Source: Trichosphaerium sp. ATCC 40318 (lineage: Eukaryota > Protista > Tubulinea). From it: a DNA stretch of 64,000 nt. Position 1 is the stretch's first letter. Each line of letters starts with the position of its first letter. Positions 1 through 64,000 of this stretch are shown here, piece by piece. The position numbers were made by a program, and so were the translations under genes. Under the pieces are notes generated by a model that was not told the origin of the DNA, ran no database searches, and saw nothing but the letters and a program-made list of their open reading frames with translations. The stretch covers positions 62,001 to 126,000 of the forward strand of contig JALMLS010000421.1 in assembly GCA_038496445.1 (NCBI GenBank), in the 5' to 3' direction.

Positions 1-125
1 ATATTATACGTACGTTTGAAGTCACATGGTTTTTTTTTCAACAAAAACTTTGTCAGCGAGATGCTTTATTTTTGGCTTTTGAGTCTTTTTTTTCTACCCA
101 GAGGTAACATAGGTTGTACTAATTT

Positions 126-743
126 ATGTATTTGTTAGGCGAGCCATCACTTGTTTTACATATGAACCATATCAATGTGACTAAAGCTAAGATCAACCCT
201 GATAAAATGAAAAATTTTGGCGAACATGCATTGTTAAATGTCAACGAGACTGTAAAGAATAGGAGGATGAGATTCAGTCATGAAACACCACCACAATCTT
301 ATGAGCTTGCAAACATGGCTGCATGGTCTAAGGAAGAAAGTTCAGCAATCTTGAAGGGTATGGAATCAGAGCAGGGGTTAAAAGCCGAATGGAAGAAAGT
401 ACAAGCTTTATACGAGAAAACTTACGGCAAGACTGCTGAAGAGATGGGAGAAATGCAGTTAGCACAAATAGCTGTGGATGACGCTATGTCTGTGGAAGTA
501 AAAAATGAAGTTCCAGAAGATTCTAGTGGTGATGAGGCGAAACCAGGAATTAGGAACCTTCGACGTAAGAGAAAAATCGTTGTAAAGCGAAGAGTGAAGA
601 AGAAACAACCGATTGTCATTATTGATTCTTCTGATGATGAGGGCCTTGATGATGCTTCTGATGGCGATTATGTTCCTCCTGGTAAAAGAAAAGCTGGTTA
701 TGTTACTGGACCTACTGCAAAGAAGGCACAGTTGGAAGAATGA
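126..743 (+). CDS. Terminal exon of a hypothetical charged protein (basic NLS-like and acidic tracts)
   Basis: 205-codon ORF with a probable TTAG acceptor at ~136-139; contains RRKRKIVVKRRVKKK and DSSDDE-type tracts. The 5' exons are unresolved. Confidence 0.5.
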   Translation: MYLLGEPSLVLHMNHINVTKAKINPDKMKNFGEHALLNVNETVKNRRMRFSHETPPQSYELANMAAWSKEESSAILKGMESEQGLKAEWKKVQALYEKTYGKTAEEMGEMQLAQIAVDDAMSVEVKNEVPEDSSGDEAKPGIRNLRRKRKIVVKRRVKKKQPIVIIDSSDDEGLDDASDGDYVPPGKRKAGYVTGPTAKKAQLEE

Positions 744-974
744 GAGAAAAACTTATTGAAAGATTTTTTTTCCTTTTTCGGTTGGTTTGTGACTTTTAGT
801 TGAGCCTGTTGATGATGGGAACTTGTATGAAAGTTCTTACATGTCAAGGCAGTTCTAATACGTCTTAAAAAAAACTGACGTTGTACATAGAGGTGTAAAA
901 AAAGTAAATGTATTTATTGTATAATTTCCTGTTTTTTTCTTGCTTTTGTTTGTTTTCTCGCTTTATTCTTCTTC

Positions 975-2137
975 CTATTGAGTGTTTAGTTTTATTTTTA
1001 TTTCTGGTGGTTTTTGGTTTGGGTCTGTAAGTGCTTTTTTTGCTAGTTCTCTTATATTGTTGACGTCAGAGTTATCGACTAGTATGAACCAGTGCCATCC
1101 ACAATTATTGTCTTTGTATTTTATTTTCTTTATTTGGTTTTGAGTTATCCCAAGAACTTTCTTTATACTCATTGTGAATGGTACAATTGTTGTATCGTCT
1201 ATAAAGGGAAGTCAACTATTTAAACAATGTCTCACAAACTCGTTTTTTGACAACATTAAAAAAAAGACAAAAAGTTAACTAAAAATTTACTAACAACTAT
1301 GTAGTGAAAACAGAAAGAGACTTGTGGTACCATCTATATAAAATACCGATTTGCCCATTTGATGCCGTATTATAACTGTGTACTTATTCTTCTCTTCTTT
1401 TTTCTCCTTCTCAACGGTAGTGTTCTTTTGTTTTTTCCTTTTCTTTCGTTTCCTTTTCCGTTTTTTTTCCTTCTTTTCGTTCTTTTCTTTCTTCTCTTCC
1501 TTGTCTTCTCTTTTCCTCTTTCTACTCTTCTCTACCTTAATTTTCTTCTCCGTAGCGTCGTTTCCCGAAACCAAACGTATCTTTCGATAAGTTGCGTGAA
1601 CAATAGCAGAACGTTTTGCTTGTTTGTTAAAATACTTCTCAGTGCACTTAAACGATAATCCATCAGCTTTTATCTTATAATGAAGTAGAGTTTTTTTAAT
1701 ACTCCCCAATGTAGCGTTTTCTCTCCAGTTTGATTTCATGAAGTCGAGAAAATACTCCAAGTCCATTATCCCAAACCTTAAACAAAATCAAAATGAGCAA
1801 AAAAAAGACTGTTTTAGGTTTGTTTGGCGTTTGAACCCACATACGTGCAATGTCCTGTCCATTGAATACATTTATTACTTTCATCCTGTAGCATATCAAA
1901 AATCACTACTCTTGCTGAAGTTTCAGCTGTACGGGCTTTGTAGTAAGTCAAACAAGTAAGAAAAAAAAATTGTTGTAGGCAATCACGTGTAAGTAGGTAC
2001 TTTTGCTTTTTGTCAAATAAAAAAACTAAATAACGGTTTTTTCTAACAAGTACAATAGGCACTTGAGTGCTAAACCATATATCTGAATAGTTGAAGCGAA
2101 TGGCAACGAACGTACCTTGTAGACGTGACATTTTCAA
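975..2137 (-). CDS. Multi-exon hypothetical Lys-rich protein
   Basis: Collinear minus-strand ORFs (1814-2137, 1696-1899, 1290-1766, 975-1172) with a K/E-rich tract. No recognisable family. Confidence 0.35.
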
Positions 2138-2302
2138 AACCGTTATTTGTTTGCCCCAAAGTAAAAAAAACGATCAGGCTATTGGAGGTGTCTGTACGAA
2201 AGGAACAGCGCAGTCGCTGACCTCTAACGTTATAAAACGAAAAAAAGACTAAAAGAGACCACGATTTGCGACAAAGTATCTTATTATCGAAGCTCCTTAG
2301 CC

Positions 2303-3630
2303 ATGAAGGCTAAATATACGCCTTGCGATGCGTCCAGATGTTCGATGTTGGCTTTGCCTCTCGAAATGATTACGAGAGTGCTTTCGACGCTGGAAGTACC
2401 CACAATATTCGGGCTACGGCGTATATCGACTGAATTTCGCACAATTGTGGACGACGTAGTACATTGGCCCAAATACGCAAAGAAATCGCTTGAAAAACTC
2501 TCAAAATGCATGTGGAGTGTTTTAGATGACATATACTATGTTCCTGTTGATTTTTTTGGTATTCCACATCCACTCATTACCAGTAACCGTATGACGCTCT
2601 CAATGTATAAGGAAAATCCTTTTCCACGCAATAGAACCGAATGCAAGGAGTTATTAATGGTTCACAGCTTCTTTCGTAGGTTTTCTAAATTATCACGCGT
2701 AGAACTACAAGTTGGAGTAGAGGGTAAGCCCTAGTTCGTTTTTTGACCTCGTATTTTTAGTTTGTGGGTTTTTTTTTCCAACTGACTTATTCATTGAATT
2801 AAAGGAGTCGTTGGTCCTTTTTATGCTAAACTTGGAGAAGGACTATTAGATCACCCTATTATTATTTTAGCACGTGCATGTAACCAAACGACAGATGAAA
2901 TGATAGTGAATTATAAACATAAAACTGTAGATACTGGTACTGGATGGTGGACGCTATACGACAATAACTCGGTAAGTAGCAAAAATAGAAAGATTTTAAT
3001 TTCACGTTGTAGACGCAAAAATTCCTTCTTTTTGTTTTTTGGTAAATTGAGCCCTCTGCGATGCATTTACTATATAAATACGGTGTATACATACCCATGC
3101 ATTGTTACTGAAAGTTTGAGGAATCTTGTTAAAGGCAACCACTTTACTTTATTGCGCTATTTCAGGATTACATAACGGCCAGTCTGGTACATGCCGTTCT
3201 GGAACTTGATGGTATAAACACGTTCTATCACATGTAGTATACCGCCATGTATCAGAGTGGCCGTTTCCTAATGGTTTCATAATCTCGTTGATACATAAGA
3301 TTATATTTTAAAGTGTTTTGTTTTAAGGTTAATAGCAATTGTAAACATATTCTGTGGTAATCAACTTACAAAGAATGTTTATAGGCAGTTGAACTATGGC
3401 CAAAAGGTTTTTTGGGTGAAGAAATATTGAATGAAGGTGATAAGGATATCAATGAATTCATTGCTTTTTTAAAGTCAATGCGTTCTTGTGGTGTTTTTAA
3501 ATCTATTCATTTATTACATGCAGACATGAAAAGACAGACTTCAGACGTTCCATGGTGTAATGAGTTCTTATATGGAGTGACTCAGACTGGACTTATTTTT
3601 GGTCTTGGATTACTAGAACAAAAGTATTGA
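2303..3630 (+). CDS. F-box protein, multi-exon
   Basis: N-terminal LALPLEMITRVLSTLEVPTIFGLRRISTEFRTIV matches the F-box consensus; downstream exons run to a TGA at 3628-3630. Confidence 0.65.
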
Positions 3631-4042
3631 ACAAGAGATATCTTTGTGTTATTCTTGGTTACATGTAAATAAAAGCCATGTATTCCTTTTCAGCTGTATG
3701 TATCGTTTTCACCCGAGTTTCACATAATAGTTCTAAGTTGTTTGGATCAAATAAAGGTCAGCAGGAGTGCTGTATTCCGAAAACAATCAGATTGAAAAAA
3801 ACGTCTTTTTTTTTCAGACTTTTTTGTTTTTTTCATGTAATACTTGATGCCATCAAAGCCAACAACAGACTAAACTGTCAGAAAATCAGTATTTTTAATG
3901 TAGTTATAAGATAATCTATTCAAATCGATAAGTCCTTAAGGTCACGTTCAACAATCTCATCCCGATTTCACGTGAAATTTTTCAGTTTTCAAAAAAAACT
4001 TTATTATTTAAAAGCACCCGAATTAAACGGCTCTTCATCAAT

Positions 4043-6272
4043 ATGGTGTTTATCACAATAGCATTGCTAGCATTACTAGCGTTAACGTGGGTGTATATAC
4101 TTAAAAGCATGAAACAACAAAGACAAATAGCAAAAGGAGCGCAAGTATTCGAATCTGGTGTTGTACTTGGACCCAGTACGTATATCTAACCGCGGAGTCT
4201 TTGTTCAGAAAAAGACTTTTATCAAAACTTCCTAAAACGATACTCACATCACTCTACCCTTCGTACACGCGTTTACCTACAACGAAACAGTTTTTTGAAT
4301 TGATTGTGTACTCACTGATCCCGTTTTCAATAAAGAGCTTCGAGTGTGTGTTATTGGCTCTGGTTACGCGGGATTAGGCGCTGCTAAGCAGTTTAAGAAG
4401 CATGGGCATGATGTAACCATTTTAGAGAAAGCTGATGGTTTAGGCGGTGTTTGGCGTACAGGTACGATAAGTCCGTTGTATTGCTAGAGCTCTGACGCCT
4501 GAATTACAGCTTATCCTAACGTGACGCTTCAAAACTGGGGCGACGACTACCAGTTCAGCGACTTTAATGTACCAAGCTTTAGAAACCATCCTACAGCGCA
4601 TCAAGTGCTAGAGTAAGGCGTCAAAAGGTGAACAAACAGTTGATCGAGTTTTAGGTATTTGAAGGCTTATGCTGAACATAATCGTCTAGTAATCACGTAT
4701 AATACTACAGTAATATCTCTAGAACAGAAAGGAAAGGATAAAGACACAAAATGGCTTGTACATACTCGTAAAACAGACGGAGAAGATGTTGAAGTTCTTG
4801 AATTTGATTATATTATTTGTGCTATTGGACAGTACGGACATGCTCCTCATATACCAGGTTAGAAGTGTAGTCTTAGTTCTTGTGTACTTATGGATTATAT
4901 GTAGAACAATTGAGGAAGGAGAACTGGGTGAAGGATGGCAAGACAATCTTTGATGACAGCATTGAAGTCATTCATAGTTCAGAATACACAGATCAAAGTC
5001 AACTTGAAGGAAAACGTGCTCTTATTGTTGGATATGGTCGTTCATCTCTAGCTATAGCTACTCAGATTGCTGATAAGGGAGGTGAATGTCATCACGTGTT
5101 TAGGAAAGCGAGATGGGTGATGCCAATGTATATTTTTGGTACTGACTTAGTTAGTTTTTCTGGCTTAACTTTTTTTCTTTCAAGGTCTCGTTCACTACCG
5201 CCTAATTTTTGGAACAAAATTCGGCTGTGATCCTGTTCCTTGGTATAAGTATAACGCTCAGCAAAATATAATGGCTTCGATACCTCGATTTCATGAGATA
5301 ACATGGAACTTCTTTGAGTGGGTTGTAGCAACAAGCCTTGGAATTAAAAAAGACAGTATTATGTATCCTGAATCAAGGTACTCCAATCTTCTTAGTGCAC
5401 GTGTCAACAATTGTTTATATGTCACCAAGTCATATTTGCACTTTTTATTAACACGTGTACACGCCTATTTGCTCTGTTAAGTGATGAGTGGCGTGGCGTT
5501 AAGGATAGTATGGGTTTTTTTTTTCTTATTTTTTTCTTTAGATTAACTCAAGATATGCGAGCATCAATTGCCCTTGAACCCTTGAACTACTTCAAGTATC
5601 AAAAAACGGGTGTAATAAAATGTCATAAATCAGAGATTGAGTCATGGTCTAATAAAACAGTGACACTATCAAATGGGGATAAACTTGATGGAATAGATAT
5701 TGTAATTCTTGCAACTGGATTCAAACAAGAACATAGTATCCTACCAAAGATATTTACAGATAAACTCAACATCAAAAGAGACGGAGGAATTCAGTTATAT
5801 CGTCATTACATACACCCTGATTTACCAAATGTTGCATTCAGCGGATATGCTGCTTCATTAATGACAGGTGTCACCATTGAACTAGGTACGGAAAGAACAA
5901 AAAAATGTTGTCCCGAGAAACAACTGATATGTCTTCGATCTTGATCTTTTGATTCTAATAACCGCCGTGATAGGATGTATATGGTTAATGGCTGTTATAA
6001 GAGGTGATATTAAGCTTCCTTCAGCTGAAAAACAAAGAGAGGAAATTGAAAGAATAGCGAAATGGAAACGAGAAAACTTAACATATGAAAAAACAATGGC
6101 ACATGTTGTCAGTACTAGATTCTTCCACCACACTGAGACAGTTCTTGATGACCTTGGTGTTTCTCCATCAAGAAAAGCTCCTATACTTGAATATTTTATG
6201 AGATATACAGCTGATGATTATATCAATGTAGGGAATGAAGTAATTGCCAAATCAAAACTTCTAAACCAATAA
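4043..6272 (+). CDS. Flavin-containing monooxygenase (FMO family) with N-terminal membrane anchor
   Basis: VCVIGSGYAGLGAA..TILEKADGLGGVW (FAD GxGxxG), VIHSSEY fingerprint, ALIVGYGRSS (NADPH site) and IVILATGF; GT-AG introns. Confidence 0.9.
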
Positions 6273-6532
6273 AAAAATAGTTTCACATAGCAAGTCTCAC
6301 GTGTTGCCACAAATGAATGGCATTCAATCAAAACGTTTTTGTTCCTTACTATACTAACCCAATCGAACTTGATACTACTGGAAAGTCACTTCAGGTACTT
6401 CACGTGATGTTCAAAAGTACATTCTAAAAAAGTATGTTGTTGTGTTTTTTATGGTTTACAATATTGAAGCAGTTCATTGAGTTTGCAACTTTTTATTCAA
6501 TAAAGATATTGTCCTAGCTATAGTAGTGATAC

Positions 6533-7657
6533 TCAGTCTCTAAACATCTTAGATAATCGTTGTTGAGAACAAGGTGTTGGTATAAGCTTCTCAGAGCAAT
6601 TGTAATGAGAAGTATCATTAAACAAAATCAATCTAGCACCAAAAGGGTCAAGCTTGAAATCAAGAACTACGACAAAATAATAAGCTTACAACTTCAAAAC
6701 ATTACAACACAAAACCCAAACTTACTATTCATACAACATGGCTGTTGATCCAAATGATCTAAAAATAAACACATTAGTACACTTACAACTCAAGTAGAAT
6801 ATATACCTCTGTAGCGTCTGAGATCGAAACCTAGAACAGACCCAATGACCAAGCGAATAGTAGCTTTGTGTGAGACTACAATAACATTCTCTCCGTCATG
6901 TTTTGCAACTATTGTAACAATAAGAAAAAAAAATAAAAGCGCTCATCATCACACGTGCCTATTTCTCTGAATACAGGAAGTGCACGTGCTAGAACATTCA
7001 AACCAGATTCTCCGTCCTTAGGAGCGACTATTCAAAATAAGATAAACCAATAGAGTGAGGTAAAGTATAAGGGAAAACAAGTACACGTGAACGGATCATC
7101 TTCCCAGAATTTATACTCATCAGCATGATTCTTCTCGACATCAGCACGTGTTTTCTCCTCCCAGTGGCCGTGGTTAATCTCTTTGAGTCCAGGACGAAGT
7201 TGCAACTACTCTCTGGTTAGCCTACACGTGAAATAAAGACAAGAATGATGTGCACCTCTAAATTATGTGGTTCTGCTATTATAGTCGCTGTTTTAACAGT
7301 TCTCTTCATTGGAGAAGCGTATACTGCAGCAATATCGATGCCGGAAAGCCTGGAAGAAACGCAAGATGCCTAAATAAGAAAATAAGCGTGCTTTGTCGTC
7401 AAATTGATTTTGAAAGAGCGCGTTGGGGTTCCTATAGTTAAAGAGCGCGAAGGATAGGAGGCTTACCTGTTTTTCGCCTTCTTTTGAAAGCAACACGTCG
7501 GTTGCGCCTAGGAGTTATCTATAAGCGCTACTAAACGTTATAATAGCTTCATCAGCGTACCAGCAAAGCGATCCTCTTGTGTTAAGACTGTAGCGCCATG
7601 ACGAATGAGTATAATACGACAGTGTCCTTTCTTAACGTTTCCTGATACGTCAGACAT
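6533..7657 (-). CDS. Histidine phosphatase / phosphoglycerate mutase family protein
   Basis: Hand translation gives RIILIRHGAT (RHG motif), LKEINHGHWE, NVIVVSHKATIR and LFNDTSHY; multi-exon, with one GC-AG intron. Confidence 0.88.
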
Positions 7658-8108
7658 GATATTTACTTGTTGTTGCTTTGTTGTAAATGAATGGTAACTG
7701 ATTTTTTGATTTCTTTTCTTGCCTTATGGAGAAACTACTAGATTAAATTATGATGAAATTCCGTTTGTTTTCAACTTTTTTGTAGTTGTACAGTTTAACC
7801 GCTTTTCCCTATGCTATGAGTACTGTTTAATGTAGATACTTATGTCTTGTTTAGAAAAGTATAATAGGAAGGACTGTACATAAAAAGATGTTTTAGTCTG
7901 AATCCTATTTCCATTCTGGTACGGATTCTAAAAAAAGCATGAACTTGTTTATTGTGTAGATAAATAATACTTGTTATTATTAGGTAAGGAATATCTTGAA
8001 GCTTCCCCATCATAAAGGATAGTGCCTTCATTCTCTTTCATCCTAATCGAGGCAGTTGTTGTTTTACAGAGGGTTCAGGAGCTGTAATAGCACTTCTCTC
8101 ATCACTCC

Positions 8109-9329
8109 TTACGTGTTTGTACTGTATTTTCTTGTGTTCAGTGGTAAGGAAAGGTCAGAGTGGCAATGAATTAATCTTCCATTTTCATCCCATTGTTTGT
8201 ACTCTCCATACATCCTATAATCAACAAAATCACAATGTACTTTAATTTGTCCGTTCTCATGCCACTCCTTGTATTCACCACAGAATGTACCATCATTGTA
8301 ACAACAAAGAACCTTGAGTTGTCCATTATTGTACCACCTCTGGCATTCACCGTTTCTGTTGCCATTAATAAAAGTACATTTCTCAGATAGTTCCCCGTTC
8401 TGATGCCACTTCTTGCTTTCACCGTTCTCTGTATCATTAACAAATGTACAATGTAGTCTTAATTGCCCATTGTCATACCAACCTTTGTACTCTCCATTCT
8501 TTAAACCCTTGGTTTTTGTGCATTGTATGTCAAGTTGTCCATTAGGATGCCAATACTTTTGCTCGCCATTTTCTAGCCCGTCAATGTAATACAACTGAAG
8601 TTCAAGTTGTCCATTGGAATACCACCCCTTGTACTCACCACTTTCAGCTCCTTCTATAAAGTGATGCTTTGTCTTGATTTGTCCGGTGTTATACCACTCT
8701 CTGCAGTCACCATGTTTCTTTCCGTCAACAAACATGTCATGTGTCTGAAGTTGTCCGTTTTTATACCACTTTTTGCTGTCACCATTAAGGTTGTTTTCTT
8801 TGTAAGTATTTTCAAGGAATAGTGCCCCACTTTTCCTCCATATATTATGTACACCAGTTTGTTTGCCATTCATAAATGTGCATTGTTCTTTTAGTCGACC
8901 ATTATAATACCACGCTTTACACTCACCATGTCTTTTTCCAAGAATAAAATTCGTTTTAACATGAAGTTGTCCATTGCTGTAAAACTTTCTGTGTTCTCCA
9001 TTAATGTTATCATCGATGTACGCACATTGAAGTCTGATTTGACTAGACCTATACCATTTCGTAAATACGCCATTTCTTTTGCCATTGTTCATAGCTGATT
9101 GAGAACTAATTTGACCGCTTCTGTACCATTCTATCCATAGGCCTTTTTTCTCGAGTTCAGTGTTATAGTGAGTGTTTATTGCTGCTCGTTTTGATAGCAC
9201 GTGATACTTTTTAAATGTTTCAGAATCAAAAGTACATATAACACGTTGAATATCACAGGGAAGGTCTAAAATATTTTTTTGAAGCTCACCAAGGTGATGG
9301 TATTGACCAGGTTTTATTGATACTTGCAT
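8109..9329 (-). CDS. Intronless MORN-variant (YwqK-like) repeat protein with an F-box-like N-terminus
   Basis: About 13 repeats of 24 aa (NGxxxGEYKxWYxNGQL); N-terminal ILDLPCDIQRVICTF resembles an F-box start. Confidence 0.85.
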   Translation of the reverse strand: MQVSIKPGQYHHLGELQKNILDLPCDIQRVICTFDSETFKKYHVLSKRAAINTHYNTELEKKGLWIEWYRSGQISSQSAMNNGKRNGVFTKWYRSSQIRLQCAYIDDNINGEHRKFYSNGQLHVKTNFILGKRHGECKAWYYNGRLKEQCTFMNGKQTGVHNIWRKSGALFLENTYKENNLNGDSKKWYKNGQLQTHDMFVDGKKHGDCREWYNTGQIKTKHHFIEGAESGEYKGWYSNGQLELQLYYIDGLENGEQKYWHPNGQLDIQCTKTKGLKNGEYKGWYDNGQLRLHCTFVNDTENGESKKWHQNGELSEKCTFINGNRNGECQRWYNNGQLKVLCCYNDGTFCGEYKEWHENGQIKVHCDFVDYRMYGEYKQWDENGRLIHCHSDLSLPLNTRKYSTNT

Positions 9330-9868
9330 TTTCTCCTACAAAAAAACAGTAAGGATAAGGATTTCATAGCTAGATTTCTTTATTCTGGAGAGTAAATCCT
9401 TAACGTTAAGGACCTCGCAAGACGCTAATCGCACGTGGTAAAAAATAACAAAAAAACCCAAAGCAAGTAGTGAATGGTACAGTGCGAACGATTAGAATAT
9501 TCAAAACAATTTTTCGTCAGACCTCACAGCTTTTTTGCTGTTTGCGTAGAACTATGCTTTTTGTACCTTCGGATAATTAATATTTAGAAGTAGTTTATAA
9601 TAGAGGTAAGAGTCGGTAGTATGAACCCGAGATTTGATGTGTTAAAGTCAACGTCTTTCGTGCAAAATATGAACACGTGATTTAATATGAGCACTTTGCC
9701 ACTCTAAACGAAGTTAAATAACACCTTGATGGTGGTAGAAGTGATGAATTCTAGGGTACTTTAGTGTTTGTAGATTAGATTGGGAATCTTGGTTTGTTAA
9801 GCTGGCTAAGGCTAAGTTTCTTGTTGTTTTGACTTAAACCAACTAAAACGCACATCTCGCACCAAACA

Positions 9869-11239
9869 ATGAATTTCTCGTGGGTTTCAGTTGAGCAGGC
9901 ACTAACATACTTTCAAGAGAACCACACAGGAGCCTATGATACAATTACGGCAAAACAACACCAAATATTCATAACAGAGGTCAAGAATGCGTTGTGTATA
10001 TCCAATAGACGGCTTGAACAACGACTCGACAATATTTTATTCGACAGCTTGTCAAGTGGCGTTACTACAACGAATGAGCGTGAAACACATTCGAATAGTT
10101 TCAATGCGCTATCTAGACATACAGAGCACAGTCACACAGAAGTCAGATCTCTAAAACAAGAAGAAAAAAATACGTATGTACCTCAGGTTTTACATTACTT
10201 GCTAAACACTACTAGTGCTCATAAACAAGTGAATATTATTGACTTTCCACCTGAAGTTATTTCAAATATTCTACGTTTTACAGAAGATAAAGAGAGAGTT
10301 TCTGTTGCTCAATCATGTCATTTTATGGCTGACATAATTCATGACATTGTTGGTTACAATAATGTTTCTATCTGTTGTGTTCCAGATATTTTAAAGATTA
10401 GACAATACAAGGGCATAATGAATAACAGTATTATTAGACTAGACTTCATGGAGGATTATTCGCTGTTTTCTATGCTATTAGGTTGTTGCAAACTTGAGGG
10501 TGGGGACATAAATGTCACTGATGAAGATCTGAAACTACTTTCAAGTTCTAACAAAATCAAAACAATAGATTTAACACGTTGTGAACATGTGACAAGTGAA
10601 GGCATTAAAGCACTTGCCGGAGTTCATACCGTCAATCTTAATAGGACTAAAGTGACAGATGAAGGTCTAAAAGCACTTGTTGGAGTTCATACAATTGAGC
10701 TTAGTGAATGTTACAGAATATCAGATGAAGGTGTCAAAGCACTTGCTGGCGTTCATACCATCAATCTTACACATACTGAAGTAAGAGATGAAGGTCTAAA
10801 AGCGCTTGCTGGAGTTCACAAAATTGATTTGAGTAATTGTGGCCACTTTACAGATGAAGGGTTAAAGGCACTTGCTGGCGTTCATACCATCAATCTTAAT
10901 AGGACTAAAGTGACAGATGAAGGTCTAAAAGCACTTGTTGGAGTTCATACAATTGAGCTTAGTGAATGTTACAGAATATCAGATGAAGGGTTAAAAGCAC
11001 TTGCTGGCGTTCATACCATCAATCTTGATAGGACTAAAGTGACAGATAAAGGTATTAAAGCACTTGTTGGAGTTCATACCATCCATCTTAAATGTACTCA
11101 AGTGACAGATGAAGGTATTAAATCATTACAAGGGGTTAAATGCATTCACCTTTCAAGCTATTGTCTAATTACTCATGAGTATATTAAAGCTCTTAGAGTC
11201 GCATCAGTCACAGTATTCATAGGCTTGTGGAGCCACTGA
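9869..11239 (+). CDS. F-box/LRR protein with a family-specific N-terminal helical domain
   Basis: IIDFPPEVISNILRF..SVAQSCHF F-box followed by LAGVHTINLxxTKVTDEGLKA repeats. Probable 42-nt in-frame intron at 10174-10215. Confidence 0.85.
   Translation: MNFSWVSVEQALTYFQENHTGAYDTITAKQHQIFITEVKNALCISNRRLEQRLDNILFDSLSSGVTTTNERETHSNSFNALSRHTEHSHTEVRSLKQEEKNTYVPQVLHYLLNTTSAHKQVNIIDFPPEVISNILRFTEDKERVSVAQSCHFMADIIHDIVGYNNVSICCVPDILKIRQYKGIMNNSIIRLDFMEDYSLFSMLLGCCKLEGGDINVTDEDLKLLSSSNKIKTIDLTRCEHVTSEGIKALAGVHTVNLNRTKVTDEGLKALVGVHTIELSECYRISDEGVKALAGVHTINLTHTEVRDEGLKALAGVHKIDLSNCGHFTDEGLKALAGVHTINLNRTKVTDEGLKALVGVHTIELSECYRISDEGLKALAGVHTINLDRTKVTDKGIKALVGVHTIHLKCTQVTDEGIKSLQGVKCIHLSSYCLITHEYIKALRVASVTVFIGLWSH
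10590..11140 (+). repeat. Tandem LRR-coding DNA repeats including a near-exact two-unit duplication
   Basis: ~10622-10765 is nearly identical to ~10880-11025 (NRTKVTDEGLKALVGVHTIELSECYRISDEG occurs twice). Confidence 0.85.
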
Positions 11240-11428
11240 CATCAAACCTGGCCTTGAATAGGGGTGTCCAATGATAGATAAATGTATTAAACTGTTAGTT
11301 ATGCCATCATACTAAACAGGGAATAAACACATTAACCTTGAAGGCATTGTTCAATTACTGGTAAACACTAGATATGTTACATGTCGTATTATTCCTTTAG
11401 GCACTCTATCCTGACTGTTCAGAAAAGG

Positions 11429-11542
11429 CTATGCCACTGGAGCACGTTCCTGTTGTTCAGAAGTAATTTTGCCAAATGCTTGTCTATGCCTCGAACGGTA
11501 GTAGGCAAGTGCTTGATCTACTGAAACAACAGCAAAATTCAT
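11429..11542 (-). pseudogene. Truncated inverted N-terminal fragment of the F-box/LRR family
   Basis: MNFAVVSVDQALAYYRSRHRQAFGKITSEQQ aligns with the N-termini at 9869 and 25662, then stops. Confidence 0.75.
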
Positions 11543-12226
11543 TGTTTTGGTAGTGTTGTTTGGAGAAATAAGCCAATTCAGAAGCAGATTTCCTGAACCA
11601 GAGCATTCCAGTGTTATTTGAAAGTTTGAATAACATTGTGTTATCACTAATGCGAACAAGAACTTCCAACCAAATGTGGATTATCAATGGAGACTAGATT
11701 TTTTACGCCCAAAAGTATACAATGGAGTTTTGTTCTCACTTTTTTACGCTTTGATTTTAAGAGTCCACGCAATTGCTACGTTTTATAAATAAATATTTAA
11801 GCTATTCATACATGATTGTTTTGATGCACAATCTAGCTTCTAAATAGAGTTGTTGTTTAACCTGACGTGCATCACCGTTGGCCAGATCCATAAAGATCAA
11901 CAACAAGCGCCGCACATTACCTTCACCTGTTGACTCTAACACTGACATCACCGAATTTAGTGACACCTTTTGACGTATTTTGTAATTGCACATCAACAAA
12001 ATTATTCAAAACACAAACTCGTACAAACCATGCGCGTTCTACTACCTCTTGACTCATCTTTGTTGCATCAAATCCCATTCTGCAAACTCATTTGTCTATT
12101 GCACATAACCTGTTTGCTGTATTCAAGAGTATAACGTCATCAGGATTTTAAGCAAATCTGGCCATAACGCTATTGACTTTTTTTGGTTTAAACGCACAAA
12201 AACGTTACCTGGGCGCTATAGAGATC

Positions 12227-12763
12227 ATGTCTGATGCCAATGAGAGTAACGTACAACGTAAAAAATCAAAACGCTCAAATAGCAAAAAGAACGTTAAACC
12301 GAGACCAAAGTAAGTGTTTTAGCATCAAATACAGCGTGTCAGGGTAAGTTAAATAAAAAACTGACAATTATGGTAGATCAACCTCATATAGTCATAGCGT
12401 GTTATCAACTGGTGGAATAGACGTTAAAAAGCTTAACACTGAAGACGTAGACAACGTACGCTACAACTCAACCCAAATTTGTTACAAAGCTCATTTAACG
12501 CGCAGACGGATGCCCTATCAAGTATATCTTCATCAACACGCTCCCCTAGAGCGCGTTTAGATAAAAAATTACGTAAGCGTCTTGATCATCTTGAAACGAT
12601 GATCACAGAGCTATCAACGTCAACAAAAGCGCTTAGCAAGCAAATACAGAGCAAAGACGTTAAGCACTCCCAAAATGGATCTAACTCAACGCCTTGGGCT
12701 CTATGGTTGACACTAATATGTGTCTTTGCTTCAATCGCATTACAATTGTACAAAAGCTCGTAA
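12227..12763 (+). CDS. Small tail-anchored coiled-coil membrane protein
   Basis: ATG at 12227, GT-AG introns, a coiled-coil segment and a C-terminal hydrophobic helix WALWLTLICVFASIALQLY. Confidence 0.6.
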
Positions 12764-12859
12764 GGAGCTGCTGGGAGAGAATGCTTTAGAAGCATGTTTT
12801 TTTTTGTATAAACTGATTTTTGATATCTTCAAGTTTTTGACTTCCTGCTAAGTTTTACT

Positions 12860-15184
12860 CACGTGATGTTCCATCTCAAGTGCTTGTTATCAAAGCTTTG
12901 GTAATTTTGAATAACATGAAAGGAGTTCAGAGTTGTAAGGTGTCAGACTTGTGCAAGAGTTAGATCTTTTTTTTTTGAATACAAAAACGATCTTTTCTCC
13001 TCCTTTCAAAGAAATGTTAATTGTTATAATCTATACGACTTATTATTACGTACGTATATTTCATACGTACTAGCTGTGCACCTGCTCTAACTTCAAAAGT
13101 TTCAAGCTTTGTAAGAGCTGTTTTAGCTCTAGAAAAAAACCAGAGTTATTTTTTAGTTTGGGACTTCTTTTTTGAGATGATTTATGACTTTGTGGAGTTG
13201 TGTCGGAAGAGTTGTGGTTGACACGTACTTTTTTATATACCTTTTAATAACTTTAACATTTCCCTCTATTATGATAGTCTCTAGTTTAGGACAACTCTGT
13301 ACAAACCAGCTTATTTCTTCTTTTCCAATAATTTGTCTGTATTTACTTTTTGATATTGTTATACGAAGTGAAGTTATATTAGGCCATGTTCGTTTTATAA
13401 ACCTTCCAAAATATATAGCCATATATGGTGTACTAAATACAAAAAAAGTAAGTAACGTGATAGTAATATAAGCCAGGAACAAACCAAAAAAAAAAATTGC
13501 ATAGTATTTTTCTCCTATCACTTGTAGTCTTGCTATGCAATTTGAGCTTTTAGTTATAATGACTTACTTGATCCATAAAGACTTTAAGTTTGGTGGATAA
13601 TGTGAAATAGTCCTTTCAGATATTTTACCTTCATCAAGTTCTACAAGAACGTCAGCAACAGCAAATGAATCAAATCAAAAAAAATTATCTCACTTAGTGA
13701 CGTTACATTCACCAAAGAAACCAAATTAACGTTACAGAGCCCAGTACGTATCAAGCTCAAATGCGTTAACCTTGTTAATGTATCAAATTTGGCGTAAGGG
13801 CGACCATCAACAGCTTCATAGGATACCAAGTTAGGCATATTCTTAAGAAAAAAATAAGAAACAATAAGATAAAGAATGAACATACTGATTCATCAGCTGT
13901 AGGTTTTTTACTTTTGGACATTGGAAATGCCTCTAATTGCCAACTGTAATTCATTATTAAGTGTGTATGTGGTAGATATTGGAGTTGTTCTACAAAATCA
14001 GGAAGTTTTGGTATGGCAATTAAATGGGTTGAAGATGTATCTTCCATGTAATTGTTTATCGGCAATATTGGATATAATGGCCTCCCTATATCTAGAACCT
14101 GTAATCTTGATAATTCTCGAAGAGTTCGTGCACTATTTGGATGGTAGCAAGAAGCATGTAACTCAGTAAGAGAAGGACACTGAAAAAAAACAATGAGTTG
14201 AAAGAATTGGACGTTTTTAGTTCCTTTTTTTACCTTGTTTACCATGGTAACCAGTGTTTCTCCATCAATACTTTTCAATGAAGAAAGAGTTAAACTACGT
14301 AACGTTTTTGGTGGTGTATATGTCTGGAGCATATTGTCTAAACACTCAAAGAGTTAAGGACAAAATATTATGGCTACAAAAAAAAACAATAAAGTGTACT
14401 CATTGTGGCTTTCTTCCCTTGTAGTGAAATGTGTAGATTTTTAAGGTGTATCATTTTGTTGAGTATGCTACTTTGACTAGAATGGAGATCATGTTAGATC
14501 AATAATAGACTTAGAAAATAAATGTAAAAGTCACTAAAGTTTTTTTCCTACACAACAAAACAGCGAAATATTAACGGAAACTAACATTGTTGCAGCTGAA
14601 ATCCTGAATGATAAAATGTTACATGGATTCCATAATCCTTTATCTAAAGGTCACTAAGATAATACTAATGAAGAAATTGAAAAACTTGGTATTACCAAAA
14701 GCATCAAACAGTTGACATTTAGTGTCATTAGTTGAATAAGTCAAATCAGTCACGTGTTCATGACGCGTAACCATTGACACCATCTCAGCTACCAAGCTCT
14801 CTGTTGGTTCTCTACATTGCCTGTTAGCCTTCACTTCCGTCTATTACACACCGGCAAGCGTTAAATAAGCTCAATGATATCAAACGAGGAAAGAACGCAT
14901 GTTTTAATGATCCTGACGGAATAGGTTTCTCTTTTGTTACACTGATACGTATTCTACGTACACGAGCGCAATATACATCGCTCCAGTAGCGTGAAATAAG
15001 CCGTACAGCATTTTTATCTACAATTACGGTTTAATATGCAAGAGACGCCAAAATTGCTTTAACTTGCGTCAACTATGATAAACAACGATTTATACGTACT
15101 TTTCATGCCAACCGCTTCAAAAATCTTCCACCATAATTCCACAGGTAGCTGAAGCTCTGACGATGTACTCGAAATTGTTGCCAT
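12860..15184 (-). CDS. Multi-exon F-box/LRR-like protein (3' end approximate)
   Basis: Starts MATISSTSSELQLPVELWWKIFEAV (F-box); exons carry LRR-like LRSLTLS, LTELH, LQVLDI, LTHLSL and CPKLETIII. Confidence 0.7.
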
Positions 15185-15470
15185 GCTGAAACAGCAGAGT
15201 TGAGACTAATTGGAACCAACCTCTTATTGCACTCACCTCAACCGTCAGACTACTTGACTATGCTTGACAAGTTAGAACAAAACGTTTATCCGAAGGAATT
15301 GACCCAATACTCGCTATTGGCCTGCGAATATATTTCCTCCCAATGTTGGCACGTGCCAAAACGACTTGTTTTATTTAGATATTGTGCTTATGAAGTCAGC
15401 ACCAAAAACCTCTTGGGAAGTTAGAAAATCTGAGAGACGTAAATCGGGAAACCCAAATATGTAGAACTTT

Positions 15471-15665
15471 GTCAAAAAAAAGTCGAAAATTCGGCACACT
15501 AATTATCCTATATTATGCCATAGGAACTATTTAGAAAGCCCCCCCCTTTCAGGGGGGGTTTGGGGGGGCATAGCCTAGCGGCGACTGAGCGCCATAACCC
15601 AGTTGTCTCCCTTTGTGGCGAACAGTTCAATATCACTTTGACATTTTTTCGACTTTTTTTTCGAC
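15471..15665. mobile_element. Candidate small non-autonomous element: inverted repeats flanking a GC-rich hairpin
   Basis: GTCAAAAAAAAGTCGAAAA (15471-15489) pairs with 15646-15665; the core is a C-run/TTTCA/G-run hairpin followed by a further G-run. Confidence 0.45.
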
Positions 15666-16242
15666 ATTTCAGTACACACCGTAAATCAGAAATAGATCCT
15701 TTGAAAGACCTTCAAACGTTTTTAAAAGCAACAAAAGACTTCAACGAAGACGAGAAAAAGCGAAATGAAGAGAAAGACGTATTGAGCCACGCCGTGATAG
15801 GCGTAATGAAGATAGAGATGTAAGGGACTACAAGAAGGACTGGATTTGGGAGGTACATTCTTAGCTCGTTGTAGCAATTGCCACAACCTTTGAACTACGT
15901 GTAAGTTAGGGTAACAATGCCGAGGTATCCTCACAGGCTGTAGAGATAACCGAACAGCGAACGCTTATCCTCACGTCTTGTTAGGAATACTGAAAATTTT
16001 TGAAATCGGATTTTACCCGACGTACTAGTATCGGCCTTGCATCTCTCAGAAGATACAAATTATTGCAGCAAACGTTTCGTGACGTTTGTGTTGTGAGTCA
16101 AACATCGTTACAGTGATATCATAACACGTGATAAAAAAAGAGCAAATACTACAAAAGTTGTGATTCGTTACTTATCCAAAAGAATCATAATCTACAACCA
16201 GCACAACAATAACACAACTTATCTACAACTCTAAAAGCAAAC

Positions 16243-16521
16243 ATGGGAAAAAACGAGACCACACTCAAGGCAGCGCTCGGCGGGAAAATATCTAGTAACT
16301 ACGAAATTCTGGTGGATGGCAACACATCACATACACCAACAACTAGCACAACTGGATACACTTGTTTGCTTGTGTACACAACAAACAGCACAAAAGCAAT
16401 AGTCGCAAAGGGCGGCACTTTCGATGATAGCAGTCAACGATCTGAGCACGAAAAGCTGTTCAGGCATGCACAAACGCAAGGTTGCCAGCGTCACATAACA
16501 CGAATCCAGCGTCATGTCTAG
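16243..16521 (+). CDS. Small intronless hypothetical protein (92 aa)
   Basis: ATG preceded by an A/C-rich leader (AAAGCAAAC-ATG); GC content above the flanks. Confidence 0.5.
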   Translation: MGKNETTLKAALGGKISSNYEILVDGNTSHTPTTSTTGYTCLLVYTTNSTKAIVAKGGTFDDSSQRSEHEKLFRHAQTQGCQRHITRIQRHV

Positions 16522-17489
16522 TGGATGGAGTATTGGTCCAAAATGAACAGGTGATTCAAGTACTTTAAACACATTTATTGCGGGCTAAAAACGTTAGTTG
16601 TATGAAAGAATCGAAAAAGCAGTTCCCATTCATTACACAAGTTTGACATTTAAATAGTGTAGCAACATTTACATGTAAAGTAGTTTTAACTTTAGCTTGT
16701 GTCAAAAATTCCAATATTTGCTAATTACCTTAAGTGATTTTGATTTAACCTCATAGCTTTGTCATCCCAATTTTCATAGCGAAGTCAATATGTGTTGATT
16801 CACTAATTTATAGCATGTTGTGCGTAAAAGGTTTTTTATAACCGTTGATGGACTTACACCACTGATTGAAACAGCTACTGTGTAAGGTTATCGTTTACAT
16901 AATGAGAAACCAACACCTAGCAAAGTATATAGAGATGGCCGTTAACAGCTTTGGCCGTTTAAGGTTCTATAATCTGCTAAAAAATAAGGTGACGTATAGC
17001 TTCAGCTCAAAGATTGTGGAATACATAAACTGTGGCACACCGTCCTTTCTTGATAAAAAACCAACATGGGAAATCAAAGCTATCTCTGGTTTTTCTTCCA
17101 ACTGGTACTTGCTGGCGCTTGTGTTCATCATGGAGAACTTCACCCTGTATTGATGTTTGTAATACCAAAGTTATAACCTAGGCTTTGAGTTAACAAACAA
17201 GCAGACAAATTTTTTTTATTTTAAATCTTGTTAGTTGGCTACATACTCACCATAACCCCATATTTTTCTGTACAAATAACAGTAAGAGTAAGGAGTCTAT
17301 CTTTTTCAACAGCTTCTTTGGGTTTAACCAGCTGAGCACATGATTTCACATGTGTGAGCATAACTTTGGATAAATTTGTGAAGTTGTAATCCAAAAAAAA
17401 AGAAGACATCTCAAGTTACAGGACATCAAGACAACCACATTCTTAAATTCAGCTACATTATAGTACAAAACCATCTCTAGTTTCCGTTT

Positions 17490-18420
17490 GGAGAACGTGT
17501 ACAGTAAATATTCTATCAAACAAATTAGGACAAAAACGAATGTCATTCTTGGATGGCAATAATTGCAGAGAACCTCATTTTTTACCAATAGTTTCTGATG
17601 CTTGCCATTTTTACTTAATTGTCGAGTTTTTAACTCCCAAAGGTAACAAAAAAAAATAAGAGATAACACTTAGCTATATCCCACTTATAAAAATCTTGAA
17701 TCATTGAACGCTCCATACTTGTGTATTCATTGATCGGTTGCCATAAACATAAATGTATGCAGTGCGTTGTAATACTAAACTCTAAAAGTACCAGTTTTGG
17801 CTTTGGGTACAAAATTCCAGCCATAGTGAATGGATGTAATAAAATTGGATAACAGATTTTTATTAATCAATTATTCATTAGCACCCAGCACGTAAATAAA
17901 GTTGTGCTTGTTTACAATGCATAAACAACTCTATAGTTGTTGTTTTTATGAAACCTTGATAACAACCGTTTGTGTATACAATTTAAATTGCTGTCTATTG
18001 ATAGGGTATTTGATGGAGGAAAGGATAAGTGCGTGAAGCTTTAAGGTGCACGGGAATACTAGCAACATTAAAAATTTTGTGGTGTACTTAAAACGGTCAC
18101 CCCGAGCAATTGTATTTAGATACATCCGCCAATGCTGTTGGAAGTTTGTCTATAACATCATGAAAAGTACATATGTTTGCACAAGACATAACAAAAGTAT
18201 ACAAAGTTCAACACCTTGAAGACAAGTAATAGAACTCCAAAAAACCAATGTTCTGAGATTCAATAATTCCATTGAATTCACTGATATTCGCTTGAAGAGA
18301 GGTGATGATGTTCTCAAGACATACTGAAGCATACTCTAACTTCGACATAAAATTGTCAAGCGATCTAGTCTTTTTGCACTGTAAAGTAAATTTGCTCACT
18401 TTTCAAATTTTACAAATAGT
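17490..18420 (-). pseudogene. Decayed duplicated fragments shared with 32290-32530 and 34065-34330
   Basis: KTRQL.KNGKHQKLLVKNE.LCNYCHPRMT occurs at ~17540(-) and ~34065(+); QCKKTR...LEY occurs at ~18380(-) and ~32320(+). Confidence 0.55.
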
Positions 18421-18429
18421 GTCGCAGAA

Positions 18430-20290
18430 CACGTGCCCGCTCTGGAATGTCCAATGTATTTTATTTTTGCATGTGGTAGCTATTCACGTTGTTTATCACG
18501 TACTACAAGCATTTTCAGGCTGTTTTTAAGCAGTCTGTAAGCGTAAGAAATTATTTAACAGCTATTGCATTTTTAGCACTTTTGATGGTGTTGATATTGT
18601 TTTTTCTTCATTGGACTTGTGGCTTGTTTTAGAACTCAAGCATTTCTGAATGACATTTAACGACGCTATTGTATTTGTAATGGAACCTAAACACTATGTA
18701 TGTACGTTTTTCCATTGTTAAACAACATTTAGTTACATGTTGTTTCCCTTATTTTTTTTTGTTACTGTATGGGTTCTTTAAGGAACAGCAAGTTTTTAAA
18801 GGTTCTTTCAGGAACGGTAAGTTTGGTAGGACGTTAAAAGCTGTATATTAAGAACAAGTTAGGATTTAAGCCAAGTGTAATGTGACTACATCTAGAGCGT
18901 TACAACTGTACTGAATGAAACGTTAAAGGGCACACGAAAGATGAGAATACATGTAAGAGAGACGTGGCCTTAGTTGTAGGATAATAGCGTCCTTATTAAA
19001 GGTCATTACATAATTCAGAGAATACATTTAATGTTCATTATCGAGATATCATGGGTAAATGTAATCAGAGAATAGTAACGTATGCTGTTGCACGTTACAC
19101 TGAAACATAAGAAAGTAGTATTCTATTTATTGTAATTTTCTGAATCTAGAAAATATGTGTATTTTCCCACAATTTTACGATTAAGTTGGTTGGCGTTTAG
19201 CGAATAGTTGCCAAATTGCTCGCTTTATAATGTACTGAGTCCGTACCATGTACGTAGAACTTGTAAACCGACGAAAAAAGAATTTCGGGCAAACCCGAAG
19301 AAGAACCGAAGTGTGAAAAATACCCGTCATGTTTTGGTCAAGATGTGCTTTCAATTTACTCAAAAGAACTCTAGGTCACATCGCAACTAACTAATAATGT
19401 CTATTTACGCCGATATTGCAAGGCACCATGGTTGGGATGGCGGTGGAGGCATGAGAACAACTACTACACGCTACACTCCTACTTCTACGCGCTCACCTAC
19501 AAACAGTACGTAAATATATTTTTATTTATGTTACCTTTTTCTGGTTTTATTTCTGTTTTTCACTAAACGTGTTTTTTTCGTTTTTCTAAGTCTTCTAATC
19601 TTTAGGTTTGTATGTTGGTGTTGAATTACGTAGTGGTAAAGAGTTAGCAGCAAAAGACGCTGGTGGTACATCTGATCCTTACCTCAAAGTAATGGTTATT
19701 TCCGAAACCAATAGGCACAAAAAAATAAACAAGAAGTTTCCTGGCCAACCATATACTACAAAAGTCATAAAAAAGACACTTAATCCAACTTGGAACGAGT
19801 TTACTCATATTTACCAAGTGTATGCAGGTACACAGGGCTATTTAAAAATAGAATGCTGGTATGTAATGCAAACACCTTTTGAGGTTTTTTTTGAAGCAAG
19901 TATCACGTGATATTTTTTTGATTTTTTTTTCGATAGGGATAAAGATCTTATTGGTTCTGATGACTTTATGGGGGAATGTGTTATTGATCTTAAAAAACTA
20001 CAAGATGAAACACCTAATATACCAGCTGTTAAGCATATAGCATTGGTTGTTACACTTAAAGAGAGACTTGTACCAATGACACTTACTTTGGAACCACGAA
20101 AAGGTAAAAAAGATAAAGTAAGTGGTACTATAGACATAGGTATATCACTTGTTTTCGTTTCAATATGAAGGAAAAGCCACCACTACAGAGCTTGTATAAG
20201 TAGAATAAAATGGTATTGCTCATATGTGTTTCATATTGTCAAGCAACAAACTTTATACTTTGTTCTTTTGTACGGATTGCAATTCCGAAC
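18430..20290 (+). repeat. Segmental duplication copy A (C2 gene plus flanks)
   Basis: High identity to the reverse complements of 27080-28880 and 32700-34060. Confidence 0.85.
19397..20168 (+). CDS. Single C2-domain protein, copy A
   Basis: ELAAKDAGGTSDPY, KKTLNPTWNE and CW|DKDLIGSDDFMG (Ca2+-binding Asp residues present); 3 exons. Confidence 0.9.
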
Positions 20291-20784
20291 AGATAAAACG
20301 TAGCAAGGAAAAAACGATCCAGCACATTTGCAATTTCAGACCAGATGAGAATATCATATGTTTAACTGAGGCGTTTACTTACAATCACTAATAGCACTGG
20401 AGAAAGGCGTCGAGTGCTTTAAATTGTGCACTTGATCGCGCCATTTCTTGTTATCTCTGATACTGGATACAACGTATCTCCCACTACAGATAGACCCAGC
20501 TTTTTCAAAGACTTATAAATGACATGTACAGTCCCAACAAGATTTACGCAATTAACAAGAACAGTGGTTGGCAAGCATCTATATCACAAACTACATCGTT
20601 TGATTAATAGTTTAAGTTTACTGACATTTCTGTTACAATGGGCAAAGGAAATACATTTTTTGAACAAGCTGATAAAAGGCAGCCGAAGCAATTGGAGGAG
20701 AACTTGCACTTTTCTAAAGATGGAAAATTGGCCAAGGTTTTGCTAGACAGAGCCCTGTTTTAGGAGAAAACCTTAGATCTCACT

Positions 20785-22642
20785 TTACTTGGACCAACAG
20801 TTTGATGGAAGGATTTCTACAATCTCATTTTTATACAAAGAAACTGCAAAATGATAAGCATCACCATCGATTATTTTGAGCTCCGACTTTTCATATTTTA
20901 TCGTGAATTGAACCGTCTTATTGTTCATATCTAGTGTGACGCCAACACGATCCCCTGTAACACAGAAAATTAAGATATTTATTACAATAGCTGTGGCACC
21001 TTTTTCAGCACGTGAAATCAATTTTGCCGAACGCATTGAGTCCGTTTCAAGGCAACCATGTGAACAGCAGTATCCTATTCCTTTTTTGTTTTCATGATAC
21101 CCAATGGGGTCAGTGGGCGAACAAGGTACAGGGCAAATGCCAATTGATAAACTTCCGCGACATACAATCCTACAATGATCAGAATAGTGCGTGTTTATGC
21201 ATGTTTCATACTTGCACTCTAAATGGTGAATACCTGTAGTTAACAACTTACTTGCAATCACAGTATTCCATCCTTATTTATGATTAGATTATGAGTTAAT
21301 AATTAAACGTGCTGTGGGGACCATCTTGTCGAATTGTACAGCACCCATTAAACACTTCAGAATGAGGTGTTTCTTCAAAACCCCAAAATGGTACACGTGA
21401 TTCTAAGATTTTGAGTCTGTTGACAATATCGCAGACCTTTAGTGAAAAAAGCCAAGTTAGGTTGATTTAAAAAGAATCTGTTTCTTACTTGAGATTCTCT
21501 TTCTGTTGTGTTTAGTACTAATTCTGTAAGTTTCTCATGATGATCTGCCTAGTTTTGTTCAACAATATTAATATTGTGACAATATGAAAAGAGCTATTGC
21601 AGTCGCACTTGAAGTACATGCATCAGGAACAGCTGTGTCACCTATCAGAATTAGTCAAACTCCGCAGCTGATATGAAATACTTGAGATTCATGTGTTTCA
21701 CACTTTGCAGCCAGCTGTGATTCTAATTCTTTGACCTTTCCAAGGAGATTGCTCACCTACAATTACAGTAAATAAGTCAATGCCTCAACACGAAGTACTT
21801 TATTTTCATGTTTTTTGTGTATGGTGTGTAATTGAGATTCTAGTTCCTTGACTCTCCCACAAAGATTGCTCACCTTAATCAATTAACCACAGTAATAATG
21901 ATAAATGAATCTAATGTACTTGAGAGTCATGTTGCTTTACTACCTGAGACATCTGTGTCACCTATATCAGAATTAGTCAAACTTAGCAGTTGATATGAAA
22001 TACTTGAGATTCATGTGTTTCACGCTTTGCCGCCAGCTGTGCTTCTAATTCCTTGACCTTCCCAAACAAATCTGTTACCTATAATCGTGTGACTTTTGAA
22101 ATACATGAAACTTTGTCTCGTCTCGTACAACATTTTGTAGGGTTTGTAGCTGTTGCTCTCCACAAGTTGTTACTTTTTCCAACACAAATTTGAAATTTCT
22201 ACTACCAAAATGATCTGTTTCAGATACAGCTACAATCAACACATCATTGTATTTTTCTTGTAAAGATAGGGTACATCCATGCTCCTTATAACATACCACG
22301 TTAACTTGGAAACGTGTTGAGCAACAATCAAAAAGGTTAAAAAATCTGTTTAAAGCACCTTATTGCTAAAGCTCAGTGTGACAGATATGAATGGTGTGCT
22401 GCGGCAGAGGCATATGAACGTACGTTTCTAGAAGCGAAAACAAATAAAGACATGAGACGGGCTTTATCCTCAATTCTACCTTTCGTAATCTTTGCTATCA
22501 TCTCGTTTTGGGTAATGTTAAGTGTAAACGAAGAAAATAACGACTTGGCGTTAATTCTAACAACATCATCATTGGCGTCGTGTTCAATCGTAACAATAAA
22601 GCCTCCTTCTTTGATGATCACTTTTTCCGCAGGAACTGCCAT
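20785..22642 (-). CDS. Head domain + coiled coil + SPRY/B30.2-like protein
   Basis: C-terminal GDRVGVTLDMNNKTVQF..YHFAVSLY is SPRY-like; the middle consists of duplicated coiled-coil exons. Confidence 0.7.
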
Positions 22643-22932
22643 CTTTGATGCGAAATTTGTTAGCCAGGAACTTGCGTGTCACGTGCTGTCGGAGAAAAGT
22701 CAAGCGCAGTCATAACAGTTCGTTTACATTGTCGTGGTTGTGTAACTTTCTTTTGGAACAGTTCAGAGAATGTTTGTTGAGCACTGGATCTCTTGTTCTA
22801 TACAATGAGAAATATCAAGCGGGTTGATTTGAGCTCATTGAAAATATTTAAACAAGCGTTAGTCACTGAAACGCAAAGCCCTGATTCCCACAGTCAAATG
22901 ACTGTTTTCAGATAAACAATATCACAGGCAAG

Positions 22933-23060
22933 AAAAAAAAGATCCATGCAAGCAAGCTTGCGAAATTTCACATGTAATTGTAGTAAATGACTAATGGATC
23001 TGGAAGAAAAGCGAGACACTGTACCTTTTATACAGGATTGTTGAAGGAATCAAAAAAAAA
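22933..23060. repeat. ~125-bp repeat, inverted relative to 26950-27075 and 32555-32690
   Basis: GATCCATGCAAGCAAGCTTGCGAAATTTC...GAAGGAATCAAAAA is almost identical to the reverse complement of 26950-27075. Confidence 0.85.
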
Positions 23061-23542
23061 GTGGTTAAAAACAAAGTCGAATTTCACAAACTAAGAAAAA
23101 ATGGATAAGTTATTGTTTTGTGCTTGACACCTCAGTACTAATACTATCTATTCCTGCTGATGATCTCAGTAGTTAAGTGATTAACTACTACAGTATTTGT
23201 AAAGATCGCTTGAACCAAGATGATACACCATGTGAAAAAAAAGAGAAAACGTGGTGAAAGAACTGACTTATCCTAACTGAACATGTATACACATAGAGTA
23301 GAGAATTCAATTTTTTATGCCGTAGTATCTCCAGTTTGACTTGAGTGGTTTTGTTACTAACAACACGAATAAACACAACTTTTCTAATTGTTTTCTTTGT
23401 TTCATTGAATTATTAGTGTTTCTTTCCCGCTTAGAGTAGAAACGCCTAACACAAACAACAAGTGTTGTACAGCGATATAACGTTACCGAAAAAACGCAAT
23501 TAACGCAATTATAATACTGTAGACGCCTACTGACGACTAAAC

Positions 23543-25017
23543 ATGGCACGCGCGCTTAAAAATAGTAACCTACCCACAGAAACGTACGTTTGATACTTCG
23601 TATTACTCTCCGCAATTACAAAGCAATTTACTTAACTAAGTTTCCTATTTAATCAAACGACGCCATAAACACTCGCAATAACGTCGTAAACGCTCTTCTA
23701 ATCTTTTTTAGCGTAACTAAGGCTCAAATAGCTCCAACACTCACAGACCTTCCTCTCGAGATAGCTAGCCACGTACTAAGTTATCTAAACAAAAGCAGAT
23801 ACGCATCAGCGCAGACATGCCGATTTTTATCTCGAGCTGTCCATCAGAACGTAGGCTACGTAACAGCGTATCTGATGTCTGTAGATGACTGCTGTATAGC
23901 AGCGCAGCACCAAGGATTACGTTTCAATACAATGTTCAAGTGTAACATCGAGTCAATGACAGACAAAGACATCAAGGAGCTATCCGGAGTGAAACACGTG
24001 AGCTTAGTAAACCAAGAAAAAATAACAGATATTGGTATTTCTCAACTTTCCGGAGTTCATACTTTGAATCTATACCTCTCTCCTGGTATAACAGATAAGT
24101 CCCTTGAAGCTTTATCTGGTGTCCATACAATAGATCTTAGTTGGTGTAAGAATATCACTGATGAAGGACTTAAACATCTTGCAGGAGTTCACTCTATAAA
24201 ACTTAACAACTGCTCTAAAATAACAGATAAAGGCATCTCTGAATTGGCTGGTGTACATACCATGGAAATCGTTCAATGTCAGTTAATAACAGATAAAGGT
24301 ATAAAAGCTATAGCAGGCGTTAAGTCTCTCAATTGTCAAGGGTGTAGACTAGTGACAGATGAAGGGATAAGAGCTTTATCTGGTATAAAATCAATTGGTC
24401 TATTTCTTGTTTCAGTGACAGATAGAGGACTTGAGGCTTTAAGTGGTATTCATACTATAGACTTAAGCAATTGTAGAGATGTTACTGATAAAGGTATTTC
24501 TTATCTTTCAGGCGTTCATACTATATCTCTGTCTGGATGTAACATATCAGATGAAGGGTTAAGGCATCTTTCTGGTGTTAAGAAGATTGACTTGAGTTTT
24601 TGTTCTGATATCACTGATAAAGGACTTCGTTCTTTAGTTGGTGTACAGGATATAACAGTAGCAAGTTGTAATAAGATTACAGATAAGGGATTAGGTTATC
24701 TTAGAGGTGTACAAGTTGTTGTTATTGAGAATTGTAAGAGAGTTTCTGGGATATGTTTCTTTGATCTTGTTGGTATAAAGAAACTTTGGATGCGTGGTCT
24801 TTTGGTTACAGATAGCTCTCTTAGTATTCTTGGATCGTCTCTACGTCTTCTATCTCTGACAGACTGTCATTTTGTTAGCAATGAGGCGATTATGGGACTA
24901 AAACGATTAAGGCATCTTCATGTCCATGATTGTGCGAATATAACTCAAAAAGGACTTGAAGAGTACAAGAAGATTAATCGCAGGGTTAAACTTAATTTAA
25001 ATAGAGGTAATTGGTGA
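23543..25017 (+). CDS. F-box/LRR protein
   Basis: ATG at 23543 with short 5' introns, LTDLPLEIASHVLSYL..SAQTCRF F-box, and a single long exon with ~14 LSGVHTIDLSxCxxITDKG repeats. Confidence 0.85.
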
Positions 25018-25171
25018 ATAAAGAGTACCAAGGATTAAATATCTAGTTGCTTCAACGATAACTTTACACTCAAATTAAGCCAGTTGCCCACATCGCTTTT
25101 GAGCTCCAAATCCTAAGGTAGCAGTGCTCGATATCACGTGGAGAGAAACTTGTGTTTATTTTCGATGGGAT

Positions 25172-25401
25172 AGTTTTTTCGGAATTCCGAAAACAAAAAT
25201 TCGAAAGTGTAGAAAGATGCATAGCTAGGGCAGTCCACTAAACTAGAAAGCGCCTGGTTCACTTATGGTCGGGTCCTCGCTGTGCTCGGAACTAGAACCC
25301 GACCTTCATTCACATATAGTGATCCATTGGTGGGTATAGGCATTCGGTTTTTGTATCGAATTCTATTTTTTCGAATTTTTTCTTTCGAAAAATTCGGAAA
25401 A
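25172..25401. mobile_element. Candidate small element / Helitron-like terminus with hairpin
   Basis: Imperfect TTCG-rich inverted repeats at both ends and an internal GGTCGGGT...ACCCGACC stem. On the minus strand the stem is followed by CTAG|T. Confidence 0.45.
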
Positions 25402-25661
25402 TACGTGGGTCCGTTTTCGATTGCTACGCGAAGGTAACACTACTGTTATGTACAGAAACATAGCAAGCGCTTGAACAGCAATAATTGAGGGTCAATAATA
25501 AGGCGGTTTCACCGCTGTTTAAGCTCGATTACAAGAAACAGAAATACTCGGAAACGGTACAAACAGCATGTTTATTGCGTTTTAGCATATGTTTGACTTT
25601 TTACTCTTAATTGACACGTGGATTCTAAACTTAAAACTCGTACCCACCGGTGGCACAAATC

Positions 25662-26786
25662 ATGAGTTTTTCAGGCGTTTCAGTTGACCAAGTACTCGCT
25701 TACTACTGCGAGAACCACAAGGAAGCATTAGGCAAAATTACAGGCGAACAACACGCGCCATTCGTAAAACAAGTCGAAAGTATCGTAAACGCGTCAAATG
25801 CGAGTCTTGTAAAACAACTCGAACAACATCTTTACAATACAAACTCCAAAGCAGCCGATAATACCGATGATCAAGATACAGCGTATCCTGAGTACACTGA
25901 ACACAAGAAAGCAAAAACGTACAGTGAAAAAACGTGCTTCATTTTGTTAATCTGACTTAATGCCTGTAGTTCACGTGCGAGTGAAGAACTTAATATTGTT
26001 AATTTCCCACCAGAGGTTATTGTAAATATTCTGCGTCATACAGAATCGGAAGCTAGATTCTCTGTTGCTCAGTCATGTCGTTTGATGGCTGATATCATTC
26101 ATGATGTTGTTGGATACACAGATGTTTATCTGCATTCTATTTCAGATATTTTAAAGATGCGACAATACAAAGGCATCATGAACAACAGCTTAATGGAGAT
26201 TTGCAAAACAAAAGATACAATACAGTCATTGCTTGCTGGTTGTAGAAATATCTTCGTGTACGACAAAAAAATTAATGATAGGGATCTAAAACAGTTTGCT
26301 GGTGTTCACACCATTTTTCTGGTGAGGTGTAATAGTATCACAGATAAAGGTATCAAAGCACTCAAAGGTGTTCATGAAATTAGGATTGCTGAATGTGACC
26401 AGATTACAGACGAAGGGATTGAAGCACTCAAAGGTGTTCATAAAATTGAGCTTCAAAGTACTAAGCTTACAAACAAAAGCATTGCATCGCTTGAAGGTGT
26501 TCATACAATTACCCTAAAGAGCTGTAATCAAATTACAGATGAAGGGATTAAAGCACTCAGAGGTGTTCATGAAATTACAATTGATAGATGTCACCGAATT
26601 ACGGATGTTGGGGTTACAATGCTGAAAGGCATTCATTCTATTAATATTAGCCAATGTAGACGTGTGACTTCTGTAGGAATTGACAAACTCGAATACCTCT
26701 CGCCTTTGTCCAATATTCAATTCAAAAGGTATAACATAAATATAGTAGATATTGATTTTCTCTCCAAGCTCAACAAGAACGTGTGA
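25662..26786 (+). CDS. F-box/LRR protein, paralogue of 9869-11239
   Basis: Same N-terminal domain, intron at 25919-25969, IVNFPPEVIVNILRH F-box and LKGVHEIxIxxCxQITDEG repeats. Confidence 0.85.
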
Positions 26787-26949
26787 ATCTAACTAATAAA
26801 CAACAAATATTTAAGTTGTTCTTGGAACTTTTTTTCCAAGTAGTTGCACTTAACAAGCCCTTTTCATCCTGCCAAGAGTCAAAAGAAATGTGCGATCATT
26901 CTTACCCAAAAGTCAATGGAAACGATATTCGACTATATTTTTAACTACA

Positions 26950-28880
26950 TTTTTTGATTCCTTCAGCAATCCTGTATAAAAGGTACAGTGTCTCGCTTTT
27001 CTTCCAGATCCATTAGTCATTTACTACAATTACATGTGAAATTTCGCAAGCTTGCTTGCATGGATCTTTTTTTTCTAGGCCACGTTTGATGTTTTTATCT
27101 GCTAGGGAATTGCAATAGCTAAAAAAGAATCAAAGTATATAGCTGGTTGCTCGATGATTTGAAACGCAACTATGAGCAATAACATCTATTTTATTCTACT
27201 TATACAACGCTCTGCAATGGCGGTTTTTCCTTCATGTTGTTGAAACGAAAACAAGTGATATACCTATGTCTATAGTACCACTTACTTCTTCTTTTTTACC
27301 TTTTCGTGGTTCCAAAGTAAGTGTCATTGGTGCAAGTCTCTCTTTAAGTGTACTTTTCATATCTTTACGCTTAACAACTGGTATATTAGATGTTTCTTCT
27401 TGTAGTTTTTTAAGATCAATAACACATTCCCCCATAAAGTCATCAGAACCAATAAGATCTTTGTCCCTATTGAAAAAACAATCAAAAAAAAATATCACGT
27501 GATACTTGTTTCAAAAAAAACCTCAGAAGGTGTTTGCATTACATACCAGCATTCTATTTTTAAATAGCCCTGTCCGTCTGCATACACTTGGTAAAGATGA
27601 GTAAACTCGTTCCAAGTTGGATTAAGTGTCTTTTTTATGACTTTTGTAGTATAAGGTACACCAGGAAACTTCTTGCTTATTTTTTTGTGCCTATTGCTAT
27701 CGGCAATAACCATTGCTTTGAGGTAAGGATCAGATGTACCACCAAAATCTTTTGCTGCTAACTCTTTACCACTACGCAATTCAACTCCAACATACAAACC
27801 TAACAAGTATAAGACCAATACCTTTTTTTGGTTTTATTTCTGTTATGACAATTATAGTGCATTGTAACTGTTCCAAAAAAAAACGTTCAAAAAAAAAAAC
27901 AATTGCAATGAGACCGCAGGCGCTGTACTACAATTTTGAGAAAAAAAAAATGAAACGGATAAAGTCTGTTGCTGGTTTTCCTTTTTGAGAAAAGAAAAAA
28001 AAAAACTGAGCGTTAACTTGACGTGACTTGACAACAACAAAAATAAAAATATGGTATATACGTACTGTTTCTATGTGGGCGCGTAGAAGTAGGAGTGTAG
28101 CGTGTGGTAGTTGTTCTCATGCCTCCACCGCCATCCCAACCATGGTGCCTTGCAATATCGGCGTAAATAGACATTATTAGTTAGTTGTGATGCGACCTAG
28201 AGTTCTTTTGAGGAAATTGATAGCACGTTTTGACCAAAACATGACGGGTATTTTTCACACTTCGGTTCTGTCTTCGGGTTTGCCCGAAATTCTTTTTTCT
28301 TCGGTTTACAAGTTCTAAGTACATGGTACAGACTCAGTACATTGTAAAGCGAGCAATTTGGCAACTATTCGCTAAACACGAACGAACTTAATCGTCAAAT
28401 TGTGGGAAAATACACATATTTTCTAGATTCAGAAAATTACAATAAATAGAAAACTTCCTTATGTTTCAGTACAGTTGTAACGCTCCAAATGTAGTCATAT
28501 TACACTTGGCTTAAATCCTAACTTGTTCTTAATATACAGCTTCTAACTTGCTGTTCCTTAAAGGACCTTAAACTCCCATACGGTAACATAAAAAATAAGG
28601 GAAACATAGTGTTTAGGTTCCATTACAAATACAATAGCGTCGTTAAATGTCATTCAGAAATTCTTGAGTTCAAAACAAGCCACAACTTCCACAATGAAGA
28701 AAAATCAAATATCAACACCATCAAAAGTGCTAAAAATGCAATAGCTGTTAAAAAATTTCTTACGCTTACAGACTGCTTAAAAACAGCCTGAAAATGCTTG
28801 TAATACGTAATAAACAACGCGAATAGCTACCACATGCAAAAATAAAATACATTGGACATGCCTAAGCGGGCACGTGTTCT
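26950..28880 (-). repeat. Segmental duplication copy B (inverted relative to A)
   Basis: Reverse complement matches 18430-20290 plus 22933-23060. Confidence 0.85.
27232..28174 (-). CDS. Single C2-domain protein, copy B
   Basis: Same exons as copy A; intron 1 is enlarged. Confidence 0.9.
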
Positions 28881-29431
28881 GCTGCGCTAATATAACGAAT
28901 TTAGACAGGAAATACCTCCTTAAAAAATTCAAAGACTGTTTTATTGGCCATGAAGCTGTACGTCTTGTTTTTAACGAGTTTGGCTGTTTTTTAGCCGACG
29001 TTATTGGTTAGATTTTGTGTAGTTCTTTTTTTTTTCCGGAGTTAAGACGGTTTCTCCGTTACTTTTTCTTGCCTTGAGTTCGCCACATCTGAAGCAATTG
29101 ATAGGTAACGTGGATAACCAAAAACGTACCATCATGTTCTAGAGAGCAAGCAGAGTTAATTGGGAACTACATGATGGAGCACGGACATTTTGATCACGTT
29201 CTCGATGAGCATTCATTTAAAGGTTAGTTATTATTATTCTCCTCGCTATCCACCGTATGGTACCTCTTCGCTGTCTACCTATAGTAAAATCAATAAACAA
29301 GGCATAAAGTATTTGGAATATCACGCGATTTTTTGGTAGTTGGTAGCAGCTTGTTGCTAAAAACTTTTTTTAGATGGTCCTCTTTTCTACAGATTTAATA
29401 AAGTCACTTCGAATATACGAGAGAAATTTGA

Positions 29432-30218
29432 TATTGTATGTTTCATTCAAGTTTTACTAATATTTTCTAGAAAGTGAGTTTTTAGCACTTTTAGCAGATC
29501 TAGCAAGATCTGACACTTCTGTCAAATGGTGTAGATCTATCACAATGTGAACTATTTGTGCTACAATGTTGTCCTTCATTGTATGACTTAGGTACCTTAC
29601 GGTAAGTGATAGCAAAATTTTCAATGTAAGTTTCAACAGACTAGGGAAGATGATCGCAGTATTTTACCTACGCCAACTGTACACGGTACGATCAAACCAC
29701 AGAGGTGTTCAATGCGCTAAAAGCGAATTAAAAAGGTATGATGTCCTACAAAGCTATCGCATTACCGCCAAACACGGTACGAATGCCTCAAACACTGTTT
29801 GCTGTATGTTTTGCTTCAAAAAATCAACGTACGTGTACAACTTACTAGCGCTACGCTAGCGCTACGCTAGCGCCTATCCCACGCTAACAGAAGCGCTATG
29901 GTAGCATCCAAGCAGCAATGAAGGTGTAACAACGTCAAAACCGCCCCAAAACACCACCAGCGTTGCTGTAGGCTTTGTAAACGCCGCTAGGCGTCAAATA
30001 TGTAAATAAAAAAGTTTGCTCTGGGGTTTGTTAAATCACGTGGGTTTGAAACGGTTGGATTCACTGGACAGGCGTGAGGGTAGATCACATTTAAAAAAAT
30101 GACAATTTGCAAGATCTGTCAGAAGTGTCAAATCCGTCAGATCTGACAGATCGGGCAGAAACTGGATTTTTTTTGCTAAAAGTCAGTCTGTCTCAAAACT
30201 TGAATGAAACGGACAATA
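29432..30218. mobile_element. Candidate fold-back/MITE-like element with long imperfect inverted termini
   Basis: TATTGTATGTTTCATTCAAGTTTT (29432-29455) pairs with AAAACTTGAATGAAACGGACAATA (30195-30218); a second inverted block lies at ~29495-29526 / ~30117-30148. Confidence 0.55.
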
Positions 30219-30717
30219 AGTACCAATCCTGGAACTTTGAATCAATAATCAAGGCATGTCAAAAGGGAGACAATCCATTGAATATCATGACAAGGTGAGG
30301 AGAAAAACAAATTTCTTTAGAACTAGCCCTTATTTTTGTCAAGGACATGGAAGAATCTATTTTAACCACGTGCGGTTTAAGTAGAACAAATATGATAAGA
30401 CAACCCTACCACTCTCACGGCCGTCCAGACACTTACCAGTCATGTATTCATTAGGTTTTAACTCTAATTTCGAAAAAAAAAACGGTTTAATTTTTCACTT
30501 GTTAAAATTCACTTTCGTGAGCTGTAACTGGTACATGAATATCTCTTTGCTTCTAATCAATTTTTCCCCGTTTTATGTTAATAAGTTCCTATCACATATA
30601 CTTTCTTACGTTTCCTGGTTCACGTGGAGTGTACCAATATATCAAATTTACACGAAACACGATAGGCAAACAGTTTCTAACTTAAAATTATTTTACAATA
30701 TCAAAGTACACTGCGCC

Positions 30718-31728
30718 ATGACAGAACTACAGAGTGAAGAAAACCAACATTTAACAGGTGAAAGAATACAACGCTTTCATTACAATATTGTTAACAATAC
30801 CTTTTCTAGATGAACTTTCCAGCAATGTTTCAAGTTGCCTTATTAAACTTACATGGTTTTTCGCAGGTTCCTAATGCCTTATAAGAAAATAGCTTTTTCT
30901 AACTAATTGTAGCAAAAAATGGGTTTGTTGAAATTGTATCGTCATTAATTAAAGTGAATGTGAACGTTGATGTTGCTGATAACGAAGGGAAAACAGCTTT
31001 GATTTGGGCCGGTAATATAGCTTTGACACGTGTTTTCTCACGATACTTTTTAGCACAATGTGGATACAATAAAATCGTAGCAATGTTAATCAAGGCTAGT
31101 GCAAACACTGAGGCTGTTGATGAAGATGGAAGAACAGCTTTGATCATCGCAGGTAAAGTGAACTAACGCAGTTGTATCCCAGTCCTTGGCTTTGCCGTCT
31201 ACAAATTTGTAACCGTCTTGTAAGAAAATCAGAATTTTTGCGAAATTGTTTGATGTGCAATTGGCGGAATTGTATTTTGATTCTGGTTCTTTTTTAGCCA
31301 GCTACAAAACTTACTCATGTCACTATTTAGCACAATGGGGACACAATAAAGTTGTATCAATGTTAATCGATGCCAACACAAATATTGAGGCCATTGATTA
31401 CGATGAAAACAATGCTTTGGGTTGGGCAGGTATTGCAACATATGAAATAAGAATACATGCGCTTGCTCATACACTTTTAAGCATACAACGGACACAGTGA
31501 AGTTACATCAATGCTAATCAACGCTAAAGCAAATATTGAGGCTGTTGATAAATACAAAAATACAGCTATGATGTGGGCGGGTAAATCAACATCACGATAC
31601 AACATGTCATAGCTCACTACTACTTAGTGCTAAGAAAACACAATACAATGTTACCAATATTCTACAAAGCCAATGCAAATCTTGATACAGAAATTAATGA
31701 TGCTGGTTCAGGTGCTCCTGCAATTTAA
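30718..31728 (+). CDS. Ankyrin-repeat protein, one repeat per exon
   Basis: GKTALIWA, GRTALIIA, NNALGWA and KNTAMMWA; four 99-nt exons. Confidence 0.75.
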
Positions 31729-32399
31729 CATCGCAACTATTTAGTAATTGTTTATCGTAGTAATAATACCAGACCAAAAAAAAGTGGCAAGACTTTCTTT
31801 TCTTGTTGATTAAACGACTGATAAAAATGCACCTTCATCTGTTGAAGCATTTGTTACTTTCTTAAAATACTGTCCAAGCGGCAAACAATGCCAATCACTG
31901 TGGAAAACGTGTTCATCAAACTTCAAGTTTGATTTTGAAAAAAAACTGATAGAATGGCTTCCGTACTTGGAACGCTACCACGATATATGATAGTTTACTA
32001 ATCATATAACCTGTAGCCAACACGTTCTTATTTTAAACTGGCAATGGAAAAAGGCATTTGCTACTTAATTTGTTCTATTTACACACCCACATACTTTAAA
32101 GTACTACCCACAATATCCACAAATTGTACACGCTAACTAACTGCTTTACCAGGACTTTTTGAAAGAGAAGTTTTGGAAGCTAGATGGAGAATTAATGTCT
32201 GGTATCTTGCTTGATATGCCTGATGATGCATGGAATAAAAAGAGTGAATTACAATACGAATGTAGTGCAGGTACAAGTCACTGCTGACACTATTTGTAAA
32301 AGTTGCAAAATTGTACAGTGCAAAAAGACTAGACATGTTTCGCTTGTTGAAAATGTTATGTCAATGTTAGAGTATGAGTTTCGCTGCAATGTAAATAAT

Positions 32400-34330
32400 T
32401 GTTGCCATCCAAGAATGACATACGTTTTTGTCCTAATTGTTTGGCCTGTGTTTTGGATTTGAACTATGTCTATCCCCTACGTCTATCCTTACACAGGTAC
32501 CAACCAATAAATACTACACCACCGACAAACGTTAAATTCGACTATGTTGTAATCACATTTTTTTTGATTCCTTCAGCAATCCTGTACCTTTATAAAAGGT
32601 ACAATTTCTCGCTTTTCTTCCAGATCCATTAGTCATTTAATACAATTACAAGGGAATTTTCGCTAGCTTGCTTGCATGGATCTTTTCTAGTCAAGTTTGA
32701 TGAATTATCAGTTAGGGAATTGCAATAGCTAAAAAGAACCAAAGTATAAAGTTAGTCGCTTGATGTTAAACACAACTACGAGTAATAACATTCATTTATT
32801 CTACTTATACAAACCTCTGTAATGGTGGTTTTTTCCTTCATGAAATGAAAACAAGTGATATACCTATGTCTATAGTACCACTTACTTTATCTTTTTTACC
32901 TTTTCGTGGTTCCAAAGTAAGTGTCATTGGTGCAAGTCTCTCGTTAAGTGTACTTTTCATATCTTTATGCTTAACAACTGGTATATTAGATGTTTCTTCT
33001 TGTAGTTTTTTAAGATCAACAACACATTCCCCCATAAAGTCATCAAAACCAATAAGATCTTTATCCCTATCGAAAAAAAAAATCAAAAAAAACATGTGAT
33101 TGTTCTAAAAAAAACCTAAGAAGGTTTGCTTTACATACCAGCATTCTATTTTTAAATAGCTCTGTCGATCTGCATACACTTGGTACATTTGAGTAAACTC
33201 GTTCCAAGTTGGATTAAGTGTCTTTTTTATGACTTTTGTAGTATATGGTTGGCCAGGAAACTTCTTGCTTATTTTTTTGTCTGTATTGGTTTCGGCAATA
33301 ACCATTACTCTGAGGTAAGGATCAGATGTTCCACCAAAATCTTTTGCTTCTAACTCTTTACCACTACGTAATTCAACACCAACATACAATCCTAACAGGT
33401 AAAAGACTTAGAAATACAGGAAAACACACGTTTAGTGAAAAAACAGAAATAAAACCAAAAAAAGTAACAAAGATAAAAATATTCCGGTGCTAGTAGCGGT
33501 GAATAAATGTTACGTACTGTTTTTAGCTGGCGTAGAAGTAGGAGTGTAGCGTGTAGTAGTTGTTCTCATGCCTCCACCACCATCCCAACCATGGTGCCTT
33601 GCAATATCGGCGTAAATAGACATTATTAGTTAGTTGTGATGCGACCTAGAGTTCTTTTGCGTAAATTGAAACCACACCTTGACCAAAACGTGACGGGTAT
33701 TTTTCACACTTCGGTTTTCGCTTCGGGTTTGCCCGAAATTCTTTTTTCTTCGGTTTACAAGTTCTAAGTACATGGTACAGACTCAGTACATTATAAAGCG
33801 AGCAATTTGGCAACTATTCGCTAAACACGAACCAACTTAATCGTAAAATTGTGGGAAAATACACATATTTTCTAGATTCAGAAAATTACAATAAATAGAA
33901 TACTACTTTCTTATGTTCCTACAAGAATACTACATCCTTATGTTTCAGTACAATTGTAACGCTCCAGATGTAGTCGCGTTACGCTCAGCTTAAATCCTAA
34001 CTTGTTCATTATACAGCTTTTAACATCCTACCTAACTTGTCGTTCCTTAAAGAACCTTTAAAAACTAGACAATTAAATAAAAATGGCAAGCATCAGAAAC
34101 TATTGGTAAAAAATGAGTTTCTCTGCAATTATTGCCATCCAAGAATGACATACGTTTTTGTCCTAACTATTTGGTCCTGTGTTTTGGATTTGAACTATGT
34201 CTATCCCGTACGTCTGTACTTATACAGGTACCAACCTATACTACACTACCGACAACGTTAAACAAAGTAGTATCATTTTGAGGTATCCTTGAAAGAATAT
34301 TTACTGTACACGTTCTCCAAACAGAAACTA
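32400..34330 (-). repeat. Segmental duplication copy C with ~130-bp direct repeats at both ends
   Basis: 32555-34060 matches copies A/B; 32400-32535 is a direct repeat of 34130-34262. Confidence 0.75.
32838..33623 (-). CDS. Single C2-domain protein, copy C
   Basis: Same exon structure; ELEAKDFGGTSDPY and DKDLIGFDDFMG. Confidence 0.9.
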
Positions 34331-34395
34331 CATTTGATTACAAAAAGAACCTACGTTGCCGTGTAGGAGAATAAATTTCACCATGATTCCCAAAA

Positions 34396-36273
34396 TCAAT
34401 GGAACTTGTTTCCCTCCTGAATGTATCTAACAAGTGAGAGAGATCTACAACATATCAGCTGTTTAGAAGTGTACTGGTACGTTCATAGCTCTATTTCACA
34501 ACATGGATTTGTTTTGAAAATTACGGTCATCACGATAGCTTTTCGAAAAGAAAAAAAAAACTGGAAAAAAAGAGGAAACGTTTTAAAACAACGACTTGTA
34601 CCTGCAGTAGTTTTTGATAATTCGTCTATGAGATGACTATATCTATCTGTATTTATATCTAATTGTACAGCACCATCCAAAGTTTCAACAAGCTTGGAGA
34701 ATACATTCATTGTTTTTATTAATTGGCCTTTTAACTCCTTCCCACGTAATGTCACTACAAAAAAACGTAAGCTCGACGTAAATCACTTTTGCTTATACTC
34801 AAAAGCTGCTCTGCTTTAAAAAAAGCGTTTTGCGAGAAAAACTAGGCGTCGCCAAGCGTTTTGGAAGAAAACAACAAATAAGCAACTTAATTTCAGTCTA
34901 CGTACTCCCAATTACTCTGACGCTCATACCAGCTTCTATTGCTAACCATTTTAACTCTGTCACAGCCGATTTACGTTCAGTACTTGAACCAGCTCTTAAA
35001 TCAAAAAATCAATAACTTAAAATTGACGAGGATTGTGTAAACAACAGCAACTACGCTTACTCAGAAACTGATTTTTTGAGTGTTCTAACGACAGAATCTA
35101 ACTCTCTAGTTTGTTGTGGTAGTGTCAAGAGGTTCAAATCAATAATCAGGGATTGTATAGTTTCAAGCGATGTAGCAATGATATTATCAGCAGCAAGCAT
35201 CTTATACGCCTTCAAATTAGTAATCGTATCCCTAAATCAATTATTACAACAAAAACCAACAAAATCATCCTCAACGCTAACCTTATAAACTCTCCAGTAT
35301 CGTCTACATTCTGTTTAAAGTTTTTAGAAAAAGGAGCATCAAGAGAGCTCTTACAATCTTTAGCGAGTTGCACTGAGAACTCCTCTAAACAACGTCAGCA
35401 TGTGTATCTTAAAAAAAGAAATAAGACTAACCAAGTGCATACACTTCTGCAGCTATGTCCAATGCGTCTTCTTCAGATAAAGAGTCACCTTTTAACATTG
35501 TTTTAATACTTCCTGTAATTGACGTTGTATAAAACAAATGGCGCGTAAGGACAGCTAACATTGTTCTCCTGTACTGCGTCACGATCTAAGACAAACAAGT
35601 ATTAGCTATACAACAACTCATGCATGAAACCAAACAATTGAAGACAAAATCGTTGGTCTACAATAGACGCTGTTCGCAGTACGAATGATTTTTGAGGCGT
35701 TTTGTTGCCAAAGAAAAAAAATCAATACAAAGCACGTGTCGCATAACTTACGGACGATAAATAAGCTTCACTCAATTGTTTGTGTAGTTTGTTACATCTC
35801 CATAACGCTCCAATAGCACCTATCCAATCTTGGAGTGCTTACACTCGATTTTAGGACGACAACGTTTAAAAACTTTTTCATCATTTTACCTAATTGAGTT
35901 TCGCATTGTATAAATAACTGCTTGGCGTCATCATGTTCTACAAAATATTTAAACGCGTTCAAAGACACTTTTAACAGTTTTGGGTGCAGTGGAGATTAAA
36001 ACAACATACCAACGATGAAACAATTGGATAATTTGCTTTGATGGGCAGCGCCGACGATGAATACGTTACTTATAGATTCATAAGTTATTTTTCCTTCGCT
36101 GACGAATGTCTTTTTTGTTTTAGACGCCAAATAACGTTACTACGTACTGTATCGTCCTTAAAATAGTGAAATTGAGCTTCTTGTAAAACAAGCCACCGCT
36201 TATTCTTCCATTTACCATTTTTCTGTAGTCGTACCCACCCCTCCTTTACAGCGCCATGCGCGTTGCCTTTCAT
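34396..36273 (-). CDS. Multi-exon PH-domain protein with a helical C-terminal region (3' end approximate)
   Basis: VKEGWVRLQKNGKWKNKRWLVLQEAQFHYFKD and QDWIGAI are PH-domain motifs. Confidence 0.7.
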
Positions 36274-36472
36274 TAGGGCGAAACAACAATGTAAAAGAAT
36301 TCTAAACGATTTCTGACGAAATGCTTTTGGGTAATATTTTTTCGCTTGATCCTCACTTGAATCTACAGCCCATTTTTCGTTGTCTCTTCACACCAGTTAA
36401 ACCCCAGCGCACCTACTAACCTAAAGTTCGCACTGACAACGCTATTCCTTTCTTTTTAACACGATCTATAGG

Positions 36473-37279
36473 ATGGCTCACACAGCAAGAAACAAAATCA
36501 AAAAGCCAATCGGCGAACCAGTCACAGAGCTCGAGGACCAAGTTACCGAACATATTTTCGACTTACAACAAAATGCAGCGGAAACACTCAAGGACGAACT
36601 TGAAAATCTCTACATCACCAGCGTTGCTGAGGTTCCTGTTGAAGGAAACCAACCTGCTGTAGTTATATTTTTCCCTTTGAAACTCTTGAAGGGATTCAGA
36701 CGCGTACACGCTCGTTTGGTCGATGAGTTGTCCAAGAAACTCAGTGGCCGCGTTGTCTGCTTAATTGCCACCAGAACCATGGAAGGCGCCTACACATCTG
36801 GAAAGAAACCACAACACGCCACAACTGCTTTTATTCACGCTGCTATTCTCGAAGACCTCGTATATCCAGTCGATATCGTCGGAAAACGTATCAGATACAG
36901 AACAGACGGCACCAAATTGTTCAAAGTGTACGTAATTCTCACTTTCAGCGCAGAAAATTTTTAATTTGCTGATTTGTGGGCGTCAGAGCGAATATCGCAA
37001 TTGACGTTTTTGCCCATTGCATTATACGCGTAGTGACGCTTATATTTTTGCACAAAACGCTATTTTCCTTTAGCGCATTTTTTCTTTATCTTTTCACCAA
37101 AATTGTTAAAAAAACATTTTTACTTTTTATGTCATTTTGACACTCACCTTTCGCTTAGATTGCTCAACGAGAACGAACAACAAAACATTGAACACAAACT
37201 CTCCGCTTTGGAAGCTGTATACGTTCACGTCACAAAGAGGAATGTCAAATTTTTGTTCCCTGACCAACGCGCTGAATAA
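36473..37279 (+). CDS. RPS7: 40S ribosomal protein S7 (eS7), divergent
   Basis: RLVDELSKKLSG, HAAILEDLVYPVDIVGKRIRYRTDG and IEHKL..VKFLFP; intron at 36928-37158. Confidence 0.95.
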
Positions 37280-37817
37280 ATGATTTTTTTTAAACCATAC
37301 AAAGAGAGCCGACTGAGAAAAAGCTTTATACTAAAGAAATAAAAAAAAACAAAAAATAAAACGCGTAAAATTACTAAAACTAAAATTTTTTTTTTGTGAA
37401 ATGTCGCTACTCTACTACTACTTTTGTAGTGCAAATGAGGGTTTACAGACTTGGCGTAGTGGTACAGGCGCTCAGTAGTGTAATTTAACGGCGTACATGC
37501 GCAAACGTCATTAGCTCGTAGATACACAATGTGCACAATCACGGGAGCTCAGTACATGTTTACCCCGTCGTCCTATATTGCTATTGCGATCAGTTAGCAG
37601 AGTGCTTGGCGCCAGAAATCTACAAAAAAGAGCTCTTGGTAAAAACAGCTCCGTAAAGTTATGTACAACGCGGTTTATGGCAAAATCTCTGATTTACAAG
37701 CGAAGTTGTGATGTTCTCTTTTTTTACAGTTGGGTACTTAGTTCTACTCGTCCACTTGATTAGAGTTTTCGGTGCTATGTACAGCCAGATCTGTTTGAGG
37801 TAGTCCCATTGACCTTC

Positions 37818-38030
37818 TTAGATGTCGAAATCGCGAATAGTAACGTATATGTAAAAGAGGGCAGCAAAATAACCGGCTAGGAAGATCCACAAGAGAATGA
37901 AAGCGCCAATAATCTTAAGCCATTCCACAGGCGTGTCTCCGAGACAAGTCCATTTACCGGTTGTTGGATCGCGTCCGAATGGCGAGGAGCACTTGCAGCA
38001 CTTTTTTAACGAGACGTCACCCTTACCCAT
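37818..38030 (-). CDS. 70-aa single-pass membrane protein resembling the N-terminus and TM helix of Na,K/H,K-ATPase beta subunits
   Basis: DPTTGKWTCLGDTPVEWLKIIGAFILLWIFLAGYF resembles the beta-subunit motif NPxTGEFLGRTxxSWxxILLFYxxFYxFLAxxF; good ATG context (ACAAAAT-ATG). Confidence 0.7.
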   Translation of the reverse strand: MGKGDVSLKKCCKCSSPFGRDPTTGKWTCLGDTPVEWLKIIGAFILLWIFLAGYFAALFYIYVTIRDFDI

Positions 38031-38491
38031 ATTTTGTTTATCTGGTTTAAAGAATATGGGTGACTACCCGACTTATTTTACACGCAGTTACCCGAATTAC
38101 AGTTGCTGTCTCTGTTTGTTGGTTTAACTACCCATTACTATTGTTTAGCTTGACATTTAGTGTCAGAAGTCGTTAACGAAACGGCTACGTGGTGGTTTGC
38201 GCCCTACACTTGGTTAGTTCATGTTTTTATAGCGTTCAGGTTTAGATTCACATGTTGCGTTAGCAAACGTTTACGCTTGTAAATTATAGTGTCCTGTTGT
38301 TATGGTTGTACCACAGAACGAACTTTCTAATTGTTTATTGGCGCCTATTGCTTATTTCAGCATAGAAATTCTCGAACTTAATGAAAATCTTGTATTGGCA
38401 TTTATTATTGCACCTTTGACTACAAAAAACAGCTTGAGGCATTGTAAGTACCCTTAAAGACATTTGATGTCTCTTTCGCCTACCAGCCGCA

Positions 38492-41400
38492 ATGCCAAAA
38501 CCCTACGCAATGTCTACAAGGTATGTATAGCATTTTAAGAGCGCCTTGCGCCATTTCTAGCAAATGTCCTATCGAATCTGTTGTACCATGTGGGTTGACA
38601 ACGTAAGTGCACTAGCTAGTGGTGCAAGGCAAACGCAAGTAAAGTAAAAAAAGTATACAAACTAGCGTTTTACTCTAAACATGGGTATTTTATCTTCTAT
38701 TGGCTTGTTGAGCGCTCACAGAACCCTTTCAGGGAGCCGAAAACTTTTACAACACAAACACTGTAATATCTCACCTCATTGTAAATCGTAATCATACAAT
38801 GAGCAAAGCGAGTCACTACAAGGAGGCTGTGGCGTTGCAGAATAGTTTTAACAAAATAGGAACGGACCTCATTAATGCGCCTTCCGAAAATCACATAAAC
38901 ATCATGTTAGGTGCGTAGATTTACAAGAGAAACATCTTTTTGGCTTTCCGTTAAGTCTTTTTTAGGGAATGCGATGCATGTAACCTCAAACCTCGTATCT
39001 ATGACGGAGAACTTGACTCATAACGTTGTACGGCATTTGGACAATATTGATCTTTATCGAAACTGAACACCAAACAATAGAACAAATTATTGATGGAACT
39101 TGCTTCATCTACTACGCGCTTTACGAGTACAACGTTTCCAGAATTCCAGCAAAAAATGAAGCAATCAAAAAAACAAAGGCGTCGAAAATCTCCTGCTGAT
39201 GGTGAAACTGGAGCAAAAGAAAGTAAAACAGTTTCAAGTAGTGCTCGTGCAGATACTGAATGGATGGAAAATGAACTAGGTGTACGTTAAGTGTCACAAT
39301 CGGTGTTTTTTTCAGAAGAATGATGATTTTTTTTTGTTTGACTGTTGATCTTTTTTGGTACTAACGTATCTTGTTCTAGTTGGCTGAAACTGAACTCTTA
39401 CAGAAGCTGTTATCTGTGTACACAACGACACATAACTTGTTTGCTCGTGGTGTCATTTTCATGGACGAACTAAGGCCGTCAATAGAATGGTATCAAACAC
39501 GTTTGAATAATGTTCAAGAATCTGTACGGCTTATCACTCCTTCTGGTTGTTGTTATTTTTCTTCGAGTCTTAAACCCTATTAGCTCAAAAAGGGTGAACA
39601 GTTCGTTAGTGACGAAATACCTCCATCACTAAACATGGAGTACGTGTTATCAAGGAAAAGTCTTATTATTTTTCTAAATTACTTTTAGGAATTTACCTAT
39701 TCCTTCTCCTCGGGGTAGATCGATTTCTCGTGACAAGTCGCACATGTCGTTACCACCGTTACGTAATTCTGCACAAGCTGCATCGCCTAGAAAGCGTGGA
39801 GGGGCTCAGGCGAAGACAAAAGGTTACAAGGATTCTAGTAGTCCCGACAAGCCACATCAGCCAAAGAGAGGCTCGTCTAAGAGAGCGGCAGCTATGCGAG
39901 CTGGATATGGCGCAACTCTACCTACATTACCTATAACATCGCATACTGCCAAACCATCCAAAGTAAAGCATGGGGTACCAGTTACAAGCGATGGAAGCGA
40001 TGAGTATGACTATAAATCTTACCAGAGAACAGTAGTAACTGCTTTTAGTGATGTTGCACAAGGTTATGATAGTGCGCGATCAGCAGACACGATTGCCTCC
40101 CATAGAAGTCATACATCAGTTACGCCCGAAGTGACTAATTCAAACAAGTCGGTCACTTCTCCTACTGCTGATGCAGTAAACCTGTACGGCTTTTTTTTTG
40201 GTGCAGATTTTGACGTTATTAAGCGACCTTGGTGACCTCAAAGCATCACATCCTAGTATTGTGTCGCCTTCTGTTGATGTGCGCAAAGTTTTATTGCGTC
40301 TTGTTATATCTGAGCGTGGTTTTGTAAATGACTTGTTGTCTGTTTCTCAGGTACTCCAAAAAACTTTTATGGCTCGCCTACCAAAAAGTTAACTTTTTTG
40401 TAGGTGTACAAACCAGAGATTCTTCAACAAAAGAATATACTACGCTCAGCACAAGATGCTGACCTTTTGTTCTCAAATAGTCACGAATTACTTGAAGTAC
40501 ATAATCAGCTATGGAGGAATTTCGAGCAGCTCTTAGAGGTAAGGATAGAAAATGTTCTTTTTTGTTTTTAAAGTTTCTTTCGTGCTAACGCTGTTGTGTT
40601 TTTCTTTAGTCCACTAAAGAATCAACAGATCCAGAGAGCCTTGATATTGGTGCTATTTTCTTGTTGCATGGTCAAGCGCTTATGAATGTTTATCCTAAAT
40701 ACCACGCAAATGCACCAAGGAGTAGGCAGTGTCTTGATGATTATATGAAGAAGAGTAAAAAGTTTAGAGATTTACTTGCTAGTTGTGAGATGCGTGAAGG
40801 TGTTAAAGGGTTACAGAACATAATGGCATTGCCGTTAGCACGATTGGGTTACTATAAGGACATTTTGAAGGTAGTCCGTCACTTGTTGAGTTTTAAACTA
40901 AATTCTTAAGCGTGCTTTGGAAAATACACAAGAAAATAGTAACGCTCATGCAATGATGTTTGATGCTCTTGCTAAGATTAAAGATATTGAAGAACTCATT
41001 GAAGAGAAAGTTCATGCTGCCGAGTCGTTGAATGTCCTTAGTAGCCTTCAAGCGAGGATACCAGGTTTACAGGTTCGTTGTTTTTTAACGTTGTCTAAAT
41101 ATTGTATTCTTAACCTAACATCCTTTTTTATTAGATTAGCTTGGTAAGACCTGGAAGGCAGTTCTTAAGAAGTCAATCTGTTGTATCTGTTGTGATAACA
41201 GGCTCTACTATGAATAATTTTGGTGAAGATGGAAATGCCAAGAAAGTGAAGTCAGATAAACATCCTGACTTTGTATTTTTGTTTAGGTATCGTTGTTATT
41301 GATATATCTTTTTTTCGTTGTTTGCCATGTTGAAAGGACTTACCTTTGTTGTAGTGATATTCTTGTGTATACACGTCACAGACAAGGTCAACATCGTGAA

Positions 41401-43592
41401 GCTGGATATGTTGAACTCCATACAGTACATTTACAACCTTCTAGTAATCCACGTAAGAATTGCCCTTTTTTTTTGTCGTTACTTATGTCATGTTAGTTTC
41501 TTTTGCACTTGTTTCTATAGATGAAGGTTTTGACTATACTATTAATTTTGCAACAAAGAAAGATAGAGAGCTTGCAGAACAGACAATTCTGAATATATTA
41601 GCAAAGCTTATAGACAGGAAAGGTAATAATAGCTTTTATGAACATTTTTCTCTTTTGAACTAAACAGTTTTTTTTTGTAAGTGTTCGACACACCTCTCAA
41701 GACATTGGTTGAGCGTGCTGGTCCTGATTACGATATTCCAGTATTCCTTGAGAGCACATGTAAATATATCGTTGAAGAAGGCACGTGGTTTATTATTTTT
41801 TATCACGTGATAGTTATATTTCGTGTTTTTTTGATGTTTTCGTTTTGGTTATGTTGTACTTATTTCTTGTTTTGTTAGGAATACACATGGAAGGTATTTT
41901 TAGAAAATCTGGGTTGAAGATGAATATCCAAGAGTTAAAGAGTCGTGTTGACTCTTCTGACTTTATATTTGATGCTGGAGACGAGCGGGTAACACCACAT
42001 AATGTTGCTGGTTTGTTGAAGCTATGGCTGAGAGAGCTTCCTCAGTCTTTGAGTGTTTTTGATCTCTATCATCGATTTTTGGCAATGCTAAGTACGTTAT
42101 TATCAATACAGTAACTATAATGCTTATTCAGTATATAGATATTGCAGATTTAAAGACGAGAGCAGCATATGCATGTAAATTGGTTCAACAGATGCCTTTT
42201 GAGAATAGGTATAAAGTTATTCAAAATTTCTTTTACTCTTTTTTATTGTTTACTATTTGTGGTCGTCTTGTATTCTTCCTTCTATTATGTTGAGTGAAAA
42301 ACCCCCGTGGATAATTAGTATCTATCTATACAAAATCTCATTGGAAGTCACGTTTGACACCACGTGCTTTGCAAGACTTTTTTCCTTTCGACCTGTTTTT
42401 AGCTGATTTTTTTTTTTTTTAGGGCGTCAATGCAACACTTATTTAAAACGTTGGTGGCTATTGCTAGCAACTCTGACGAGAATCTTATGGTTCCAAAAAA
42501 TCTTGCAATTGTTATGGGACCTAATGTATTTCGTCGGCGACCTACCAAGATAGACTTCGAAAAAGTTGATGAAGCAACGCAGGACAAACATGTTGTAAGT
42601 TATCTCATATTTTTCTCCCTACGTTTTTTTTTGTTTGCTAAAGATTTTATTAGAGCGAGGCTTTAGCTTCTGCTATGCTTATGGATCCTGCTAGTCTTGC
42701 TAAAGTAGGCGCAGTTACAGAGTTTTTCATTACACATTATGATGCTATATGGCATGAGACTGAAGTTGAGAGAGCAAACAGGAAGACACTGCGACAAGAG
42801 CAAAAGGCTCAATTGTTACATGAAGATAAAAAGATTAAGGCTGAGTATGCTAAAAAGATTGAACGTGCTAAGGACTTGGAAAGTGGATTGAATCCAGTAA
42901 AAGCTGAGTTGTTACCAACCCTCGGTAAAGTTGTTTGTCAGGTACCTTTTTTTTCTCATTTGCGATTGTTTTTGCTTTCCAAGCTTTGTGGTTGGCTGTG
43001 GTGGCTTTTTTATCGCTTCAGTACATTTATGCTGTTATAAACGTGCGGTAATCTTTATTGGTTGGTGTAACGGCATATTGTGCTTGGTTGTGGCCCAAGA
43101 AATGGTTTTTCGGAGATTTTTTGGCTCATTTTTTTTGGTGTTAATTGTTGGTTCTTTGCAGGGATTCTTAAAGTTGAAAACAAAGAAAACATGGTCTTCT
43201 TATTGGTTTATTTTGAAATACTCTTCGTTGTCTTATTTTAAAGGACAAAAAGTACGTTCTTTGAATGAAACCTCGTTTGAATTGACTCTTTCTGTTGGTT
43301 CGTTTTTCTGATTTTCTCTGTTAGGATATAAAGCCTAAAGGCAGGATACAACTACATAATAGCGTACTAGGTAAATCAACAGAAAAAACACATTGTATTG
43401 TACTCTCTGTTGAGGGTAAAGCGTATTTGTTGGTAAGTTTATGTTTTTCAAAAAGTAAGAAAAGGATTATGAGTACTCATACTTGTTTTTTCTCCCTTCT
43501 AGGCCACTCGAAGTAGTAGTGATATGGAAGTATGGTGGAAGGCTTTAGAATCTTGTATTGAGCAAGATATGGCTCATGACTCTTCAGAGTGA
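38492..43592 (+). CDS. Multidomain Rho regulator: BAR-like, DH (RhoGEF), PH, RhoGAP, PH (start approximate)
   Basis: LVISERGFVNDL and IMALPLARLGYY (DH); EGIFRKSG, VAGLLKLWLRELP and NLMVPKNLAIVMGPNVF (RhoGAP with Arg finger); GFLKLKTKKTWSSYWFILK (PH). Confidence 0.85.
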
Positions 43593-44429
43593 GAAGAACG
43601 AAGAGAAGAGGATTATCTCTTTTTTTTCTTATTTTCAACTTCTTTGATTGCTGTTGTCTGGATGTTGACCTTATTTAACCTCCTCATTGATCAATTTATC
43701 AACAAACCAAAAAAAAAAAACCACCACCCCGAAATGAGGGTAATTTGTAAAGTAAAAAAAAACCCAACTTGGAAAAACATTTACGATTTTGTACACGTTT
43801 TTCGTATGTCGGCATAACAGATTATTACAACCTTTGTTTTCTCTCAAGACTCCTTTGCATACTTAGAGCTACAGTAAAGTCAAGACGTTTACCATACCAA
43901 CCAAGGTCCAAGCAATGAGGTAAGAAGTCAATACCACAAAAAAAAAAAAGAAAGTGTATTTGTGTAAAGAAAGAACAAAAATAATCACTTGACAAAACAA
44001 GTTGATGTTAGGTAGCATGCACTTATTTTTTTAAACGAGTGTTCGCAAGTTCTTTTTTGCGTATCGAACCTTTGTGCCCGTCACATTAATCAATTTAGCG
44101 AAAAGTATTGCCACTGTTTTCTGTAATAATCTATTTCCGTAATAGACACTTAAGTTATAAAGCTATTGACTGCTAGAATAAATAAAGCGATAAGTGCATA
44201 CAGCAGCTTCTGATGTCAAAAGACGCAGAACTCGAAAATCAAAGGTAATTACAACAGTGTCCAATCTGACTAGGCATCATACGCTTATTTACGCGTAGAA
44301 AAGTAGAAAGCAAGTAAGTGATTTGTTTTATTCTTTGGATACATACACTACGTGGGTTAGGTTTAATGTTGTTTTAAAAGGTGACAGACATTCAAACTAT
44401 TTTGTTTTTTGATGCACGCGAATCATAGC

Positions 44430-44915
44430 CAATGATCTTCTATTGGTGTACCATCTTTGGACCATACCTTGGGTTCACCTTGTACTCGATCATCAACCAT
44501 TGTGGCTTTTTCCGAGAGTTGACCATGCCATTTGAAAAACTCACATTTCCATCAACATATACTAACTTTGCTGTAAAAGCTGCCCATTTGCATGCCATGC
44601 TTTGCACACACCATTTTCTATATTGCTAATGAGTATACCCTCAAACATTATTTGTCCTTTGATATTCCATTGTTTGTATTCACCTTGCTTGTCATCAACG
44701 TATGAATGAATGAATGTTTTGTTTATTAAGTCTACGCCTAAATTTAAGACATAATTTTGGGTAGCTGTTTTTCATCAACGTATGTCTGTTGACTTAAGGT
44801 TGCCCGTTTATATGCCACTCCTTAGTATCACCAGTTGTTTATTTTCAAAGTACATACCTTGGTGCTTAATTTATCCGTTTATATGCCATTCTCTGTATTC
44901 ACCATGTGTTTTATC
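44430..44915 (-). pseudogene. Decayed MORN/YwqK-repeat gene
   Basis: Minus-strand GEYREWHING*, GDTKEWHINGQP*, GEYKQWNIKGQ and NGVCKAWHANGQL, interrupted by stops and frameshifts. Confidence 0.7.
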
Positions 44916-44917
44916 AT

Positions 44918-46264
44918 CTAACACTTTAGTTTGAAGCTCCAGTTCAGCGTTGTTTCTGCGTACTTTATTTCGGTTTGAACTTCCGTTGACTCAATCATTC
45001 GGCGAACGGTATTTTTTGTTTTGTTGAAGTTGCGAAGTTGCTCATCTTTAGGATTCAAAAGGTCTTTAAATGACGGTCTACAGGTGGTATATTCTATCCA
45101 CAAAAGTTACACTTTTATTTAGTATTTACAAGCCATTGTCACGTTCTCATTAAGTAAAATCGTCTCCATGCGCGATATGCATAAATAGAAGTTGTTAATG
45201 CAAATGTTAATGTAGATAATATCCATATCAAGTAACCACTACCTGTTACTATACCACCAGTAGTCGTATTTCCTATCAAAAAAAAAGTGAGTTTTTGGTT
45301 TAAAAAGTTTCAAAATATTAGTCACCAGCATGATTGAAATATCATTTGTTAGATTAAATAGAAATTAAAAAGCAACGGTATACTTATGTTTAAATATATA
45401 AACCTTCAAAAGGTACATACTGAACGAAGACTTCGAAAAATGGATGTTTTTAGTAGAGGACTATGATTTGTTTTTTTTTCCGATCCGAACTTTTTTTGCG
45501 TACCTTGTCCAAGTAATACCTGACCATATACAGTCACACCAAATGCTAAAGTTCGGACAATCAAATCAGTTGTTTTGCATATAATTATAATATACCCATC
45601 CTTCACGTCACTCTTTCTTTGTTTCAAAATTAAAAATACAATAATAGCAAAGACTTCAGTAGCAATGCAAGCCAAAAAGCCAAAAACAATATCAACAAGT
45701 GACAACGTGAATAATACAAGTGTAAATGCCTTATAACTCTCAGGTATTCTAGGACGCTTCCAACGTACACTAGTCGTAGCTAGGAAAAGAAGTGAGAATA
45801 CACTTGGCATGTGATAAGAAAGGAGACTTACTTTGCGTTTTTGTATCTATTTTGGTTCCAGATGCTGTATGAAAACTAATTCTAGCTGCATCCTCAGCTG
45901 TTGCATTATTGTCTACAGGTTCATTTATATTGTGGTGTCCTAGTGTAGATTCTTCTGTGTAGCTCGTCATAGTATAGCTTGCACCACTGCTACACAAATC
46001 GATTAGTTTTCCTAAAGGTGAAATAGCTTTTAGTTACTTTTTTGTTTCTAGTGTTCTTCTTGATTCATTTGTGATATAAATGGGAGCCGCTGAAGAAATT
46101 CTTGGAGGTGCTATAGACTCTATACTAGTACTAGAGTCATGATCTATGTAAATTGCTTGGTCGTTGTCCACTGGTGAATCTTGTACGAAAGGTCAAGAAA
46201 AGTGAATGTCGTTTGACTTCACCACGTGCGTGTATGAGAAATAATTCAGCGTACCTACGATCAT
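44918..46264 (-). CDS. Multi-exon multi-pass membrane protein of unknown family
   Basis: Ser/Thr-rich N-terminal exons followed by hydrophobic helices (45406-45810) and a polar tail (44918-45103). Confidence 0.55.
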
Positions 46265-46699
46265 TTATTAAGGATACAGTGTGATCCTTTACTTCCACAC
46301 CAGGGTTTTTCTACCTTGATATCTCGCTGTATTGTCGCCGATAAATGCCAATATTTGTTGATCGCTTTGTGATGGTAGTTTTTTGTTTGTTACTTTGTTT
46401 TTCTTACCGTTGTCTGCTATTCGTTAAATTAGAGTTAAACTTCCTTAATACTGAGCAAAAAAATCTCCTCGATAAAGGGTTGTGATCGCTAGCAATCAAT
46501 TAAGAAATAAAAAGAAAAATCAAAGGAAAAAAGTTGACATCATGTGATGAACAAAACCTGCTTTTGGAAGTGAGAACGAGATTCTTCGATTGGTTTAAAT
46601 ATAAACAAGTGCTTTTACACTTACCTTAATGGAGTAGGTGATCGTTATTCCTTATTTGGCGCCACAAGACCATCGTTGACAGGGCAATAAATTAGCCTG

Positions 46700-48528
46700 A
46701 TGAAGATAAACGCAAAAAACGTGCCCTTCTTTTTTCTCACGCAGAAATATAACTAGTTCGTTTGCAGGCGGTTATTGGCGGCGTATTATACCAAAATCAC
46801 TCGATAAGCGTAAATGAGAAAGGATTAATATGTGACATCAAAAAAACAACACGTGACGATAACTCAGAAAACGTGTTGACGTAAAAACAGAGTTAGATTG
46901 TTTATTATATCTTCTAAGCCATTTTAGTGCTGCATGGGCTATACCGGGGTTTGTGGGTGCGTAGAAACTCATCACACTGCGTAAACGGACTAAATACTGA
47001 TGTGTCGCTAAGATATACATTGCCATGGTTTTGGTGGATCAGCCTCTGTCATTGAGGTACGTTGACATCTGATTTCGAGTGCGAGTTTTAAGTTAAAACC
47101 AAGTACTGGACAAACCCGTCTTACACAACAAAAAGAGCAGTAAAAGAGGGTACAACATCGATGTTAGCATCTATAGTATTTCCTTCAGAAGTAACAGCGT
47201 ATGAGAATATCATTGATTGCCTGAAGAAGCGCTGCGGCAAGGCATGAGGCAGTTGATAGTTTGTTTACCATTTTTAAATTTTTAGGTTGTTGAAGGTGAA
47301 TCGGTAATAGAAGGCATTCATGCCGAGGGCCCAATTATACGGTATCATTGATGGTTAAACATTTAAGTATTCTAATTTGGCTAGTACTTTAGGTGGTTTA
47401 CCAAAAGGGGATAATGATATGGCGCTTGAAGACTTTAAAAATGTACTAACTATGCTTATTTATTGTTGGTTTTTTATGTTTAAGTAGCTTGTTGATAGTA
47501 TGAAACCTCACTTGAAAGTAATGAGTAAGTACAATATATAGGGGATTAGTGTACCTTACTGGGTTATTAAAAGCTATATCGCCCTCACGAGAATCAACTT
47601 GCGGATTCAAACGGATGGAATACTTGATAGACAACGGAATTGTTCCAGGTATTTTTGACAAAGCCCGAATGCTTCATCCAAAACCAACTAAGAGTAGCCA
47701 TCGGCCATGATCTTGAGGCAACGGAAGATGATATTTTAGGATGCCTTGAGCTTGCTAAATCAAAAGAAAGTCGTGTTCACATGACACATTTATTCAACGT
47801 TTCAAAATTTCATCATAGAAATGTTAGGTAACAATACCTTTTTTCTCACTTCTACAAACACGTGTTCTTATATTTTTCTTAGTCTTGTTAATTTCGGGTT
47901 ACTATCATCCTTGCCTCAGGGAGACAAGTATGCTAACGTTGTACTACCTACTATAGAGGTGCCTGCAATCATTTTTTGTGTTTCTAAAAGGGGTTTTAAT
48001 ACAGCTTATTGGTGACTTGGTTCACCTTCATCCTATCACTATTCACTTGGCTTTACAATCAAGAAACCCAACGAATATTTGTTTTATAACAGATGCAATA
48101 ACAGATCCTTGTTGTGGAGAGTACGCCGAAAATACAAAATCATTTTGATCGTCATCTAACCTTTTTTTTAAAGCCAAGCTATTGAATATGGTAACAGGCA
48201 TCTTGAGGTCAAAGATGGTCGTGTTGTATTGAAAGGAACGGATACAATTGCTGGTTCGTCTTGTAGCATGTTAGATGTCTTTAAAAACTTGGTACACATC
48301 ATTAATCTTACGACAACCGATTTTGACAATCCGTAATAGGTACAGACTCTTGGAGTTTCAGTTGTTGATGCTTGTCAAATGTGTTGTACAACTCCTGCAA
48401 AGGTCGCTGGAATACAAGATGTTGGCACCATAACGATTGGTAATAGAGCCGATGTTGTACTCCTAGATGATGATTTTACTGTTGTTTGTACTATTGTAAA
48501 CGGGCGTGTAGCATACAAGAAAGAATGA
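46700..48528 (+). CDS. nagA: N-acetylglucosamine-6-phosphate deacetylase (NagA/AMDHD2 family)
   Basis: IPGFV|DIHCHGFGG, GTTS, GIHAEGP, AIGH, THLFN, LIGDLVHLHP, FITDA, TIAGS and TPAK...G.RADVV. Confidence 0.92.
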
Positions 48529-49620
48529 ACATTTTAAACTTACTGGTGACAACTGTTAATCACAGTTTGAAATTTAGTTTATATTTCAGTACAATGTGTA
48601 AAAGGGGTACTGGTGTATTGTTTGTACTATCTTAAGTAAGTCTTTCTGGACCATAGAGAACTCTCGCTATTATGTAATTTACAGCAAATGAACCACAAGT
48701 TAGCAACAGTAATTGCCTGCAGTACTTGTATTGTCCTTACTTCTCAAATTGTGGATCCTTAAATTTATTAAAGGAAAGTTTGAGCGTATTATTTGAATTA
48801 CAGCTTTGTTTCCTAGAGGTGAGGGTTTTTGGTGTAAGTCCGTAACTGAGTGTTTTATTATTTTGTACTTGATGGTCTATAAGACAAAGAACAAACTAGT
48901 CACCTTTGATAAAGTGGTTTTGTTTGGCAGTACAGTTTACAAGTTTACCACTTGGAAACCTTGTAGTTTACTTGGTTCAAAAAAGCTGAATACCCACATA
49001 GGACAGGGTTTTGCGTGGCCTTGCTACAAAATAGATCTGCTGGAATTTTTTTTTGAAATATAAAATTTCCTCAGCTGCGTCAATTACAAAGTTACAACAA
49101 TAAAACAAGTGCTTGACGCAAAAACTCTGAACTAGTTCGACAAGTCCTTTGACTTACCTAGAAAAATGGCTTTGTTCAGATCTCCCACAACACCAACAGG
49201 GTATGCTCATTAGTTGTTCAACTCATACTTCTATCACGTGACTGAATTAACTCTGTATAGAAACCAAAAAATCCATTAGATGTCCTGTGCGAATGAAAGA
49301 ATGCAATGATATCGTGGCAACAGTGTTGTAAGCTTTAAAACAGCTTCTGGGGGAAAAACGAGTCAAAACCTCAAAAAACTTGTAAAAGTTCTGTTATTCT
49401 ACCTTGCGGGTTTAAAACTCACGCAAAAAGTAAGGTCTGTACTATTCGTGTAAGAGTTAGAAGAAATATACTTTTGTTCAATGAATTTTGAGTTAATAAC
49501 GGGACCTTAATAACATGCACAACTTGAGAAGTAAGGACAATAACAAAATGGCAAGAACCAAATACATTGTTACTATTCATGGAAATAATTGCAGTAGCTT
49601 TAGCCCTAACAATAAGTTTA

Positions 49621-51418
49621 TTAAGAGTTCATATCTTTATAATCTTGCTCGGATTCAAGAGGGTTTGCTGTGGTTGTAAGAAGGTTAGGGAACCAACTTG
49701 TATCATTTTTTGTGACAGTTCCTTCTGCGACTTGATATTTGAATTTCCTAATTCTCAGTAAGGATCATCTACTTGACACTTAGACTTTGTCTCTTCAAGT
49801 ACCTATATATATTTTTTGCTGGGCCACAAAGCATTCTCACTGTTATGAAATCTACAGTCAATGAAGCAAAAGCAAGCAAAGCAAATGCTGAAACAATTGT
49901 CAACAGCAGTTCCTGACAAATAAGAATTCGGATTAATAAGATGGTTGGTTTTGGAAAGTACCATGAGTGAAAAAGCTGCGCATTCACCAATTTGTATGAC
50001 ATGTATGCGAATACCATGTCTGTTTAGTACTTCCATTGACCTCATATCCTACAAAACGGTGAGTATAAGTTCAATTCCTATACCTTGGAATACGCACAGA
50101 AGAGTACAATGGTTGTTCAGTTTTGAACTTTGTATCTGGTACAAGAAAAGCTTTGTACGTGTATTGAAACCGATTGAGATTAAACGAGAATGTGTTTTTA
50201 TACTCAATGAATATTACAAGTACAAGACCCTATGTAGACACAAATAAGTATATACATTAGTCAGCATAAAATGAGATGTTAGTACGTTATCTCTCATTGT
50301 TCTATCTGATCTCTCAGTTGATGGTTCTTCAAGAGAATCCAGACCAGCTGACTTTAGAAGATACCCTAGTTCTATAATATCGTATTTGCCAACTGTTCCT
50401 AAGATTGAAGGAGGAGGAAGATAAGTGATGTATTTTCCTTCATGATTTCTAAGTCTTCCAGGAAGATCGTTTGCGTTACTACCACAAAGTTAGAAACAAA
50501 TCACGTGAGATTGGTAATTTAATGAGAAAAGTCAAATATTGAGAACCACGTGCTATTGAATATCAAGCCGAGAGCATGTGACACTATGGTCGATGAGTAG
50601 CTGTGGATAAGTCATAAGAATATGGAGAATGAGAAAGAAAGCTTACAGTGAATTCTTCAACACCTGCAATGTAGAACTTAGACTTTGATACATTTCCATA
50701 ATTACATCCATATTCGGTCATTGAACAATTTGGAGGAAGGTTGTAAGTTTCTTTTGTTACTCTTGTCGCTGCAAGCATACCATGATCCTACTGAAGGTTG
50801 ACAAATGCGCTCTAACCTGCTGGCAAAAGGAATAAAAACGCACTTCAAGAACAGGATATACAACAAGCGAAGCCGGCCAATATTTACATCTAAATTCATA
50901 TTTAGAAGTGCTTCTTAATAATAAGGTGATAGGTATCCTTACACGAAATTCTGAAATCCGCCATGAGAGGAATTTGAGTGTTGTAAGCAGTAGGTCAACT
51001 GAAAAAAATTATCTCGGGTTTTTTATGTCATAAACGGTTGTACATTTTCGGCACGTGTCCTGACGCCTGGCGGCGATCTACCTTCTGGTTCTAACAGAGA
51101 AATACGGACTGTTCTATTTGATTTTATGTTAATAAGTTAAAGTACAAACCCAGTACCCCACAGGCGCTTCTCTGGTCAAATATCGCTTTTGATACACTAT
51201 CTGGAGATACCTTATCAGCGTTTAGATTTGTAAGTTTGTCTCTTGCCTGATAACCCACAATATACAATAAAATGCCCGTGAGGCATGTATAATACAGTAT
51301 ACCAACGCGCCAGTCTCGTACAATAACTACTTTACTTGTACTGTAAGACAAAAGAAAATCTGGTAAATATTAGCACGTGATTTGATGTTTGCGTAACTTT
51401 CGTACTCCAGTTTACCAT
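49621..51418 (-). CDS. P2X receptor, Dictyostelium-type, copy 1
   Basis: SYSTSKVVIVRDWRVGILYY, FYIAGVEEFT|LLIDH, RHGIRIHVIQIG and LLLTIVSAFALL. Confidence 0.9.
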
Positions 51419-51670
51419 TCGCGCATCAGTTGATCTTTTCTAAAGCCTAAAACGTATTTTGTGTAACACGAAAGTCGCCTTGAAGTCATGAACTAAATGT
51501 AAGAAAATTCTTTGATACCGGTCAAGATATACGAAAGCAATTTAACGTCTTCGGCGCTTCTTTTACCAAGGCCTAAACGTAGTGTGTACAGCCAAGTTTT
51601 ATTGGTGCAAACCGCATAAATCGCACCTATTAAGGACGGGCAAGGCAGTGGCGGTAACCATAAAGAAGAA

Positions 51671-52462
51671 ATGGAGTCTGAGGCAAAAAGCGCCAAGAAG
51701 CAATTCAAAGAAGACGTCATAGTTGTTAAACTATTCCCTTCGTTATCTCCAAGCGAGCCAATAGATATTCCGGAAGATCAATACGTAAGCAACAAAGTAC
51801 TATCGATATTGGATATATTTATATCGATAATGCAATTTCTTGAACCACGTGATGTTATTCTTAATGTAGGATCTTTAAATAAGTTCTATAGGTTCATAGT
51901 ATTCTCCTCATCAATAAATAGCATCTGGCACGTCATGTATAGTACACGTTTCGTAGGGGAAGCCAAAGGAAGAATGTTAACAAAGCCAATTTGTGGTTGC
52001 TGGTTTACAACCTATGTTAACCTCATGGCACCTTACCTTGAGCATGAATTTGAGTGGGACAACATGATTATAGAGGATGACGGAGAAATGTCTCTCACAG
52101 TTAACTTCATGGGCGAGGCAAACTGGTTTGCGTGGTGTGAGGGATGGAGTCATGAGGATTGGTTGGCATCTAACACATTGAGTGGAAGTGGTACTTTGTT
52201 TTTCACAGAAAAGAAAGGAGTTGCTATTGTAACAGGAAATGAACTTATGAGGTATGGATCAAAGACAAGAATTAGCAACAATGAGGAATATGAGGGTTCA
52301 GAAGGCGTACTTACAGAGCGTAATTATGAAGTGTCTTCTAATATTGAAGTAATTGAACAAGAATATAGCTCAAAGGTCACAATTAAGCTTGACCCAAGCT
52401 CCTTCATTTTAGAAACAAGTGATTCTTTAGTTCATGACATAAACTACAATATGGAGTACTAG
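51671..52462 (+). CDS. Intronless F-box protein with an acidic C-terminal domain of unknown family
   Basis: LDIFISIMQFLEPRDVILNVGSLNKFY...IWHVMYSTRF is F-box-like. Confidence 0.7.
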   Translation: MESEAKSAKKQFKEDVIVVKLFPSLSPSEPIDIPEDQYVSNKVLSILDIFISIMQFLEPRDVILNVGSLNKFYRFIVFSSSINSIWHVMYSTRFVGEAKGRMLTKPICGCWFTTYVNLMAPYLEHEFEWDNMIIEDDGEMSLTVNFMGEANWFAWCEGWSHEDWLASNTLSGSGTLFFTEKKGVAIVTGNELMRYGSKTRISNNEEYEGSEGVLTERNYEVSSNIEVIEQEYSSKVTIKLDPSSFILETSDSLVHDINYNMEY

Positions 52463-52964
52463 CAAATAAGATAACATAACGCCATAAACAACCACATTTT
52501 TTAACGGATTATATATGAGTTTACAAGTTGGTTATTTGTGTAGTCAAGGTTTCGACCTGTAGTAGTATCAAACATAGCAACATTGATATGCTTCATAATC
52601 TTCCATGGTTTTCCGTTAACATAGAAGTAATAATTTTGTAGGAACCTTATCTCGTTATGCCACTTCCACACTGATGATAAATACTCTCCCTCTAGTTCGC
52701 CCTTATTATACTAACAGTGTTTCTTCAGTACGAAATAGTCATATTCTGTATACTGCATGATCCAGTTTGCACCAAAGTGCTTTTGCTTATTTTCTATTAA
52801 GGCAAACTGGCAATCTGTCTTTTTCTCTTTTTTGGTGATTACTGCCGTTGGCGCTAATTATAACGTTGACCTTTAAGCAGGTTTATGGCTTATCTGAGAC
52901 TACAAAGTGACTTTCGTGTGTAACAAAATACTTATGTTGCTGAAGAAAAGATCAAGGCGTGTGA

Positions 52965-55188
52965 ATGGTGAATTGGAGTACGTTGCATATTTCAAAATCA
53001 CGTGCTAATAACAGATTATCATTTGTCTTACAGTACAAGTAAAATAGTTATTGTACGAGACTGGCGTGTTGGTATACTGTATTATACATGTCTCACCGCC
53101 ATTTTATTGTACATTGTGGGTTATCAGGCAAGAGACAAACTTACAAATCTAAACGCTGATAAGGTATCGATAGATAGTGTATCAAAAGCGATATTTGACC
53201 AGAGAAACACCTGTGGGGTACTGGGGTTTGTACTTCAACTCATTAACATAAAATCCAATTAGAACAGTTCGTATTTCCTTGTTAGAACCAGAAGGTAGAT
53301 CACCACCAGGCGTCAGGACGCGCGCCGAAAATGTACACATTTTTTTCAGAAAAGACCCTGATTTAATTTTTTCAGCTGACCTACTGCTTACAACACTCCA
53401 ATTCCTCTCATGGCGGATTTCAGAATTTCGCGTAAGGATACATCTCACTTTCTAACTATCGACATGAGTGACTTAACCCCAATACATGATTAAGCCAAAG
53501 GCTAGCCAACTTTAACCGAATGAGCTTAACTGTAGGTATTTTTTTCTCCAACGTTGTCTGTAACATATGTGCGCTTCCCACATGTAAAACAGTAAGTTGG
53601 TGCGCAAAGACCATCCCCGCAAGCGTGTTGGAAAAAATGGTAGTTCAACTTTATTACCTTTTAGTTTAGTCTGTGGTTAGCGAGCACCGCTTCTTTTTCT
53701 GGTATTTTTTAACTTCAAAGAAAAAAAAAGAACTTGAAAATGTGGTGTTACAAATATTTAAATACGATTCTGTTGATGCTTTCTACAATGCCATGCATGC
53801 ATTTAGTAAGATAAATAAATAGAAACTACAGACGTTAAGTTGGCAGTGAGGATTCTCATGTTTTTTGAACCTTAAAATTTATTGGGGTTAAGTCCCCATG
53901 TTGCCGATAGAATAAGAAGCACTTCTAAATATGAATTTAGTTGTAAATATTGGCCGGCTTCACTTGTTGTATATCCTGTTCTCGAAGTGCGTTTTTATTC
54001 CTTTTGCTAGCAGTTAGACCGCGTTTGTTACCCTTTAGTAGGATCATGGTATGCTTGCAGCAACAAGAGTAACAAAAGAAACTTACAATCTTCCTCCAAA
54101 TTGTTCAATGACCGAATATGGATGTAATTATGGAAATGTATCAAAGTCTAAGTTCTACATTGCAGGTGTTGAAGAATTCACTGTAAGCTTTCTTTCTCAT
54201 TCTCCATATTCTTATGACTTATCCACAGCTACTCATTGATCACACTTTTACCTGCCCCCGGCTAGGTATTCAACAGCACGTGGCCCTTTTGGATATGAAT
54301 TAAACCCACGTGATTTGTTTCTAACTTTGTGGTAGTAATGCGAACGATATTCCTGGAAGACTTAGAAATCATGAAGGAAAATACATCACTTATCTTCCTC
54401 CTCCTTCGGTGTTGAAGGATAGTAGTTATGATATTATAGAACTAGGATATCTTCTAAAGTCAGCTGGTCTGGATTCTCTTGAAGAACCATCAACTGAGAG
54501 ATCAGATAGAACAATGAGAGATAACGTACTAACATCTCATTTTATGCTGACTAATGTGTACACTTATTTATGTTTACATAGGGTCTTGTACTTGTAATAT
54601 TCATTGAGTACAAGAACACATTCTCGTTTAATCTCAATCGGTTTCAATACACGTACAAAGCTTTTCTTGTACCAGATACAAAGTTCAAAACTGAACAACC
54701 ATTGTACTCTTCTGTGCGTATTTCAAGGTATAGGAATTGAACTTATACTCACCGTTTTGTAGGACATGAGGTCAATGGAGGTACTAAATAGACATGGTAT
54801 TCGCATACATGTCATACAAATTGGTGAATGTGGAGCTTTTTCATTCATGGTACAATCGCAAAAAAATCTGAAGTCTCATTTTTTGTTTCAGGAACTACTG
54901 CTGGCGATTGTTTCAGCATTTGCTTTGCTTGCTTTCGCTTCATTGGCTGTAGATTTCATAACAGTGAGAATGCTTTGTGGCCCAGCAAAAAATATATATA
55001 GGTACTTGAAGAGACAAAGTCTAAGTGTCAAGTAGATGATCCTTAACCTAAGAATTAGGAGATTCAAATATCAAGTCGCAGAAGAAAATGTCGCCAAAAA
55101 TGATAAAAGTTGGTTCCCTACCCTTCTTACCACCAGATCAAATTATCCTGAATCCGATCAAGATTATAAAGATATTAACTCCAACTAA
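52965..55188 (+). CDS. P2X receptor, Dictyostelium-type, copy 2
   Basis: Same exons as copy 1, in inverted orientation; one intron is expanded by a MITE. Confidence 0.9.
53456..53910. mobile_element. MITE (~455 bp) in a P2X intron
   Basis: Imperfect ~30-bp TIRs, CTATCGACATGAGTGACTTAACCCCAATA and TATTGGGGTTAAGTCCCCATGTTGCCGATAG; absent from the equivalent intron of copy 1 (~50891-50941). Confidence 0.8.
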
Positions 55189-55842
55189 ACAATAAAGACA
55201 ATAGGTAGCCATTTTTTTTTAACAATTTGCTGTTGGCACTTAAAAAAGAACAATTGCTGTAACACTATCAAAGGGTTGCGCAAGCGAGTAAACCTAGCAC
55301 CAACAATCGTTTGAGAATGCTTAGTATTGACAATGGTGCTCGCTGTACATGAAAGTTTGTGTAAGGCGTATGTGTTCATACTAATGAGCGTACTATTTAC
55401 CAGTTGTTTAACCGAGAAAGATCAGGCCTCACTTTGTTGGTAATTATACAGCTGGCAGGTTGCTTCCGATATAACAGTATATTATCCCACTCAAAGACTC
55501 TATTGCACCTGACCTGAAATACCACGTGCCATGGTGATACGCCAATTCAACAAAAAATTTGCGTCGGTAAAATTATTTTTGTTACAAAAGGTACTGGCGG
55601 ATTTGTTTTCCCTTAATTCAGATTCTCTCAAAGAATAGAAGGTTGATATAGGTGGCATACAAAGTCATAGTGCCAGGGGATTATTATTTTACCGCACAAT
55701 AATCTAGTTTTCTTTCAGAAAATATTGTGATTCTGGTGAACATCACGTGATTATTTTTATGACCTTAAAAACCATAATCTGATACACACAATCAAGAACA
55801 CATCAACAGGAAAACCAATCCATCAACAAAAGATAACAAACA

Positions 55843-56679
55843 ATGAGTAAAGTACGGTTTGTAACTTACTGGTTTTTTAGTTGTTTGGGAAACAGTTTTC
55901 TAGCTTTCATCTCATATCTCGTTTTATTTAACGCTCTACTAGACAAGCCAACAGCTATACTATAATGAAGATACAATCCGTGACGTTGTACCAACAATTG
56001 AAAAATTGACAAAAGCCATGAAAGGAAAAGTAGAGTACCAAGCCATCGGTTTTTGGCCATTCCATGAGTTCAAATACAAAATGGGTATGTCTATGGTTCA
56101 AGCCAGTTACAAAGTCAGCTACATGCATCTCCTTATTGAAAACAAACCAAATGGAAGACCGAAAACATGCTATTTGATCGTCTACAGTGGTAAAAGAGGT
56201 GCGCTGGCATACTACAAAAACAAGCAACAAAAACAGTTTGCTGATTTGGATTAGGACCAATTGGTTATCCAACTCATTGTATCACCCTCATCCTCAATGG
56301 CAAGAACCAATACACTATGGGTCAAAAGAAGGCAGCAGGCCCAACTCAAAAAGATATGGTACGTACTAACAACACTTCCCTTGGCAAGTTCACCTTCTAA
56401 CACTTTACTTTTTTTTAGGTTCGATTGGTACCTGTTGATAAAAAAATGAGCAAAGTCATCTTGTGCTTCTCTGTTGGACGCAAGAACATTGTAACATTTG
56501 GTAAGATGCTAAGAGACTTTGTCAAACTTGCTGGAAAGAACAAAACAAGCCTCACTGGAGCCTCTCTTCAAAAATTCGATGATCCACAATTACAAGAAGG
56601 ATATCAACGCGTTGTTGACACTCATAATAGTGGAGATGATGACTCTGACGATGGTATCTCTGATGAATCTGAAGAATGA
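55843..56679 (+). CDS. Four-exon hypothetical protein with an acidic tail
   Basis: ATG AGT AAA|GTACGG; three GT-AG introns restore a continuous frame ending DDDSDDGISDESEE. Confidence 0.65.
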
Positions 56680-56952
56680 GTCGCAATCATCACACAGTTT
56701 GTTAGAAGACAATAAATAAACCTTATGTAGAATCTTCCATTCGATTGAATAGACCTTATATAATCTGCCATTTGATTTCTCGAATTCAGGTGGATAGACT
56801 ATTACCACGAAGCCCAAGAGCTTTGGTTGCAAATTAATTGATTCCTTGCAAACTATAAAGAAGTGACTTACTTGAGAAATTCAAAGACGGTCTATTGAGA
56901 AGCGAGTACAAATTCTGACACTTGGATTTTTTTTTTAACATGTCATCAGCTT

Positions 56953-58942
56953 GTTTGTTTGGTTTATTTTGATTAAGCAAGGCTTACTCAAGGCGCATAT
57001 TACGTTACATTATATAGTACAACACAAGCTCTCCATAGAACCTGGAATATGCCCCTGAAAGTTTTTGTTATGTAAACTCATTCACTAAATAATCTTCACC
57101 TGTATTCCTCACGTTATCTTTTAGTCTCTTCAATTTGATCGAATGGTTAATGCTTCTGTTGTGTAAGTACTTCTTATTTCTATTTGGTGTATCATGTGTG
57201 CCATCTCTAATACTTTTTTTCTAAGCTTCTTGTTAGTAGATTTATCGCTATCTAATTCCTTGTGATATTCTGTCGATAAGCGTGCCGCCGTTTGAAATGC
57301 AATGTATCCAAAACATGATTTCTGGAGTTGAGGGCCCAGGATATCATTTTCGATACCTATGACATTTTCGTTGTAGAATGTCGGATATTTCATGCTGTCT
57401 TTGTATGTGATTCCTTCATGTATGTTAGTGTAGTCTCTTTTGTTGAATCCCAGAATGGCCAATAGCCATAATTCTGGTGATATATTTCTATTTGGGTTTC
57501 TATATTTCATGAACATATTTGTGTGATTAAAAATACGTTCATAAGGTGGTGTATTTTGTTCCGTTTGTTTTTCCTTTAATGGTGTTAGTTTACTCTTGAT
57601 AACGTTTGTTTCTAGGTGTCCTGTTATTGGTATGACTTTTTGTATACCTTCTAAGTTGCCATTGGTGCTAATAAGGTGTTTAGTTACCTGTCCTATGACT
57701 TCGGATGTAGAGTTTAGGAAGGTTTGTAATGGGTCACAATAATTGAGATGCATTATATCTTCTGCTTGTTTTTCATCTTCGTCTCCACATATTTCGCATC
57801 TGCCGTTCTCATACATTCCCGTCATGTATTTTTGTATGTAGTTTGCAGGTGCAGTATATTGCTTTGCTATATTGTATAATCTTTTGTTAAGCATTAAATT
57901 ATTGGTTTTTAATCTGAATACAAAGTCTTGTACTCTGCCAAATTCTGCTTCATTCCTTAAGAATATTTGGCTAGATGTATTCATATCTGTACCCTCGTAT
58001 CTGGATGGTTTGGTCGATTCCGTTATCCATCTATCATTCCATGTCTTTTGATTTTCTTCTTTCCTTGATTTTTGGTAGTTGCCGTGCACCGCTATTCCGT
58101 TCTTACTTACTGTGAATTTATTATGTCCCCTTCCCAGTTTTTCGTAGTGAGGTGTTATGTTGATGTATTTGTTTTTGTCTCTGCCTAATTTTGCTAGGTT
58201 ATCTGCTTCTTTATTTCCCGTTATGAGAGCATCCACAGTTTCTTCGCCATATTTATCTTTTAATTTTTCAATTTGGTTTTTCTTGTTCGTTGTTATTTCT
58301 AACGTGTCATCATCATTTGTATGTGCTGGTACCCATACCATCTTTATGTTTACGTTTTTAAGTGTTGTATGGATTCTGTCCAGTATGGATTTGTATGGAA
58401 GTTTTTTTCTTTTATGTGGGTCAAAATTTTTGTAGTTCTTAATCAGTTTCTTTGCAGCTATACAGTCTGTCCCTAGTATCGCTTTACTTTTGTACGGTAG
58501 ACTATTAATAGCTGTTTCAATAGCGAACAGTTCCGCGTACACCGGATTAGTGACATAAGGAACTGTACCATTGAGTTTGTACTTATTGTCAATGTAGATA
58601 CCAAATCCAGCTCTGGATTCTATGTATTTATCGTAGTTCCCTTCACAACTACCATCTGTTGATATAATTAATGTATTATTTGTTTTTTTTCATCTCATCC
58701 ATTTGTTTTGTCGTCCATTTTATGAATGTTGGACTCCATGTTTTTATGTTGGGAGTGTATATTATGTTACGTTCATTAGTACTATTTATGTCCGCCCACG
58801 TGTCCAAGAAATTATCATGTATTTTATAATGTCCATCTCCATTTCCTGGTGGAGGCAGTTTGATATCGCCCATCTTAGCTATTACTTGCGAATTAAATGT
58901 TTGAGCATTCCTTAGTCTGTCATTTTTGATCGCAACCATTAA
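56953..58942 (-). mobile_element. 5'-truncated non-LTR retrotransposon (LINE) with a 16-bp target-site duplication
   Basis: AACATGTCATCAGCTT at 56937-56952 and 58943-58958; 3' tail of CAAA-type repeats; encodes RNase H and a Cys/His domain. Confidence 0.9.
57130..58939 (-). pseudogene. C-terminal part of the LINE ORF: RNase H plus zf-RVT-like domain
   Basis: IISTDGSC, AELFAI, GTDC, WVPAH and GNKEADNLAK (RNase H), then FRLKTNNL..CEICG..EDIMHLNYC. One-base frameshift in the homopolymer at 58683-58690. Confidence 0.85.
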
Positions 58943-59007
58943 AACATGTCATCAGCTTTTTGCTGAAATCTCGTCAATATACGTCTTGTACGCTTTCGGG
59001 TGGCGTC

Positions 59008-60952
59008 ATGGGATGTACAGTTCCAAAAGCTATATTATCTGTGAACCGTGGGACTTCTCCTCATCCTCAAGATAAACACGCCATAAACTTACTCAATAAA
59101 GGCCAAAACATTATTAAACAGTTCAAAGATAGGACCATAAAGGTTTTAGTTGAGTACAGAGATCATTCGGACATTTTAAGTAAAGTACGCTTGGTTATTA
59201 TTTAAAACGATATTTGACGCTCATTCATCGCGTTTAGTGGTATAATAAAGAAGTATACACCGATTTTGATACTTTTGGTGAGGTATCAACTGCAGTAAAG
59301 AAATTGGACCAAGCGCATAAATGTAGCCTTGATTTAGGTACTATTAAGAAAGGTTTCTGGCTTTTATAATAATTGTTTTACTTTGATTTTCCTTTTTGGG
59401 TTTTCCTGTTGGCCAATTCGTCAGTACTTTTTCTGGCTCCATCATACATCTGAGCATCCATACTCATACAACTCTAACTGCCTGACAAAACCTTGGCAGC
59501 GGGCCACAGCACATTTTCTGTAGATTCTCGACGCCATACTCATTGTGATCTAGAATGCATGTCAACTATTATAGTTTCTTGTGCGGCCTGTTGCCAAGGT
59601 TTCAAGGCGCAAGTTAAGTCTTATGACCCAGATAGTGCCAAACAATGTGTGGCGGAGGAATTTTTATTCTCAAGTTTTTTGTGCCGTTTGCTGTTTTCAC
59701 TTGAAGACCAAATGACAAGGTAGACAAATCTAGTTGTCTCACGTATTTAAAACACCACAAAAATTGTATTACAGTTTCTACTGACACCACCATGTCGGTG
59801 TAATTAACAAGTTTTTTATTTATTGTTATTTTAATAATTAAAAACTAGCGAAGCACATGGAGAGTGTTATTGAATACATTGATGCTTAAAGAACTTCACA
59901 TCTACATGGGACATTTACAAAGACTATTGCACCTATGCCATGGATTTATCACCATATTTTTGAGCTTCTTAATGTCGCTGTAACAGCAGACTTTGTTAAG
60001 GTAACATACCATTTTTCCAAGCTAAAGATTTTACCTTCTTCATTACCTTTGCCAGAATTTGGGACTTACTCTTCTGTTTTTAGCTTCATAAACCATACAT
60101 CAACAACGATTTATCGTTTTACTTTCGGTTTAATGCATCAAGGCGTTATATACACAAAGTTGATTTTGATTCAGAAGCTGATAAGACTATGACTTTCTTC
60201 TGGCAGTACACTAACCCAGTATTAACTTGTATACAAAAAATAGTGTCTGCATGTACTGCTAAACTACCTACATGGAGTAATGTAAGTTATTGGGCAATCA
60301 CGTGTATACTATTATCTGAAAATATTCTTACTTTTTATGTAGTGTCTTAATGACTTGGCTAATGCTTGTGCTTTCTACTTGCGAAATACATCGCCTAGTA
60401 ATGTTATGTCTTTATTTTATTTACGTTCAATGGTATCTTGTATAGTACTTGCCGATTCTACAGGTGAGAAAGATATCTATGGTGCACTTGTGACACCTTC
60501 AACATTAAAAGTGCGAAAACTCAATGCTAGTTTTTCGAACACGAAGCTTACATCTCTTCTAGACGAAAAAATGCCTTAAAGCACTTGGAACGTATGTAAT
60601 GAAGTCGAGGCAAACAATATATGCCTTGAGTATATCTTACAAAGAGATTGAGCGTCAGTATGCTCCAGACTTTGTTACATTAGCAATTTTACAAAAACTA
60701 CCACACAAAGATGTTCGTTCAGCTGCTGGTGTTTGCGTACGTTGCTTTTGTTATTGATGGTTGATGTATCTTATATGTTTAAAGACTTACATCTATATCT
60801 AGAGACAATGGTATCGTATATGTCAAGATAAGACTCTAGGTCTTGTTAAAATACTTGACCCGATACAACATTTAGCAGGAATGATTGTATATAACACAAC
60901 GATACTTACTGGTGTATCTTACAAATTACAGAATAAGATCTGTGACTTTTAA
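59008..60952 (+). pseudogene. Divergent CYRI/FAM49 (DUF1394)-like gene with a C-terminal F-box; probably pseudogenised
   Basis: MGC start; IFELLNVAVTADFVK, PYINNDLSFYFR, TMTFFWQYTNP, CLNDLANAC and FYLRSMVSCIVLAD follow the CYRI motif order; then PDFVTLAILQKLPHKDVRSAAGVC|RQWYRI. In-frame TAA at 59748 and 59887. Confidence 0.7.
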
Positions 60953-61184
60953 AAAGACAAATCGAGACATCTTGTACAAGCTATTCCATGAACAAAGAGG
61001 CCACTATTTCTTTGCCCAACACTTTTTTTTCTAAGTTTTACTTGTAAATAGACAATAGTGGCATTACGAAAATTCTTGTTGTTCAGTAATGTTAACGAAT
61101 GAAGTTGAGTCGAAGTCGACTAATAAACACCATCTTTCGTTGCTTACTAAGATTGTAATTTTTTGTTGTGATGATCTGCGTTAT

Positions 61185-61375
61185 ACTGGTGCTACAGACA
61201 AAGGTAGCAAGCCATTGGCTGGGTGTATCATATTACCTCAGCAATACTAAAGTGACAGCTAAATGTATTGAAACAATTTGCTCAGAGTGACGGATAAAGG
61301 CATTAAAGCATTGACAAGAGAGATATCGGGAATACTCACGGGGTATCAAGGTATTTGCTGGAGTTCATACAATTC
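61185..61375 (+). pseudogene. Relic LRR units of the GVHT family
   Basis: ATDKG..PLAG, NTKVT, VTDKGIKAL and FAGVHTI fragments in broken frames. Confidence 0.6.
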
Positions 61376-62325
61376 TCGAATCAAATTTAAATAAAAAATA
61401 ACAGAAGAGAAAGGAGTTGCAGGTAGCTAACTGGTTGTAATTTTTTCAAATGGATTTTAATGTTGTATTGCGCTACAATGGTATCATTTACCAAACGTTT
61501 ATAATCAATATCTGGCAAGTTGAACAAACGTTAACATTCACAATAACAATACAGTTGTAAGCAGGATGTAAAATACTCCGAAAGGGGCGTCAAGGCTACC
61601 GTTATGAATCACGTGGTTGAATGAAACCTATTTCTCACAAATAAATGATTCGTCGTTGTATAGCGTCTTGCCTTCAGAGATGTCTTGTGAACCACCATTG
61701 TGTACTGCATGAAAATAAAAATTCTTATCTGTTTGTAAAAGACATGGGGCGTAGGCAACGCAATGCTAACTATCTAAAGCCACTACAACGTAACCAGAAA
61801 AAGTCAAGGTATGTTGTCCATTTTTGGCTCCTAGCGTGAGCTATCCTACCTCACATACGGTTTTTTTATGAAGCTCAAACAAGAATGACGCCTATGGAAA
61901 ACCCTACGCGTCACGTTCTAGGCAAAAAAAAGTGTCACGTGATTTATTGTAAAAATACTAAAAAAAGGAGCTAGCGCTGGACTCACAAATTTTCGCGCAC
62001 CCTTCACCATGTTCTACGCTAGCGCGTCAAACTACTCGCGTCATAATATTGGTTTAAGCATTCTTTTAAGTTAAAACTACTACTTGCAAGCCTTCAGAAG
62101 ACAAGGGTAACAAATGAATCGCCTGTCATTTTTGTTTGAAAACATCCCGCAATGAATGCTTTAAAACTGTATCGTTATGCGTTTTTTACGCGTAGTAGTA
62201 CTAATACTGCGAGTTTAACGATTGTCACAATAATTGCACCTTACTCTACGTTTCACAAAGGTGCAATTTTTTGATATGGGCCAACTTAAACTTTTAAGCT
62301 CATTCTCTACCAACTACAACCAAGG

Positions 62326-64000
62326 ATGCACCTTCACACTGCTTGTGTGTTTTTATTAGTACTATTGGCGGTGCCTCGCTTTTATGCCCAGCAATGTTCA
62401 GTCAGCGTAAGCACTCTACACCACAACGATCAGTTTAGTTTAGTCAAAATTCTGATCTAATAAATCGATTTTGACTCGTTTTCTCGTAGAACCCTTGTCC
62501 TGGCGAAGTACATCACTGTTGCTCCAGATATGGTTGGTGTGGTAATACTGACGCCCACTGGTACACCAAGAACAGCTTTTACCACGTGAAAATAAACCAC
62601 GTGCGTTCCGAAAACTGACTTTTTCTCTTAAAGTGGTGCTGGATGTCAAAGCCGATGTGGTGGTTCAACTCCTCCTCCTGGACAGTGTTCGGCCTCAGTA
62701 AGTGATGAACCTGTGAGTAAAGAATACTAACACCTCTTTTAGAACCCTTGTGCTAACAACGAATGCTGTTCACAACACGGCTATTGCGGAACTACTTCAG
62801 AATATTGGTATGTTGTTTCCTATAACTATTTTTTTCAGCTTCACTTACATCCTATAGTGGCGCAGGATGTGTAAGCCAATGTTCAGGTAGTGGTACTCCA
62901 CCACCACCACCTCCACCACCTCCACCACCACCACCACGTACGACGAGCTTAAGTTTTAGTTCTTTTTTTTTTCTTACTTTTTTTCTTCTAGACGGTGCAG
63001 GTCACGTGGTATCAGCGTTCTTCCCTGCTTGGGATGGAAAAATCAGTGATATTAGGTGGGATAGTATTACACATCTCAACTTGGCTTTTGTACTACCTAC
63101 ACAAGATGGAGGTCTCGCATACCCTGACAATGTGAACAACATTGCAGACACTCTAGTCGCTGCTCGGCCTGCAGGAAGTTGTGTTAAACTCATCATAAGT
63201 ATTGGTGGAGCTTCTGCTGGTGCTTGGGTATGGCAACAGGTAGCAAACAACGCTGCTAGAAGAGCTGCGTTTGTAAACAACGTTGACAATTGGATCACCA
63301 CCCATAACTTTGATGGCGTTGATGTTGATTGGTACACTTTTGATTTTGTTCGCTCTTCGCCCCCACCTATTTGTATCTAGTTTGCTATTGCTTACTTTCA
63401 TTGTTTTAGGGAGTTCCCTGTAGCAAGTGATAAACACGTGGAGTTACACAGAGAGTTGTACGCAAGGCTAGACCCAAAAGGAAAAGAAGTAACAGGTAAG
63501 AAACACTTTCTTTTGCAACATTTAAGCTATCCACGCTGCACGAAACAATACTAAATATGGTACAGGCGATTTGGCTGCTACTGACTGGTTCGGTAGAGGG
63601 TTCAACGTAAATCAACTAGGACAAGGTGCTCACTACTGGAATATTATGGTACGAAACAAAAAACCCAAACGCTTTTTTAATCATAAGCTAACTACTACTT
63701 AGGCTTACGATTACCGCGGTTCTTGGAGTATTCCAAATGACATCGGATCACACAGTAACATGCAAGATACTCAAGGGTCTGTTAACTATTGGAGAGGAAG
63801 AGGATTTCCAGCAAGCAAATGTACCTTTTTTTCCTTCTTTTTTTCGCATTTATTCTCGCTACCTTCCACAACGCTCACTGTTGTTTTAGTGGTTCTCGGA
63901 TTACCATTCTATGGAAGACAATTCACTGGAACTGGTACTACCGACTGGGAATACAAAAGGATTGTTTCTACATATGGCAGTCAAACAAATGATCCAAACA
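62326..64000 (+). CDS. Secreted GH18 chitinase with two hevein (CBM18) domains and a poly-Pro linker; runs off the window
   Basis: Signal peptide, CCSRYGWCG and CCSQHGYCG, ITHLNLAF, ISIGG, FDGVDVDW|EFP (DxDxE) and NIM|AYDY. Confidence 0.93.

Follow-up and report, generated by a model that had tools for sequence, protein, structure and literature searches.

A transcribed small gene of Trichosphaerium encodes an ectodomain-less protein of 70 residues that resembles the membrane anchor of the Na,K-ATPase beta subunit

In a 64-kb stretch of DNA from the amoebozoan Trichosphaerium sp. ATCC 40318 (hereafter, the window), it was found that a 70-codon ORF with an ATG start (37818-38030, minus strand, in the ORF list of the window) encodes a protein with a juxtamembrane motif and a transmembrane helix resembling those of animal X,K-ATPase beta subunits. 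The protein, called here the mini-protein, ends where a beta subunit has its ectodomain, and it is probably a minimal beta-like subunit. The origin of the beta subunit has been dated to the holozoan ancestor (PMC9609216), and the P2C pumps of algae and protists are described as lacking a typical beta subunit (PMC7911474, PMC9609216, PMC10654040). The limited literature collection searched contained no account of a beta-like protein that lacks the ectodomain. Sodium pumps outside the animals may have an overlooked minimal helper subunit. The evidence consists of an unspliced transcript, a family of equally short relatives, and a short but recurrent similarity to one protein family.

The sequence-only reading had described a 70-aa ORF with KKCCKC near its N-terminus, one transmembrane helix and a stop soon after it, and all of these are present in the translation. 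The coding sequence, 70 aa plus the stop codon, fills 37818-38030 and is supported by the ORF list and by conserved relatives; all of its parts lie on the minus strand. The N-terminus, predicted to be cytosolic, carries the basic, Cys-rich KKCCKC motif (residues 9-14; 37989-38006), and a K-C-x-K-C or K-x-P-K motif recurs in the relatives. This Cys-rich head might serve as an acylation or metal site. Between KKCCKC and the hydrophobic stretch lies DPTTGKWTCLGDTPVEW (residues 21-37), within which the juxtamembrane motif PTTGKWTCLGDTPVEW (residues 22-37; 37920-37967) is delimited by the alignment to animal beta subunits and by conservation in the family. The predicted transmembrane helix is a hydrophobic segment of 29 residues (38-66; 37833-37919), as indicated by hydrophobicity, AlphaFold2 and the alignments. 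The stop codon comes only four residues beyond it, after the tail DFDI (37821-37832), which is predicted to be on the outside face, where the beta subunit has its ectodomain. In the AlphaFold2 model, which was made with the family alignment, a disordered head is followed by a small hairpin (residues 18-29) and a long helix (34-68), with a pLDDT of 96 in the core. A Foldseek search of the model against the PDB gave only meaningless matches (E>2), as expected for one helix.

The basic residues are confined to the N-terminal side of the helix. As in the tail-anchored topological class, there is a single helix and it lies within the last 33 of the 70 residues. Thus, the mini-protein should insert as a tail-anchored protein with its N-terminus in the cytosol. 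Judging from the sequence, this N-in orientation would be the same as that of the beta subunit, and the insertion would be post-translational.

Is the ORF a real gene? Many ORFs of 40-70 aa lie near it, and such a length is common by chance at 36% GC. Therefore, transcripts and conserved relatives, and not the length of the ORF, are the grounds for taking it as a gene. RNA contigs from four public runs belonging to four studies were compared with positions 36300-39300 of the window. In each of the four runs, one collinear contig without any joint crosses the ORF: 37688-38029 in run X1, 37708-38025 in X2, 37679-38027 in X4, and 37659-38043 in X14. The RNA nature of these runs is evident from the neighbouring ribosomal protein S7e gene (RPS7e; 36380-37379, plus strand; Pfam Ribosomal_S7e at E=1.5e-41 and spliced contigs), whose introns are spliced in the same runs. 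RPS7e is convergent with the mini gene, its ORF ends at 37279, and it has two GT..AG introns. The longer intron (36928-37158, 231 bp) is spliced in all four runs and the shorter one (36426-36471, 46 bp) in three of them. At position 36748 within RPS7e, run X1 reads T for C, which is probably a strain difference.

The collinear unspliced contigs define a monoexonic mRNA of about 385 nt on the minus strand (37659-38043), and not the first exon of a longer gene. Beyond 38043, the X14 contig runs on into a template-switch oligo in reverse complement, with GGG; I take it to be the SMART oligo that marks the 5′ end of the mRNA. The same oligo precedes the 5′ end of RPS7e at 36379. The capped contig end and the ORF start leave a 5′ UTR of 13 nt (38031-38043). 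The mini-ORF starts at the first AUG of the transcript, which has A at -3 and G at +4. The 3′ UTR (37659-37817) is about 110-160 nt long as defined by the assembled contig ends, which fall at 37659-37708, rather than by a mapped poly(A) site. It had been proposed that the gap of about 540 bp to the RPS7 stop leaves no room for a typical ectodomain. The distance between the two stops was measured as 538 bp, and the transcript itself runs only about 110-160 nt past its stop without splicing. Since the unspliced mRNA ends so shortly after the stop codon, the missing ectodomain is real. The RNA contigs, which pass unspliced through the stop in four of four runs, also show no joint of the kind that was named beforehand as grounds for giving up the idea, namely splicing into a longer unrelated protein.

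Two further readings, a first exon that belongs to a longer gene and what is left of a decayed full-length beta gene, are very improbable. A small exon would in principle fit into the 538 bp downstream, and a low-depth contig at 37407-37653 indicates some transcription there. However, the contigs run free of joints through the stop in four runs that do splice the RPS7e introns. Moreover, in compact genomes the relatives stop at this same point, with the next gene 30-190 bp off, and the short form is under purifying selection, as described below. The low-depth contig was seen in X14 alone, lies between the two convergent 3′ ends and is not joined to the mini-ORF; it might represent read-through, or an isoform of either of the convergent genes with a longer 3′ UTR.

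The mini-protein turned out to belong to a family of short proteins. The exact sequence was not found among 15 billion predicted proteins; this illustrates how microproteins escape annotation, and the sequence-only reading had supposed that this one would be easily missed. A word-indexed search with the single sequence gave no candidates, and no paralogue was found elsewhere in the 64-kb window. A phmmer search of 1.84 billion cluster representatives returned seven matches, six of which are small (63-117 aa) and aligned over the motif and the helix. As to P0005, a repeat protein of 487 aa, it was rejected as a relative because it has only DPTTGKW words in common, a chance match. After profile searches, about 20 small relatives of 47-137 aa were collected, none of which has an ectodomain. 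The named members are from the red algae Porphyridium purpureum (FVE85_8288), Gracilariopsis chorda (BWQ96_08834), Agarophyton chilense and Chondrus crispus, and from the green alga Chloroparvula japonica (MMETSP1310); further members lie on other eukaryotic contigs. Only 2-33 residues follow the helix in the relatives. In compact genomes, the next gene lies 30 bp (L130) or about 190 bp (Porphyridium) past the stop of the mini gene. Since all of the relatives are short and the next genes are so close, the lack of an ectodomain characterizes the whole family and is no peculiarity of the Trichosphaerium locus.

The surroundings of the gene are conserved in florideophyte red algae, with the order Tic22 - mini gene - kinesin - WD40. 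This order, with a Tic22-like gene, was observed in Gracilariopsis, Chondrus and further assemblies (L002-L005, L253, L254 and L255), and the assemblies that carry it can thus be recognized as red algae. A single intron of about 100 bp interrupts the florideophyte mini gene a few codons past the helix, after ..RDY or ..ADF (L253:10001-10340, L254:10001-10349, L002:10001-10234 and L255:6972-7385). The C-termini ..NVS.. and ..FVS.. of P0007, P0012, P0021, P0022, P0026 and P0027 are probably artefacts of gene callers that take no account of introns and read into this one; the actual second exon codes for a short acidic tail. An environmental subgroup (P0001, P0008-P0011 and P0014; e.g. L006:3000-3254) has L-I-W-G-x-E-E-G-T-G-K ahead of the helix, and an Arg/Lys-rich head in place of the Cys-rich head. 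That motif presumably resembles the F-I-W-N-x-E of vertebrate beta1.

Over a core of 39 codons, the red-algal orthologues have a pN of 0.11-0.25 versus a pS of 0.62-0.98, the synonymous sites being near saturation, and the dN/dS ratio of this core is 0.05-0.10 where computable. Thus, the short form is under strong purifying selection in red algae. Among 15 members of the family, E36, A52 and I65 are invariant, and G25, P34, W37 and F55 are nearly so (F55 in 14 of the 15). G53 is present in 11, and position 48 is Tyr in 12 and Trp in three, including W48 of Trichosphaerium. Conservation is highest in the helix, where its periodicity peaks at 100 degrees, a pattern typical of a helix-helix interface and not of a plain anchor. 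These data bear on whether a chance ORF might sit on a non-coding or spurious transcript, given that ORFs of such lengths are common in the window. This explanation is hardly credible in view of the relatives, which span at least three eukaryotic groups (the amoebozoan, red algae and a green alga) and share invariant residues, of a red-algal dN/dS far under 1, and of the use of the first AUG in a good context.

What does the family resemble? Comparisons were made with 177,635 PDB sequences and 24,736 Pfam models. With the mini-protein as the query, one Pfam match was obtained: PF00287, the Na,K-ATPase beta family, over residues 28-64 against profile positions 22-59 of 284. Its score (E=0.013, 15.1 bits) is under the gathering cut-off of 23.3 bits. 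PF00287 was matched by 12 of 15 family members with a best E of 2.4e-4, none being reported at the gathering cut-off, and no other family was matched by more than one of the 15. Among the PDB sequences, the best match of the query was 8k1l_B (E=0.007, 34% identity over 41 residues), the beta2 subunit of the Na,K-ATPase of the brine shrimp Artemia (PMC10756188). With the family profile, the same chain was found at E=3.5e-7. Of the 21 matches with E<=10 in this search, 17 were beta chains of Na,K- or H,K-ATPases, all sharing one register, and further searches gave similar results. The Artemia chain was the only clearly significant one; the other beta chains were found at E=0.08-3, and unrelated membrane proteins appeared from E ~0.5. 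In the ESM-Atlas language-model feature search, PF00287 is the family of the three top clusters shown, and the ten best family-bearing matches share one family or clan. The score of 0.85 (185-194 of 256 features) is under the tool's trust level of 0.9, so that this result serves as a lead only.

The alignment places PTTGKWTCLGDTPVEW on the animal beta motif TG-EFLGRT-xxx-W, and the beta1, beta2, beta3 and H,K beta chains all align to the query in register. Within the juxtamembrane part, k-k-E-F-l-G-l-T-P-i-E-W of the family corresponds to EFMGRTGVNW of the beta subunit. In the helix, l-Y-a-v-l-A-G-f-F-a-a-L corresponds to FYTLLAGFFAGM, and W48 of the query is aligned with the second Tyr of FYVIFY and A52-G53-x-F55 with LAGFF of Artemia beta2. 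A beta subunit can be recognized by a short N-terminus, a juxtamembrane [FL]-[LM]-G-R-T-xxx-W and a single type II helix. The mini-protein has them, with LGDTPVEW as the motif and with a predicted orientation. The conserved helix residues of beta subunits, that is, the aromatic ladder and L-A-G-[FI]-F, are also found in the mini family. The glycosylated, disulfide-bonded ectodomain of about 230 aa is absent from the mini-protein. Because of this absence and the sub-threshold score, the mini-protein is not a member of PF00287 by the family's own criteria.

The profile was also divided into halves and searched against the PDB. A pre-helix-only profile found no beta subunit, and a helix-only profile found the Artemia beta chain only at E=3.3, which is not significant. 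Since both halves fail, the signal needs about 40 contiguous residues together. As far as can be judged by comparing sequences, the resemblance is more than hydrophobic composition, but it is short. The proposed resemblance to the beta subunit therefore stands in part: PF00287 is the sole recurrent family and Artemia beta2 is found at E=3.5e-7, but the match is under the Pfam gathering score. The same holds for the HMMER comparison with the Na_K-ATPase family that had been suggested, in which the query and 12 of 15 relatives gave matches, but the query reached 15.1 bits instead of 23.3. On balance, true homology of the mini-protein to the beta subunit appears likely.

The main alternative is a conserved tail-anchored microprotein with some other role, such as membrane organisation, trafficking or binding of an unrelated membrane partner, whose likeness to the beta subunit is convergent or coincidental. 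The Pfam matches, all of them sub-threshold, the failure of each half-profile alone, the unrelated membrane proteins at E ~0.5 in the same PDB search, the Atlas score below the trust level, and the fact that no link to an alpha gene was found in the 64-kb window are all consistent with it. Against it, one family recurs in one register for several independent mini lineages among all the PDB sequences and Pfam models compared, and the match spans a soluble juxtamembrane motif as well as the helix. Furthermore, the named carriers are all from groups with P2C pumps (PMC7911474; PMC3355532). I consider this alternative less probable than the reading as a beta-like subunit.

The animal beta subunits (ATP1B1-3 and ATP4B; PF00287) share with the mini-protein a cytosolic N-terminus, a motif of the type TG-x-[FL]-LG-x-T-xxx-W, and a single transmembrane helix in which an aromatic residue and A-G-[FY]-F are conserved. 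They are about 300 aa in length, whereas the mini-protein has 70 aa and, having no ectodomain, also has no disulfide-bonded Ig-like fold, no glycosylation sites and no binder of the SYGQ loop. In contrast to animal beta subunits, it has a Cys-rich head and an invariant Glu preceding the Trp. Members of the family come from red and green algae and from an amoebozoan, groups in which the beta subunit is said to be absent (PMC7911474, PMC9609216).

Other small subunits of P-type ATPases are similar in kind. FXYD proteins (the gamma subunit) and the regulins (phospholamban and sarcolipin) are single-pass proteins of 30-110 aa, which dock on the membrane domain of P2-type ATPases and tune their kinetics (PMC10654040, PMC11172918). 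However, they have been described from animals and have no sequence similarity to the mini-protein. FXYD proteins have a type I helix, an orientation opposite to that predicted for the mini-protein, and an extracellular FXYD motif. No FXYD motif was found in the mini-protein, nor any Pfam or PDB match to the FXYD family. KdpF of the bacterial Kdp pump (P1A) is also a very small single-helix subunit, which is thought to stabilise its P-type ATPase complex (PMC10654040), but it is prokaryotic, unrelated in sequence and part of another pump class. Might the mini-protein be a single-helix regulator of another P2-type pump (SERCA, PMCA or ENA), like phospholamban, sarcolipin or FXYD? Regulation of P2 ATPases by small single-pass proteins is an established theme (PMC10654040), and the size and the predicted cytosolic, basic, Cys-rich head would fit. 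Since neither Pfam nor the PDB reveals similarity to regulins or FXYD, and the orientation and the motif fit the beta subunit instead, this is improbable.

A beta-like subunit would need an alpha subunit as its partner. P2C alpha subunits are listed for Porphyridium and Gracilariopsis (PMC7911474), and P2C pumps are present in marine chlorophytes (PMC3355532). Amoebozoa can have alpha subunits as well, since sequences of Dictyostelium and Cavenderia have been placed among them (PMC9609216). Thus, the mini gene and P2C alpha genes co-occur in red algae, which lends indirect support to the docking on alpha proposed below, and each named carrier of the mini gene belongs to a group with P2C pumps. 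A metagenome scan with the P2C M6 motif IDLGTDMxPAI gave 120 alpha-like loci, near which no mini-like ORF was found. Among them was a red-algal alpha ORF (P0048; L239:5432-8950), whose 90% identity cluster includes P0050 of Porphyra umbilicalis, a P2C alpha subunit with 1056 bits to Na,K alpha chains. A scan of genome contigs with the pattern DKTGTLTQNRMT gave 120 loci, mostly of bacterial P2-type pumps and not specific to P2C, with no mini-like ORF. Eight mini genes were inspected together with their surroundings, and none has a pump gene within 10 kb; no natural fusion of alpha and mini sequences was seen in the phmmer search of the 1.84 billion representatives. The missing linkage is expected for unlinked eukaryotic genes and is uninformative either way.

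The red-algal alpha subunits have a peculiarity on the outer face. P0050 has about 147 residues (900-1046) between M7 and M8 versus about 24 in the shark alpha subunit, so the extra segment of about 125 residues is located exactly in the M7-M8 loop. It has been proposed that such an M7-M8 insert of algal P2C alpha subunits takes the place of a beta subunit (Pedersen et al. 2012, cited by PMC7911474). It is present in the same red-algal lineages as the mini gene. The insert is an extracellular segment inside alpha, whereas the mini-protein is a separate, predicted transmembrane helix. The two may be complementary, with the mini-protein supplying the membrane part that the insert lacks.

In animals, the beta helix is tilted against the support helices of alpha, and both the helix and the ectodomain affect assembly and cation affinities, according to PMC11172918, which cites Jaunin 1993 and Hilbers 2016 for their influence. 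The beta ectodomain grips the M7-M8 loop of alpha at SYGQ, a motif that is missing from protist alpha subunits, those of choanoflagellates excepted (PMC9609216). The helix of the mini-protein would pack, like the animal beta helix, against the support helices (the M7/M10 region) of a P2C-type Na+/K+-ATPase alpha subunit. Docked there, it might stabilise alpha or aid the membrane integration or folding of the M7-M10 bundle, and it might tune the E1/E2 balance of alpha. The functions of the animal ectodomain (the SYGQ grip on the M7-M8 loop, glycan-dependent quality control and adhesion) would be dispensable or supplied in cis. A separate mini helix together with an in-cis M7-M8 insert would then rebuild the animal architecture from differently divided parts. 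I infer homology over convergence, the topology, the docking on alpha and an effect on the pump. The best explanation of the whole, an N-in microprotein that combines the beta juxtamembrane motif with the transmembrane helix and docks on P2C alpha, has about an even chance of being correct.

A wider and more tentative possibility, to which I give less than even weight, is that the membrane-anchor module of beta is far older than animals. In that case, the P2C sodium pumps of red and green algae and of amoebae would be heteromers of alpha and a mini-beta. The animal beta subunit would have arisen as the ancestral helix plus an ectodomain, while algae would carry an ectodomain-like insert in the M7-M8 loop of alpha instead. 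A conserved beta-like helix in these lineages would offer a fresh point of departure for explaining how the animal pump arose. It would also be a natural experiment in which the roles of the beta helix are seen apart from those of the ectodomain. Several efforts to understand or express non-animal sodium pumps take alpha as acting alone, and a conserved, transcribed beta-like helix in algae and amoebae would offer a concrete candidate partner for co-expression with alpha.

Some minor features of the alpha sequences were also observed. The C-terminus of P0050 reads ..NTYW, versus ..ETYY in the animal enzyme. Many metagenomic P2C-type alpha ORFs are without the SYGQ/E motif for the beta ectodomain (L135, L137, L140, L150, L158, L193, L213 and L239). 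These ORFs keep a C-terminal aromatic pair (..NTYY, ..TYW or ..NTFY), and several of them are 1170-1460 aa in length, which suggests the presence of inserts.
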